From: Eledone cirrhosa
Taxonomy: Eukaryota
Direction: 5' to 3'
Assembly: GCA_964016885.1 (NCBI GenBank)
Contig: OZ024742.1
Span: 289,168,001-289,232,000, forward strand
DNA length: 64,000 nucleotides
In this document: positions 1 to 64,000 of the stretch, piece by piece
Layout of the letters: the number at the start of each line of letters is the position of its first letter
Numbering within the stretch: the stretch's first letter is position 1
The notes under the pieces: model-generated
Database searches by the model: none
What the model was told of the DNA's origin: nothing
What the model saw: the letters and a program-made list of their open reading frames with translations, nothing else
Translations under genes and position numbers: made by a program

Positions 1-122
1 TTATATCTCAATGAATAATATTGCTTATAAATACAAATGTAAAACTATCTCAAATAAGGCTTAGAATTGACCAAAGGGAAGATCACAATAAAGTGCTTTA
101 AAATAAAGAAACCTTACAAGCA

Positions 123-473
123 TCTCACCCCAGGGGTAAACTTCTTGTCAAGCGACCTAAATCTAGAGAGCTAACAAATGTTGTTCCCCTTACTGCAGTT
201 TCACAAGCTAAAGTAACAGAATTTGCCATCTCAATTAATTAAGATAGTTAATTTCCACCAGAACTTGGTTGATCCTCAGAGAGGATATCTGTTCATAGTA
301 AGAGAGATAAGATATATTTACGTGTTGCTGTTCTGGTGGAAATTAATTATCTTAATTGATTGAGATGACAAATTTAATTACTTTAGCTTGTGAAACTGCA
401 GTAAAGGGGGAAAAATTGTTAAGCCCTCTAGATTTAGGTCACTTGACAAGAAGTTTACTTTTTGGGGTGAGAT
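123..473. repeat. Diverged long inverted repeat (~140-bp arms, ~65-bp spacer), possibly an old PLE fold-back or MITE
   Basis: ~123-265 (tctcaccccaggggtaaacttcttgtcaag...ttccaccagaac) is the imperfect reverse complement of ~330-473; the spacer carries CTGAGGA on the minus strand. Confidence 0.7.
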
Positions 474-690
474 TCTTTAGCATTTAAACCGGCCGTATCC
501 AGCCAGAATTCTCTCACCTCTTTCTGTTCCAACTGTCCATAACTGGCTGCTCATGGTTATGTTATTATTCTCAAAATAAATAATATCAAAATCTCATAGA
601 TTCGATATTATGTGAGATATTATGTGAGATAAAACCTTTACTACGAAAATACAATAGTGTATATAGAGTAATGTAAATGCTAAAGGGTTT
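474..690 (+). mobile_element. Non-autonomous DNA element (piggyBac-like MITE); other copies at ~40405-40884 and ~45470-45666 (inverted)
   Basis: Shared body (gcatttaaaccggcc...gaattctctcacctc...tcgatattatgtgagata) and ...ctaaagggtt(aa) ends; the 40405 copy is bounded by TTAA. Confidence 0.6.
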
Positions 691-859
691 TGAGTAGGGC
701 TCCTGATGCAAGTATATTCAGTTAAGATAAACTATTTCAGTTTCAATGATGCATGAGTGTGTATCCATGTAACATATAGATATACACCAGTTCCAAACAC
801 AAAAGAACCAAACTGCCACTGTCACTGCCTCCGTCTTTCTCGCTCTCCCCATCTCTCAC

Positions 860-1085
860 TATTATGAGCAAATAGGGGCCCAGGCGCTGGCTACCCCATG
901 GCTTCAGCGGACAGAATAGAGAAGGCATTTCCCTGGAGGATGGTGAAGGTGACGCGCTGGAAGAGCCATTCCAGCTCACGAGGTTCACACTTGCGAGTAG
1001 CTAACTCTCTTTCGATGGTGGTGAGCAGGGAGGCGACCCTAGGGCCAAGTACACCAGAAGTCTCCACTACCATTATCTTTCCAAT
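860..1085 (-). mobile_element. 3' fragment of a CRE-like non-LTR retrotransposon (restriction-like endonuclease C-terminus)
   Basis: VVETSGVLGP...EPRELEWLFQRVTFTILQGNAFSIL resembles the PxxxETxGxxG...WLxQRxSxAIxRGNA C-terminal motif. Confidence 0.65.
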
Positions 1086-1326
1086 TAGAGTTTATGCTCA
1101 ATAATTTTATTCATTCTGTTTTTTCCTGTGGATAACAGGCTTTATTAAGTAAAGGGCTTGTGTCATGTCTTATTTTATTTGCTTCTGTTTCACTAATTCC
1201 TTTGTTTTGTTCATACTCGGTTGTTTCCTAAATGTTGTAGTCATAACAGTTTAGCTCTTTATTGGCTGGACTTATGGCTTTACTTCTTTCCTTTTCAGGT
1301 TTGTTGGTCCATTAAGTGGGTGAAGG

Positions 1327-1522
1327 CAGACCTGTCAACTCTCCCCGTCTGACAGGGAGATCTCCCACCCACTTTGTGGTGGGTGACAGATATCTTTTCT
1401 TGTGAAAATGGGTATAGCTTTCATTATGTAAAATCTCCCCATTTTGCCTCATTTCTCCCCATTTTGGGGCACTTTTTTTTTATGATACTCCATGTTTGGG
1501 TTTTTAGAGGTTGGCAGGTCTG
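1327..1522 (+). mobile_element. MITE with CAGACCTG(T/C)CAAC terminal inverted repeats (hAT-like); second copy at 36805-36992
   Basis: TIRs cagacctgtcaac / gttggcaggtctg; flanking direct repeat gtgaagg; the second copy is flanked by catcag. Confidence 0.75.
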
Positions 1523-2496
1523 GTGAAGGTGTCGAATTAATTGGTGATTTTAAGGTCTTGGCTGAATTGGATCTGTGTACTAAGTCACGTTTATAAAGGA
1601 TTTGGGACGTCAGTCGTAGTTCCTAAGAGTTGTACTGGTTATGCATGTTTCACGCCAATCAGGTAATGGAATCATAGTCTCTGCAGAATATTACTATATG
1701 GAAACTACATAATATGACGTCTGCAGCCTGATAATATATGTTATCCCCATACCAATAATTATTATAGATCGGTGGTTGGTTTACTGGACGATAAGGAGAT
1801 AGTCAGAAGGACGTGGATGGTTTAGCTCTTGTTTGAGCTCTTTCTAGCAGCAAAACACTAACCAGTCTAAGGGAGATAATAAAATATTTACTAGTATATT
1901 TTGTTCGCATTTGGCTTCAATGAGTTATCAAATTCTATTTAAAAGTGTTTATTTATATTTAGCTAAAAATTTCCTGTCATAATTCTTTGTTGCAAGATCT
2001 TTCCGAACCAATGGTAAATGACACTTGCCCAAGATACCACGGGACTTTATGCGTGCGAAGCGAACTTCTTAACCATTCGATCACAATAGATTATTATGAA
2101 TCTTATTTCTCCATAATGTTGTTGCTGGAATGCTTTAGTTGTTCGAACAACAGAGCATTCAACAGACATGTGTACTCTTAACGTAGTTCTCGGAGAGTTT
2201 CAGCATGACTATATGTATAACAAGGTTAAGCCTTTGAATTACAGGTACACCTTATTTTTACCAACTGGAGTGATTGAAGCAGTATAAAATAAAGTGTCTT
2301 GCTCAAGGCCATAATGCACCACCGGGAACCGAGCTCGGGACCTTACGATGGTGAGCCTGACATCATCTTCCGAGTCACGTACCTTCACTATCCTCCATAA
2401 TACATTTATAACAAAAGGAACTTTTCTTAACCATTCGCCGGTTTTCATAGACGGTGCAGCACGAATTCATGCGGTTGATTTCTAAAGTAGTTCGAA

Positions 2497-2883
2497 ATGA
2501 TGTCCTCAACATTCAAACCGAAATTTTGGCGCCCCGGAGACGAAGATCCAAGGTCTGTACTCCAAGAGGAGCGGGTATACGAGAGTGGCGAGCAGTATGC
2601 TATACATAATCCTTATATATCGATGACAATTCAACAACAGCGGCAAAAGTTGCCCGTCTTCGCCTTACGAACTCACATTCTTTATCTGGTCGAAAGCTAC
2701 CCTGTGGTTGTAATTGTTGGTCACACTGGCTGTGGTAAAAGTACCCAGATACCTCAATATCTACTAGAAGCTGGATGGGCTGGACGTCCCTACAAGATCG
2801 CAGTCTCTCAACCAAGACGGGTGGCCGCCATCACTTTAGCCAAGAGGGTCTCAGAAGAACGAGGAACAATGTTGGGGGAGGAG
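2497..2883 (+). CDS. DHX35: DEAH-box RNA helicase DHX35, exon 1
   Basis: ATG at 2497; N-terminal FKPKFWRPG, QQQRQKLPVF, P-loop GHTGCGKSTQIPQYL and QPRRVAA; donor GAG|GTGAGC at 2883/2884 (phase 0). Confidence 0.92.
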
Positions 2884-2894
2884 GTGAGCTATTG

Positions 2895-3080
2895 TTGATA
2901 TTGATGATGGGTGGTGGTGATGTTGTTGGTGATGATGATGATGATGGTGGTGGTGGTGATGTTGTTGGTGATGATAATGATGATGGTGGTGGTGGTGATG
3001 TTATTGTTGATGATGGTGATGATGTTCTTGGTTTTGTTCTTGTGGTGATGTTGTTGTGGTTGTTGTTGGTAGTGGTGATG
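2895..3080. repeat. (GAT/GGT)n compound trinucleotide microsatellite at the start of the DHX35 intron
   Basis: Visible low-complexity run. Confidence 0.9.
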
Positions 3081-3477
3081 TTCCGCCACCTTTGGTATCC
3101 GACATGTCCCAAATTATCCGTTTTGCCGGACTAACAGCTCACGTAATTAATAATCTTTTTGCTATGACACCTTCACAACCCACATGTGTTTATCCCTTGA
3201 AAACACACTATGACGTCAGAAACATTCTCCCTACACTTTATCTATAATAATATCAAGATACAAATGTTTGGAAGGCATAATTAGCGATAAATGTAAGTAA
3301 AATAGGATAAGAATTTCCCTAATTTGCTGGAGCTGAACCGTCACTGATATCTTGATGTTTAGATGATTGCAGATGACACCATAAAGTAAATACCAGTACT
3401 AGGATTGATATGATCAATTGAACCCTTAAAGCCAGTGCCCCAGCATAGCCAGAGTCTAATCGTTAGAAGAAAAAACG

Positions 3478-3940
3478 TAGTAGTGCTGCTGCCATGATGA
3501 AATGCATCCAGTACATTCTCTAAAGTAGTAGTGCTGGTACTATGATAAAATGCACCCATTCCTTTCTATAAAGTGATAGTGCTGGTGTCATGATAAAATG
3601 CACCCAATTCTTACTGTAAAGTGATAGTGCTGGTGCCATGGTGAAATGCTCCCAGTACATTCTGGTAAAGTGGTAATGCTGGTGATAAAATGTTACAAGC
3701 CTACTTTGGTAGTACTGGTGCCACAATAAAATGCACCCAGTGTACCCTATAAAGTGGTAGTGTTGGTGTCACAGTAAAATACACCCAGTATGCCCTATAA
3801 AGTGGTTGGCGATAGGAAAAGCATCCTGACATAGAAACTATGCTAAAATATGAAATGTATGGGCAAGACATGAGCCTCAGGCCCATCCAGTCTTAGTATG
3901 TGACAACCCCTCTTGCCCAGCATGGAAAACAAACGTAAAA
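3478..3940 (+). repeat. Degenerate ~39-bp tandem array followed by the RTE/SINE-type 3' tail, intronic
   Basis: Repeated aaagtggtagtgctggtgccatgataaaatgcacccagt units, then aaagcatcc...catggaaaacaaacgtaaaac tail. Confidence 0.65.
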
Positions 3941-4439
3941 CAATGGTGGTGGTGTGTATTAAAGTGATTAAGTGAGTCTAGATACACAGAAATATTTTTT
4001 TTAATATGTTGATTATTGTTTCTATTAATTAAAATTTAATTTGCCAATGATGTAACGTCTTGTTAAACCCTGTAATTACCATATTTCTAATAAAAGACAC
4101 TGCTTATGGTTTTCAAATCATTTGGCAATTAATCAAGAATTTTGAAGAAATTAGTAATATAATTAACTTTCTCCTTAAATTGGTGTTTGGAACATCTTAA
4201 AGGTTCATACAGAGAATCATGGTGAGAGGTTTTAGATAAATATATGCACTTTCCTTTCATGGCCATATTTCTATTGAAAAACACTACTTATAATTTTCAA
4301 ATAATTTTTTGAAAATAATCAAAATTTTTGAGAATTTAGTAATATAACTAACTTTCTCATTATTAAGCTGGTGTTTGGAACATAACTTAACAAAGGTCCT
4401 TGGATAAAATTATGATGAAAGATTTTTAGACAGTCTCGA

Positions 4440-5090
4440 ATAATTGTCATCCATTTGATGTCAGGATGCATCGGATACAATGCTGATGAAATCTTTCCAG
4501 CTGCCTGATGTGATGCCTGTTAGTTGTCCACATTTTGCATCCAAATAGCAGGGCTGTAAGAACATAGGCCTCATACACGGAGAGCTTTGTGTTTCTCGTG
4601 ATACTCTGATCAGACTCACTTCTCAAACTTCCCGAAGGCAAGACTCACTTTCGCATCCTGTGATCTATTTCAGTAGAGATGGTACCATCTCTACTAAGTG
4701 TACTTCTGAGATACACAAAGCTGTCCACCAGTTCGTGTCTGGGACCACATATGCTTACCTAACTGGTGGAGTATATATGACCATTGTCTATTTTATACTA
4801 ATATTTAACCCAAACACAGTGCATGCATTGGATATGGTGTCCAGCAAGGCAACATACCTGCACTCACTCTGTTTCCCATCTACTTCACTGTGCTGTTGAC
4901 ATATGCCTTCCAAGACTTAGAAATTGTGTATACTTGCGAATTAGAACCTCTGGCAAAATCTTGAATCTAAGACGTTTTAACACCAAGTCCAAAACATTTG
5001 GTACTCTTGTTAGGGAATTCCTGTATGATGATGAAGCAGATTTTGTGGCACTCACTGTAGAGGACATGCAGTTGATATTAGACACCTTAG
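4440..5090. mobile_element. Degenerate RTE-clade LINE fragments in both orientations within the DHX35 intron
   Basis: Minus: TKLSVYEAYVLTALLFGCKMWT...LERFHQHCIRCIL; plus: VYLRIRTSGKILNLRRF...VREFLYDDEADFVA. Confidence 0.7.
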
Positions 5091-5217
5091 ATAAATATAA
5101 ACACTTTAAAACAAGTAGTTTTGTCTCATAGATCCAGGGGCATTTTCAAGTGGTTTGGTATCAAAAGGGCTAAATTTTATTTAAAATTTATAAGAATTAA
5201 TTTATTTCTATTTTCAG

Positions 5218-6927
5218 ATTGGTTACCATGTTAGATTTGACAACTGTTGTGATGCTGAAACTACGAGTGTCAACTTTCTAACTGATGGAATGTTGATTCA
5301 AGAGATTTTTTCTGACCCTCTACTTACTAAATACAGTGTAGTTATGTTGGATGAAGCACATGAACGTACACAACATACAGATATCCTTATTGGCCTCCTC
5401 AAAAAGATTCTACTCCGACGCAAGGACCTGCATGTCATTATTGCCTCAGCAACACTTGATGCTGCTGAAGTTAAAAACTTTTTCAATAGCAACTTAACAA
5501 GTGACCCCAAGCTGGACACTTCCTCAATTCTTAGTATTGAAGGACGAGGATATCCAGTGGACATTCACTACTCCATTGATCCACTTCCAAACTATGTCCA
5601 GGCAACTGTAGAGACAATTCTAAAGATTCACAATAATGAAGGCCCTGGAGATATTCTAGCTTTCCTCACTGGTCAAGATGAGGTTGAAACAGTTGTCCAC
5701 CAGTTGATACAAGAAGCTAGAAAAATGGGCAAAGATGTTCAGATGAAAATGAAAGTGTTACGAATGTATGGAAGTTTACCTGCATCGGAACAGCTAAAGG
5801 TATTTGATAGAACAGCAAAAACTACACGGAAAATTGTAGTTGCTACAAATATTGCTGAGACTTCCGTAACAATTCATGGTATTGTTTTTGTCGTTGATTG
5901 TGGTTTTGTCAAACTGCGAGCTTTTAATGCTGAAACTGGTGTTGAAGGGTTAATCACTGTGCCGATATCTCAGGCATCTGCTGACCAAAGAGCAGGGCGA
6001 GCTGGTCGTGTGCGTCCTGGAAAAGCATTCCGACTCTACCCAGAATCAGAGTATAATAAGTTGAAAGCAGCAACTGTTCCTGAAATACAACGCAGTGAAA
6101 TGTCCCATGTTATATTACAGTTAAAGGCATTAGGAGTGAAAAATGTGCTCAGGTTTAATTTTCTCTCTGCTCCACCAGCTGCAAATATGTTGCACAGCTT
6201 AGAACTTCTCTATGCACTTGGTGCACTTGATGATGATGGAGACCTAACATCACCACTTGGTATGAACATGGTGGAATTTCCCCTATCACCAATGTTTGCT
6301 AAAATGCTTCTAACAGCTGCAGATTTTGAATGCACGGAAGAAGCGTTAACCATTGCTGCTATGATGCAGATTGAGAATGTGTTTGTGTCTCCTGGTAATG
6401 AAAAAAAAGCTGCTGAAAGAGCAAAAACCAAGTTTAGCGTCCAGGAAGGGGACCACATCACCATGGTCAATGTTTATAATGCTTTCTTAGAACACAATAA
6501 GAACAACCAGTGGTGTGGGGAAAATTATTTAAACTTGAAGGGGCTGAATCGGGCTTGCACCATCCGTGATCAACTGATGCAGATGTTGAAAAAATATAAA
6601 ATTCCATTAGTGTCATGTGGAATTAAGACTGAAGCATTGCAGCGATGCATAACTGCAGCTTTCTTTGCAAATGCTGCTCGTTTGCACTATGACGGAACCT
6701 ACCACACTATACGACACAATCACTGCTTGTACATCCACCCTACATCGGTACTGTATACAGAAAAACCACCTCAATGGGTGGTGTTTAATGAGGTTATACA
6801 AACAGGCAAGGACTATATGAGAGATATTACAGCTATCCGACCTGATTGGTTGTGTGAACTGGCACCACAATTCTTTCAGTTTGGGACAGAGTCAGAAATT
6901 GCCAAAAAAAGGTCCAAGTTTAATTGA
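5218..6927 (+). CDS. DHX35: DEAH-box RNA helicase DHX35, exon 2 (to stop)
   Basis: Acceptor ttttcag|ATT at 5217/5218, in frame (IGYHVRFD...TDGML); DEAHER, SATL, ATNIAETSVTI, QRAGRAGR, HA2 and OB-fold regions; TGA at 6925-6927; 698 aa joined. Confidence 0.93.
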   Translation: MGYHVRFDNCCDAETTSVNFLTDGMLIQEIFSDPLLTKYSVVMLDEAHERTQHTDILIGLLKKILLRRKDLHVIIASATLDAAEVKNFFNSNLTSDPKLDTSSILSIEGRGYPVDIHYSIDPLPNYVQATVETILKIHNNEGPGDILAFLTGQDEVETVVHQLIQEARKMGKDVQMKMKVLRMYGSLPASEQLKVFDRTAKTTRKIVVATNIAETSVTIHGIVFVVDCGFVKLRAFNAETGVEGLITVPISQASADQRAGRAGRVRPGKAFRLYPESEYNKLKAATVPEIQRSEMSHVILQLKALGVKNVLRFNFLSAPPAANMLHSLELLYALGALDDDGDLTSPLGMNMVEFPLSPMFAKMLLTAADFECTEEALTIAAMMQIENVFVSPGNEKKAAERAKTKFSVQEGDHITMVNVYNAFLEHNKNNQWCGENYLNLKGLNRACTIRDQLMQMLKKYKIPLVSCGIKTEALQRCITAAFFANAARLHYDGTYHTIRHNHCLYIHPTSVLYTEKPPQWVVFNEVIQTGKDYMRDITAIRPDWLCELAPQFFQFGTESEIAKKRSKFN

Positions 6928-7303
6928 AATATTTTTTCTCAACCAAGATGGTTTTGTTTGTTATTTTTTTACATTTGATATTTGGCTAAGAAATTTTCTT
7001 TACACTCACTTGAAGTTTGGTCTGCCACCTTGAGCAAGTGTCTTCTTCCATATCAACTGAAGGCTACTAAGCTTCTGAATGAAATTGGGTTAACAGAAAC
7101 TGTGTGGCATTGTGTGTTTAAACTTAATATGTCACCCCGTTTAACACTACACCACTACTTGGTCATTGAGTGTCTTTAACAGAGTTTACTGGTTGGTTTA
7201 GCACAATTTCCACCTGGTGTCTTTAACGGAGCCTACAAGGTGGTTTAACACCACCATTAGCACCTGGTCCCTTGCTATTTTTAATACTTTGTTGTAAATA
7301 TTC

Positions 7304-7340
<37 letters not shown>

Positions 7341-7367
7341 GGTGATGATGATTATATATATATATAT

Positions 7368-7708
7368 GGAGGCACATGGCTTAGTGGTTAGAGCATTGGC
7401 CTTGCAATCGAAAGGTTGTGAGTTCAATTCTCAGACCGGGTGATGTGTTATTTCCTTGAGCAAGACACTTTATTTCACATTGCTCCAGTTTACTCAGCTG
7501 TAGAAATGAGATGATAGGGACTGGGGTCCCTATCATTCCACTGCAAAGTGGTTGTGGAGGTGCCACGGCAAAGAAGCACCCAGCGCTCACTGTAAATGTG
7601 GTTGGTGTTAGGAAGGGCATCCAGCTGTAGAAATCAAGCCAGAATCAGTTCCCATCCCACCCTTGCAAGCAGGGAAAAGCGGACGTAAAATGAAATGATG
7701 ATGATGAT
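7368..7708 (+). mobile_element. Full-length tRNA-derived CORE-SINE with RTE-derived 3' tail
   Basis: A box tggcttagtggtt, B box gagttcaattc, CORE-like ccttgagcaagacactt...cagtttactcagctgtagaaatg, tail shared with the RTE 3' UTR (ggttggtgttaggaagggcatccagctgtagaaa), (GAT)n end; near-identical copies at 39470 and 51338. Confidence 0.88.
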
Positions 7709-9887
7709 GTATATATATATATACATGCATATGCATGCATTAACATGGAAAATGAACGTGAAAGATGAAATGACAAATAAGCACCCAGTCCACTTTGTTA
7801 GATTGTTGTGTTGGCGACACAACAAAAAGTGCCCGGTCCACCCTGTTAGGTAGTCATGCTGGTGACATGATGAAAAAGCACCCCATTCAACCTGTCAGTT
7901 GGTCATTTTGGAGCCATGGTAAAAAGCACCCAGTCCACACTGTAAATGTGGTTGGCGTTAGGAAGGGCATCCAGCCGTAGAAACCTAGCAACCTCGCCAG
8001 AAACAGTTCTGCATGAGCAAGACACAATCACCTGATCTGACTTATTTCATAAGGGGGACACCTCGTCTAACCCATGCTAGCTTGGAGAATGAACGTTAAA
8101 CGGTGGTGATGATATATATTTATGCAACAATATGTACAAAGTTGTAGAGAAAATATTATTAGCACATAAAAAAATTTAAGTCAAACATTTCTGTGAAAGC
8201 AGAAATTGCTAGCTTAAACATTTAATCTGCACTAATAAATATGTATATATACACACACTTTGTATTAAAACAAATACATCCTCATCGTCGTCATTATTTT
8301 ATGTCCATTGGATTGGCAGTATTGATAGAGCGTCGGACAACATGCTTTGCAGCTTTGAGTTATTGTCGGACCAGCCTAGGGCATTAAATACCCAGACGCA
8401 TATTGTAGAGCAGACCTAGAGTGCTGAACACCCAGGTGCACATTGTAGGGCTAGCTTAGAGCGCTAAATATCCAGGTGTACATTCTCCATAAATAAAACC
8501 AGTCAAATATCTCACGCATGGAAATCCTTATATGTTCTTGGTAAACTGAATCAAAAACAGTTTCCGTTCTTTGTCAAGCTGTTTCCCTTTCGTCTCTTGA
8601 AGAAATATGGACTTCAGTAGCGCCTATTCGTACCCCTCTATTAAAATATATGGGTTATGCACTTGGATAAGAAACTTTTCAAAAACTGGACAGAGATGCG
8701 TTGGATAACAATAGGAGAGAATTTATCAAGGAAGATAATTTACTAGGAAAGCTAGTTTGTGAGTTAGTTCTCTTGATCAGCATGGAGAAGGCTTTAAAAA
8801 ACTAAGGTAGTACACATTAGATAATGTATTCTCTGGTCCTAAATAATAAAGGGGTGATCAATCATTTTCCTAGGTTGTCTCCCTTGACGTTTTTAAAAAC
8901 CAGAATTAGTCGTTTAGTTTACATATTGAGACCCCAACCTATCCTATTTATTTTATGAAGTATGAGATTTCTCGTAATGTTCTTTTTTTTTTTTGTCATG
9001 TATCATATTTTTAATGTCTAAAGAAAATTAATTGTCACAGCAATGCTACCACTTAAAATAAAATTTCGTAGGAGGTAGATTAGCAAAATTTAATATGTTG
9101 GGAATGGGGTCTGAAAAATTAATAAGTGGAAGGGGGGATTCGAGACCCGAGATTACACACACACACATATACACACATTACATCTGTGGCTATATCATCA
9201 ATTTAAAGTGGCAAAATGTGATTTGGTGGGAGTAGTTTAGTCACTATTTCAAACAGGCCATCACCACATATACAGCTCCTTGTTTTACTGGTGGTGTTGT
9301 TTATATTGTGTTTATGAGTTATACATGATGAGGTTTTGGGACACAGTCTTTCCTTTCTTAAGAACAGGAGTGTTTGTCAAATATTTAGAACTTGGTATTG
9401 TTCCTGCTTTGAAGATGAGAATGAGAAGAGTGTGATGTTAATTGATGTAAGTATTATAGTGTATTATTGGTATTATGTGTGTGTGTGTGGAATCTATGTG
9501 ATATACATATACATAGGAAAATCAACAAAGAGTGGACAAGACAACGAACGAAAACAAGGCAAAACAAACAATTTTTTAAAGGGGAAATTATTTTTTGAAA
9601 ATAAAAATACAAACAAAAGACACAGAACTCCAAGGTTGTCGGCTGTTGAAATGGACTTTGGCAGTTTTGACCCCAACTAATGGTACTGCTGGTCCACCTA
9701 GGGTCGCAGTGTCTGACACATGTCAAAGTACTGATGGAGTAAGAGATATGACAAAACAGCAACTCATAACAATTAAGCTATGACAAGTACACATAGAATT
9801 TCACATGATGACACGGGAAAGATATTGTGCCTCTCATGAGTGAAACAAAGGAAAAGGAGAAAGAAGAAGGAAAAAAAGCAAGATATG

Positions 9888-10002
9888 AATATTACATCGG
9901 CTTTACTTTGGGGGTGAATATTACACTGGTTTTACTTTGGAGGTGGATATTACACTGGTGTTTCTTTGGAGGTGGTTATTACACCGGTTTTACTTTGGAG
10001 TA
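9888..10002. repeat. 29-bp tandem repeat, about 4 copies
   Basis: tattacactggttttactttggaggtgga units. Confidence 0.8.
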
Positions 10003-10687
10003 AAATTTGTTTTTCATATTAGTCTTTTATGTCTTTTGAATGAATATGGCCCTCAAAACGGTTGGCAATAGGTAAGAAATCATTACATAATGGAGTTGTG
10101 AAACAAAAAACTATACTCTGAATAATACTTAAAACATTTTGAATACCAAAATATTAAAACTTCATAAATATATTCTCCACTGATGAGAATTTCAAAACCG
10201 TACAATCTAAACAATGTGTTATTACCAGCCTCAGCTTATGCAAGGGTTTTGGATTTTTGCCCATTTCTCACACATAAAGTAGGGGGTTGGTTTATATTCG
10301 AGTATATATTGTATATATTCATTCACTATAAGGCAAATTATGGGATGAAGAAATAGGTGTAGGTATGGTTGTGGGGTTAAAGAGCTTGCTTAGTAACTAT
10401 GTGGTTTTGGATTTAAACCCATTGTATGGCACCTTAAGTAAGTGTCTCTTACTATAGCCTTAGGTTGACCAATGTCTTGTGAATGAAATTTGTAAATGGA
10501 AACTGTATGGAAGCCTGTCATTCATATATATCACAAAAAACATAGGCAGTGGTGGTGAGAGCAGACCTCAGATTGCTGAGGCTCACGGAGGAGATGACGA
10601 AGGACTGCGACAAGTGGAGAGATGATGTGCTGAATAGGACCCATCCCACCCTTGCAAGCAGGGAAAAGCGGGCGTAAAATGAAGATG

Positions 10688-10720
<33 letters not shown>

Positions 10721-11039
10721 TTAATGTCTTATTTCCATGCTTGTATGAGTCAGACAGGTCGTCCACATTATAAGGCAAGTCTGGCCAGATGGCTTTGCCA
10801 TACCTTGCTCAAATGGAACTGCATTTTGGCCGGCATATATATATATATATATATGTACATGTGTGTGTGTCTGTACATATATATCATAACTTAGCAGTTC
10901 AACAAAAAGTGATCGATAAAATAAATGTTGAGGTTTTGAAAATAGGCACTAGTACTAGACTGGTGCTTTTTTTATCGAGCTTGAAAGGATGAAAGTCAAA
11001 GTTGACTTTGGTAGGATTTGAATTCAGAGAGCAGAGAAG

Positions 11040-11280
11040 AGGAAAGATTATTGCACAGAAATATTATGGAATATTGCTGTGAGGTATGAAAGAAGGAAGG
11101 AAAGCCTTCTCATCAGAACATGGTGTCTGGTGTCTTCACATACAAAAGAGAATTGCACAATAGGGGAAAAAAAACTATTATTGTGAAATATGTGAGAAAT
11201 ACACAAACATAGTCATATTGGAGATGAACAGTTTTATTGTGAAATACGTGGGAAATATTTTATCTCAAATATTTTAACAA
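11040..11280 (+). pseudogene. Degenerate C2H2 zinc-finger array remnant
   Basis: Frame-broken pieces resembling HTGEKPYxCEICGKxF (ataggggaaaaaaaactattattgtgaaatatgtgagaaa; catattggagatgaacagttttattgtgaaatacgtgggaaatattt). Confidence 0.5.
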
Positions 11281-11629
11281 CTAACAAAATAATAAACTAG
11301 AGAAATTTCGACCATATCTTACTTCTGCTAATAAATATAACACACATACACACGTTTGTATATCTCTAAATACACACATGTATGTATATCTCTAAATACA
11401 AACATATGTGTATATATAGTCACATACATATTTCTAAACAGATATGCAATAAACATGCTCACTTAAACATACACACATGTCTATTCATTAACAACTAATT
11501 GTGACTGTAACTGCTAGTCACTAGGTGATGATGAATGAATATATGTGTGTATATATATATATAATACAATAGTTTAACAGTAAGTATTGCCTAGACAGAA
11601 TGTATCCAAATACCATGTGTGTGTATATA

Positions 11630-11710
11630 TAGGGTGTCTCAAAAAAATGTATACACATATTTATTAGAATGCTGTTGAAGTGCGTATACATTTTGGGGGA
11701 CACTGTGTAT
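11630..11710. mobile_element. ~75-bp Tc1/mariner-type MITE; inverted second copy at ~46420-46495
   Basis: TIR-like agggtgtctcaaaaaaatgtatacac / gtatacattttgggggacactg in TA context; shared core ttagaatgctgttgaag. Confidence 0.65.
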
Positions 11711-11963
11711 ATATATATATATACAATGACATAAGATCGGAAAGTAAGTGAATGAACTTACATAAAGATGGACAGATTCTTAGTTTATATATGTGTGTGT
11801 TATCATCATCATCATCATCATCGTTTAACGTCTATCTTCCACGCTAGCATGGGTTAGACGGGAATTCTCCCATTTGAGGTAAGATTGGTTGGGTGACCAT
11901 GTCTTGCTCGTATAGGACTATCTGGCAGGTTTTCTATGGTTGGATGCCCTTCCTAACACCAAC

Positions 11964-12001
<38 letters not shown>

Positions 12002-12739
12002 CATGTACATTGACAAAGAAAATCAGAAAGTAAGTAAATGAACTTAAAATTTTAAATTAGTAGAGCTGGTTCAAGGTTCTAACGGTGATTATCTTTAGCA
12101 CTCTGGTTGACATGCACATTTGTTAGACAATATGATTAATAATTTCATCAAAATGTATTTAATTAAAATATATATTTAAAGTGGCTGGAACCTGTTGAAG
12201 AGATGAAACCAGGAAGACTAGGAATGTTATAGTGAAGACTGACCTTAAGAAACTAAGCCTCACAACTGAGATGACAAAGAATTGAGAGGGCTGGCGCTAT
12301 AGCTATACTGTGGTGATGGAGCAAGCATACAATACAATATGATCTGACCTATTCATATGTCCCTCCCCCCTCCACTGGCACTCATCAGCAGCTATCTTCA
12401 CCACCACCTATACCTCCTCCAGAACCACTCCTTAGCTATATATATATATAGAGAGAGGGGGAGAGAGCAAGAAAGTCTTTCACCAAACATGACACAGAAA
12501 CAACAATGGTATTTCTATACTTCCCACAGAAGGAAATGCTCTGGAAGCCAGAAATTGTTTAACATTTACTAAGTTGTCATTCTCAACCATGTGGTTCTGA
12601 GTTTGGTCAAGTATCTTTTACCAAAGCACTTGTGAGTGGAATTTGATTGATGAAAACTGCAAAAGCTTGTCCCATAGGTCTATGTATATATGTATATATA
12701 TATATATATATATACGCTGAAGGCCTAACTTTCATAGTC

Positions 12740-13570
12740 ATTTTATAACAGAATTAGAGAAGAAATTTAAGACATGAAGGAATAAGTTGGAAATACAAGG
12801 CCTTAAAGTCAACCTGGCAAAGACCAAAATCCTAGTGAGTAGAAAAGAAAACAAGGCTCTGATCCCCACAGGGAAATAGCCCTGCTCTGTATGCAGGAAA
12901 GTAGTAGGTAAAAATTCAATCCAGTGACCCAAATGCAAACTGTGGTTACACAAGAGGTGTAGTGGGAAATCAGACAGGCTAACAAAAAACACAGACTTCA
13001 TATGTAGACGCTGCACAGGGGTAGTAAGCAAAGACCCTCAGGAAACAAGCTCCTTTAAATATACAAAGGACCCTGTAGAAATAGTCAGTAGCTTCTGCTA
13101 CCAGGGCACCCAAATCAGCAGCAGAGGTACAGGCTAGAAGACATTTAGAGACCTGATACCTCTGCTAACAACAAGGGGCTTCTCACTCAGAGGGAAGAGT
13201 AGACTGTATGATGCATGCATGCAAACTGCAATGCTACATTGCAGTGGAACATGGGCCTTGACCACAGAAGACCTGCAAAGGCAGGAAATAAATAAAGCAA
13301 GTATGCTTCGATGGATGTGTAATGTTAGCATAAGTGAACTGAGAGAAAAACTCGACATAAGAGGAATTGGATGTAGTGCAAGAGAGAAGATCGTGTTGGT
13401 ATGGAAGATAGCAGCTGCATAAAGGAATGCACAGAAATTCCAGTGGCTGGAACCTGTAGAAGAGATGGAACCAGAAAGACTAGGAATGAGGTAGTGAAGA
13501 GTGACCTTAAGAAACGAAGCCTCACAACTGAGATGGCAAAGGATTGAGAGGGCTCGTGCTATACTGTAAT
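12740..13570 (+). mobile_element. Old degenerate copy of the PHD-containing RTE LINE
   Basis: Stop-disrupted match to the 54924 ORF (LEKKFKT...GLKVNLAKTK...CSVCRK...HKRCSG...MLHCSGTWALT). Confidence 0.8.
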
Positions 13571-13639
13571 GATAGAGACGCAGCCACAAACATTCAATAT
13601 GATCTGACCCATCCATGTGTCCCTCCTTCCTCCTACTAC

Positions 13640-14570
13640 CATTGGATTCAGAAATATCTCTAAGGATTCAAAAGACAGCAAAATATTTTGGTAGTTTAGA
13701 GTCTCAGGTTTGGTTACAAAGACTTATCAAGGATGAAACAAAACTATATGTTATAGATCCTATGTGTTATCCTCTCTTCTGTACTCTTCTGAAATTTGGT
13801 CATGTTACAAATATTAGTTTAGACTCCTGGAACGATTCCACCAAAAATGTTTATGCCATGTACTGAAAATAAAATGGAACTCATTCACTCCCAACTCTGA
13901 TGTTCTAGGTGCATCTGGTTTTTGTTCCATTCAAGCAATAATTTTGAAAAACCAACTGCAATGGTCTGGACGGATTGTCCACGTGATTGACGAATGTACC
14001 TCTAAGCAACTGTGTTATGGGGAACTTGCTCAGAGAAAAAGGAAATTGAGTAAGCCAAAGAAAAAGTTCAAGGATTCATTGAAGGAGAACTTGAAGAATG
14101 TAGGAATTGATCCCCCAAACCTGGATATCTCACAGTGGATCACTCTACCTGGCATTCAAAAATATGGAATGGTATACAAACCTTTGAACAAAACAAGCTA
14201 ATGCATATAAATATTAAGAGGAATATAAACAAAAAATCAGCCAGTAAGGTAATATGAAATTATGGAACTTTTTTTAATTGTACAGTTTGTGGTAAAATCT
14301 GTGTTAGGGGTTGGATTTCAATCTCACATAAGAGCACACAATAGGCTACTTTCTACTGACTACAGAACATACCTACAAGTTCACCCTTAGCAATACCACA
14401 AGATCTGCAAATCTTAAGGATGTCTAAAGAGATATTTCAAAGTTCATCAACAGCAGACAACACAGGCAGTTCAAGCTGCACAAAAACTAATGTGCAATTT
14501 ATGTGGATGGCTCTTTAGAAGTATGTCTAGACTAAAAAGTCACATAAGCTCTCATGACAGAACTGAGCAT
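13640..14570 (+). mobile_element. Degenerate RTE LINE 3' region (different family)
   Basis: DSEISLRIQKTAKYFGSL, QLQWSGRIVHV...KQLCYGELAQRKR...PKKKFKDSLKENLK. Confidence 0.65.
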
Positions 14571-15192
14571 CATATACACTGAAGTGGTCAAGCTTTGTAT
14601 TGAGCTGACAACCAGTATATATATATGTGTGTCATTATTATCACCGTTTTACGTCCATTCTTCCATGCTAGCATGGGTTAGACAGGTTGTCTTGTTGTGG
14701 GCAATGCCAGATCGGGTGACCTTGTCTTGTTCATATGGAAACTGATTTTGGCTTGATTTCTACAGCTAGATGCCCTTCCTAACACCAACCTCATTTACAG
14801 TAAGTACTGGCTGCTTTTTTGCCATGGCATCTACACGATCACTTTACAGTGTGAGCTGGGTGTTTTTTTGTCGTGACACCTCCACGACAATTTTGCAGTG
14901 AGAGGGGATGGGGGCATATTGTCTATATGCTTCAGCTTTGGCTTGTACCTGTGGGAAGTTGGGTCTTCTGTATTACTGTGTGATGCCAGAGGTCACAGTC
15001 CTGTATATATATATATATATATATATAAAATTAGAATTGGTGCTCTGAAATAGCGATATATATATGAATGTATATATAGTGTATTTTGCAACACACTGTA
15101 TGCTTAATTAAAAGCATTTTGAAGACCATACGCTATTGTTTTAAAGTAGCGACATTGTCGCTTACTTAAATTTTTGGCAGACAGGGGGAGAT

Positions 15193-15237
15193 AAGTTGAC
15201 AGCGCTGTTTCGTACTTTTTGGTACTTGTCAAAACTC
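15193..15237 (-). ncRNA. Type I hammerhead ribozyme, U3-A8 core variant (copy A)
   Basis: Minus strand: gagtt UUGACAA gtac-caaaaa-gtac GAAA cagcgctg UC aactt; stems I and II pair and stem III is palindromic. Confidence 0.72.
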
Positions 15238-15348
15238 AATACTCTCCCCGTCTGCCGAAAATTATGTGTTGGGTTCTTATAGAATTCCAGTAACAATCAG
15301 GAACTGATTTTACAGAGCGGTCGCCGGCCCAGCAAAAATTGAAAATTA

Positions 15349-15393
15349 GAATTGACAGCGCTGTTTCGTACTTTTTGGTACTTATCAAAACTC
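15349..15393 (-). ncRNA. Type I hammerhead ribozyme, U3-A8 core variant (copy B)
   Basis: Minus strand: gagtt UUGAUAA gtac-caaaaa-gtac GAAA cagcgctg UC aattc. Confidence 0.72.
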
Positions 15394-16119
15394 ACGGCCA
15401 CCGCTCTGTAAAATCAGTTCCTGATTACATAATTTATGTACTAAATTTCGTACTAAATTTTGTAACTAAATTTCGTTAACATAAATAATTTAAAATTGAC
15501 TTCTTTTCAAAATTCAAATTTCTACACTTCCGGTATATCGTCGCCACCACCACCACATCAACTACCATATATATAGAAAGAGAGAGTGTGTGATGAAAGA
15601 GATAGAGAGATTATGATTTTCTACACGCTGACGCGTATGAGTGTGCACATACATGCATCTATATGTATGAGTATATAACTATTATGAGTATATAACTATA
15701 ATCGCGCAAACATAAACTTATAAAATTACATGGACATACATTCACACAAATACACATACTTTCACACAAACATTCATACATTTACACAAACACATAGTCA
15801 TGATAGCAGCGTTCGGTGAATTGGAAATGGGAGGGTAAAACAAGTATAACGTTTTATTTATTTATTAACTCTTTATTTATTTATTAACTCTTTTTTTTTT
15901 AAACTCATTTAATATAATGGTTACAGAACGAAAACACTAACAAATATAATATATACAAAGGAAAGGGAAAGGAAAAAAAGAAAGAGAAAAATACACAAGC
16001 AGGTAATACACACATCTTAGACCCCAGAACAATATGCAGGCAAAAGAGTGGGAAAACGAGCCACTACCAGAGCAAAAGATAGCAATATAGCGAGGAGCAC
16101 TGGGAAACCTCTCTAATAA

Positions 16120-16560
16120 TTTTTGAGGCAGGCCAGCATGCTCGCAACGTTACCTGGGGTGATGGCGACGCTGAGGTGCTAGAACAACTAAGTGCATGCA
16201 CGAGCATCACCAGTTACCTCTGTTTGGCGAGCCGCCAGTGAAGATAAGAATCTCGCTGTCAGTAGCCTGACTCTCCCACACATCTTGAACGCCACAGGCT
16301 AGATAATGTAGTTAGCTGACAGAGCATGGTATTTTAGGATTTTGTTCCGTTCAGCTGCGGATGCTGTAGCCCTTACCGCTGCATCCAGAATATGGGAAGA
16401 AGCAAAAGAGTCACTAACTGTGATGTCCCAGGTAAGGCACCTGCCTCTTGACCAGGAGCACAGAGTAAGACCGTCAAGTCTTTTCCCATCAATTCAGGAC
16501 AACCTAGACGGTTCCAAAATTGAGGGGATGTTTGCCTGGGCCAAAGCTCTTGAGTGGTAA
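16120..16560 (-). mobile_element. CRE-like non-LTR retrotransposon 3' fragment (RLE domain)
   Basis: Minus translation DGLTLCSWSRGRCLTWDITVSDSFASS...AAERNKILKYHAL. Confidence 0.7.
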
Positions 16561-16699
16561 TAGGACAGTGTGTGTATGTGCGTGCGTGTGAGTTTATCAG
16601 CGTTCTTAAATAAATGTGTGTGTGTCACTGTTTTTAAGTCAGACATATGTATGTGTGTATCCTTTCCTTTCTTTTACACACACATACATTCACACATAC

Positions 16700-17352
16700 A
16701 CATTGCGTGATGGACGGGTGGACAGAAGTCCCTCAAATTTAGTTCAAGTATCTTGGGGCCATGTTCATGAGTGATGGAATGCAGGAGGCTGAATTAAATG
16801 CAAGAATTGCAAAAGCTGATGCAGTAATGCGCCAGCCTCAGCATTCAGCAATCAGATGGGGGGGGGGGTGTGTAAAAGCCAAACTCGCTGTCTTCCTGGT
16901 GTTCCTGCCAACTCTTACCGAGGATCATGAATCTTGAGTAATGACCAAAAGAATACAATTGCAAATAAAAGCGGCAGAAATGGGATTCCTCCGAAGGGTC
17001 TTTGGAGTAACGTTACCCGATAAAGTGCATAACTCAGAGACCAGAGAGTTACTCCTGGTAGAGCCGCTACTTCTCCGAATTGAGAGATCACAACTCCGAT
17101 ATTATGAGCATGTGGTTAGAATATCTCAGTAAAGAATTGCTGGACACATTTTACAGGCAAAACCAACCGGCAAGAGACCCAGAGGTAGACCCTGAGCAAG
17201 ATAGTTGGATAACATTCATGAGCTTGGCTGGTCACACTTTGGGATCCAGCTGGATCAGTTAGAGATGTTTGCTACTGACAGACTCGCTGAAAGGAGTGTT
17301 TGAGAAGGACTCTGCCTCCACGACCCTCTCAGAAATAAGTGGGTGAAGAAGA
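16700..17352 (+). mobile_element. Degenerate RTE LINE 3' fragment
   Basis: FKYLG..., IKAAEMGFLRRVFGVTLPDKVHNSETRELL...IERSQLRYYEHVVRI; (GAA)n end. Confidence 0.75.
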
Positions 17353-17649
17353 TATTGTCAATTTACATATATATATTTGCATATAATACCAATATGCACA
17401 CTACATATGCTAGCAGAAAACCCCCCGAGGGCGGTTCTTCTGCTAGTATATATAATGGAAACTGCTGAATCCCTCTATTGCTACTCAGAGTTTCTCATTG
17501 TCCAGTCAAGATTTCACTGTTCAATAAATTTTCATCAGATTAATTTATCGATTTCATTGATCTAATATCAATTTAGATCAATTAGCACAGACATTGCTAC
17601 ATATTCAACATGGCCGACAATCTAAACTTCCGCCATTACACAGTTACAG

Positions 17650-18267
17650 TTTTTGTTGATGGTGGTGATGGTGGTTGTGGTATTGTTACTGTTGTTGTTA
17701 TTGTTGTTATTACTGTTGTTGTTGCTGCTGCACTTCTTACTGCTTTTGTTGCTATTGTTGTTATTTTTATTATTGTTGTTACTAATGTTGTTGCTGCTAT
17801 TGTTACTGCTGTTATTGTTGCTACTGTTGTTATTGTTGCTGCTGCTCCTGTTATTGTTACTACTGTTGTTATTGCTGCTATTATTATTGTGGTTACTGTT
17901 GTTGTTGCTGCTACTATTATTGCTGCTGTTATTGTTGCTACTGTTGTTGCTGTTATTGTTGCTATTGTTGTTTTTGTTGCTATTATTGTTGTCATTACTG
18001 TTGTTGTTGCTGCTGTTATTGTTGCTATTATTGTTGTTGTTACTGTTGTTGTTGCTATTATTGTTGCTGCTGTTATTGTTCTTACTGTTGTTGTTGTTGC
18101 TGCTATTGTTACTGTTGCTGCTGCTATTGTTACTGTTGTTATTGTGGCTACTATTGTTGTTGTTACTGTTGTTATTGTTGTTGCCATTGCTACTGTTGTT
18201 GTTGTTGTTGTTGTTACTGTTGTTGCCATTGCTACTGTTGTTGTCATTGTTACTGTTGTTGTTGTAG
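17650..18267. repeat. Compound (GTT/GCT/ATT/ACT)n trinucleotide repeat
   Basis: Low complexity; generates poly-L, poly-V and poly-N ORFs in several frames. Confidence 0.95.
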
Positions 18268-18779
18268 TCCCAATCTTCCTGCAACTATTGATTCTATCTT
18301 CTACACACTGGTTGCCCTTTCAACCAAATACATTTCTCAGATTTTCAAACATCGCCTTTTCTTTTCATCTTCCCAAGATCGATAAGATGATGTATCAGTC
18401 ATTGACCCAGCCTCTCCAGCCTCACTCAACATATCTGAGAAATCTCCATTATTACTACAACTATTATTGGGTTTAAAGAATCATTTGAGCAGCAGACAAA
18501 ATACTTTGTGGTATTTGTTCCAGTTCTTTATGTTCAAATCTTGCTGAGGTCAACTTTGCCTTTCATTCTGCCAGAATTTATTATCATTCCCAGAGGATCT
18601 ATTATTATAGGGATTGTTCCTGTTCTAATCATCTATACTGAGGTTTTTTATCTCCAGATTATAAGATTTTGATAATTTCTTCATTTCTTCTACTTTTTCT
18701 TCTTTTTTCTTTACTCACCATTTCATTGTTTTTGTGCCAGTATTTGATTTCTAGATATGCTAGATACATAGCTCTCTCC

Positions 18780-19660
18780 TGCAGACTTAGGTATCTAGCA
18801 CCTTTCTTATGGTTCTTGTGCCAACAAAAAAAAGCCTCTTGTGGAGTTAAGAAATTCACCTCAATATCTAATATCTTCAACCAAACATTCAAACTTCTAT
18901 CCACTGCCCCTAATATAAGGGGGATGATAACGTTTTGGCAAGATACTCTGTATTTCGTATTTCAAATCTTAGTACTTTTCTGTTTTCTTGCATTCTTTGT
19001 CTTCCATTCTAGTATCAAATGGGCAAACAATATTGATTAATCAATGTGTTCTTTCTTTATTATTGAATATAACAATATCTGTGTGAGAATGCTCCATTTG
19101 TTTATCTATTTGAATCTTCATGGAAGGAAGTCACAGAAGAGGTAGACCGAGAAAGACCTAAGCAGAGGTGGTGAGAACTGACCTCTAGGATGCTTTCTTT
19201 ATCCATATACCTTCTGATATTTTCTTTTCTAATTGCCTGATCCTGTGCAGCTAAGATCAAGCCCTCTGTCTCTCTCTTCAGACCTTCCTTTTTTAGCCAT
19301 TGGAATGATTTTTCATCTCGATATCCTTCAGTATTTTGGAAAAACTTTCCATGTAAGCTTTTCTGCTTATATTGTTGCTTTCTAGTTTTCAGCACTTCAC
19401 TTTTTTCTTTTCCTTCACTTAGTATCTCTTCTCAAACTGCTATTAGGAGCAGCTCTTCACAATCAGCAACATCAGGTTCTCTACTTCTATCTTCACACAG
19501 TCTTCTTCACTTATCAGCCCCTCCTCTCTCTCCTCTTTCTGTTGAAATATAGCCTGTCAACGTCTGCCTGTAGGTGAAATACTTTCCATGTCAGCTTTTC
19601 TGCTTATATTGTTGCTTTCTAGTTTTCAGGACTTCACTTTTTCCCTTTCCTTCACTTTGT
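18780..19660 (-). mobile_element. R4/Dong-clade non-LTR retrotransposon 3' fragment
   Basis: KQKSLHGKFF...SFQWLKKEGLKRETEGLILAAQDQAIR, then DIVIF...INIVCPFDTR..DKECKKTEKY*DLKYEI (RLE domain). Confidence 0.75.
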
Positions 19661-20189
19661 TAACCCTTTAGTTACCAACCTGGCCAAAACCGGCTCTGGT
19701 TCTATGAAATAATGTCACCCATTTTAAAGGTTTCTAATTTAAATTTAAGTCCTCCAACATAATTTTATATAAGAACCTTACATTGAACTATTATCTTGGT
19801 AATGATACAATTAATAATTTTAGTAAATCCCTCAAAATTCTTCCTCAATTAATTGAAATAGACTGTATTTCATAAGAAATATTGTGTCACCCTATGTCAC
19901 TTTTTGGTTGGATTCCCCCATCACCTGCCCCAATAGGGATGGGCAGGATTCTCACACCCCCTATCCTCCCCTCTCTGCATGCTACTGCTTCTACTTATGT
20001 AAGAAACATTTATTTGCTGGACAAAGTGCTTCAGTAGATCAGGTTGTGGTCTTTTATGTTCTGGGTTCAAATCCAACCATGGTCAACATTATCCTTCATC
20101 TTCCAGGAATTGTTAACATAAACTGCTAGGCAAGTGTTGGGGTTTATTTGATTCACTGATTAATGTGGCCTAGGGTCCCTCTGAAAACT

Positions 20190-21389
20190 TATTGTTATTG
20201 TTGTTGCAGTTGTTGTTTGTGTTGGCAGTATTGTTAATGATGGCAGGAGTGTTGGTGATGGTGTTGTTGGTGGTGTTGTTGTTGGTGATGGTGTTGGTGG
20301 TATTGATGATGGTAGGGGTGTTGGCGGTGTTGTTAGTGGCATTGTTGATGATGGTAGGAGTGTTGGTAGAGATGTTGGTGGTATTGTTGATGATGGTGGG
20401 GGTGTTGATGGCATTGTTGTTAGTGGTGTTGATGTGATGGTGGGAGTGTTAGTGGTGTTGTTGGTAGAGATGTTGGTGGTATTGTTGATGATGGTGGGGG
20501 TGTTGATGGCATTGTTGTTAGTGGTATTGTTGTGATGGTGGGAGTGTTAGTGGTGTTGTTGGTAGAGATGTTGGTGGTATTGTTGATGATGGTGGGGGTG
20601 TTGATGGCATTGTTGTTAGTGGTATTGTTGTGATGGTGGGAGTGTTAGTGGTGTTGTTGGTAGAGATGTTGGTGGTATTGTTGATGATGGTGGGGGTGTT
20701 GATGGCATTGTTGTTAGTGGTATTGTTGTGATGGTGGGAGTGTTAGTGGTGTTGTTGGTAGAGATGTTGGTGGTATTGTTGATGATGGTGGGGGTGTTGA
20801 TGGCATTGTTGTGATGGTGGGAGTGTTAGTGGTGTTGTTGGTACAACACCAACACCAACTCCACCAACACCACCAAGAACACCAACAACAACAACAACAC
20901 TACCACCACCAACAACAACATTAACACCAGCAACACCAACATCACCACTAACAACAACTATAACACCAACACCATCATCAACAACAACATTAACACTGGC
21001 ACCACCACCAACAACAACAACATTAACACCAACACCAACAACACCACCACCAACATCACCACTACCACCACCATCACCAACAACAACACCACCACCACCA
21101 AGACCACCACCATCACCAACAACACCACCTCCACTACCAACACCAACACCACCAACACCACCACCAACACCACCACCAACATCAACACTACCACCATCAA
21201 CACTACCACCACCACCACCACCACCACCACCATCAACACCACCGCCACCACCAACAATAAGCAATAAAGTTGCTTGTTGATACCAAATACCAGCCAAGGT
21301 TGCTGCTAATCGATATAAAAAGCCAATAGCTGCTTGGTTCTTGTAAAACATCGATATATTCATGGCTGATGTTACAACAACAACAACAA

Positions 21390-21421
<32 letters not shown>

Positions 21422-21500
21422 GCAACAGTAACAACATCAACAATACATCATCACTGTCATCAACAACAATACCAGCAGCAATGACAACAATAACAAAAAA
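20190..21500. repeat. GGT/GTT-rich repeat with a 96-bp tandem unit that flips to the complementary CCA/CAA-rich form at ~20842
   Basis: Unit gtgatggtgggagtgttagtggtgttgttggtagagatg... recurs every 96 bp; strand switch at ggtgttgttggtacaacaccaacacc. Confidence 0.85.
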
Positions 21501-21684
21501 CTCAGGACAACAATCAGAAATCATATAGATTATATTGCCGATCGCATTAAATACAATGTGAAGGGTGGCAGAAATCAATACAATATATACATCTGGTTAT
21601 TGATTATGTTTTTGTTGTTGTGGTGGTTGATTAGTATTGTATGTGGTTAGTAGGTTCTGTTTGGTGAATTATGGTATGTGTTTA

Positions 21685-22157
21685 GTAGGTTACGGTTAGT
21701 GGGTTGTGGTTAATGGGTTGTGATTAATGGGCTGCGTTTAATGGGCTGTAGTTAGTGGGTTGTGTTTAATGGATGTGGTTAATGGTATGTAATTAATAGG
21801 TTGTGGTTAATGGGTTGTGGTTAATGGGTCACGGTTAATAGGTTGTGGTTAACGGGTTATGGTTAGCAGGTTGGGGTTAGTTAGTGTTGGTTAATGGGTT
21901 ATGTTTAATGGTTTGTAGTTAGTGGGTTGTGGTTAATAGGCTGAGGGTTAGTGGGTTGTGGTTAGCAGGTTGTGGTTAACAGGTTGTGGTTAACGGGTTG
22001 TGGTTAGTTAGTTGTGGTTAACGGGTTGTGATTAGTGGGTTGTGGCTAGTTAGTTGTTTTTAATGGGTTGAAGTTAGTGGGTTGTGGTTAGAGGGTTGTG
22101 GTTAATGGGTTGTGGTTAGTGGGTTGTGGTTAGTTAGTTGTGGTTAATGGGTTGTGT
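21685..22157. repeat. 15-bp G-rich minisatellite (gggttgtggttaatg-like)
   Basis: About 30 degenerate units. Confidence 0.85.
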
Positions 22158-24559
22158 TTTGTGTGTGTCAAGTGTGGAGGGATTTGACAGGACGAGGAGT
22201 AGTGGATGCGATGGGAGGAGACCTCTGTGCCATGTGGATGGTATTGTGGTGATGGCAGGGACTAGGAAGAGTGACTATGACAGGTGTGCCAGGGTTTAGT
22301 GATCCAGAATAGAATTGGAGGATGGGTAGGCAGTGTGTGTGTGGGAGGGGGGAGATTAAGATTTAAGAGGGGTGGAGGTGATCTTGGATAGAAATGGGGT
22401 AGAGGTATACTGAGATGCTGAGAATAGCTACTAAAGGGTAAGGTAAGGGTAGTTGTAAATATATATATATATCATCATCATCATCATCATTACCATTTTA
22501 CGTCTGTTCTTCCACGCTAGCATGGGTTAGACGGGTTGTCCTGTTGTGGGCAGTGTCCGGTCGGCTGACCTTGTCTTGCTCGTACTGGAACTGATTCTGG
22601 CTTAATTTCTACAGCTGGATGCCCTTCCTAACACCAACCTCATTTACAGTGAGTGCTGGGTGCTTTTTTCCGTGGCGCCTACACGTCCACTTTACAGTGT
22701 GGGCTGGGTGCTTTTTTGCCGTGGCACCTCCCCAACCACTTTGCAGTGGACCCAGCTCAGTCTGTAAAGTGATCATGTTGGTACCACCATAAAAATCTCA
22801 GTTCACTCTGTTTTACAGTTGGACACCCTTCTTGATGCCAACCTTTTTGCCACCTACAAAATGCAGAAACATGAACTACTAAACACCAGTATATACACAG
22901 ACATAAAACAGAACTAATAAACTGAGAGATGAGAACCTATGTGTGGTTTAATTATTTTCTATCAGCACCATTATTACTAACTACTACCAACATCATAGAT
23001 TTTGCTCTTCAAGTAGAATTGTTCATATTAAAACAAAACCAGTAACTTTATTCTGGAGTTAGATAAGATTGTTATTATTGCTTACTTTAATTTTTTACTA
23101 TCTAAATCGATAAGATCCCACATCTCATTCATTTACTGAGCGAGGTGGAACTCATCAGATCGGACCATGGAAACAATGTTTACATTGGTCTTTCCAATTG
23201 CTAATACTGTCTACTGGTTGAAACATGAAATAAAGTGTCTTGCTCAAGGACTAACACATTTCCTGGTCCAGGAATTGAAATCACAACCTCACAATTGTGA
23301 ATCCAACTCTAACCACTAAGCCATGTGTCTTCACTTTAATAATTAAACAAAGACATTTTCATCTTTATTTTACATTTGTTTGTGCTGTGTTGACACGAGT
23401 TGTCCAGGTATTTACTTGTAGTTATTCTTGATTTATCAGACAATTACATCTTGTTCATACAATGCTATTTTGGCAGGTTTTACAGCTGAATGGTACTGTT
23501 CCCAACACCAACTTTACAGAATGTAGTGGGTGAATTTTTCATGGCTCCATCACTACGCGACTGAGGAGTTCTCTCTACCCTACATTGTTACCATTTGATA
23601 GCCAAGCGCTTTACAGTGTATTGAATGCATCTTATTGTGGTACCAACACTAGAGTTTTCTCTACCCTTTATTATCATTTGTCAACCACATCTAGTTGAAA
23701 AAGGTTACCTAATGAAGTAACAGAAAAAAAAAGTCTAAAGTCTGTCTCAGCTGAATATACTGGAGCAACGTGAAATGAAGTGTATTGTTCAAGAACGCAA
23801 CACAAGACCCATCCCAAGAGTCAAACCCACATCATTATGATTGTAGATCTAACACCCTTACCTAGTGGCCACATGCACAGAACTTTAAAAATAAATAGGA
23901 TAGATAAGATTATCAGAAGATTGTTGGATTTTTAAAAATTAAGCCTTCCAAACAAACAGTACAAATATTGCAAGAGAACAAAAGAGAACAAATTTATATA
24001 TATACTATATATTTGAGTATGTATGCATCCAAAAGGCTCCTAAATGGTGCAACCTACAAAAAAACAGATTTGATTTTCGACATCTGTGCCCCAAGATGAA
24101 TATTTTTGGTTATTAGTAATCAACAAATATAATTTGCTAAGAGAAATAACTTCAAGATCTCCAAATTCGAATGTCTTTAGAAGCTGCCATCATTTCTATC
24201 AACGAAAATATCCAATAATACACAAAGTGAAAAGGTGACAGATAGCCAATCAGATTAGTGGATGGGTTTTTCATCATCTGTCAAAATGCTCTTCTGTCTG
24301 TCTTCCATTGTGTCCTTGAGCAAGACACTTTATTTCACATTGCTCCAGTTCAATTTCCATAGAAACCACCTTGGGGACGATTGACAATTCATAAGGACAG
24401 CCCACAGGGAATAAGTAATAAGAGATGAGGTATGGAGGAGACATGGTCTCACATGGAATAAAAAAAATTGAAAGATATTCTATGGTGATAATTGCCCAGC
24501 AATAATTGATGAAATCCAATAATTGATGAAATCCAAGAAAAATTTGACAATGAAATGAT

Positions 24560-25474
24560 AAATCAAGAGCTGTTAAAAAGAATTCCAGGGGTTTCCAAGC
24601 TCTATTTATTTGATGACACTGTGGGGGAACAGTCAGACACTGTCATTACCCGATAGAGTTCCTCAACTCTTTAGAACCATCAGGAGTGACTCCACATGTC
24701 CTTGACTTTAAAGAAGGAGCATCCATTTCTGTTATTGAGAAATTTGTACCCATGTTGGCTATACAACAGCACTTGTTTGGTTGTGAAGAAAATGTATCCA
24801 CCCGTGATTTAAGCCACCATTTCAACAGGATGTGGTAAGGGAGAAACTGTGTTCATCCCCAAAATTCCTCTGATCCCCACTGATGTCCCATATGAAATCA
24901 AACAACTTCAATTTCCAGTGAGTCTTAGTTTTGCCATGACCATCAACAAATTGCAAGGGCTAACATTTTTGGTTGCTTGTTTACGTCTTGAAGAGTCTTG
25001 CTTTAGCCCTGGTCAGCTTCATGTCGGATGTTCAAAAGTAGAAAGTAAGAAACATCTTTACATTAATGTACCAAATGCCCCCCCCCCCCCCCCCCCCCAA
25101 AAAAAAAGAAACAATTTATCAAAAACTGATAGGTTTCCCCAAATAATGCAGAAATCTTTCCTGATCAAGAGGTCTATCCATCAAAGAAGACCTTATTGAA
25201 GAAAAGAGAAAGAAAAGAATTCCTTTTATATATAAATCTGAATACTTGCACTCTTATTAAATCAGCTTTACCTTACTATTTATTATTGCCATGTTTTTCT
25301 TACCCAACCCATCAGATAAACAAAATACAGTTAGTTTTGGTGAAATCTCTGCCTCAATAAGTAATGGGAGACGAGGCACAAGGGAGACATGGTCTGACAT
25401 AGATACAAAAAAACAATTGGAAGAAAGGCATTCTATGGTGAAAATTTCTCAGCAATGTCAGTCAACTTTGCTAG
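24560..25474 (+). mobile_element. Helitron remnant (PIF1-like helicase C-terminus and CTAG 3' end)
   Basis: YPIEFLNSLEPSGVTPHVL..., VFIPKIPLIPTDVPYEIKQLQFPVSLSFAMTINKLQGLT...CFSPGQLHVGCSKV; ends ...actttgCTAG|tata. Confidence 0.8.
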
Positions 25475-26004
25475 TATATATATATATATATTTATTTATT
25501 AGTGGGTGTTTAAAATGCCATTCTATTTAAAAACATTCAAACATTAACTGAATGACCATTTAATAGGAGTAAGTAGAATGTAAATAAATAGAAAACTGGC
25601 AGTGATATCGAGGGTAGTGGTGGTGGTGGTTGGGGTGTTGGCCTTCAGTGGTAGAAAGGAATGTGAACTATAATATAATATGTAGAGATGTCAACTAATC
25701 AACCAACACAGGGTAAGAGAAAAATTGAGAACAGCCAGTGGCCTCACTCTCTCTACTTAGCAGCAAATAGTTTGGTAACCATAATTGATAATTGATAATT
25801 CCACAGAAAGAGGAACACACACACACACACATGTATATATATATATATATAATTATCATCACCTTTAACATCCATTTTTCCACACTAGAATGGGTTAGAC
25901 GAGTTGTCCTGTTGTGATACAAGCCAGGTCAGGTGACCATGTCTTGCTCATACAGAACTGATTTTGGCTTAATTTCTACAGCTGGATGGCCTTCCTAATG
26001 CCAA

Positions 26005-27745
26005 GCATATTTACAGTGAGTACTGGGTGCTTTTTGTCGTGACACCTACACAACCACTTCACAGTGTGGGCTGGGTGCTTTTTGTCGTGACACCTACACA
26101 ACCACTTCACAGTGTGGGCTGGGTGCTTTTTGTCGTGACACCTACACAACCACTTCACAGTGTGGGCTGGGTGCTTTTTGTCGTGAGACCTACACAACCA
26201 CTTCACAGTGTGGGCTGGGTGCTTTTTGTCATGAGACCTACACAACCACTTCACAGTGTGGGCTGGGTGCTTTTTGTCGTGAGACCTACACAACCACTTC
26301 ACAGTGTGGGCTGGGTGCTTTTTGTCGTGAGACATACACAACCACTTCACAGTGTGGGCTGGGTGCTTTTTGTCGTGACACCTACACAACCACTTCACAG
26401 TGTGGGCTGGGTGCTTTTTGTAGTGAGACCTATACGACTACTTTACAGTGTGGGCTGGGTGCTTTTTGTCGTGACACCTACACAACCACTTCACAGTGTG
26501 GGCTGGGTGCTTTTTGTCATGACACCTACACAACCACTTCACAGTGTGGGCTGGGTGCTTTTTGTCGTGACACCTACACAACCACTTTACAGTGTGCGCT
26601 GGGTGCTTTTTGTCGTGAGACCTATACGACCACTTCACAGTGTGGGCTGGGTGCTTTTTGTCGTGAGACCTACACAACCACTTCACAGTGTGGGCTGGGT
26701 GCTTTTTGTCGTGAGACCTACACAACCACTTCACAGTGTGGGCTGGGTGCTTTTTGTCGTGACACCTACACAACCACTTCACAGTGTGGGCTGGGTGCTT
26801 TTTGTCGTGAGACCTACACAACCACTTCACAGTGTGGGCTGGGTGCTTTTTGTCATGAGACCTACACAACCACTTCACAGTGTGGGCTGGGTGCTTTTTG
26901 TCGTGAGACCTACACAACCACTTCACAGTGTGGGCTGGGTGCTTTTTGTCGTGAGACATACACAACCACTTCACAGTGTGGGCTGGGTGCTTTTTGTCGT
27001 GACACCTACACAACCACTTCACAGTGTGGGCTGGGTGCTTTTTGTAGTGAGACCTATACGACTACTTTACAGTGTGGGCTGGGTGCTTTTTGTCGTGACA
27101 CCTACACAACCACTTCACAGTGTGGGCTGGGTGCTTTTTGTCATGACACCTACACAACCACTTCACAGTGTGGGCTGGGTGCTTTTTGTCGTGACACCTA
27201 CACAACCACTTTACAGTGTGCGCTGGGTGCTTTTTGTCGTGAGACCTATACGACCACTTCACAGTGTGGGCTGGGTGCTTTTTGTCGTGAGACCTACACA
27301 ACCACTTCACAGTGTGGGCTGGGTGCTTTTTGTCGTGAGACCTACACAACCACTTCACAGTGTGGGCTGGGTACTTTTTGTCGTGAGACCTATACGACCA
27401 CTTTACAGTGTGGGCTGGATAAATTTCGTCATGACACCTACTCAACCACTTTACAGTGTGGGCTGGGTGCTTTTTATCATGACACCTATACAACCACTTT
27501 ACAGTGTGGGCTGGGTGCTTTTTGTCGTGAGATCTATATGACCACTTTACCGTGTATACTGGGTGCTTTTTGTTGTGAAACCTACATGACCACTTTCCAG
27601 TGTGGCCTGGGTGTTTTGTGTCGTGACACATACACGACTACTTTACAGTGTGGGCTGGGTGCTTTTTGTTGTGACACCTACACAAACACTTCACAATGTG
27701 GACTGGGTGTTTTTGTTGTGACACCTACATGACCACTTTACAGTA
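26005..27745. repeat. 39-bp minisatellite (~44 units) expanded inside an RTE/SINE 3' tail
   Basis: Unit cacagtgtgggctgggtgctttttgtcgtgacacctacacaaccactt-like; begins directly after the tail sequence at 25855-26010. Confidence 0.95.
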
Positions 27746-27749
27746 TATA

Positions 27750-29292
27750 TATAGTATAATTAAAATTTCATACACTTAACATTTATGCACGACCTTAGAT
27801 TTCAGGGTCCCGTTATGGCCACCACTGTATAGCCTCTCACCGGGCAGCAGGATAAAATTACAATAAAAACTGTTAGCCCACTAAATGTTGTTTTACTACA
27901 GTGGAGAGCCCTTTTCAAGAACATTTAGTGGGCTAAGATTTTTTTTTTCATAATTTTGTCCTAGCACCCAATGACATGCAAATATTGAAACAGCTCCTCC
28001 ACAACATGGTCGGCTGTACAAGGGGCTTTATTTCAAGTATTAACAATTGTTTCATTGATCAGGTGAGTCTAAAGGCCACTAATCACTCGAAGTTGCGTCA
28101 TTCGACCTTAAATACAGTGTTTACCTCTGATCAAATCCTCAGAATACTACAGATTTCACATATGGCAATGGTATATATAGATATAGCGTAGAATCAAAAC
28201 AATAACATCAATAATAAAATATAATGATAAAGAGGTAAAGAAGTTACATATGTAAAAAGTAAAAAAATAAGTAAAAAAATATAAGTACAGAATACGATAG
28301 TTGATAATAGTGGTGGTGGTGAGTAAGTGTATGTATAAAGATGTGAGGGTGGAGGTAATACTAACATGAAAAGCAACATTAGATACATACATACCTGATG
28401 GTCAAATCTCAGAGGGTTAGAAGTAGAGAATAAGAAGTAGTAACAAATGACAGATAAAAAATAAAAAACAATAAATTAAAAATTAAGTGAGAGATAGGAG
28501 GATGAGACATAAGGGGTAGGGCTAAGGATGAGGAAGGAGGATTTTGATATGTGTGTGTGGTAAATGTTTAACATGCTGATTGTCTTATCTTAATGGGGTT
28601 GATGTGGCTTTAGGGAGAGAGAGTGAAAGAAAGGTTAGGAGATTTATGATGTTGATCTAGTGACCAGTCGGTCAGTTGACAGCTAATAACAGTGTGGTGG
28701 TATGTATTCCGTACATTAAAATCCAGGTGGTTCAGCTTGAAATTTGAGATTGCTGGGTCGAATCATGTTGGTTTGAAATTTGTGAACTTGGTAGCTGCTT
28801 TGTGCCTACAGAAAATTGATCTTTCTATTTTGCTGTTAAGCAGCATCTTATCATACTTTAAAATATGGAACAGCTCCATATTGCAAAGTCCACAGTGGGA
28901 CATTCCATTGTTGTAGGCCCTTGCTCCCGATAATTTCGACCAGTTAATCCCATATTCCTAGTTTGTGTTCTTAAGCTGCCAGATTTTATTGGCCAGCGTT
29001 GTTGAGTTCTCTAGTCTACGGTTCTTCATAGAGTGTCTCTGAATGTACCATCTTTTTTTTTAATTCCCCAGCTGTGGAACCTATATAGTGCCATGTTAAG
29101 TTGCCCGAATTTATAGTACACAGGTACACCATACTTGATTCCAGGTATCTATTTTGTAGTGGGCACTTATCCGGTAGGTGGCAGTTACAGTTGGAGGCTT
29201 TCCTGTGTGCAGGTTCTCCGTTGTGGTTTTGTATGTTGTTATGGATGGGTTAAGATTTAGGCTTATTAATGTTTTGTTGTGATGCGCCCTGA
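27750..29292 (-). mobile_element. Penelope-like element 3' part: degenerate GIY-YIG endonuclease plus HHR-bearing pseudo-LTR
   Basis: Minus translation ~29200-28780: CNCHLPDKCPLQNRYLESSMVYLCTI...HYIGSTAG..KRWY...STTLANKIWQLK...CGLCNMELFHILK...LLNSKIE...CRHK. Confidence 0.82.
28037..28147 (-). ncRNA. Type I hammerhead ribozyme of the PLE
   Basis: gtatt CUGAGGA t-ttgatcag...ctgatcaa-t GAAA caattg UU aatac: perfect stem I, long stem II, palindromic stem III; same strand as and downstream of the GIY-YIG. Confidence 0.85.
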
Positions 29293-30752
29293 TGTCATCA
29301 TCATCATCATCATCATCATCATCGTTTAACGTCCATGTTCCACGCTTGCATGGGTTTGGACAGGAGTTTTCCCACTTGAGGCAAGAGTGGTTGTCTTGCT
29401 CGCATAGGACTGTCTGGCGGGTTTTCTACAGCTGGATGCCCTTCCTAACACCAACCACATTTACAGTGTGGGGCTGGGAGGTTTTTACCGTGTTGCCTAC
29501 ACGGCCACATTACAGCGTGGACTGTCTGGCGGGTTTTCTACAGCTGGATGCCCTACCTAACACCAACCACATTTACAGTGTGGGGCTGGGAGGTTTTTAC
29601 CATGTTGCCTACACGGCCACATTACAGCGTGGACTGTCTGGCGGGTTTTCTACAGCTGGATGCCCTTCCTAACACCAACCACATTTACAGTGTGGGACTG
29701 GGAGGTTTTACCGTGTTGCCTACACGGCCACATTACAGCGTGGACTGTGTGTTTTTTGTCGTGACACCTACACGATCTCATTTGTTTCGGCCTGGATGTT
29801 GTGGCACCAACATAACTTTACATTGAAAGGGGCGGTGTGGATGGGGTGGGGGGTGTATTTTGTTAGAGATGCCTACTGACTGTAGTAGGTTTTACTTTGT
29901 ATTTAGGTAAGGCGGGTCTTCTCTATTACTGAGTACCGCCAAAGGTCTCGGTCCAGTGACATTGTCTTGGAGAGGTGTAAGTGTGTGAGGTCAGAATTTA
30001 TCAGCTCGTCCCAGGTTTTTCTGGGTTTGCCTACTCTGTGGCTACCATCTATCTTTATTGCCCTGCACCTTGTTATACAACTGTCGTCTTTCATGCGCAT
30101 CACGTGACCATACCAACGTAGCCTTCTTTCGAGTAAACAACATCTGATCCCTCTTATTTCTAATTTTTTCCTTAGTTCGTTTATGCTTTGCCGTTCACGT
30201 ATATTACTATTATACATCCAGCGGAGCATGCAAGCTTCGTTCCTCTCTAGTCTGCGTATATCCTCTGCACACAATGCCCAGGTCTCACTGCCATGCAACA
30301 TTGCTGTTCGTATGCAGGCATCGTACAACCTGCCTTTCATTTTTAGGGAGAACCCTTTAGCGGCTAATAGTGGTATAAGCTCTCTGAACTTTTTCCATCC
30401 AGTTCTGACTCTAGCTACTGTACTTTCGGAGCACCCTCCTCCACTGCTGATTTTGTCACCCAGGTAACGGAAGCTGTCCACTATTTCTATAGAACCCTCT
30501 GCGCAATTGAAAGAGCTAGTATTTTGTGGGCACTTGCTGCTACTTATTGCACCAGAGCACCGGCCACATGTAAAATCCATGTTCTTAGTTAGCTTACCTG
30601 TGATCCCACTACATCTTTTATGCACCCATACTTTGCATTTGGGACATAAAATGGAGTTTCTACCTACGCCTTTCCTACACACTGAGCATGGCCACTTCCC
30701 GGAAGGGACCGCCGCCTTATTTTCTTTCTTACAAACTAGAACTTTAGTCTTA
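29293..30752 (-). mobile_element. 5'-truncated young RTE LINE copy (PHD + thumb + 3' UTR) adjoining the PLE fragment
   Basis: 259-aa ORF nearly identical to the C-terminus of the 54924 ORF; (CAT)n tail; 112-bp triplication in the 3' UTR. Confidence 0.92.
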
Positions 30753-31738
30753 GCGTGTGTGGTTATGTGTTTGCGTTTTGTATTTGGTGTTATGGTGTAT
30801 GTTGGTAGGTTATTTTCTTGAGAGATTCTTTTGTAGTTGATTTTATGTATGATATATATATATATAATTATATCTGTATAAATACAGAATGAGTAACTGA
30901 GACTGCACCAATGTGTATAAATATATAGACATATCTAATATGTAGGAATGTAAACATACCAGAAAGTACAAATTTTCCTGTAAATTGATAAAAATGATAA
31001 ACACCTTTAATTGATTTTCGGATCTTATTGACCCTTTTCAAAAGACTTGTATATCATCCAAAAATACATGAAGACCATCATCAATAACCAAAGGACAGCT
31101 GAGGAGGAATGTGCCATTGAGAAAATCAAACTCAATTCCAAAGTGTTCTTTTAATTTGTGAAGAAACACAAGGTGTTTTTTGTCGTGACACCTACACGAT
31201 CTCATTTGTTTTGGCCCTCTGATTGATGAAAATGGCACTCTCCAAGACAATGCTAAAACCATGGATGAGATACTACAGAAACAGGGCTGCTCTATTTTCA
31301 GCAATCCTGATATGAAATCATCAGTTCTAGTCCTATGGAAGTTCTTTCTATATATAATAAAGCTGCCTGTACTCTACCAACATACCAAGTACCTTTTTTA
31401 ACTGTGGTTACCCACCCCCTATCCCCCAACATCATCCAGAGAGGAGGACCTACATACATATATATATATATGTCATCATCATCATCACCGTTTTACGTCC
31501 GTTCTTCCACGCTAGCATGGGTTAGACGGATATATATATATGTATATATATATATATAGTCTGTATATTCTCCGCAGTTGAGTACTTATCTCAGGATACT
31601 TCAAGATCTACCAGTTGGAGTGTTGGATACAATACCATAATTGGTTGGTTTCCTGCATATAATATGAATATTTATATACACACGTTTATATAGAGTGTGT
31701 GATTGTATGTATACATGTATATATATATATATATATAT

Positions 31739-31822
31739 ATTGGGTTGTAACATAAATTCCCGCTGTTTCTTTTATTAAGATGTTTTGTAACAACGGCGGG
31801 AATTTATGTTACAACCCAATAG
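31739..31822. mobile_element. ~80-bp mariner-type MITE
   Basis: TIRs ttgggttgtaacataaattcccgc / gcgggaatttatgttacaacccaa flanked by TA. Confidence 0.85.
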
Positions 31823-32123
31823 TTTAGTTTTATCTGTCACTCTTCTAAGAGCTCAGTTCCACTTCAAGTGAGGAGGGTTAAATTATGCTCCCTTATAAGA
31901 GAGAAAATGCAGGAGGTGGCCTATCCTTCTTTATTATCACAGTGAGAGGATAATAAGGTATTATTTTGATAAGAGCCAGTGACATCTGCTTTTATCATTT
32001 CGTTTCTCAGTTGCTTGATATTTGAGTTTACTTGTGCCTTCCAACTCACCAATTAACATAGATGAATTCTTCTGCCCCAAAACTGAAACATTTCAGAGCT
32101 GTACATGATTTGGGTTGGAACTG

Positions 32124-32155
<32 letters not shown>

Positions 32156-32160
32156 TATAA

Positions 32161-32204
32161 ATAAAGTTTCATACACTTAACATGTTAAGTGTATGAAACT
32201 TTAT
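32161..32204. repeat. Perfect 44-bp palindrome of the PLE 3' terminus
   Basis: ataaagtttcatacacttaaca|tgttaagtgtatgaaactttat; the arm matches tttcatacacttaacat at ~27766-27782. Confidence 0.8.
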
Positions 32205-33109
32205 ACTAAATAAGCTCTCTCACATTAGATTGAGCTTTGTTTTCCTTGATCTTTCATCTATGGATATCCTACATGCAAACACACACACATATATATATTG
32301 ATTCAGATATGTGACCCCCATTGCATTGAACTTTTAATCAACTGGTAAAGCAGTTTAACTACTCCAGTTAATAATATTATTACTACTATTATATATATAT
32401 GTGTGTGTGTTTGTGCATACATATGTATATATGTGTTTTTGGCAGTGTCGGTAGAGGGTCGGACGCCATGCTTTCCAGCATAGTTACGTCCCTTTACGAT
32501 CTGCCTTTCATCCTTACGGGGTCGATAAAATAAAGTACCAGTAATGCACTGGTAATTGCTGGCCTTGTGCCTAACGTAGAAACAATTATTATTGTTATTA
32601 TTATTATTTATATATATATCTATAATTAATTAATTAATTTAATTAGATAATTCTATTGATTGATTAATTATTTATGTTTGTTTAATAATGCCTAGTCGAG
32701 AGCTTCTTATTCGGTTTGTGGAACAGAATCAATTCCTTTGTTCACACTTTGAAATTGCCCACCAAAAACCCGGGGTTATTTCCCTTATTGGGGAAAAAGC
32801 ACGTGACAGTGAAACAGTGACTGCTACCATTAGTAGTGATATCTACTACTTCACTTCACACTGGTTTGAGGCACAGAACGGTAACATGTTGAAAATGTGG
32901 GTCCACGGTTCGGTCATCAATTATCACAAACTTGCATATTGCGCAAGTAGGATTGTTGATTTTGGATTCATAGAAACCTATCAGAGCTATTGCACAATGG
33001 CCTTCGATACGGTCCAGGTTTGTTATCTAACCTGAATGTATTTTCGTTGCTTTGGTGGATTATGTGGCTAGGCTTGCTTGCTGCAGTTTTCAATTTGTCA
33101 CGCTATCTA

Positions 33110-33777
33110 TCATCATCATCATCATCATCGTTTAACGTCCATATTCCACGTTTGCATGGGTTTGGACGGGAGTTTTCCCACTTGAGGCAAGAGTGGTTGT
33201 CTTGCTCGCATAGGACTGTCTGGCGGGTTTTCTACGGATGGATGCCCTTCCTAACACCAACCACATTTACAGTGTGGGTCTGGGAGGTTTTTACCGTGTT
33301 GCCTACACAGCCACATTACAGCGTGGACTGTGTGTTTTTTTGTTGTGACACCTACACGACCTCATTTGTTTCGGGCTGGATGTTGTGGTACCAACATAAC
33401 TTTACATTGAAAAGGGTGGTGTGGATGGGGGTGGTGGTAGTGGGACGGGGGTGTATTTTGTTAGAGGTGCCTACTGACTGTAGTAGGTTTCACTTTGTAC
33501 TTAGGTAAGGCGGGTCTTCTCTATTACTGTGTAGCGCCAAAGGTCTCGGTCCAGTGACATTGTCTTGGAGAGGTGTAAGTGTGTGAGGTCGGAATTTATC
33601 AAGTCGTCCCAGGTTTTTCTGGGTCTGCCTACTCCGTGGCTACCGTCTATCTTTATTGCCCTGCACTTTGTTATACAGCTGTCGTCTTTCATGCGCATCA
33701 CGTGACCATACCAACGTAGTCTTCTCTCGAATAAACAACATCTGATCCCTCTTATTTCTAATTTTTCCCTTAGTTCA
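33110..33777 (-). mobile_element. 5'-truncated young RTE LINE copy
   Basis: MRMKDDSCITKCRAIKIDGSHGVGRPRKTW...; same 3' UTR and (CAT)n tail. Confidence 0.9.
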
Positions 33778-33890
33778 ATGTATGTTAATTATTCTAGGGT
33801 GATACACCCTTATTGAGTCCTTTGCACAAATCTAATTGTATCTCGTTGGGTTGGCTACTGCCAAAACTTCGATTTTACTAACCTTCCATT

Positions 33891-33941
<51 letters not shown>

Positions 33942-33962
33942 GGGACCACCCATGTAAACTCT

Positions 33963-34049
33963 CATATCTGAAGAAGAGTCGATTAAGAGTCGGGATCTGA
34001 TCACATGATCAAACCCGAGCTGATTGGTATGGAACCAATTTATAATATG
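33963..34049 (+). ncRNA. Degenerate PLE-type hammerhead ribozyme between (TA)n tracts
   Basis: catat CUGAAGA [gtcgatta..tcggg..tgatca/tgatca..cccga..tgattggt] ggaac caattta UA atatg; the GAAA is mutated. Confidence 0.55.
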
Positions 34050-34101
34050 TAATAAAGTTTACAAAAAGCTGCAATTCTTATTGTCACTTTATATATATAT
34101 A

Positions 34102-34165
<64 letters not shown>

Positions 34166-34547
34166 TACATATATACATATATGATGATGATGATATACTA
34201 AAATAAACAATATATACATTTTTATGATTGAAACATATCTGATTTAAAGAGGTGTATTCATATATAAAATAAAAAAGTAATTCTTGTTTGTTTTGTCTTT
34301 AATATGTTTGTTATGTATTATGTAGCAACTTGATTATATCATCACCATCACCACCACCACCACCACCATCACCATCACCACCACCATCACCAACACAACT
34401 ACTACCACAACGACGACGACGACCACCACCACTACCACCACTACTACTGAAATATATTCAACAGGAAATAAACAAAATTTAGAGAAAACTCTTTAATCTA
34501 ATTATGAAAAGTCTGGAAATTTTTAATTGGTTTATATTTTAAAAGCA

Positions 34548-34578
<31 letters not shown>

Positions 34579-35089
34579 CTCTCTCTCTCAGACACACACA
34601 CACACCCTTTATATATGTGTGTGCGTGTGTGTGTGTCTGTGTCTGTGTGAGCATGTGCATGTTAATGTGTATATGTGTATATATTGATTTTTAGGTGTGA
34701 TTAGTGATTTTCAATTATAACTAACCTTCACAGAATTTCTATTAAAGGTTTTTGTGACATCTACCTGCAATGGGTAAAGGGCACACTGGTTAGTGCAATG
34801 AAGGTCCTTTCTATATTTGTGGATACATTGAATTCTTCAGTGACTATATTTCAAATGAAATACACTGCAGTTTAATTAATTAATGAAGATTTTGCAGGAA
34901 ATTACAAAAACATCATTTCATTATTAAGGAAATTAGAAATTACTAAAATTATTTCACTATTAAATGGTTTTGTGTAGGCGTGTATGTAAGCCTAAATATC
35001 AACAAGCTATACCCCAGTGATACATGTCCAGACTATATGAGAAAACACTCTCTAGTGTGCAGAATGCCAGACATATGTTGCCTCATATT

Positions 35090-35990
35090 TCCAACAAGCA
35101 GAATTGAGAAAGTGTTACCCTGAATAATAGTGAGAGAGATGTGTTAAAATAGCCATTCTGTGGATGACTAACTTTGCCTTAATGGCAGTGAGTAGGGAAC
35201 TGGTTTGGGAACCAAGTACACCAGAAGTTCCCACCACTAGAGTTTCAACAACAAACCTATTGAAAAGGGGCCAATAAACAGCTTACAATATTTAGCTTAT
35301 GAGGTAATGAAACCTTGGTATGTTGCCAATTGTACTAGGTTACCATTGGAGAAGATGTTGCTGCATATCACATCCCAAATGAGAGTATTACCACTGCAGA
35401 ACAGGAAGATTGTGATTCCATCTGGCCTTTTGCCATCCCCTCAGTTTCTAATCCCACTAGCTCAAGCTGCAAAGGAAAGCTAGCAGCATCCAAGTCATGC
35501 TTAAGGATCTCATTGAGAGTATGGCATGGGGTGGTATGACAACAGGTGAAGGCCAAAAACATTCACTGGGGATCCACAGAAGTATTTGTGTTGCATGCAG
35601 ATCCAGAGGCCAAACTATAGGGAAACACCAATGTATACACAGTTGATGTCTAGCTGAGTTCCAGTTGATAGCAAAGGTACAGCATTTAACCAAGAACTGC
35701 AATAGGGTTAGGAGGCAGAGTGGAAACATACCAGATGGTGCTGGTCAAGCAGATGCTGTCCAAAGCTTTGTCATGTTGGATTGCATCCCATTTGCATTGC
35801 TGAATCTAGATATCTACAGAGTGGAGGAGAGATTGGACATCAACAGAATGGAGGCTATTTTGATTTCAAGTACAGGTTACCTTGAGCTCCTTGTTTTCAC
35901 CAGGAAAGTTCCTCTCCAAGGTTTCAAGCAAACTTTGACAGGGTCATTTTGTGGAATACCAGCAGTTACCCATGAACACACGTCTTCCCT
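35090..35990 (-). mobile_element. CRE-like non-LTR retrotransposon fragment
   Basis: HTLNEILKHDLDAASFPLQLELVGL...GDGKRPDGITIFLF..GNTLIWDV...GNTFSIL. Confidence 0.7.
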
Positions 35991-37282
35991 CTCTACGTAT
36001 ATCATCATCATCATCATCACAATTTCATGACCACTTTACCTGCTAGCAAATATATGTATACACATGTGTATGTGTGTGTGTATGACAGGGTTCCACAGTG
36101 TTTCAGTCTACCAGCTTTCTCTCACAAGGCATTGGTCAATCTAAGGCTATAGTATAAAACATTTGACAAAGGTGCTATACAGTGGAACTGAACTCAAAAC
36201 CATATGGTTGCGAAGGGAACTCATTAACAACACAACCATGTCTCAACAAAATGAAGTCTAACAAATATTTGTTCAAACACAAGATGTCCAGGTAAATATT
36301 CGTTAGAAAGAATGGAACAAAAGAGTAAAACATGAATTTGTCTTTCTTTTTGAGTTTGCAGTGAAAAGTATGAGGAGCTGAAATTACAGCTAGAATTGTT
36401 GTGTCTAAACACTAGAACTAGCTACTCCATGTATTAGAGTTGGGTAGTGAAAAGACTACAGCACCAAACGACCTAATTATGACTCATTTATCAACAGTAT
36501 TTCAAATAATTAACTCACTCTTCTTGCCACAATTAAACAACTAAACTTCTCATTTACAACCTCGTTGAACTGTTTTGTTTTTTGTTTTTTTTTTAATTAT
36601 TATTTTACAATATAATTTTTTTTGTTCAAGGTTTCTTGTAAAGGTTTCAAGTTATTTTATTTAGACCAGAGATTTCCAACTGGGGCTCCAAGCTAAGGCA
36701 GACTGGCCAAACGAACCACTGTGATGGGCATACAGAAAAAAGGAAGAGTTGCAAAAAATGTCACTAAAATCTGAATTGATTCAAGACCTATTTCTGTCCA
36801 TCAGCAGACCTGTCAACTCTTTTGTCTAACGGGGAGATCTCCCACCCACTTTGGGGTGGGTGAGAGATGTCTTCTCTTGTGAAAATGGGTATAGCTTTCA
36901 TTATGTAAAATCTACCCATTATGCCTCATTTTTCCCCATTTGGGGCACATTTTTTCAGAGTTTTTCAGGGTTTTTAGAGGTTGGCAACTCTGCATCAGTA
37001 AAAAGATGTGAACTAAATATTCTTAGCATTAAAGTTTTATTGCTTTTAGATGTCATGCCTGGTAATCTCCCTGACATAAATGTCTTGAGTGAAAATGTAA
37101 AAATTGTAATTTTTGAAAATATAGTTGCCACAATGCAGATCTATAGTACTTGGTGAAGGCTTTGGTAATTTTGATTCTTTTTTTGTTAACTATATATATA
37201 TATATATAGATAGATAGATAGATAGATATAGAGAGAGAGAGCAAGAGAGAGAGATACATTTGCTATATATATATAATTTCTG

Positions 37283-37313
<31 letters not shown>

Positions 37314-39419
37314 TAGATATATATAGAGAGAGAGAGCGAGAGAGAGAGATACATTTGCTATATATATATATATATAATTTCTAGTATATATATATATATA
37401 TATATACCAGAAATTAGCATAGGTTCCTTATTGTTATGCATGGGAATGTGTTTTGGCATACAGTTCTAAAAGATTTAAATAGTTTTTGCTTTATGTCCTT
37501 ATATATATATGCATGTGTGGCAATTGAAAGGAGACAATGCAGGGTTTGTATGAGTCCTTCAGTCTGGCCTAGCATATTATAAAGTCTCTAGAGCTGGTAC
37601 CATGATAAAAGCTCCTGATACACTGTTTGAAGTGGTTGGTGTTAAGAAGGGCATCCAGCTATAAAAAGCATGCCAAATATTGAGTGTATGAGCAAATGAA
37701 GTCTCTCTGACTTTTCTAGCTTTGGACTTTGACCACCTATCCAATACATGGATGGCAAACATAAAATGATGATATTGATACAATCCACTCCACTTTCATC
37801 CCATCATAAATAAACATGTTGTCCTTGTGTTAAATATGGAGGCCAACAAAATCTTCCCAAGGGTAGTGAAAAAGATGTCAGAAAGTTTTATAAACGAAGC
37901 CATATACCATAGCCTGCTGAGATCTTAATCAACTAAAACACCAACTAATTTACATGATCTTCCTACTTATTAATACTTTACTAATTATCATTTCATTTTT
38001 TCTTAATTAAAAAAAAAAACAGTTCCGTTGTTTTTAAAGTACATCTACTCTTCTACCATTTTAGAATTTATTCTATTTCATTTTTCAGTTTAACAATGGA
38101 AAAAAACCAATCAGCCTCCCAACATTATCACAATTAGTGGTAGAACAGAGAGAAAGGAACTGCCAGGCATGTCATAATGATTGAATTCAGGGAACTGAAG
38201 CTGAATACAAAAATAAAAAGAACAGATAACTTACTTGATAGTTAAGTAGAGAAAATCCTCATCATCACCGTTTCACTAACATGGGTAAAACGAGTTGTCC
38301 CGTTGTGAGACAAGTCAGATCAAGTAACCATGTCTTGTTCATACAAAACTGATTTTGGTTTGGTTTCTATGGCTGGATGCCCTTGCAGTATAGGTTGGGT
38401 GCTTTTTGTTGTGGCCCCTAGACTACCACATTACTGTGTGGACTGGGTGCTTTTTGTCATAACACCTACATGACCACTTTTTAGTGTGGGATTGGGACTT
38501 GGGTGTGGGAGGTGAGTGAGGATGAAAGAGGTAGATCTACGGATGGGGGGAGGGGGGGGGGGCTTTATCAGGTGAGAGGAAAGAAAATAACAGAATACAT
38601 ACATTTATATATATAAGTAAAAATCCAACCAAGAGAGAATTTATATTTCATTAGTGTAACAAAGAAAAAATTATAGATAGTCATAATTTAAAAAAATTGT
38701 GATCATTTAGTAAAAAAACAATATATGGAAGTAAATACATTTACAAGTAACCATATTAGTAATATAGAAAAGATAATGAAATAAAAGAAAAGAATATATA
38801 CTTACATAATTTAATTTTCAATCCAAAGGAATCTTCAGAAACATCAAAATATATAAATCTACATAAAATTGACACATTCAAAAAAGTTGATCTCTCAACT
38901 TATATGAGTAGATAAGGGAGTTTACACTTTGTGTTGGTTAAATCATATTTGGGGAATGATTATGTAAACGTTAGTGGAAGAACAGCTTAGCAAATATTTT
39001 TCTCAATGTGATTAATAAATTCCTGTGATATAATATTCTTGATGTTAAATCCTTTAGTATGGTACAGATTCCAAGAATTCTCAGAGTAAATTAATATAAA
39101 TTATTATAGGAAAAACTGTTTTTCCTAATATTATAATATATACAATATATATAATTAAAAATAGTTTTCTGAAGAACAGAAGGAACTAATATATATATAT
39201 AGTGTAGTGTAATTTGGTAAAGACTATCCAAAATTGGGAGGGCATTCAAATATGTGGGACATAGTATACATATATTTATGACACTGAGAACAAATGTTTC
39301 TTTGGTTACCTATTTCAGGCCCCAAATCTTCAGCCTGTATTGACACCATTTTGTAATGGGTGTATTCTTTCTCTTCAACTCTGAAAGAGTTTCAAAAGAG
39401 GAAGTAGACAGAGAGAGGG

Positions 39420-39812
39420 GATTTAGATATAGAGGCACATGGCTTAGTGGTTAGAGGTGATTTAGATATGGAGGCACATGGCTTAGTGGTTAGAGCATTG
39501 GCCTTGCAATCGAAAGGTTGTGAGTTCAATTCTCAGACCGGGTGATGTGTTGTTTCCTTGAGCAAGACACTTTATTTCACATTGCTCCAGTTTACTCAGC
39601 TGTAGAAATGAGATGATAGGGACTGGGGTCCCTATCATTCCACTGTAAAGTGGTCGTGGAGGTGCCACGGCAAAAAAGCACCCAGCACTCACTGTAAATG
39701 AGGTTGGTGTTAGGAAGGGCATCCAGCTGTAGAAATCAAGCCAGAATGAGTTCCCGTCCCACCCTTGCAAGCAGGGAAAAGTGGACGTAAAATGAAATGA
39801 TGATGAATGATG
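39420..39812 (+). mobile_element. Full-length CORE-SINE (from 39470) with a tandem duplication of its 5' junction
   Basis: Near-identical to 7368-7708; gatttagatat+gaggcacatggcttagtggttagag occurs twice. Confidence 0.88.
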
Positions 39813-39989
39813 AGAGTGGTAAAAGAAAAGTAAGCGGGGTAATTTGGTAGTTAAAAAATAGTCTATGGAAAAGAAAATATGATAAAATAAAGAGAGCTAA
39901 CTATTGTAGAGTCTGTGTAGGAATTCTTATGGAAGAAAATATTGCGGATTAAGTCTAGGAGATCTGTTTAAAAAAAAGATGGTTTACAA

Positions 39990-40400
39990 TCCCCTTTTCC
40001 CCAAATTTTAAGACTAATGTAGAAAAGAAATTCTTAGCTCTTACAGATAAACATTTCCTGGTAGGCACATACAAACAGATTTTTAACAGACGCACCACTA
40101 AAAATGGTTATTCTTGTGCCAAGAATGTAAAAACCTATATCACCAATAAATTCATGAGCTCCCTCACATCAGGTTTTTCATGCAGAAGGCCAGAGACATA
40201 CCTGCTAGATCAGGTTTGTAATGCATTCACTGTGATATATGGGATCAAGGTCACCTCAATCCAGCCAAACAAATAACAAACAGAACCTATATGGAAATGT
40301 TGGAAGGTTAATTTAAAAAAAAAATCACTTCTTAAACCATGAGATGAACTTCAGATATCTGGAAAAAAGATCAAGCACTAAACTTACAAGTTATTTATGG
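39990..40400 (+). mobile_element. Degenerate Penelope-like ORF fragment (RT C-terminus / linker / endonuclease)
   Basis: FLALTDKHF..TYKQIFNRRTTKNGYSCAKNVKTYIT resembles the PLE motif FLxLIDKHF...KIFNRNTxKVSYSCxxN. Confidence 0.62.
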
Positions 40401-41614
40401 ACCTTAATCCTTAAGCATTTAAACCGGCCATATCTGACCAGAATTCTCTCACCTCTTTTTGTTCAAACTTGCTGTAACTGGCTGCTCACACTGATGTTAA
40501 GGTATTATTCTGAAAATAAATAACATCAAAATCTCATAGATTCGATATTATGTGAGATAATTATGTGAGGTAAAGCCTTTACTATGAAAATACAATAGTA
40601 TCATCATCATCACCGTTTTATGTCTATTCTTCCATGCTAGCATGGGTTAGACAGGTTGTCCTATTTTGGGACGTGCCTGGTCGGCTGACCTTGTGTTGTT
40701 CATACGGGAACTCATTCTGGCTTGATTTCTACAGCTGGATGCCCTTCCTAACACCAACCTCATTTACAGTGAGTGCTGGGTGTTTTTTTGCCGTGGCACC
40801 TACACGACCACTTTCCAGTGGGAGGGGGAGGGGCATATTGTCTATATGCTTCAGCTTCGGCTTGTAGTAAATGTTAAAGGGTTAAAGACAGTGGCATAAA
40901 TTTCTCCATTATGACCCTTTGCAAATGGCTTGAGGATGTGACTATTGTGTATGACAGAAAGATGGAGGATTCTAAAAAGGCTACACAACTCTACCAACTG
41001 TCTGAACATGAGGACAGATTTCTTTAATCGCTGTTCCCGCATCCTCAAAATCATTCTAAAAAACTGGTAAGATCTGCCTTTGCCAGATTAAAGGAACTCT
41101 ACTACTATGGATCCCAGTCACTTCCATAGAGGGAAAGACAGATAGCTAGATAGAGAGAGAGGGGGTGAGAGGGAGAGAGAGAAAGAAAAAATCATCCTTG
41201 GTACTAGATTGATACTTTATTTATCAATCTCAAAAGGATCAAAGGTAAAGTTGTCCTCAGCAAGATTTGAGTACAGCAAGCCAGAACAACAACAACAAAA
41301 AAACAAAAAAAACAAAACAAAACAACCGAGGCATTTTTAATCTGATGCCCTAATAGCTCTGATAATTTTCGTTCTAGAAGGTTAAAAAACTTGAAACCAT
41401 TTGTGAGAGCCAAGAAGTTGAGAATGTTTAGAAGTAAATAAATAAATGTACTTAGAGAATAGCCAGACAAATGTTTATGTCCGAAGGTAGATAAGTACAA
41501 AACGAAAATGTTGTCAAACTCTGGACAAAAGACCTCCTTTTATGTCTTCCACAGTTCTTTCTTTCTTCCTTCCTTCCATTCTTCATTCATTACTTTTCTT
41601 TTCACTATTTTCTT

Positions 41615-41672
<58 letters not shown>

Positions 41673-41780
41673 CCTCTCTCTTACCTTCAACTTCTATCTA
41701 TCTCTCACCCCTCTCACAGACAATGACAAAATACTTTAAGTCTCAATTCCCCAATTAGCTTAATGTTCCACCAGCTTGCA

Positions 41781-41845
<65 letters not shown>

Positions 41846-44699
41846 ATCTATTTCTCTTCCTCCCCCATGCAGCTTCTCCTTTACCCTTTACTCTCTCTTT
41901 ATCTATAGTTCCATCTATCTATCACTCACCTTCTAGCTATCAACCTCTCTCCCTCTCCCTCTTTCTCTATCTCTCTGTCACCCTCACTATGTATCTATCT
42001 CCCCCTCCCAGCCCCCTCTCTCTCTCTTCTCTCATCTTTTCTACTGCAGTCCAGTAAGCAGAGGACAAGGAAGAGGAAAGTGTTGTTGTTGTTATTATTG
42101 TTTGATATTGTTGTTGTTTTGTTGCAATGTTGGCCCATTGACAGAGATTGTGTTCAGACAACCTGTATATTGTAGTAGAGAGAGACACAAAACACAACAG
42201 CAGAGGTGGGATACGAACTTGTGACTTGCGACAGTCCAACTTGAGAAGGAAAGACACCTTATCTCCCCATCTATTGCAACTCTACAAAACACACACACAC
42301 ATACATACACACAAGCACACACACATACACACACAAAAGAAAAAGAAAGATATTTCATCAATATGAAAGAAAGATTTTTTGCTGAAATCATCTAACGACC
42401 ATTGAGAGAGAGACACCAAGAGAGAGAGGGAGAGACACACACATAGATAAGGAAAGGAAAGACACAGACAGAGGTTGAGACATTGAGAACATCAGATACA
42501 AGCTGTGGTGTTGTAAACTAGAGGGCTTTGAAAACAGTTACCCTGGCAGATAAACCAGCAATTGCCAATAGGGAGAAGAGGCGAAGGATGAGAAAGAAAA
42601 GGGCCAAGGATAGAGAAAAGAAAAGAAGAAGAGAAAGAAAAGTTGAAGTGGAGAGAATACGACAAAATGAGAGGCTTCGAGAGAGAGATTATTTTCGGAA
42701 AAAGGAGGAAGAACGAATCAAAGAGAACAGCAAAGACGGTGTTGTAGCTTCTAATAGGGGTGGGGGAGTTTGTTGTGTGTGCCTGTAACTGGTGTGGAGT
42801 TTGTTGTGTCTGTCTGTAAACTGGTGTTGCTATCAACAGTAGTACGAAGGAAAAATAACTGAAAAGACCATATTGTAGCTTCTAACAGAAGTAGTGAAGT
42901 TTGTTAAGTTTGTCTATAAACTGGGGTTACTACCAATACTACCAACATCTAGGCAAATATATCGGAGACCATAAAAGGAACGCAAGGAACAAAAAACCAA
43001 TAGGATTGTGGAATAGCTGTTGTGTCTGTCTATAACTGGCAATATCATTACCATTGACATTTTGGAAAATACACTGAAGAGCAGATCACTTCAAAACAAG
43101 GTAAGGAAACATGTAATTGTGTGTGTGAGAAGGGAGGCAGTAGTACTGGGTTTACATGTGGGTTAAGTGGTCTGTAAAAAAATCTAGAGTGCCCCATTCC
43201 ATTTTTAAAATATACTAAAATATGAAACAACATTTTTGTCAAAATTTAGAATAGTATAATTGTAATTAAATACATTTCTTTTTCTTTGGATGCCACTTTG
43301 GTTTTAGAGGTTGGCATGGATCATTATTGGAATCTCAGCATTGTTCTATGTATAGGCCTACATTTAATTTTCATTAAATTTCTTGTAAGTGCATGGCAAA
43401 GTCCCCAAATGTTCTCAAGCCCAGGTCCCCTAGTTGCTTTAATCCAGCCTTGGGAGAGATGGAGTGAAAGGGAAAGAGAGGAGAGAAAAAGGAGAGTAAG
43501 GGCTAGAAATGAATGACAAATTGTAAGCTAGAAAGTGTTTCTCTTGTACTGCTTTTAACATTTGGTAATGGTGTCAATGTTCCACCATTTCTCCTTCCTC
43601 ATAAATATGATGATTACAGATAATCTCACTATCTGTCTATCCGTCTATCTACCTACCTATCTATCCATCTATCTATCTTCCTGTCTGTCTGTTTATCTAT
43701 CAATCTATCTGTTTGTTTGCCTGTTTGTCTATCTATCTAGCTAGCTATCCATTTATCCATCTTTCTGTTTGTGTATCTGTCTATTTCTCTATTTAATAAT
43801 CTATTTGTCCACTTGACTGTTTGTCTGCATGCCTGACTGTGTCAGTTTGTCTGTGTATTTATTTATTTGTTTATTTAACTGTCTATCAATCCAATTATAT
43901 AACTATCTATCTACCTCTTTATTTGCCTGTATGTATGTGTATTTATGTGCCTGCGTGTGTTTATATGTGTGTAGGCACACACATTCACACACATATATAT
44001 ATGTGTATTTTTTGTATTGTGTTGTGTATGTGCATATATAAACACATGCACACACACACACACACTCCCTCTAAACACATATAACTACTAAAACTGAAGC
44101 TCTAACTTATATTTGAGTATGACTTTGTAGCATGTAAACTAAACTCATTGCCTACTCTTGCTTTACTGACAACTCCACTGTACATAGCTTGCACTGCTAT
44201 CACAGGCCCCCAATCTACCCTGTACATGTGTGGGTGCGTATATAAATATAAATATCATCATCATCATAGTTTTAACATCCACTTTCCCTGCTAGCAAGGG
44301 TTGGATGGATCTACATAAACCAAGTCAGTACTGAAGCAGTGGCTACTGATTTCCCAGACAAGCCAGGTATCTGTTGTCTCACTTATGTAAGGTCCCATGT
44401 TCTACCGAGTGCACAGGGGAGGTTGTCATGTCTTTGACACGACTGAAGGGTCCTCCCAACACTTTGTTTGACAAGTTTTGTATCGTTGGATGCTCTTCCT
44501 ACCACCAACAAATTTACAGCATGTACTGAGTGCATTTATCATGTAAATAACCAGCACTAGGGAGGCTGTCATGCCTTGACAAAACTAAAGGGTCTTCTTG
44601 ACCTTTGTTTGGCAAGTTTTTAATGGTTGCATGCCCTTCCTATCACCAATCACTTTACAGCATGTACTCGGTGTACATATGTAGATACATAATTATCAT

Positions 44700-46390
44700 T
44701 TTACATCTGTTTCTCTATGCTTATAAGGGTTGAAAAATTGATGGAGTTGCTTTTCGATATGACATTGAGCTTTACCATAGTAGAAGTGGCCAGGGCAAGT
44801 CTTGTCAGTATCTCCTTTTGAAATCTGCTATCTTTGGTTACAGTGGATGGTAGGTACTTGAAGGTGTCCACATCTTCAAGTCTTCCTCTGTTCAGCATGA
44901 TGTTGGTTGCTATATTCTAATTATTACTATTAACCAGAATCTTGCTCTTTTCTGAGCTGATCTCCATTCCATATGCCCCTGATACTTTTTCCAGTCAGGT
45001 AGTGAGCTCTTGGAGTTCTGCTTCACTGCTTCCTAACAGGTCAATGTCATCAGCAAATCGCGGGTTGGAAATGGGCAGAGGTGTGGAAGTCCTGGAGAGT
45101 CTCTTGCATGATGTTTTCCAGTAAGATGTTGAAAATCACTGAAGAAAGGAGACACCTTTGTTGAAATCCCACTGTTGTTCTGAAGAATTCTCCAATGTTG
45201 TTATTCAGGAGAACTGCACTGCTTGAGTTGTCATATAGTACTTTAATTACTTGAATGAGGTTGATGTCAAAATTGTAACCCTTCATCACCTTCCATAAAC
45301 TCTCATGCCAAACACGGTCAAAGGCTTTTTTAAAGTTGATGAAGATATGATAGAGGTCAGATTGGTGCTGTAGGTGTTTCTCAGTAAGAAGCCTGATGTA
45401 AAATATTTGCTCTGTTGTACTTTTTGGGGAGCCTGGATTCTGCCTGTTCTTCTGCCTTTCCCTTAACACTATAGCCTTTACATTAATTTATATTTATTAC
45501 TGTATTTTCACGGTAAAGGCTTTATCTCACATAATATTGAATCTATGACATTTTGATATTTATTTTGAGAACAATACCTTAACATCACTATGAATGGCTG
45601 GTTGCGGCCAGTTTGAACAGAAAGAATTCTGGCTGGATACAGCTGATTTGAAAGCTAAAGGGTTAAGTCTGTTTAGAAACACTCTTAGCAGTACTTGGCT
45701 GGGGTGGCTAATTAGGCTAATAGTTCTGTAGTTCTGGCAGAGTCTTAATTTCCTTTTTGGGGAATGGGTATCATTAGTTATTGGGTCCACTTCTTTGTTT
45801 CCCATATCTTCTGACAGGTAATTGATAAGTTTTGGCCCTCCATGCCTTTAGGAGCTCTGATGGAATGTTATTGACTCAAGGGGTTTACCATCTTTGAGCA
45901 TGTACACTGCCTCTTCAACTTCCTCCTGGAGATTTGGAGTATCTTCAATTTCATTGTTCTTATTGGTAGAATTGTCCTAGATGTTGATGTCATGTCTGTG
46001 TTTGTGGTTATAAAGGTCTTCACAATATTCAGACCATCTTTTGATGACATCAGCCTCGTCTGTGAGGAGGAAGCCAGTTTTGTCCTCAATGGCAGTGGTG
46101 GTGTGTTGCTTTCTTTTTATTAGCATTTTGAGGGTTTCATAAGCAGCCTTGTTGTTGCCCCCCCTTTTTTTAAAATTCCAGTTTCGATGTTTTTACACTG
46201 GTCTGATATCCACTTCTCTTTGGGTTCCCTCATTTTCTTCTCGACCTTCCAATTCACAGTATTTTATTGTTGTTAAATCACAGGGGTCCACGGGGACCCA
46301 TGGTTTATTTTTCCTTTCCTGTCTTCCCGACACTTCCTAAGCTGTTTCATGAAGTACTTCCTTGATGTTGTCGGTTAAAGAGTTAATAAA
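44700..46390 (-). mobile_element. Old RTE LINE RT fragments interrupted by a MITE at ~45470-45666
   Basis: CQNYRTISLISHPSQVLLRV; STTEQIFYIRLLTEKHLQHQ..FINFKKAFDRVWH; RLEDVDTFKYL. Confidence 0.8.
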
Positions 46391-46774
46391 CCTGTCACTT
46401 ACGTTCGTCGTAACATATATACAAGGTGTCCTCCAAAAGTGTATACACACTTCAACAGCATTCTAATCAAAGTGTGAATACATTTTGGGGACACACACAC
46501 ATACATATATACATACATACTCATATATGTACATACATATACATAACAGTCGATCGACAAGATCCCATACTTCATTCGCTTAACGAATGTTTCCATTGGT
46601 CTTTTTACCGGTCGCCAAACCAGTGAAATAAAGTGTTTTGCTCAAGGACATAACGCATCGCCCGGACCCGAAATCGAAATCACAACCATTCAGCCACGCG
46701 CCTTAACACACACACACCTATATATATATCTGTACGAGAGCGCGCGCGCGCGCGCATATATATATATATATATA

Positions 46775-47203
46775 TAATATAAGATCAAAAGATGGTTAAA
46801 GGAGTTCCATATATTTTATTATGCGCATTTCAAAAACAAACATCATCAAGCAATAATATTTGTGTTTTCATCAGATAAAACAGGAGAACATGATATGAAG
46901 GCTAAAAAACACTTGTGGATAGTGCAGTTTTAAATCAACATATATCTGATATATGTTGATTTAAAACTGCACTATCCACAAGTGTTTTTTAGCCTTCATA
47001 TCATGTTCTCCTGTTTTATCTGATGAAAACACAAATATTATTGCTTGATGATGTTTGTTTTTGAAATGCGCATAATAAAATATATAGAACTCCTTTAACC
47101 ATCTTTTGATCTTATATTATGCATACTCCAGTCCCACAAACTGTAGAGTGCTTCTTATCCGATATCTGCATTGCTTTATTGTACTACAATAAAACTCACC
47201 TCC

Positions 47204-47207
<4 letters not shown>
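46775..47207. mobile_element. PLE-type fold-back element: ~172-bp arms around a 1-nt centre at 46947, plus an unpaired ~87-bp tail
   Basis: Arms are reverse complements with about one mismatch; each carries an HHR; (TA)n on both sides. Confidence 0.85.
47014..47080 (+). ncRNA. Type I hammerhead ribozyme (mirror copy on the minus strand at 46814-46880)
   Basis: ttttat CUGAUGA aaacacaaatattatt-gctt-gatgatgtttgttttt GAAA tgcgca UA ataaaa. Confidence 0.88.
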
Positions 47208-47254
<47 letters not shown>

Positions 47255-47703
47255 GCGCGCGCGCTCTCGTACAGAGACATGTCATCTACATTGACAGCTG
47301 AACTGACACTTGCAGTGAATGTGAAACACAAATCTGGCAGCAAACATATAGACACATAGTAAAAGGAGGGAAAAACACAACACATATATCATATACACAT
47401 ATCACACACGCATAGCCACATAACACACGCACAGACATATCACCCATACATAGCAGGCAGGCAGTTAGACAGACAGATAGTAAAAGGACAGAAACACACA
47501 CATCACACTAACACACATGCATACACAAACACATCACATACGCACAACATATCACACACACATACATAACAAACCAAACCGATTCCACTGGGTTTTATAT
47601 GTGAGAGGAGTCTCCAAGCCACCCCACCCACTCCTTCCTTCTTTCAACTGCATCACCACTCCTCTCTACTCCATTCCTCTCACCACTGTAGAACCATCAC
47701 AAG

Positions 47704-47962
47704 ATGGCGTCTAGTGTGTGGAATTCACTAACCTGCAATAACTTGTTCGTGGCTTTCGCTGCTGTGACTGGTTTTGTTGAGAAGAAAGAGGGTCAGAATG
47801 TGGATTATGTATTTGTAGTGGAGGTTCTTTGGTCTGATGGCCGGACAACATATGTTAAACGGACTTACAACGACTTCGAAGCGCTACAACGCGACTTGGA
47901 AACATTCGTTAAAACTGAAAAACACACGTTTGAAGGTTCGAACCCTTTTCCTCGTTTAGAAG
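47704..47962 (+). CDS. First coding exon of a PX-domain protein (p47phox/NOXO1/SH3PXD2-like)
   Basis: aagATGGCG start; VTGFVEKK...YVFVVEVLWSDGRTTYVKRTYNDFEALQRDL...PFPRLE typical of the PX N-terminal half; donor AAG|GTAAAT at 47962/47963; no downstream exon recognised in the window. Confidence 0.8.
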
Positions 47963-48733
47963 GTAAATATCGTTTGCTTCTTCACCTTGACTTATCCAAA
48001 ATTCTACATAGATGATGGATCCGTGGGCCCTTCACACATATCTCTGTTATTATAACCATTTTTCTGTCTTTAACCCTTTCTTACCCTATGATATCTATCT
48101 ATCAAGACACTGCCAAGGCCAGAATAAGCTGCCATTGAGGCCGCTGGCTGAAAATTTCATCGAAGCTCTTACGTATTATTTATCATAGAAAAAAGAAAAA
48201 TTGAGGGCTGTTTAAATACTGTGGGGCCCTGGCTACAGCCCAGTCACCCCTCCCCCAAGTCACGGGCACGTGTAACCACAATTAATTGATGTCATGAAAC
48301 TTTCTATTTTTCACTTTTATTCAAAATTATGTCACTAAATGCTCGCTCTCGTTTCTTCTTCCTACTTGTTGCTTCTATTGAAGACATTCGTTGCTGTTCA
48401 TATGTATGTATTTATATATACTCTTTTACACTTTTCAAACAGCAGACTGCGGCAAGGCTGGGGCACCACATTGATTTAGTTGATCATATTGATTCCAGTA
48501 CTTATTTTTTCAAGCTTGATACATATTTTATCGAACCGCTAAGCTACTGGATTTAAACATAGACAGACACACATATATACGACGTGCTTCTGCAGTTTCC
48601 GCCTATTAAATCCCATTAACAAGGCATTGGTGAAACCGAAGCTACACTTGCCCAAGATACCGCGAAGCCGAATTGAACCCAATGTTATACAATAATTAAC
48701 ACATATTCTTAGTGTGTACGTCTCTCTCTCTCC

Positions 48734-48774
<41 letters not shown>

Positions 48775-48775
<1 letters not shown>

Positions 48776-48967
48776 CGAAGGAAATGTGGTAAGGAACCAG
48801 GTGGACCATAACGCACCAAAGTACTCAATACTTGGGGTAGTAGAGTGGGTAATAGGAACCAGTAAGACCCCAACGGCTGAGCTCAAGCCGTTTCGACGGC
48901 TAATTCGTCCAGAATTAGCCGTCGAAACGGCTTGAGCTCAGCCGTTGGGGGTCTTACTAGTTCCTAT
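48775..48967. mobile_element. Small fold-back element (55-bp arms, 5-nt loop, left tail) carrying the 3' half of an HHR
   Basis: Arms 48852-48906 / 48912-48967; gacggctaattc-gtcca-gaattagccgtc GAAA cggcttgagctcagccg UU ggggg. Confidence 0.7.
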
Positions 48968-49602
48968 ATATATATATATATATATAAAGGGAGAGATGAT
49001 ATATATTTTATTTATCTAATAATTCTATAGACGTGATTTATGATATATATATATATATATATATATCGAAGAAAGGGGCATATATCATAAGAGTAGAAGA
49101 GAAAGAACTATGATATAATATATTAGATGCCTATAGCTGAAGCGAAGTGTGCTCAATGCTTAGAGATGCAATATATATAGACCTGTTATATTGTAATTGT
49201 ACTTTAGATGAAACACTGTGCAAGGAGTAAATCTTCTTTTTAAATGTATTGCCTTCTTCCCTATTTATTTTTGATTATATATATATGTGTGTCTGTGTGT
49301 GTATAAATCTTATACAACATTATTTGTTTACTATATATATATATGACTGTAGCTCCAAATACACACACATACATATATATAATACATACGCAATCTTATA
49401 GAACATTGTTCGTTTCAATTGAGGAAGAAATTGTGATATTATAACTCGTTGGTTTGTTTCTGCTATAACTGGTATTTACTAATCAATAAGTAACACACAC
49501 GGGTGTGTATGCGTGTGTGTGTGTTGTTGATTAGTAAATACCACATTTTTACACACACACACACACATATATATATATGAGATATATATATATGTGTATA
49601 TA

Positions 49603-49669
<67 letters not shown>

Positions 49670-49936
49670 AAAGACACCGAGCTATACACAATTATACACC
49701 CAGCTGTTCTGTCTGGATAAAAAAAAACGAAGAAAAGAAAAACAAGAAGACAGCACAAAAGCTAACCTAAATGGAATTGAAGAATTTCTGGTTGCAAAAA
49801 CATCAACAGAAAACCTGTTTATAGTAATTACGTGATGGAGAATATATTTATAGCACAGCTAAACATCTTGGTTTGTTTCTGAAACCATGTTTCGTGAAGC
49901 ACATTCTATATTGTTTTTAAGAAAACTCTTGGCACT

Positions 49937-52506
<2,570 letters not shown>

Positions 52507-53188
52507 GGCGTTGACGAATGGCTTGTGAGGGCTATACAAGCCATGTATAAAGAAACGGTCAGCAAGGTTAGAATTAACAACGAATATAGTGAAGAGTTTA
52601 GCGGAAAAGTTGGCGTCCATCAGGGCTCTGTTCTCAGCCCCCTACTATTTATTATTGCCCTTCAGGCTATAACAGAGGAGTTCAAGACCGAGCTGCATTT
52701 CATCTAGATCAATTCTCTCTCTGATTAGTTGCGCTATTACTTTTTCCGTGACCTTCATGACCTGGTCGATTAATTTAATGCCTCTATAGTTACTCCTATC
52801 TAGGGCATCTCCTTTACCCTTGTAACAGTTAATGATGATGCTGCTACGCCAGTCCTTCGGAACAACCCCATTCTGTATGACTTGGTTTACTATCCGGGTG
52901 ACCATGGTGTGTCCCACCGTTCCAGAGGCTTTCAGCATCTCAGCAACTATTTCCGAAGGCCCAGTCGCCTTACTCGTCTTCATATCTTTGATTGCCTTAC
53001 TTATTATACTACCTTCGACTAACACTGCCGGTCCCTCTAATGGGTCGATCTTTCTCTCATTTATTCTCCTCATTTAGAAGCCTTTCGTAGTGACACTTCC
53101 AAGCTACCTTCTTATCAGCGTCAGTGATGGCAAGTACGCCATCATCATTAAGTACACACTTCTCCCCGACAATATCACGGTTTTCCTT
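52507..53188. mobile_element. Rearranged RTE piece: sense fragment joined to an antisense fragment of the same element
   Basis: 52507-52689 matches ~56502-56684; ~52692-53188 matches the reverse complement of ~55826-56334. Confidence 0.85.
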
Positions 53189-53210
53189 ATATATATATAT
53201 ATATTTATAT

Positions 53211-53700
53211 ATAAATTAATAAAATAATGAATAAACAAAGAAACAGTTCCTTATATTAAAAAAATTCATCATTTTACGATCGTTTCTAGCATATATATGT
53301 GTTAGAGTTGGTATGCATATTCTATAGATCTATGTACAATATTTATACAAACTATCAAAGGGAATATACATACCTACACATATATATGCTGTCTTCAGAC
53401 AGTTAGGTATGTATATTCCCTTTGATAGTTTGTATAAATATTGTACATAGATCTATAGAATATGCATACCAACTCTAACACATATATATCCTAGAAACGA
53501 TCGTAAAATGATGAATTTTTTTAATATAAGGAACTGTTTCTTTGTTTATTCATTATTTTATTAATTTATCTTGACTCTGTTTTCCGTTTATTTTTCACCG
53601 AAAGTAGTTTTTGAATGCATCTTCTCTTTTCATGATATCCGGATTACATTGAGTTCTTCATACGGATTGGACACTACCGTAAACTTTTGGTAGATTTATC
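53211..53700. mobile_element. PLE-type fold-back element (~165-bp arms, ~27-bp spacer, right tail) with a minus-strand HHR (53272-53400)
   Basis: Arms 53211-53376 / 53404-53569; minus CUGAAGA c-agcatatatatgtgt...acacatatatatgct-a GAAA cgatcg UA; stem I 5' strand lost at the fold point. Confidence 0.8.
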
Positions 53701-53824
53701 TACATATATTTATATATATATATATTTATATATATATATATTTATATATATATATATTTATATATATATATATTTATATATATATATATTTATATTTATA
53801 TATATATATATTTATATATATATG

Positions 53825-54295
53825 GAAAGTTATATTTAAAATTGTTGGGTTACAACTAGTAAATATTTATAACTGATATAAAAGCACTCGACAAATATTT
53901 GGAGTATATTTACATTATTAAATAAATGGAAACTATATTTATAAAACCATATTTATTTCATTATATATATTTCGGGGATAACATATTAACAATATGCTAT
54001 GCCTTCCTCAGACAAAATACAATATAAACAGTTTTATAGATAAATATATTCGACATACCGTGACAACACCGACTTGCATTTGAAGAGGTTGAACAGGCAG
54101 AGGTTGAACTGCCTGTTCAACCTCTTCAAATGCAAGTCGGTGTTGTCACGGTATGTCGAATATATTTATCTATAAAACTGTTTATATTGTATTTTGTCTG
54201 AGGAAGGCATAGCATATTGTTAATATGTTATCCCCGAAATATATATAATGAAATAAATATGGTTTTATAAATATAGTTTCCATTTATTTAATAAT
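53825..54295. mobile_element. PLE-type fold-back element (~187-bp arms, 8-nt spacer, left tail)
   Basis: Arms ~53914-54100 / 54109-54295; flanked by (TA)n. Confidence 0.85.
54192..54253 (+). ncRNA. Type I hammerhead ribozyme (mirror copy on the minus strand at 53956-54017)
   Basis: ttttgt CUGAGGA aggcatagcatatt-gtt-aatatgttatcccc GAAA tatata UA atgaaa. Confidence 0.82.
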
Positions 54296-54314
54296 ATTTA
54301 TATATATATATATT

Positions 54315-54523
<209 letters not shown>

Positions 54524-54578
54524 ATATATATTTATATATATATATATTTATATATATTTATATATGTATATATATATT

Positions 54579-54609
<31 letters not shown>

Positions 54610-54612
54610 ATA

Positions 54613-54858
54613 TAGGAGGTGAGTTTTATTGTAGTACAATAAAGCAATGCAGATATCGGATAAGAAGCACTCTACAGATTTGCGTTGGACAAAGCATGTC
54701 TCTAAGATTGTCAAGAAGGCCGAGGGTGTCTTGGCATCACTCAGCAAGACCTTTGTTAGCCGCTCTCCAGCCATCTATTTAAAACTGTATACAGCTATGG
54801 TACGACCACACTTGGAATTCGCATCATCAGTCTGGAACCCCTATCTTGCTCAGAACAT
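54613..54858 (+). mobile_element. Chimeric fragment: PLE tail joined to an internal CR1 RT segment
   Basis: 54613-54677 is the reverse complement of ~47141-47205; 54678-54858 is the reverse complement of ~59438-59618. Confidence 0.85.
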
Positions 54859-54912
54859 AATATATAAGAACAAAAGATGGTTATATATATATATTTATAT
54901 AAATATATAAAT

Positions 54913-57900
54913 ATAGAACTACGGTGACAGTAATATCTGCGTACGCACCCCAATCCGGACTGCCCGGCACTATAAAAGACAGATTCTATGAGACACTGAT
55001 GCTAACTACCTCCCAAATATCCGACAGTGACTATATAATTATCGCAGGCGACCTAAATGGTCACGTTGGACAACATTGTGACGGCTACGACGAAATCCAT
55101 GGAGGCTATGGGTTTGGTACTAGAAATGAGGAAGGCTCCAGAATCCTGGAATTCTGTGATGCAAATAACCTAACTATCTGTAACACTAACTTCAAAAAAC
55201 GTGACAATCACCTGATCACCTATAGATCCGGGGAACACACAAGCCAGGTAGATTATATCCTTACCAGAAGACGTGACAGAGTGTCTGTTGTTAACACTAA
55301 ATCCCTCCCCCATGAAGAATGCACCTCCCAACATAGACTGATAATTAGCGACCTCATAGTCAGGACGAGACGTACTCGACAACAGAAGAGGACTATCCTC
55401 AGGAGGAAAATATGGAAGCTAAAGGACCCCACAGCCAGGAATAAATTTCAAAGCATATTACTTGATGCTTTCGACAGTAAGGAAGAACATTTAGAGTCGG
55501 ACAATATAGAGGGAGAGTGGGAATTTCTGAAAGCAAACCTGCTGTTGGCGACAGACGAGGTCTGTGGCTGGAGCAGGCCTGTAGGCAGGAGGAGAGTAAC
55601 ATGGTGGTGGAACAGTAAGGTGGAGGGGTCAATTAAGGCCAAAAAGCAGGCTTGGAAAGTATGGCGGGATGGGGGAAGTAGAGAGGACTATCAAGTGGCC
55701 AGGAGGGAAGCTAGGAGACAAGTGTACTTAGCAAGAAGGGAAGCTGAGGAAAGAAAGTTCAAGCATGTTCTACAACGCGATGACCAAAAACGTGAGGTGT
55801 TCAGGATTGCTAGGCAATGCGTCAAGGAAAACCGTGATATTGTCGGGGAGAAGTGTGTACTAAACGACGATGGCACACTTGCCATCACCGACGCTGATAA
55901 GAAGGTAGCTTGGAAGTGTCACTATGAAAGGCTTCTAAATGAGGAGAATAATTGGGAGAAAGGCAGTCTCCCCCATATCGACCCAATAGAGGGACCAGCA
56001 GTGTTAGTCGAGGGGAGTATAATAAGTAAGGCAATCAAGGATATGAAGACTGGTAAGGCGGCTGGGCCTTCGGAAATAGTTGCTGAGATGCTGAAGGCAT
56101 CTGGCACGGTGGGACACACCATGGTCACCCGCATAGTTAACCAAGTCGTACAAAACGGGGTTGTTCCGAAGGACTGGCATAGCAGCATCATCGTTAACTG
56201 TTATAAGGGTAAAGGAGACGCCCTAGATAGGAGTAACTATAGAGGCATTAAATTAATCGACCAGGTCATGAAGGTCACGGAAAGAGTAATAGCGCAACTA
56301 ATCAGAGAGAGAATTGACCTAGATGAAATGCAGTTCGGGTTTGTGTCAGGCAAAAGTACCACAGACGCTCTTTTCATAGTACGACAACTACAAGAGAAGT
56401 ACCTAGCTAAAGGTAAACCCCTCTACTTAGCTTTTGTCGACTTGGAGAAAGCCTTCGACAGAGTCCCCCGCTCCATTATCTGGTGGGCTCTTAGAAAACT
56501 AGGCGTTGACGAATGGCTTGTGAGGGCTATACAAGCCATGTATAAAGAAACAGTCAGCAAGGTTAGAATTAACAACGAATATAGTGAAGAGTTTAGCGTA
56601 AAAGTCGGCGTCCATCAGGGCTCTGTTCTCAGTCCACTACTATTTATTATTGCCCTTCAGGCCATAACAGAGGAGTTCAAGACAGGCTGCCCATGGGAAC
56701 TCCTATACGCAGACGACCTGACACTCATAGCGGAATCAATGGCCGAGCTAGAGAAGAAATTCCAAACATGGAAGCACGGCCTAGAGTCAAAAGGACTTAA
56801 AATTAACCTGGCTAAGACCAAAGTACTAGTTTGTAGGAAAGAAAACAAGGCGGCGGTCCCTTCTGGGAAATGGTCGTGCTCGGTGTGTAGGAAAGGCGTA
56901 GGTAGAAACTCCATTTTATGTCCTAAATGCAAAGTATGGGTGCATAAAAGATGTAGTGGGATCACAGGTAGGCTAACTAAGAACATAGATTTTACATGTG
57001 GCCGGTGCTCTGGTGCAATAAGTAGCAGCAAGTGCCCACAAACTACTAGCTCTTTCAATTGCGCAGAGGGTTCTATAGAAATAGTGGACAGCTTCCGTTA
57101 CCTGGGCGATAAAATCAGCAGTGGGGGAGGGTGCTCTGAAAGTACTGTAGCTAGAGTCAGAACTGGTTGGAAAAAGTTCAGAGAGCTTATACCACTATTA
57201 GCTGCTAAAGGGTTCTCACTAAAAATGAAAGGCAGGTTGTACGATGCCTGCATACGAACAGCAATGCTGCATGGCAGTGAGACCTGGGCATTGTGTGCAG
57301 AGGATATACGCAGACTAGAGAGGAACGAAGCTTGCATGCTCCGCTGGATGTGTAACAGTAATATACGTGAACGGCAAAGCATAAACGAACTAAGGAATAA
57401 ATTAGAGATAAGAGGGATCAGATGTTGTTTACTCGAGAGAAGGCTACGTTGGTATGGACACGTGATGCGCATGAAAGTCGATAGCTGTATAACAAAGTGC
57501 AGGGCAATAAAGATAGACGGTAGTCACGGAATAGGCAGACCTAGAAAAACCTGGGACGAGCTGATAAACTCCGACATCACACACTTACACCTCTCCAAGA
57601 CAATGTCACTGGACCGAGACCTTTGGCGGTACTCAGTAACAGAGAAGACCCGCCTTACCTAAATATATAGTAAAACCTACTCCAGCCAGTAGGCATCTCT
57701 AACAAATACACCCCGTCCCACCACCCCCACCCGATCCACACCACCCCGTTCTATGTAAAGTTATGTTGGTGCCGCGCCATCGAGGCCGAAACAAATGAGA
57801 TCGTGTAGGTGTCACGACAAAAAAACACACAGTCCACGCTGTAATGTGGCCGTGTAGGCAACACGGTAAAAACCTCCCAGACCCACACTGTAAATGTGGT

Positions 57901-58053
57901 TGGTGTTAGGAAGGGCATCCAACTGTAGAAAACCTGCCAGACAGTCCTATGCGAGCAAGACAATCACTCTTGCCTCAAGTGGGACTACCCCCGTCCAAAC
58001 CCATGCAAGCGTGGAACACGGACGTTCAACGTTGATGATGATGATGATGATGA
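54913..58053 (+). mobile_element. Young RTE-clade LINE, 5'-truncated within the endonuclease
   Basis: Uninterrupted ORF, ~360-bp 3' UTR, (GAT)n tail. Confidence 0.95.
54924..57662 (+). CDS. RTE ORF: partial APE endonuclease, reverse transcriptase, embedded PHD finger and thumb
   Basis: ISAYAPQ, GDLNGHVG, QVDYIL, SQHRLI; [42 protein letters not shown]; CxxC-x10-CxxC-x4-H-x2-C-x14-CxxC. Confidence 0.93.
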   Translation: MTVISAYAPQSGLPGTIKDRFYETLMLTTSQISDSDYIIIAGDLNGHVGQHCDGYDEIHGGYGFGTRNEEGSRILEFCDANNLTICNTNFKKRDNHLITYRSGEHTSQVDYILTRRRDRVSVVNTKSLPHEECTSQHRLIISDLIVRTRRTRQQKRTILRRKIWKLKDPTARNKFQSILLDAFDSKEEHLESDNIEGEWEFLKANLLLATDEVCGWSRPVGRRRVTWWWNSKVEGSIKAKKQAWKVWRDGGSREDYQVARREARRQVYLARREAEERKFKHVLQRDDQKREVFRIARQCVKENRDIVGEKCVLNDDGTLAITDADKKVAWKCHYERLLNEENNWEKGSLPHIDPIEGPAVLVEGSIISKAIKDMKTGKAAGPSEIVAEMLKASGTVGHTMVTRIVNQVVQNGVVPKDWHSSIIVNCYKGKGDALDRSNYRGIKLIDQVMKVTERVIAQLIRERIDLDEMQFGFVSGKSTTDALFIVRQLQEKYLAKGKPLYLAFVDLEKAFDRVPRSIIWWALRKLGVDEWLVRAIQAMYKETVSKVRINNEYSEEFSVKVGVHQGSVLSPLLFIIALQAITEEFKTGCPWELLYADDLTLIAESMAELEKKFQTWKHGLESKGLKINLAKTKVLVCRKENKAAVPSGKWSCSVCRKGVGRNSILCPKCKVWVHKRCSGITGRLTKNIDFTCGRCSGAISSSKCPQTTSSFNCAEGSIEIVDSFRYLGDKISSGGGCSESTVARVRTGWKKFRELIPLLAAKGFSLKMKGRLYDACIRTAMLHGSETWALCAEDIRRLERNEACMLRWMCNSNIRERQSINELRNKLEIRGIRCCLLERRLRWYGHVMRMKVDSCITKCRAIKIDGSHGIGRPRKTWDELINSDITHLHLSKTMSLDRDLWRYSVTEKTRLT

Positions 58054-58297
58054 TAAATATATATATATATATTTATATAAATATATTTCGTTTCTGAATT
58101 TGTTTAGCAAGATTCTTTATCTGAAAATGTGTGTTGAAACCAATATTGTTATACTTTGGGAAGGTCATGTTGCTTATTGTGTGTTTCTTATTGGCAACAT
58201 GACCCTCCCAAAGTATAACAATATATAAATATATATATATATAAATATATGAGAGACGTAAAATAAGAAAATTATAAAATTAACTTACTAAAATTTC

Positions 58298-58379
58298 ACT
58301 CCAACTAATTAGTTTCTGAAAGGGAATAAACATAGTTTCCGAAGAAACGTACGGAGATGCCTTTCGTCATCAGGGGAGT
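58298..58379 (-). ncRNA. Type I hammerhead ribozyme with an extended stem II
   Basis: actccc CUGAUGA c-gaaagg...gtttc-ttcg-gaaac...cctttc-a GAAA ctaattag UU ggagt. Confidence 0.72.
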
Positions 58380-59052
58380 CTATTCTCAGCTAAGTTTCCA
58401 GGCAATACGTGGGCACAGGGAACTTATACAAAAATAATTCAGTGGATGGAAAAAAGCAAAGTGTGGACTAAATTCCAAGCCATTGAAAAAATCACTGCCT
58501 ACTGCGTCGGTGGCAAATTCAAAAGAATCAGTCACGTGACATGGAGGTCAATCAGTGAAGAGTGGTTTGTTAAGAAGACAGCAGCCGGACCGTTACTATA
58601 GTAGCAGTTTTGGCCAATTTTTGCTCGACAAAATAATTTGGAGATAATTATAAAGAATTAATATATCTAGTAACATATATATACACAGATGCATACTTAT
58701 GCTAGCAAATATATGGGTTTTGTCTTAGTATATATATATATATATAAATATATATATGTATATATAATAATAATGAAATTATTGTGTACAGTGCTCAGGT
58801 GCACTACAACCCATCAAAGGTGCATGTATAGTACATAGAATAATGTACAAATGTCAGGAAAATGAACAGTGTATGAGTCATGATATAATAATAATAACAA
58901 CAATAATAATGAAATATTTTGTACAGTGCCCAGGTGCACCACAACTCATCAAAAAGTGCATGTACAGTACATAGGGCAATGCACAAACATCAGGAAAATG
59001 AACAGTGCACGAGTCATGATACACACGTGTGCATGTGTATGGAAGGGGTACA

Positions 59053-61818
59053 TCAGGTGTAGTTTTGGCGTATTTCGGGAAGCATGAGTGTCTTAAAGGA
59101 TGCAGTGTCTCGGCAGCTAACAACTGATGCAGGCAGTTTGTTCCATGCTTCAGCAACTCTGAGCGTGAAAAAATGTCTACGAAAGTCATGGGAGCTGTGC
59201 TGTTTTCTGATTTTGTAGGCATGTCCACGTGTGTTAGAGACATGGAGATCAAAAAGGTGCTCAGGGTTGCAATTGGCGAGATGGTTAATAACTTTGTGGG
59301 TATTTACCAAGTCCATTGCCAGACGTCGGAGCTTCAATGAATCCATGCCCAGAGAAGCAAGGCGTTCAGAGTATGGTAGGTGTCTGATGGAGGGTATGCG
59401 CTTGGTTGCACGTCTCTGAACAGTTTCCAGGAGGTCAATGTTCTGAGCAAGATAGGGGTTCCAGACTGATGATGCGAATTCCAAGTGTGGTCGTACCATA
59501 GCTGTATACAGTTTTAAATAGATGGCTGGAGAGCGGCTAACAAAGGTCTTGCTGAGTGATGCCAAAACACCCTCGGCCTTCTTGACAATCTTAGAGACAT
59601 GCTTTGTCCAACGCAAATCGCTGCTGACAGTAATGCCCAGGTCACGTTCACAAGAGGACTTCTTGATATCAGTGTTGTGGAGGGAGTATGTGGACGTTGG
59701 ATTTTTCCTCCCAAAATGCATGGTGGTACACTTGTCCACAGCCAGCTTCAGTTGCCAGTCTGTGATCCATTGCTGCATTGTGTCCAGGTCTGATTGTAGG
59801 AAAGAGTTGTAGATTTCAGGATCAGTCCTTTTGATTTCAAGGTACAGCTTGATGTCATCTGCATATTTCAGTACCGTGGCATTCTGTAAGTTGGCATCTA
59901 TGTCATTAATATATGCCACAAACAAAAGGGGACCAAGAACAGATCCCTGTGGTACACCAGATGACATCTCATATGGTGAAGAATGCTGTCCTAGAACCGT
60001 GACTACTTCTTTTCGGCTGAGAATGAAGGATTTCAACCAGTCGAAAAGATCATCCCTCACACCCATTGCAGAGAGTTTTGCCATAAATCTTTTGTGTGGC
60101 ACAGAATTAAAAGCCTTAGCAAAGTCAAGGTAAACAACATCCACCCATGAGCCGCTGTCAGTGATCCGGGTGATGTCTTCAAGGAACTCGATAAGCTGAT
60201 CACAGCAGCTGGAGTTAGGGATAATTCCAAACTGTGAGGGCCGGATGAGGCTGTGAGGGCTCCAGAAGTTCCAAAGTGTTTCTCTGACACAGGATTCCAT
60301 CAGTTTGGCCATACAGCTAGTAAGACTGACTGGATGATAGATGACAGGTGACATGTGGTTGCCCTTTTTGAACAGGGGAATGACACTGGCAGTTTTCCAC
60401 CACTCCGGAGTAGCACCATTGTTGAGACAGTATTGAAAGAAGAAAGAAAGCTGGCGCAAAAGGAAATACCCGCCACGTTTGAGAAGCAGGTATGTAACAC
60501 CATCAAGACCAGGGGAGGCATAGTTGCGCTTATTCTTAAGGTGACGTCGCAACATTGCAGGTGTAAATTCCATAGCTGTTATGGAATTTGATGTTAGAGA
60601 TGGTGGAGATGGTACATTCTGGTTTTCAACAGTAAAAATACTTGCATAGCACTCAGCAATGAGTTCTGCGCATTCTTTGGGATCGTCAGTGATCTGGCTT
60701 GTGTGGGGATTGCGAAGAGGACCAACTGGAGAGTGAGGTCTCTGCTTTGAATGAACATATTTCCAGAACACCTTACTGTCAGGATTGGTTGCTATGCACT
60801 GTTCAAATTCAAGCACTGCTTTCTTTGTCACTTGCTTGAAATGGTTAGAAGATTTATTCCGCTTTTTTCTGTTGGCATCTGATTTATGCAGTTTATATTC
60901 CCGTTCAGCGTTCCGACGTTCTTTCCTGGCAAGTCGGACCGCTGAAGTTTCCCAAATTGCACTTTTGGGGTGGGTTTTTTTCTGCTTACGTGGCACCGAT
61001 GCTGCACACGCTATCTATATTGAGTCCAGAATGCTCTGGAGTATAGTGTTCACATCTCCAGAGTTATACATCTCATGCCAGTTTGGGCGCTGTAGCTCAG
61101 TGCAGTACAAGTTCCAATCTGCTCTCTTCCAATCAAAGCAAGCAGATTGGAGATGGCTCTGGTTTTTGTTGCTGCCCTCAAGTGCCAGATTGGCAATGAT
61201 CATAGCATGATCAGAGTTGCCTAGAGGTTCCTCAGTAGTACAACTGATAACCACTTCAGGAGTAGTGGTGAAGATCAGGTCCAAAGTGTTGTCACCTCTT
61301 GTTGGAGAGGTGACTACTTGTGACCAGTTTGAGTTCAGCACTAGTTCAAGGAAATCGTTTGCACCTTGTGGCCAACAAAAGGTTTCCCAATCGATCTCAG
61401 GATGATTGAAGTCACCTGCAATAAACACATAAGTGGCTGTTTTCTTGGCAGCAACTCTGAGGATATCGCAAAGCTGTGTGTCCTGATGTTAGTTTGGGGG
61501 GCGATAAACAACACCAAGCAGAAGTGTTGACATGGTCATACGTATGTCACAGAAAAAAACTTCTTCCTGTGATTCGTTCAAATCAACGCAAGGAATTACC
61601 GAAAAGTTTGAACGAACGTAGACCATCACACCACCACCACGGCGATTAATGCGGTCCTTGCGGAAAAGGTTGTACCCAGTAATGCTGAAAACCCCATCAC
61701 AGAGTAAGGAATGTGCCCATGTTTCTGTGACTGTGATGAAGTCAGGGTCGATGCTTCTGACGTAGGATTCAAACAGATGTATCTTGTTGCATAAACTGCG
61801 AGCATTTAAGGACAACAA
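59053..61818 (-). pseudogene. CR1 ORF2 (APE + RT) interrupted by stops at ~61489 and ~61015
   Basis: ORFs 61489-61818, 61015-61428 and 59053-60996 are all in one frame. Confidence 0.88.
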
Positions 61819-61874
61819 TTTGTACCCTGCTCGCAGTTTATGATGGTGTGTAGAGGGTGGCAGGTTGTTCTGGT

Positions 61875-62807
61875 TTAGTTTCCCAGAGTTGTAGCAGTTT
61901 TTTCATTGCCAGTTATTGTGGGTAGATCACACTCAGACCAGCTGGTATCTCTCTTCCACGTTTCACCAGCCTTAACAAACCTCCAGATCTGCCCATTATC
62001 ACGCAGACTAAAACTTTCATGTTGTGCTGAGTTCCGATTCAAGGAAGCTGCAGCACGGAGCTTTGGACGTACATGGGGTGGTAGGCCTGGGCGTGTTCGG
62101 AAGGTAATCCGATTTTCACGCCCAGCTTTAACAGAGGCCAGATGGTATGAGATTGCCTCAGCGGGGTTCGAAAAAGACAGCCTGATGAGTCTGGGTTTTG
62201 GACCAGGTCGACCAAGGCGGAGAGCACCCTTCGGGGGAACACGGCCTAGGTCTTTGGCTGAGCTGGCAGCAAATGCCTGAAGATCAGCCTTGTCCTCTGG
62301 TACCCCAATGGCAATTACTTCATGGGTAGCAGATTCCGCAGTCTTCTCAGTGTGGCCAGATACGGCAAGAGGTACAGGGAGATTCTTTAGCAAGGCATTC
62401 CGATAAGACCCCTCATTGTGGGGTCCTACCCGAATGCTTGCCTTTATTCCTGTTACTTCCCTTAAAGCAGAAATCATTAGTTGCAATTCTGCAAAATCTG
62501 TACTGGTCGGTTGTTGTTGTTGCTGTTGTTGGTGATGATGATGTTCCTCCACGGGAATGGTAGGGGAAGACACAGTCGCAGGTTGTTGGTGTCGAGATGT
62601 ACTGGGAGCGGAAGACATGGGTTGTTGTTGTTTCTGATGTTCTCCCACAGGAATAGCAGCAGAAGCCAGTGTCATAGGTTTTTGCCGTTGTTCAGTAACA
62701 ATGGTAGAGGAAGATACAGTCATTGGTTTTTGTTGTTGTTGTTTTTCAATAACATTAGTGGAGGCAGGCACTGAAAGGACCAGGATTTTAGCTGGACCAT
62801 CTCCCAT
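61875..62807 (-). CDS. CR1 ORF1-like protein (Q/H/S-rich N-part, RRM-like RLGRPGPKPRLIRLSF)
   Basis: Position upstream of ORF2; IAIGVPE and RLG...PRLIRLSF motifs typical of CR1/L2 ORF1. Confidence 0.7.
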   Translation of the reverse strand: MGDGPAKILVLSVPASTNVIEKQQQQKPMTVSSSTIVTEQRQKPMTLASAAIPVGEHQKQQQPMSSAPSTSRHQQPATVSSPTIPVEEHHHHQQQQQQQPTSTDFAELQLMISALREVTGIKASIRVGPHNEGSYRNALLKNLPVPLAVSGHTEKTAESATHEVIAIGVPEDKADLQAFAASSAKDLGRVPPKGALRLGRPGPKPRLIRLSFSNPAEAISYHLASVKAGRENRITFRTRPGLPPHVRPKLRAAASLNRNSAQHESFSLRDNGQIWRFVKAGETWKRDTSWSECDLPTITGNEKTATTLGN

Positions 62808-63817
62808 ATTCCATCCATCATAGCATTATGATGTCTCTTTTTTTGGCCTGGGATCCTCCGGAAGCCTGTGGGGCATTGAAGGCAGAGATGTGACATTCGA
62901 CCCAGCGATTACGGAACGAGTTTTCGGGTTCCGTACAGATATGGCAGGTGTGGTTTTCTGGGCAATGTTCTATTTCGGAACATCGACCAGTTTTGTCGCA
63001 TACTTCATCGATGGATATCACCATGGCAATTTTGTTATTTCTACCCATCCGTAGAAAAACACAGAATGTAAACAATTTAGGTTTAGCGCACTTGATTACG
63101 ATAGAAATAAAATGTCTTGTTTTTTTGTGTATTTTGTTTCCGTTTTCCTAAATGTTGTGTGTGTACAGAAGAGTCTGTGCATGTAAACAAATAAATATGC
63201 TGCGTAAGTTAAATGAAACGTACTGTAGAAGGCAACAGTTTATTAACAGCGAAATAACGTTTTTTTCCCTGATACTGCTTCTTTATAATAAACTTTCAAT
63301 AATATTTTTCAAATTATTAACTTTCAGCTGCTAGTATATATATATATAATTAAAAGGTGCATGTGGGTTAGAAGCGAAGTCAATGTTCAGAGATATTTTA
63401 CCAATGTACGTAAGATTGGCCGGTATAGTGTCTCACACGAAATAGTGTGGTTTCTTTTCACGTGTATGTATATGCATATGGTATATAGCTGTATATAAAT
63501 CTGTGTGTATATTGTTGTTTATATGTTTTGTGGAGTACTTACTGCGATCCCTAAGGGATGTAGTGATTTGTTTTGTTTTTTTCCTCTTTCCCCGTCCATG
63601 TCCACACGTGGTTTGTTGGCGAAAATCAAGTCAAATTAAATATACTTCGTTAAAATAATTCTATGTTGAAGCTGGTACTAGTTGTGAGGGAACAGTCAGA
63701 GTAATTGTAATAATGAATATTGTAATCCATCTGACATGTGTTTAAAGGGCAGTTTTTGGTGAAAATATATTTTGTTTGGTCAAGACGTGGTCAAGCGACC
63801 TTCCTTGTCGCCATCTT

Positions 63818-64000
63818 ATATATATATAAAGATATATATGTATATATATATATATGTATATATATATAAATATGTATATATATATATAAATATATATATG
63901 TATATATATATACATGTATATATATATAAATATGTATATATATATATAAATATATATATGTATATATATATATACATGTATATATATATAAATATGTATA
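63818..64000. repeat. (TA)n-derived microsatellite
   Basis: Visible. Confidence 0.9.

Follow-up and report, generated by a model that had tools for sequence, protein, structure and literature searches.

The pair of hammerhead motifs analyzed here very probably stems from a 315-bp tandem repeat that has one hammerhead per unit and more than a thousand copies in the genome, namely a non-LTR retrozyme that was likely inserted into a (TA)n microsatellite by the RT-endonuclease of a Penelope-like element (PLE). On this reading, the copy at the locus is rearranged and likely inactive. The pair itself probably arose by a local accident and does not seem to constitute a new kind of RNA module, and the repeat represents a new non-LTR retrozyme family. 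Coordinates refer to the window, which is the whole analyzed stretch of 64,000 nucleotides of Eledone cirrhosa DNA (contig OZ024742.1, positions 289,168,001 to 289,232,000).

Sequence and Fold of the Two Hammerhead Motifs

Two 43-nt copies of the motif were located on the minus strand at 15196-15238 and 15352-15394, with an identity of 98% and a spacing of 156 nt. The hammerhead motif search gave two matches in the window and none in 100 shuffles, which agreed with the earlier note, where a motif of about 45 nt had been described twice on the minus strand, 156 nt apart. The numbering of hammerhead positions, like the role of the 3-8 pair, is standard background. Both copies were read as GAGUU-UUGA(C/U)AA-GUAC CAAAAA GUAC-GAAA-CAGCGCUG-UC, in which position 7 was the sole core difference; the U3-A8 core claimed for both copies, differing at this position only, was confirmed in the sequence. 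The layout was that of a type I hammerhead in which the 3-8 pair is U-A and a palindrome of 10 nt spans stem III, and the type I core (core positions 3-9, GAAA, UH and a Watson-Crick 3-8 pair) was present as UUGANAA/GAAA/UC in both window copies. The 3' core runs from 15232 to 15198 on the minus strand (U3 at 15232, A8 at 15227, C17 at 15198), and its cleavage is predicted between 15198 and 15197 on the same strand. The 5' core lies within 15352..15394, also on the minus strand, with U3 at 15388 and C17 at 15354. The role of the 3-8 pair is supported by the C3G/G8C rescue that is cited in the available part of PMC11167929.

The 3' copy, at 15169..15263 on the minus strand, is the type I hammerhead of the family itself, which was recognized by compensatory changes in stems I and II and in the 3-8 pair across subfamilies. 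The long stem I of this copy contains an internal loop, and the GGCAGAC/GGGGAG helix around it was predicted by folding. For the 3' copy, the active fold lay 3.5 kcal/mol higher than the minimum-energy fold, and for the 5' copy the gap was 5.2 kcal/mol. An inverted repeat was found with 32-nt arms at 15295-15326 and 15395-15426, which were 97% complementary and perfectly paired over the outer 27 bp. The folding z value of the region was -8.2, a score inflated by the inverted duplication. Of the long closing helices reported earlier, the GGCAGAC/GGGGAG pairing was retained as a prediction and the 27 bp were indeed perfect, but the 27-bp stem was a piece of the inverted repeat.

The minimal PLE hammerhead (min-HHR), which PMC4209133 defines by a long stem II preceded by a bulged base, a short stem I and at most a slight stem III, was ruled out by the 4-bp stem II, the lack of a bulge and the long covarying stem I. 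The earlier assignment to a minimal type I hammerhead had to be dropped as well, as the 3' copy has the canonical layout, with a 4-bp stem II, no bulged base and a long looped stem I. The affinity with PLEs and retrozymes that had been drawn from the palindromic stem III was sound, and the two motifs are genuine hammerhead-type structures with U3-A8. An Rfam/Infernal-type search, which had been proposed as a check, found HH9 at sub-threshold scores only (18-25 bits vs. 52), and the matches to microRNA hairpins were spurious.

Repeat Unit, Copy Number, and Tandem Arrays

The genome (3.0 Gb) was searched with 15150-15450, and 2,540 candidates were obtained, of which the best of 40 scored matched from 15354 downward at 92-96% identity. 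Compared with 29 fetched loci, the shared unit at 15354-15027 was found to repeat head to tail, with 315 bp and a 13-bp overlap. The segment at 15027..15354 (minus strand, numbered m1-m328) consists of a full retrozyme unit of 315 bp (15354-15040) and 13 bp of the next round (15039-15027), is 92-96% identical to the best genomic copies, and had six differences from the column majority over m1-299. The 3' hammerhead is the single ribozyme of the 315-bp non-coding unit at 15354-15040. The natural unit is a tandem monomer of 315-320 nt with one ribozyme each. The family showed the traits of a non-LTR retrozyme, namely a non-coding tandem unit within about 150-450 bp that carries one type I hammerhead, a low GC content (37% for the unit) and a self-paired monomer (-81.2 kcal/mol for the 315-nt unit as a circle, z -5.6 against 100 shuffles).

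A count of genome copies, also proposed earlier, gave 994 exact matches for the U3-A8 core pattern and 466 matches for the C3-G8 core pattern, with 0 for each control. The C3-G8 core was encountered in a diverged copy (L063) met by chance; all 30 fetched C3-G8 loci aligned to the unit at 70-97%, and most of them shared the tail. The normal head-to-tail junction, GAGCAC/CAATTCTAATTTTCAATTT, had 1,302 exact occurrences in the genome. Moreover, one array (L143, G000:C1:82390459-82395953) comprised 16 full and 2 partial units with a period of about 318 bp, and the 11 cores that passed the motif filter were all spaced at multiples of about 318 bp. The 16-unit array with cores at multiples of the period indicates that the family has one ribozyme per unit and forms simple tandems. 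The view that the locus does not fit a simple tandem retrozyme was hence abandoned, since simple tandem arrays are formed by the family (L143 and the 1,302 junctions).

The neighboring units of L143 were just 85-93% identical, and their GCAC/GUGC stem II was a compensatory variant. Several subfamilies retain the closed unit. At another locus (L016), a single insertion contained a head-to-tail junction between units of subfamilies A and B that differ by 15%, which suggests template switching or a mixed array.

Covariation and Selection on the Ribozyme

A total of 83 family rows were listed, with U3-A8 in 46, C3-G8 in 34 and a mismatch in 3, and most of their loci had been recruited by patterns that fix the 3-8 pair. 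The alignment contained the window copy and 48 of the 83 rows, which were picked by hand; near-duplicates, 5'-truncated rows and the 3 mismatched rows were left out. Over the 25 named pairs in these 49 rows, 94% of the cells were paired, and two-sided changes occurred in 12 of the 25 pairs. The middle of stem I was not included when pairs were counted, as the subfamilies are offset there by one alignment column. The covariation score was reached in 0 of 500 shuffles, and the slid controls paired at 31-47%. The three helices of a type I hammerhead with an open stem I were found in the 49-row alignment, and the first pair of stem II was non-standard in 14 of the 49 rows. Subfamilies with 70-85% identity shared an invariant core and differed by compensatory changes in stem I, in stem II and in the 3-8 pair, and stem III was near-palindromic in all subfamilies. 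This near-palindromic form fits the dimer-assisted cleavage of animal type I hammerheads, as described in the available parts of PMC4209133 and PMC7229834.

The invariant core and the compensatory changes in the stems and at 3-8 imply, as judged from the alignment, that the ribozyme was selected in the source elements. Conservation of the core and of the 3-8 covariation among homologues, which the earlier note had set as a check, was observed in that 80 of the 83 rows, mostly recruited by pattern, had U-A or C-G. The counts represent a handful of subfamilies and not independent events, and the recruitment of most loci fixed the 3-8 pair. The history of this homologous family is therefore best read as a single C-G/U-A switch or a few of them, together with several swaps in stems I and II. 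In the C3-G8 subfamilies (L106-L135), the first pair of stem II, usually G-C, was often U.U or A-U, together with a 5-nt loop 2.

Mosaic Structure and History of the Locus

The locus was composed of three pieces of the unit, which were m1-328, m117-159 just upstream of it, and m29-60 in inverted orientation further upstream. The second piece (43 bp, 15352..15394, minus strand) carries the 5' hammerhead core and is joined to m1 via a shared CAA, and m160-318 (159 bp) is absent between the two. According to the unit alignment, the inverted piece m29-60 (15395..15426, plus strand) is the upstream arm of the 27-bp stem, and the downstream arm is m29-60 inside the full unit (15295..15326, minus strand). 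The stem is thus m29-60 inverted upstream of the unit, so that an inversion in the DNA merely looks like a long helix when taken as RNA; what had been assumed to be a locking helix is part of the repeat in inverted orientation. The PLE-type tail m300-328 (15027..15055, minus strand, by unit alignment) ends in TTCTAAT(TTT) before the target, a (TA)n microsatellite at 15004..15026 (no strand assigned). This target lies at the 3' end of the insertion, as read in the sequence, and 45 of 50 tail ends of the family enter (TA)n.

On the other side, the inverted 32 bp adjoins a different repeat, for which there were 1,733 genome candidates. This unrelated flanking repeat of about 2 kb (15424..17450, no strand assigned, far end approximate) was delimited by its genome copies, and its first ~100 bp are absent here. 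All five copies examined extend past 15424, by about 100 bp, and one reaches (TA)n. Both sides of the break at 15424 share ATT. In other copies, the flanking repeat (15424 to about 17450) starts beside (TA)n. On the 3' side of the insertion, the segment 14632-15004 belongs to another dispersed repeat, which is 65-90% identical to pieces in many fetched loci.

The simplest history would be a normal inverted partial-tandem insertion in (TA)n that was trimmed twice. The locus likely started in the usual arrangement of an inverted copy, m117-328, m14-328 and (TA)n. Since m157-159 and m316-318 are both CAA, a loss of 159 bp turns the spacing of 315 into 156. Such a loss at the CAA microhomology, by later deletion or by polymerase slip during insertion, would have brought the ribozymes from 315 to 156 nt apart. 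A second loss, at the ATT microhomology, likely removed about 100 bp of the neighboring repeat and shortened a once longer inverted copy to the present 32 bp. The order and timing given here are those that the present sequence suggests.

The earlier note had regarded the pair as a structured RNA unit under selection. The defining junction, ribozyme-GTC/AATTCTAATTTT, was found once in 3.0 Gb, both exactly and with one mismatch allowed, vs. 1,302 normal junctions, which is contrary to this proposal. It is extremely improbable that the two ribozymes make up a selected module that is cut twice and sets free a functional circle of 156 nt. Two cuts per transcript are possible, in that both cores are intact, a stem I of 5 bp (GAGUU/AAUUC) is still available to the 5' copy, and dimer pairing is open to the palindromes (duplex of -16.9 kcal/mol). 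However, the module has only one genome copy, every base of it is a piece of the ordinary unit, and the active fold of its 5' copy lies 5.2 kcal/mol above the minimum. The 156-nt piece as a circle had -23.2 kcal/mol and a z of +0.85 (100 shuffles) against -5.6 for the unit; hence, the released circle that had been predicted has no fold above that of shuffles. The intact cores were assessed with 34 subfamily-A copies, which had been picked by body sequence. The divergence was 10/408 (2.5%) in the core vs. 144/4925 (2.9%) in the body, and 24 of the 34 copies had intact cores. Genomic copies thus decay neutrally with 24 of 34 cores intact, so that two intact cores here need no selection and are expected by chance.

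The junction might also have been made during insertion, if the RT finished one round and jumped onto the 3' end of hammerhead-cleaved RNA. In that case, the locus would document cleavage in vivo and the origin of a shorter unit, but we consider this quite improbable. The join does span the predicted cleavage site (C17^AA), and the two cores fit different variants (G-TGAGTT with U7, 25/34, for the 5' core and C7, 8/34, for the 3' core). However, the 3-nt microhomology explains the join, and one later point mutation explains position 7. The break pattern was found 2 times at the cleavage site vs. 10 at the control position, as raw counts without denominators; there was no excess of breaks, although about 8 of the 10 control matches look like 1-nt indels or substitutions. 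One of the two cleavage-site matches resembles a microhomology deletion at a repeated CTGTCA. A jump onto cleaved RNA ends as a recurring event was rejected on the same counts, in which breaks were not enriched. The twice-trimmed insertion was retained as the preferred history.

Insertion Footprint of the Family

The 90 unit loci were reduced by 13 that were overlapping, duplicate or from the window itself, which left 77 non-overlapping loci. A head-to-tail junction was present in 57 of the 77, a share that is inflated because L002-L030 were picked for covering m1, and both orientations were present in 47 of the 77. The outer ends of the 77 loci fell at m323-328 (50), m284-305 (58) or elsewhere (16). 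Among the 47 inverted loci, a tail end was combined with a short end in 32, two tails occurred in 0, two short ends in 1, and one irregular end in 14. Hence, a tail of about 27 bp was found at exactly one end in 32 of the 47. The tail (long) ends entered (TA)n in 45 of 50 cases, and the short end sits in an internal TA run, which blurs its position. In the same-template comparison for rolling-circle copying, 17 of 34 direct pairs and 14 of 27 inverted pairs were within the closest tenth of other copies, a result confounded by subfamilies.

A partial tandem, an inverted copy and a one-sided tail constitute the PLE insertion layout in the available part of PMC8557442. The PLE tail lies between two internal RT start sites and is called unique to PLEs in the accessible part of PMC11167929. 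The family displayed the partial tandem (57/77), the inverted upstream copy (47/77) and the one-ended tail (32/47) of a PLE-mobilized insertion. A plant LTR retrozyme, with type III hammerheads in LTRs and a 4-bp target duplication, was ruled out by the type I topology, the tandem units and the (TA)n ends.

Penelope-Like Elements as Possible Drivers

The genome contained 10,596 GIY-YIG candidates, of which 150 were scored. PLEs with RT, GIY-YIG and a CX4CxxC linker, as in Neptune/Nematis, were present, and one locus (L092) had a 938-aa frame. Autonomous PLEs thus co-occur with the family, as is expected for non-LTR retrozymes. The 938-aa locus (G000:C1:145866500-145876400) belongs to a Neptune-type family, N1, which was also seen in L093, L098, L101, L102 and L105. 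The terminal repeats of N1 are direct and carry a compact U3-A8 hammerhead; the family has two 3' ends, separated by about 65 nt, and a (TA)n target, and it ends in TTCTAAT|(AT)n like the retrozyme unit. N1 and the unit share 7 nt at the 3' end, part of which merges with the target, and the N1 tail (~65 nt) is longer than that of the unit. U3-A8 cores were carried by two PLE families, N1 and one more. At least four more types of hammerhead were seen in PLE terminal repeats at L062-L105, one with U3-A8 and others with C3-G8 and UU or UA at the cut, and further PLE families were seen in L146-L148.

A comparison of the unit with 44 PLE loci of the 10,596 candidates revealed no autonomous PLE whose terminal repeats are homologous to it. 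The unit matched 3 of these 44 loci, which were read as separate neighboring insertions, as were 3 more PLE-adjacent loci. Similarly, a PLE protein searched against the 77 unit loci and the array flanks gave 3 tblastn matches, which were separate neighboring insertions. In the window, tblastn with a PLE protein from the same genome gave no match to a PLE ORF, and 3 ORFs within about 4 kb of the pair matched no family in the Pfam scan, in agreement with the earlier remark that no ORF is linked to the motifs. An autonomous PLE at the locus, with an RT and GIY-YIG ORF between terminal repeats, was rejected in view of this lack of a PLE protein match in the window. As no longer homology was found between the unit and the PLE repeats examined, we infer the driver, for which N1 might, tentatively, be put forward as the best candidate.

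In the proposed mechanism, tandem copies are likely transcribed, and cleavage at GUC^ is predicted for the single type I hammerhead of each unit, in which the palindrome of stem III would assist by pairing in a dimer. Cleavage would yield 315-320-nt monomers, which may be circularized by a host ligase in the manner described in the available part of PMC7229834. A PLE protein likely nicks (TA)n, and the RT likely starts inside the RNA at two neighboring sites, at about m299 and about m325. Priming at two sites would account for the partial tandems, for the upstream copy in inverted orientation and for a tail on one side only. The unit, its copy numbers, the mosaic, the geometry of the ends, the covariation and the presence of PLEs were observed directly. 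We infer the transcription of tandems, cleavage, circles and PLE-primed copying from the families involved, and likewise the order of the losses.

Two other accounts of the footprint were weighed. The PLE-mobilized family may move as uncut multimeric transcripts, in which the ribozyme matters little and no circle is formed. This account is unlikely but carries some weight, because internal RT initiation needs no free 3' end and arrays such as L143 exist as templates. In addition, lizard PLE insertion in vitro was unaffected by hammerhead mutants and RNA-seq ends at the lizard PLE cut site were not observed, both in the accessible part of PMC11167929, and 8 of 9 Xenopus retrozyme dimers gave no cleavage in the part available of bioRxiv 10.64898/2026.07.22.740005. 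However, the invariant core and the compensatory changes in stem I, stem II and 3-8 imply ribozyme selection in the sources, and related retrozymes of coral, mussel and axolotl give circles according to the available text of PMC7229834. The units may otherwise be orphan terminal repeats of an autonomous PLE and not a self-standing element. The insertion layout is as in PLEs, hammerheads that stand alone or on the opposite strand are known as debris of PLEs (PMC4209133), and the PLE search covered 150 scored of the 10,596 GIY-YIG candidates. Nevertheless, this origin appears highly improbable, since the tail of the unit runs into the start of the unit at 1,302 exact junctions and in the 16-unit array, a PLE frame running into the unit was seen in 0 of 77 loci (the 3 tblastn matches being separate insertions), and several subfamilies keep the closed unit. 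A self-standing retrozyme likely inserted by PLE proteins was retained as the preferred reading.

Other Features of the Window

An unbroken 577-aa frame of a DEAH-box RNA helicase with Helicase_C, HA2 and OB domains was observed at 5194-6927 (plus strand), and it may be either a large exon or a retrocopy. LINE-type frames were located at 54903-57662 (plus strand, 919 aa, with an endonuclease, RT and PHD finger) and at 59053-61014 (minus strand, 653 aa, RT). A LINE-type RT fragment was located at 45050-45487 (minus strand), and a LINE-type PHD-finger frame at 29903-30934 (minus strand). A 48-bp satellite occupied 26023-27744 with 36 copies at 92% identity. At 20250-21257, a TGT/GGT-rich tract was directly followed by a CAA/CAC-rich tract, i.e., simple repeats of opposite strands lay back to back.

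Significance and Comparison With Known Systems

U3-A8 hammerheads and non-LTR retrozymes, including a proposed PLE origin of the latter, are already published. The flagged pair itself is of little weight, and it is the family that bears on which enzyme moves animal retrozymes. PLEs were named as candidate movers of retrozymes in the available part of PMC7229834. For Xenopus, co-occurrence with PLEs and terminal-repeat homology were described, and the life-cycle evidence was called limited, in the accessible part of bioRxiv 10.64898/2026.07.22.740005. The insertion footprint of the present family would be useful evidence that PLE proteins move retrozymes. Moreover, the PLE signature at dozens of loci and the two likely start sites mapped on a 315-nt RNA make trans-mobilization testable in vitro, and the family offers natural variants of the ribozyme, C3-G8 as well as U3-A8, whose stems II and III vary on a single scaffold. 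It is an evenly balanced proposition, in our judgment, that the family is a retrozyme with a PLE-only footprint (two internal starts, one-sided tail, inversion and (TA)n) and a 3-8 change from C-G to U-A within one lineage, for which N1, with its near-complete ORF, U3-A8 and TTCTAAT, would be a ready partner for showing PLE trans-retrotransposition. No earlier description of the family or of a retrozyme tail footprint was found in the literature searched; the family may already be catalogued in repeat libraries or supplements.

Metazoan non-LTR retrozymes were described as non-coding tandem units of 150-450 bp with a GC content below 45% (Cervera and de la Pena, 2020, PMC7229834; Li et al., bioRxiv 10.64898/2026.07.22.740005; both in the parts available). 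The present family resembles them in its non-coding tandem unit (here 315-320 bp), its GC content of 37% and its range from monomers to multimers. It also has one canonical type I hammerhead per unit, the cleavage of which is here predicted, and PLEs in the same genome. Unlike the non-LTR retrozymes in the available text of these reports, it has U3-A8 in its largest subfamilies beside C3-G8 sister subfamilies. Furthermore, its strong (TA)n targeting with inversion and a one-sided tail is unreported in those parts of the published accounts.

The Cercyon PLEs of Schistosoma mansoni have U3-A8 hammerheads with about 1,300 matches (Cervera and de la Pena, 2014, PMC4209133, as partly available), and the same part of the report describes opposite-strand hammerhead pairs 100-700 bp apart. 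The 3-8 core pair covaries in the present family as it does there. The Cercyon hammerheads, as that text presents them, are minimal and lie in PLE terminal repeats, with a stem II of 7-8 bp, a bulged base and a short stem I, whereas the present family has a 4-bp stem II, a long stem I, a palindromic stem III of 3-4 bp and a non-coding unit. In contrast to EN+ PLEs (Neptune/Nematis), the family has no ORF, and its terminal-repeat homology to the examined families consists of the 7 terminal bases shared with N1. It is like these elements, as portrayed in the accessible parts of PMC8557442 and PMC11167929, in its partial tandems, inverted 5'-truncated copy and one-sided tail, in its (TA)n target, and in the position of the hammerhead 130-210 nt from the 3' end.
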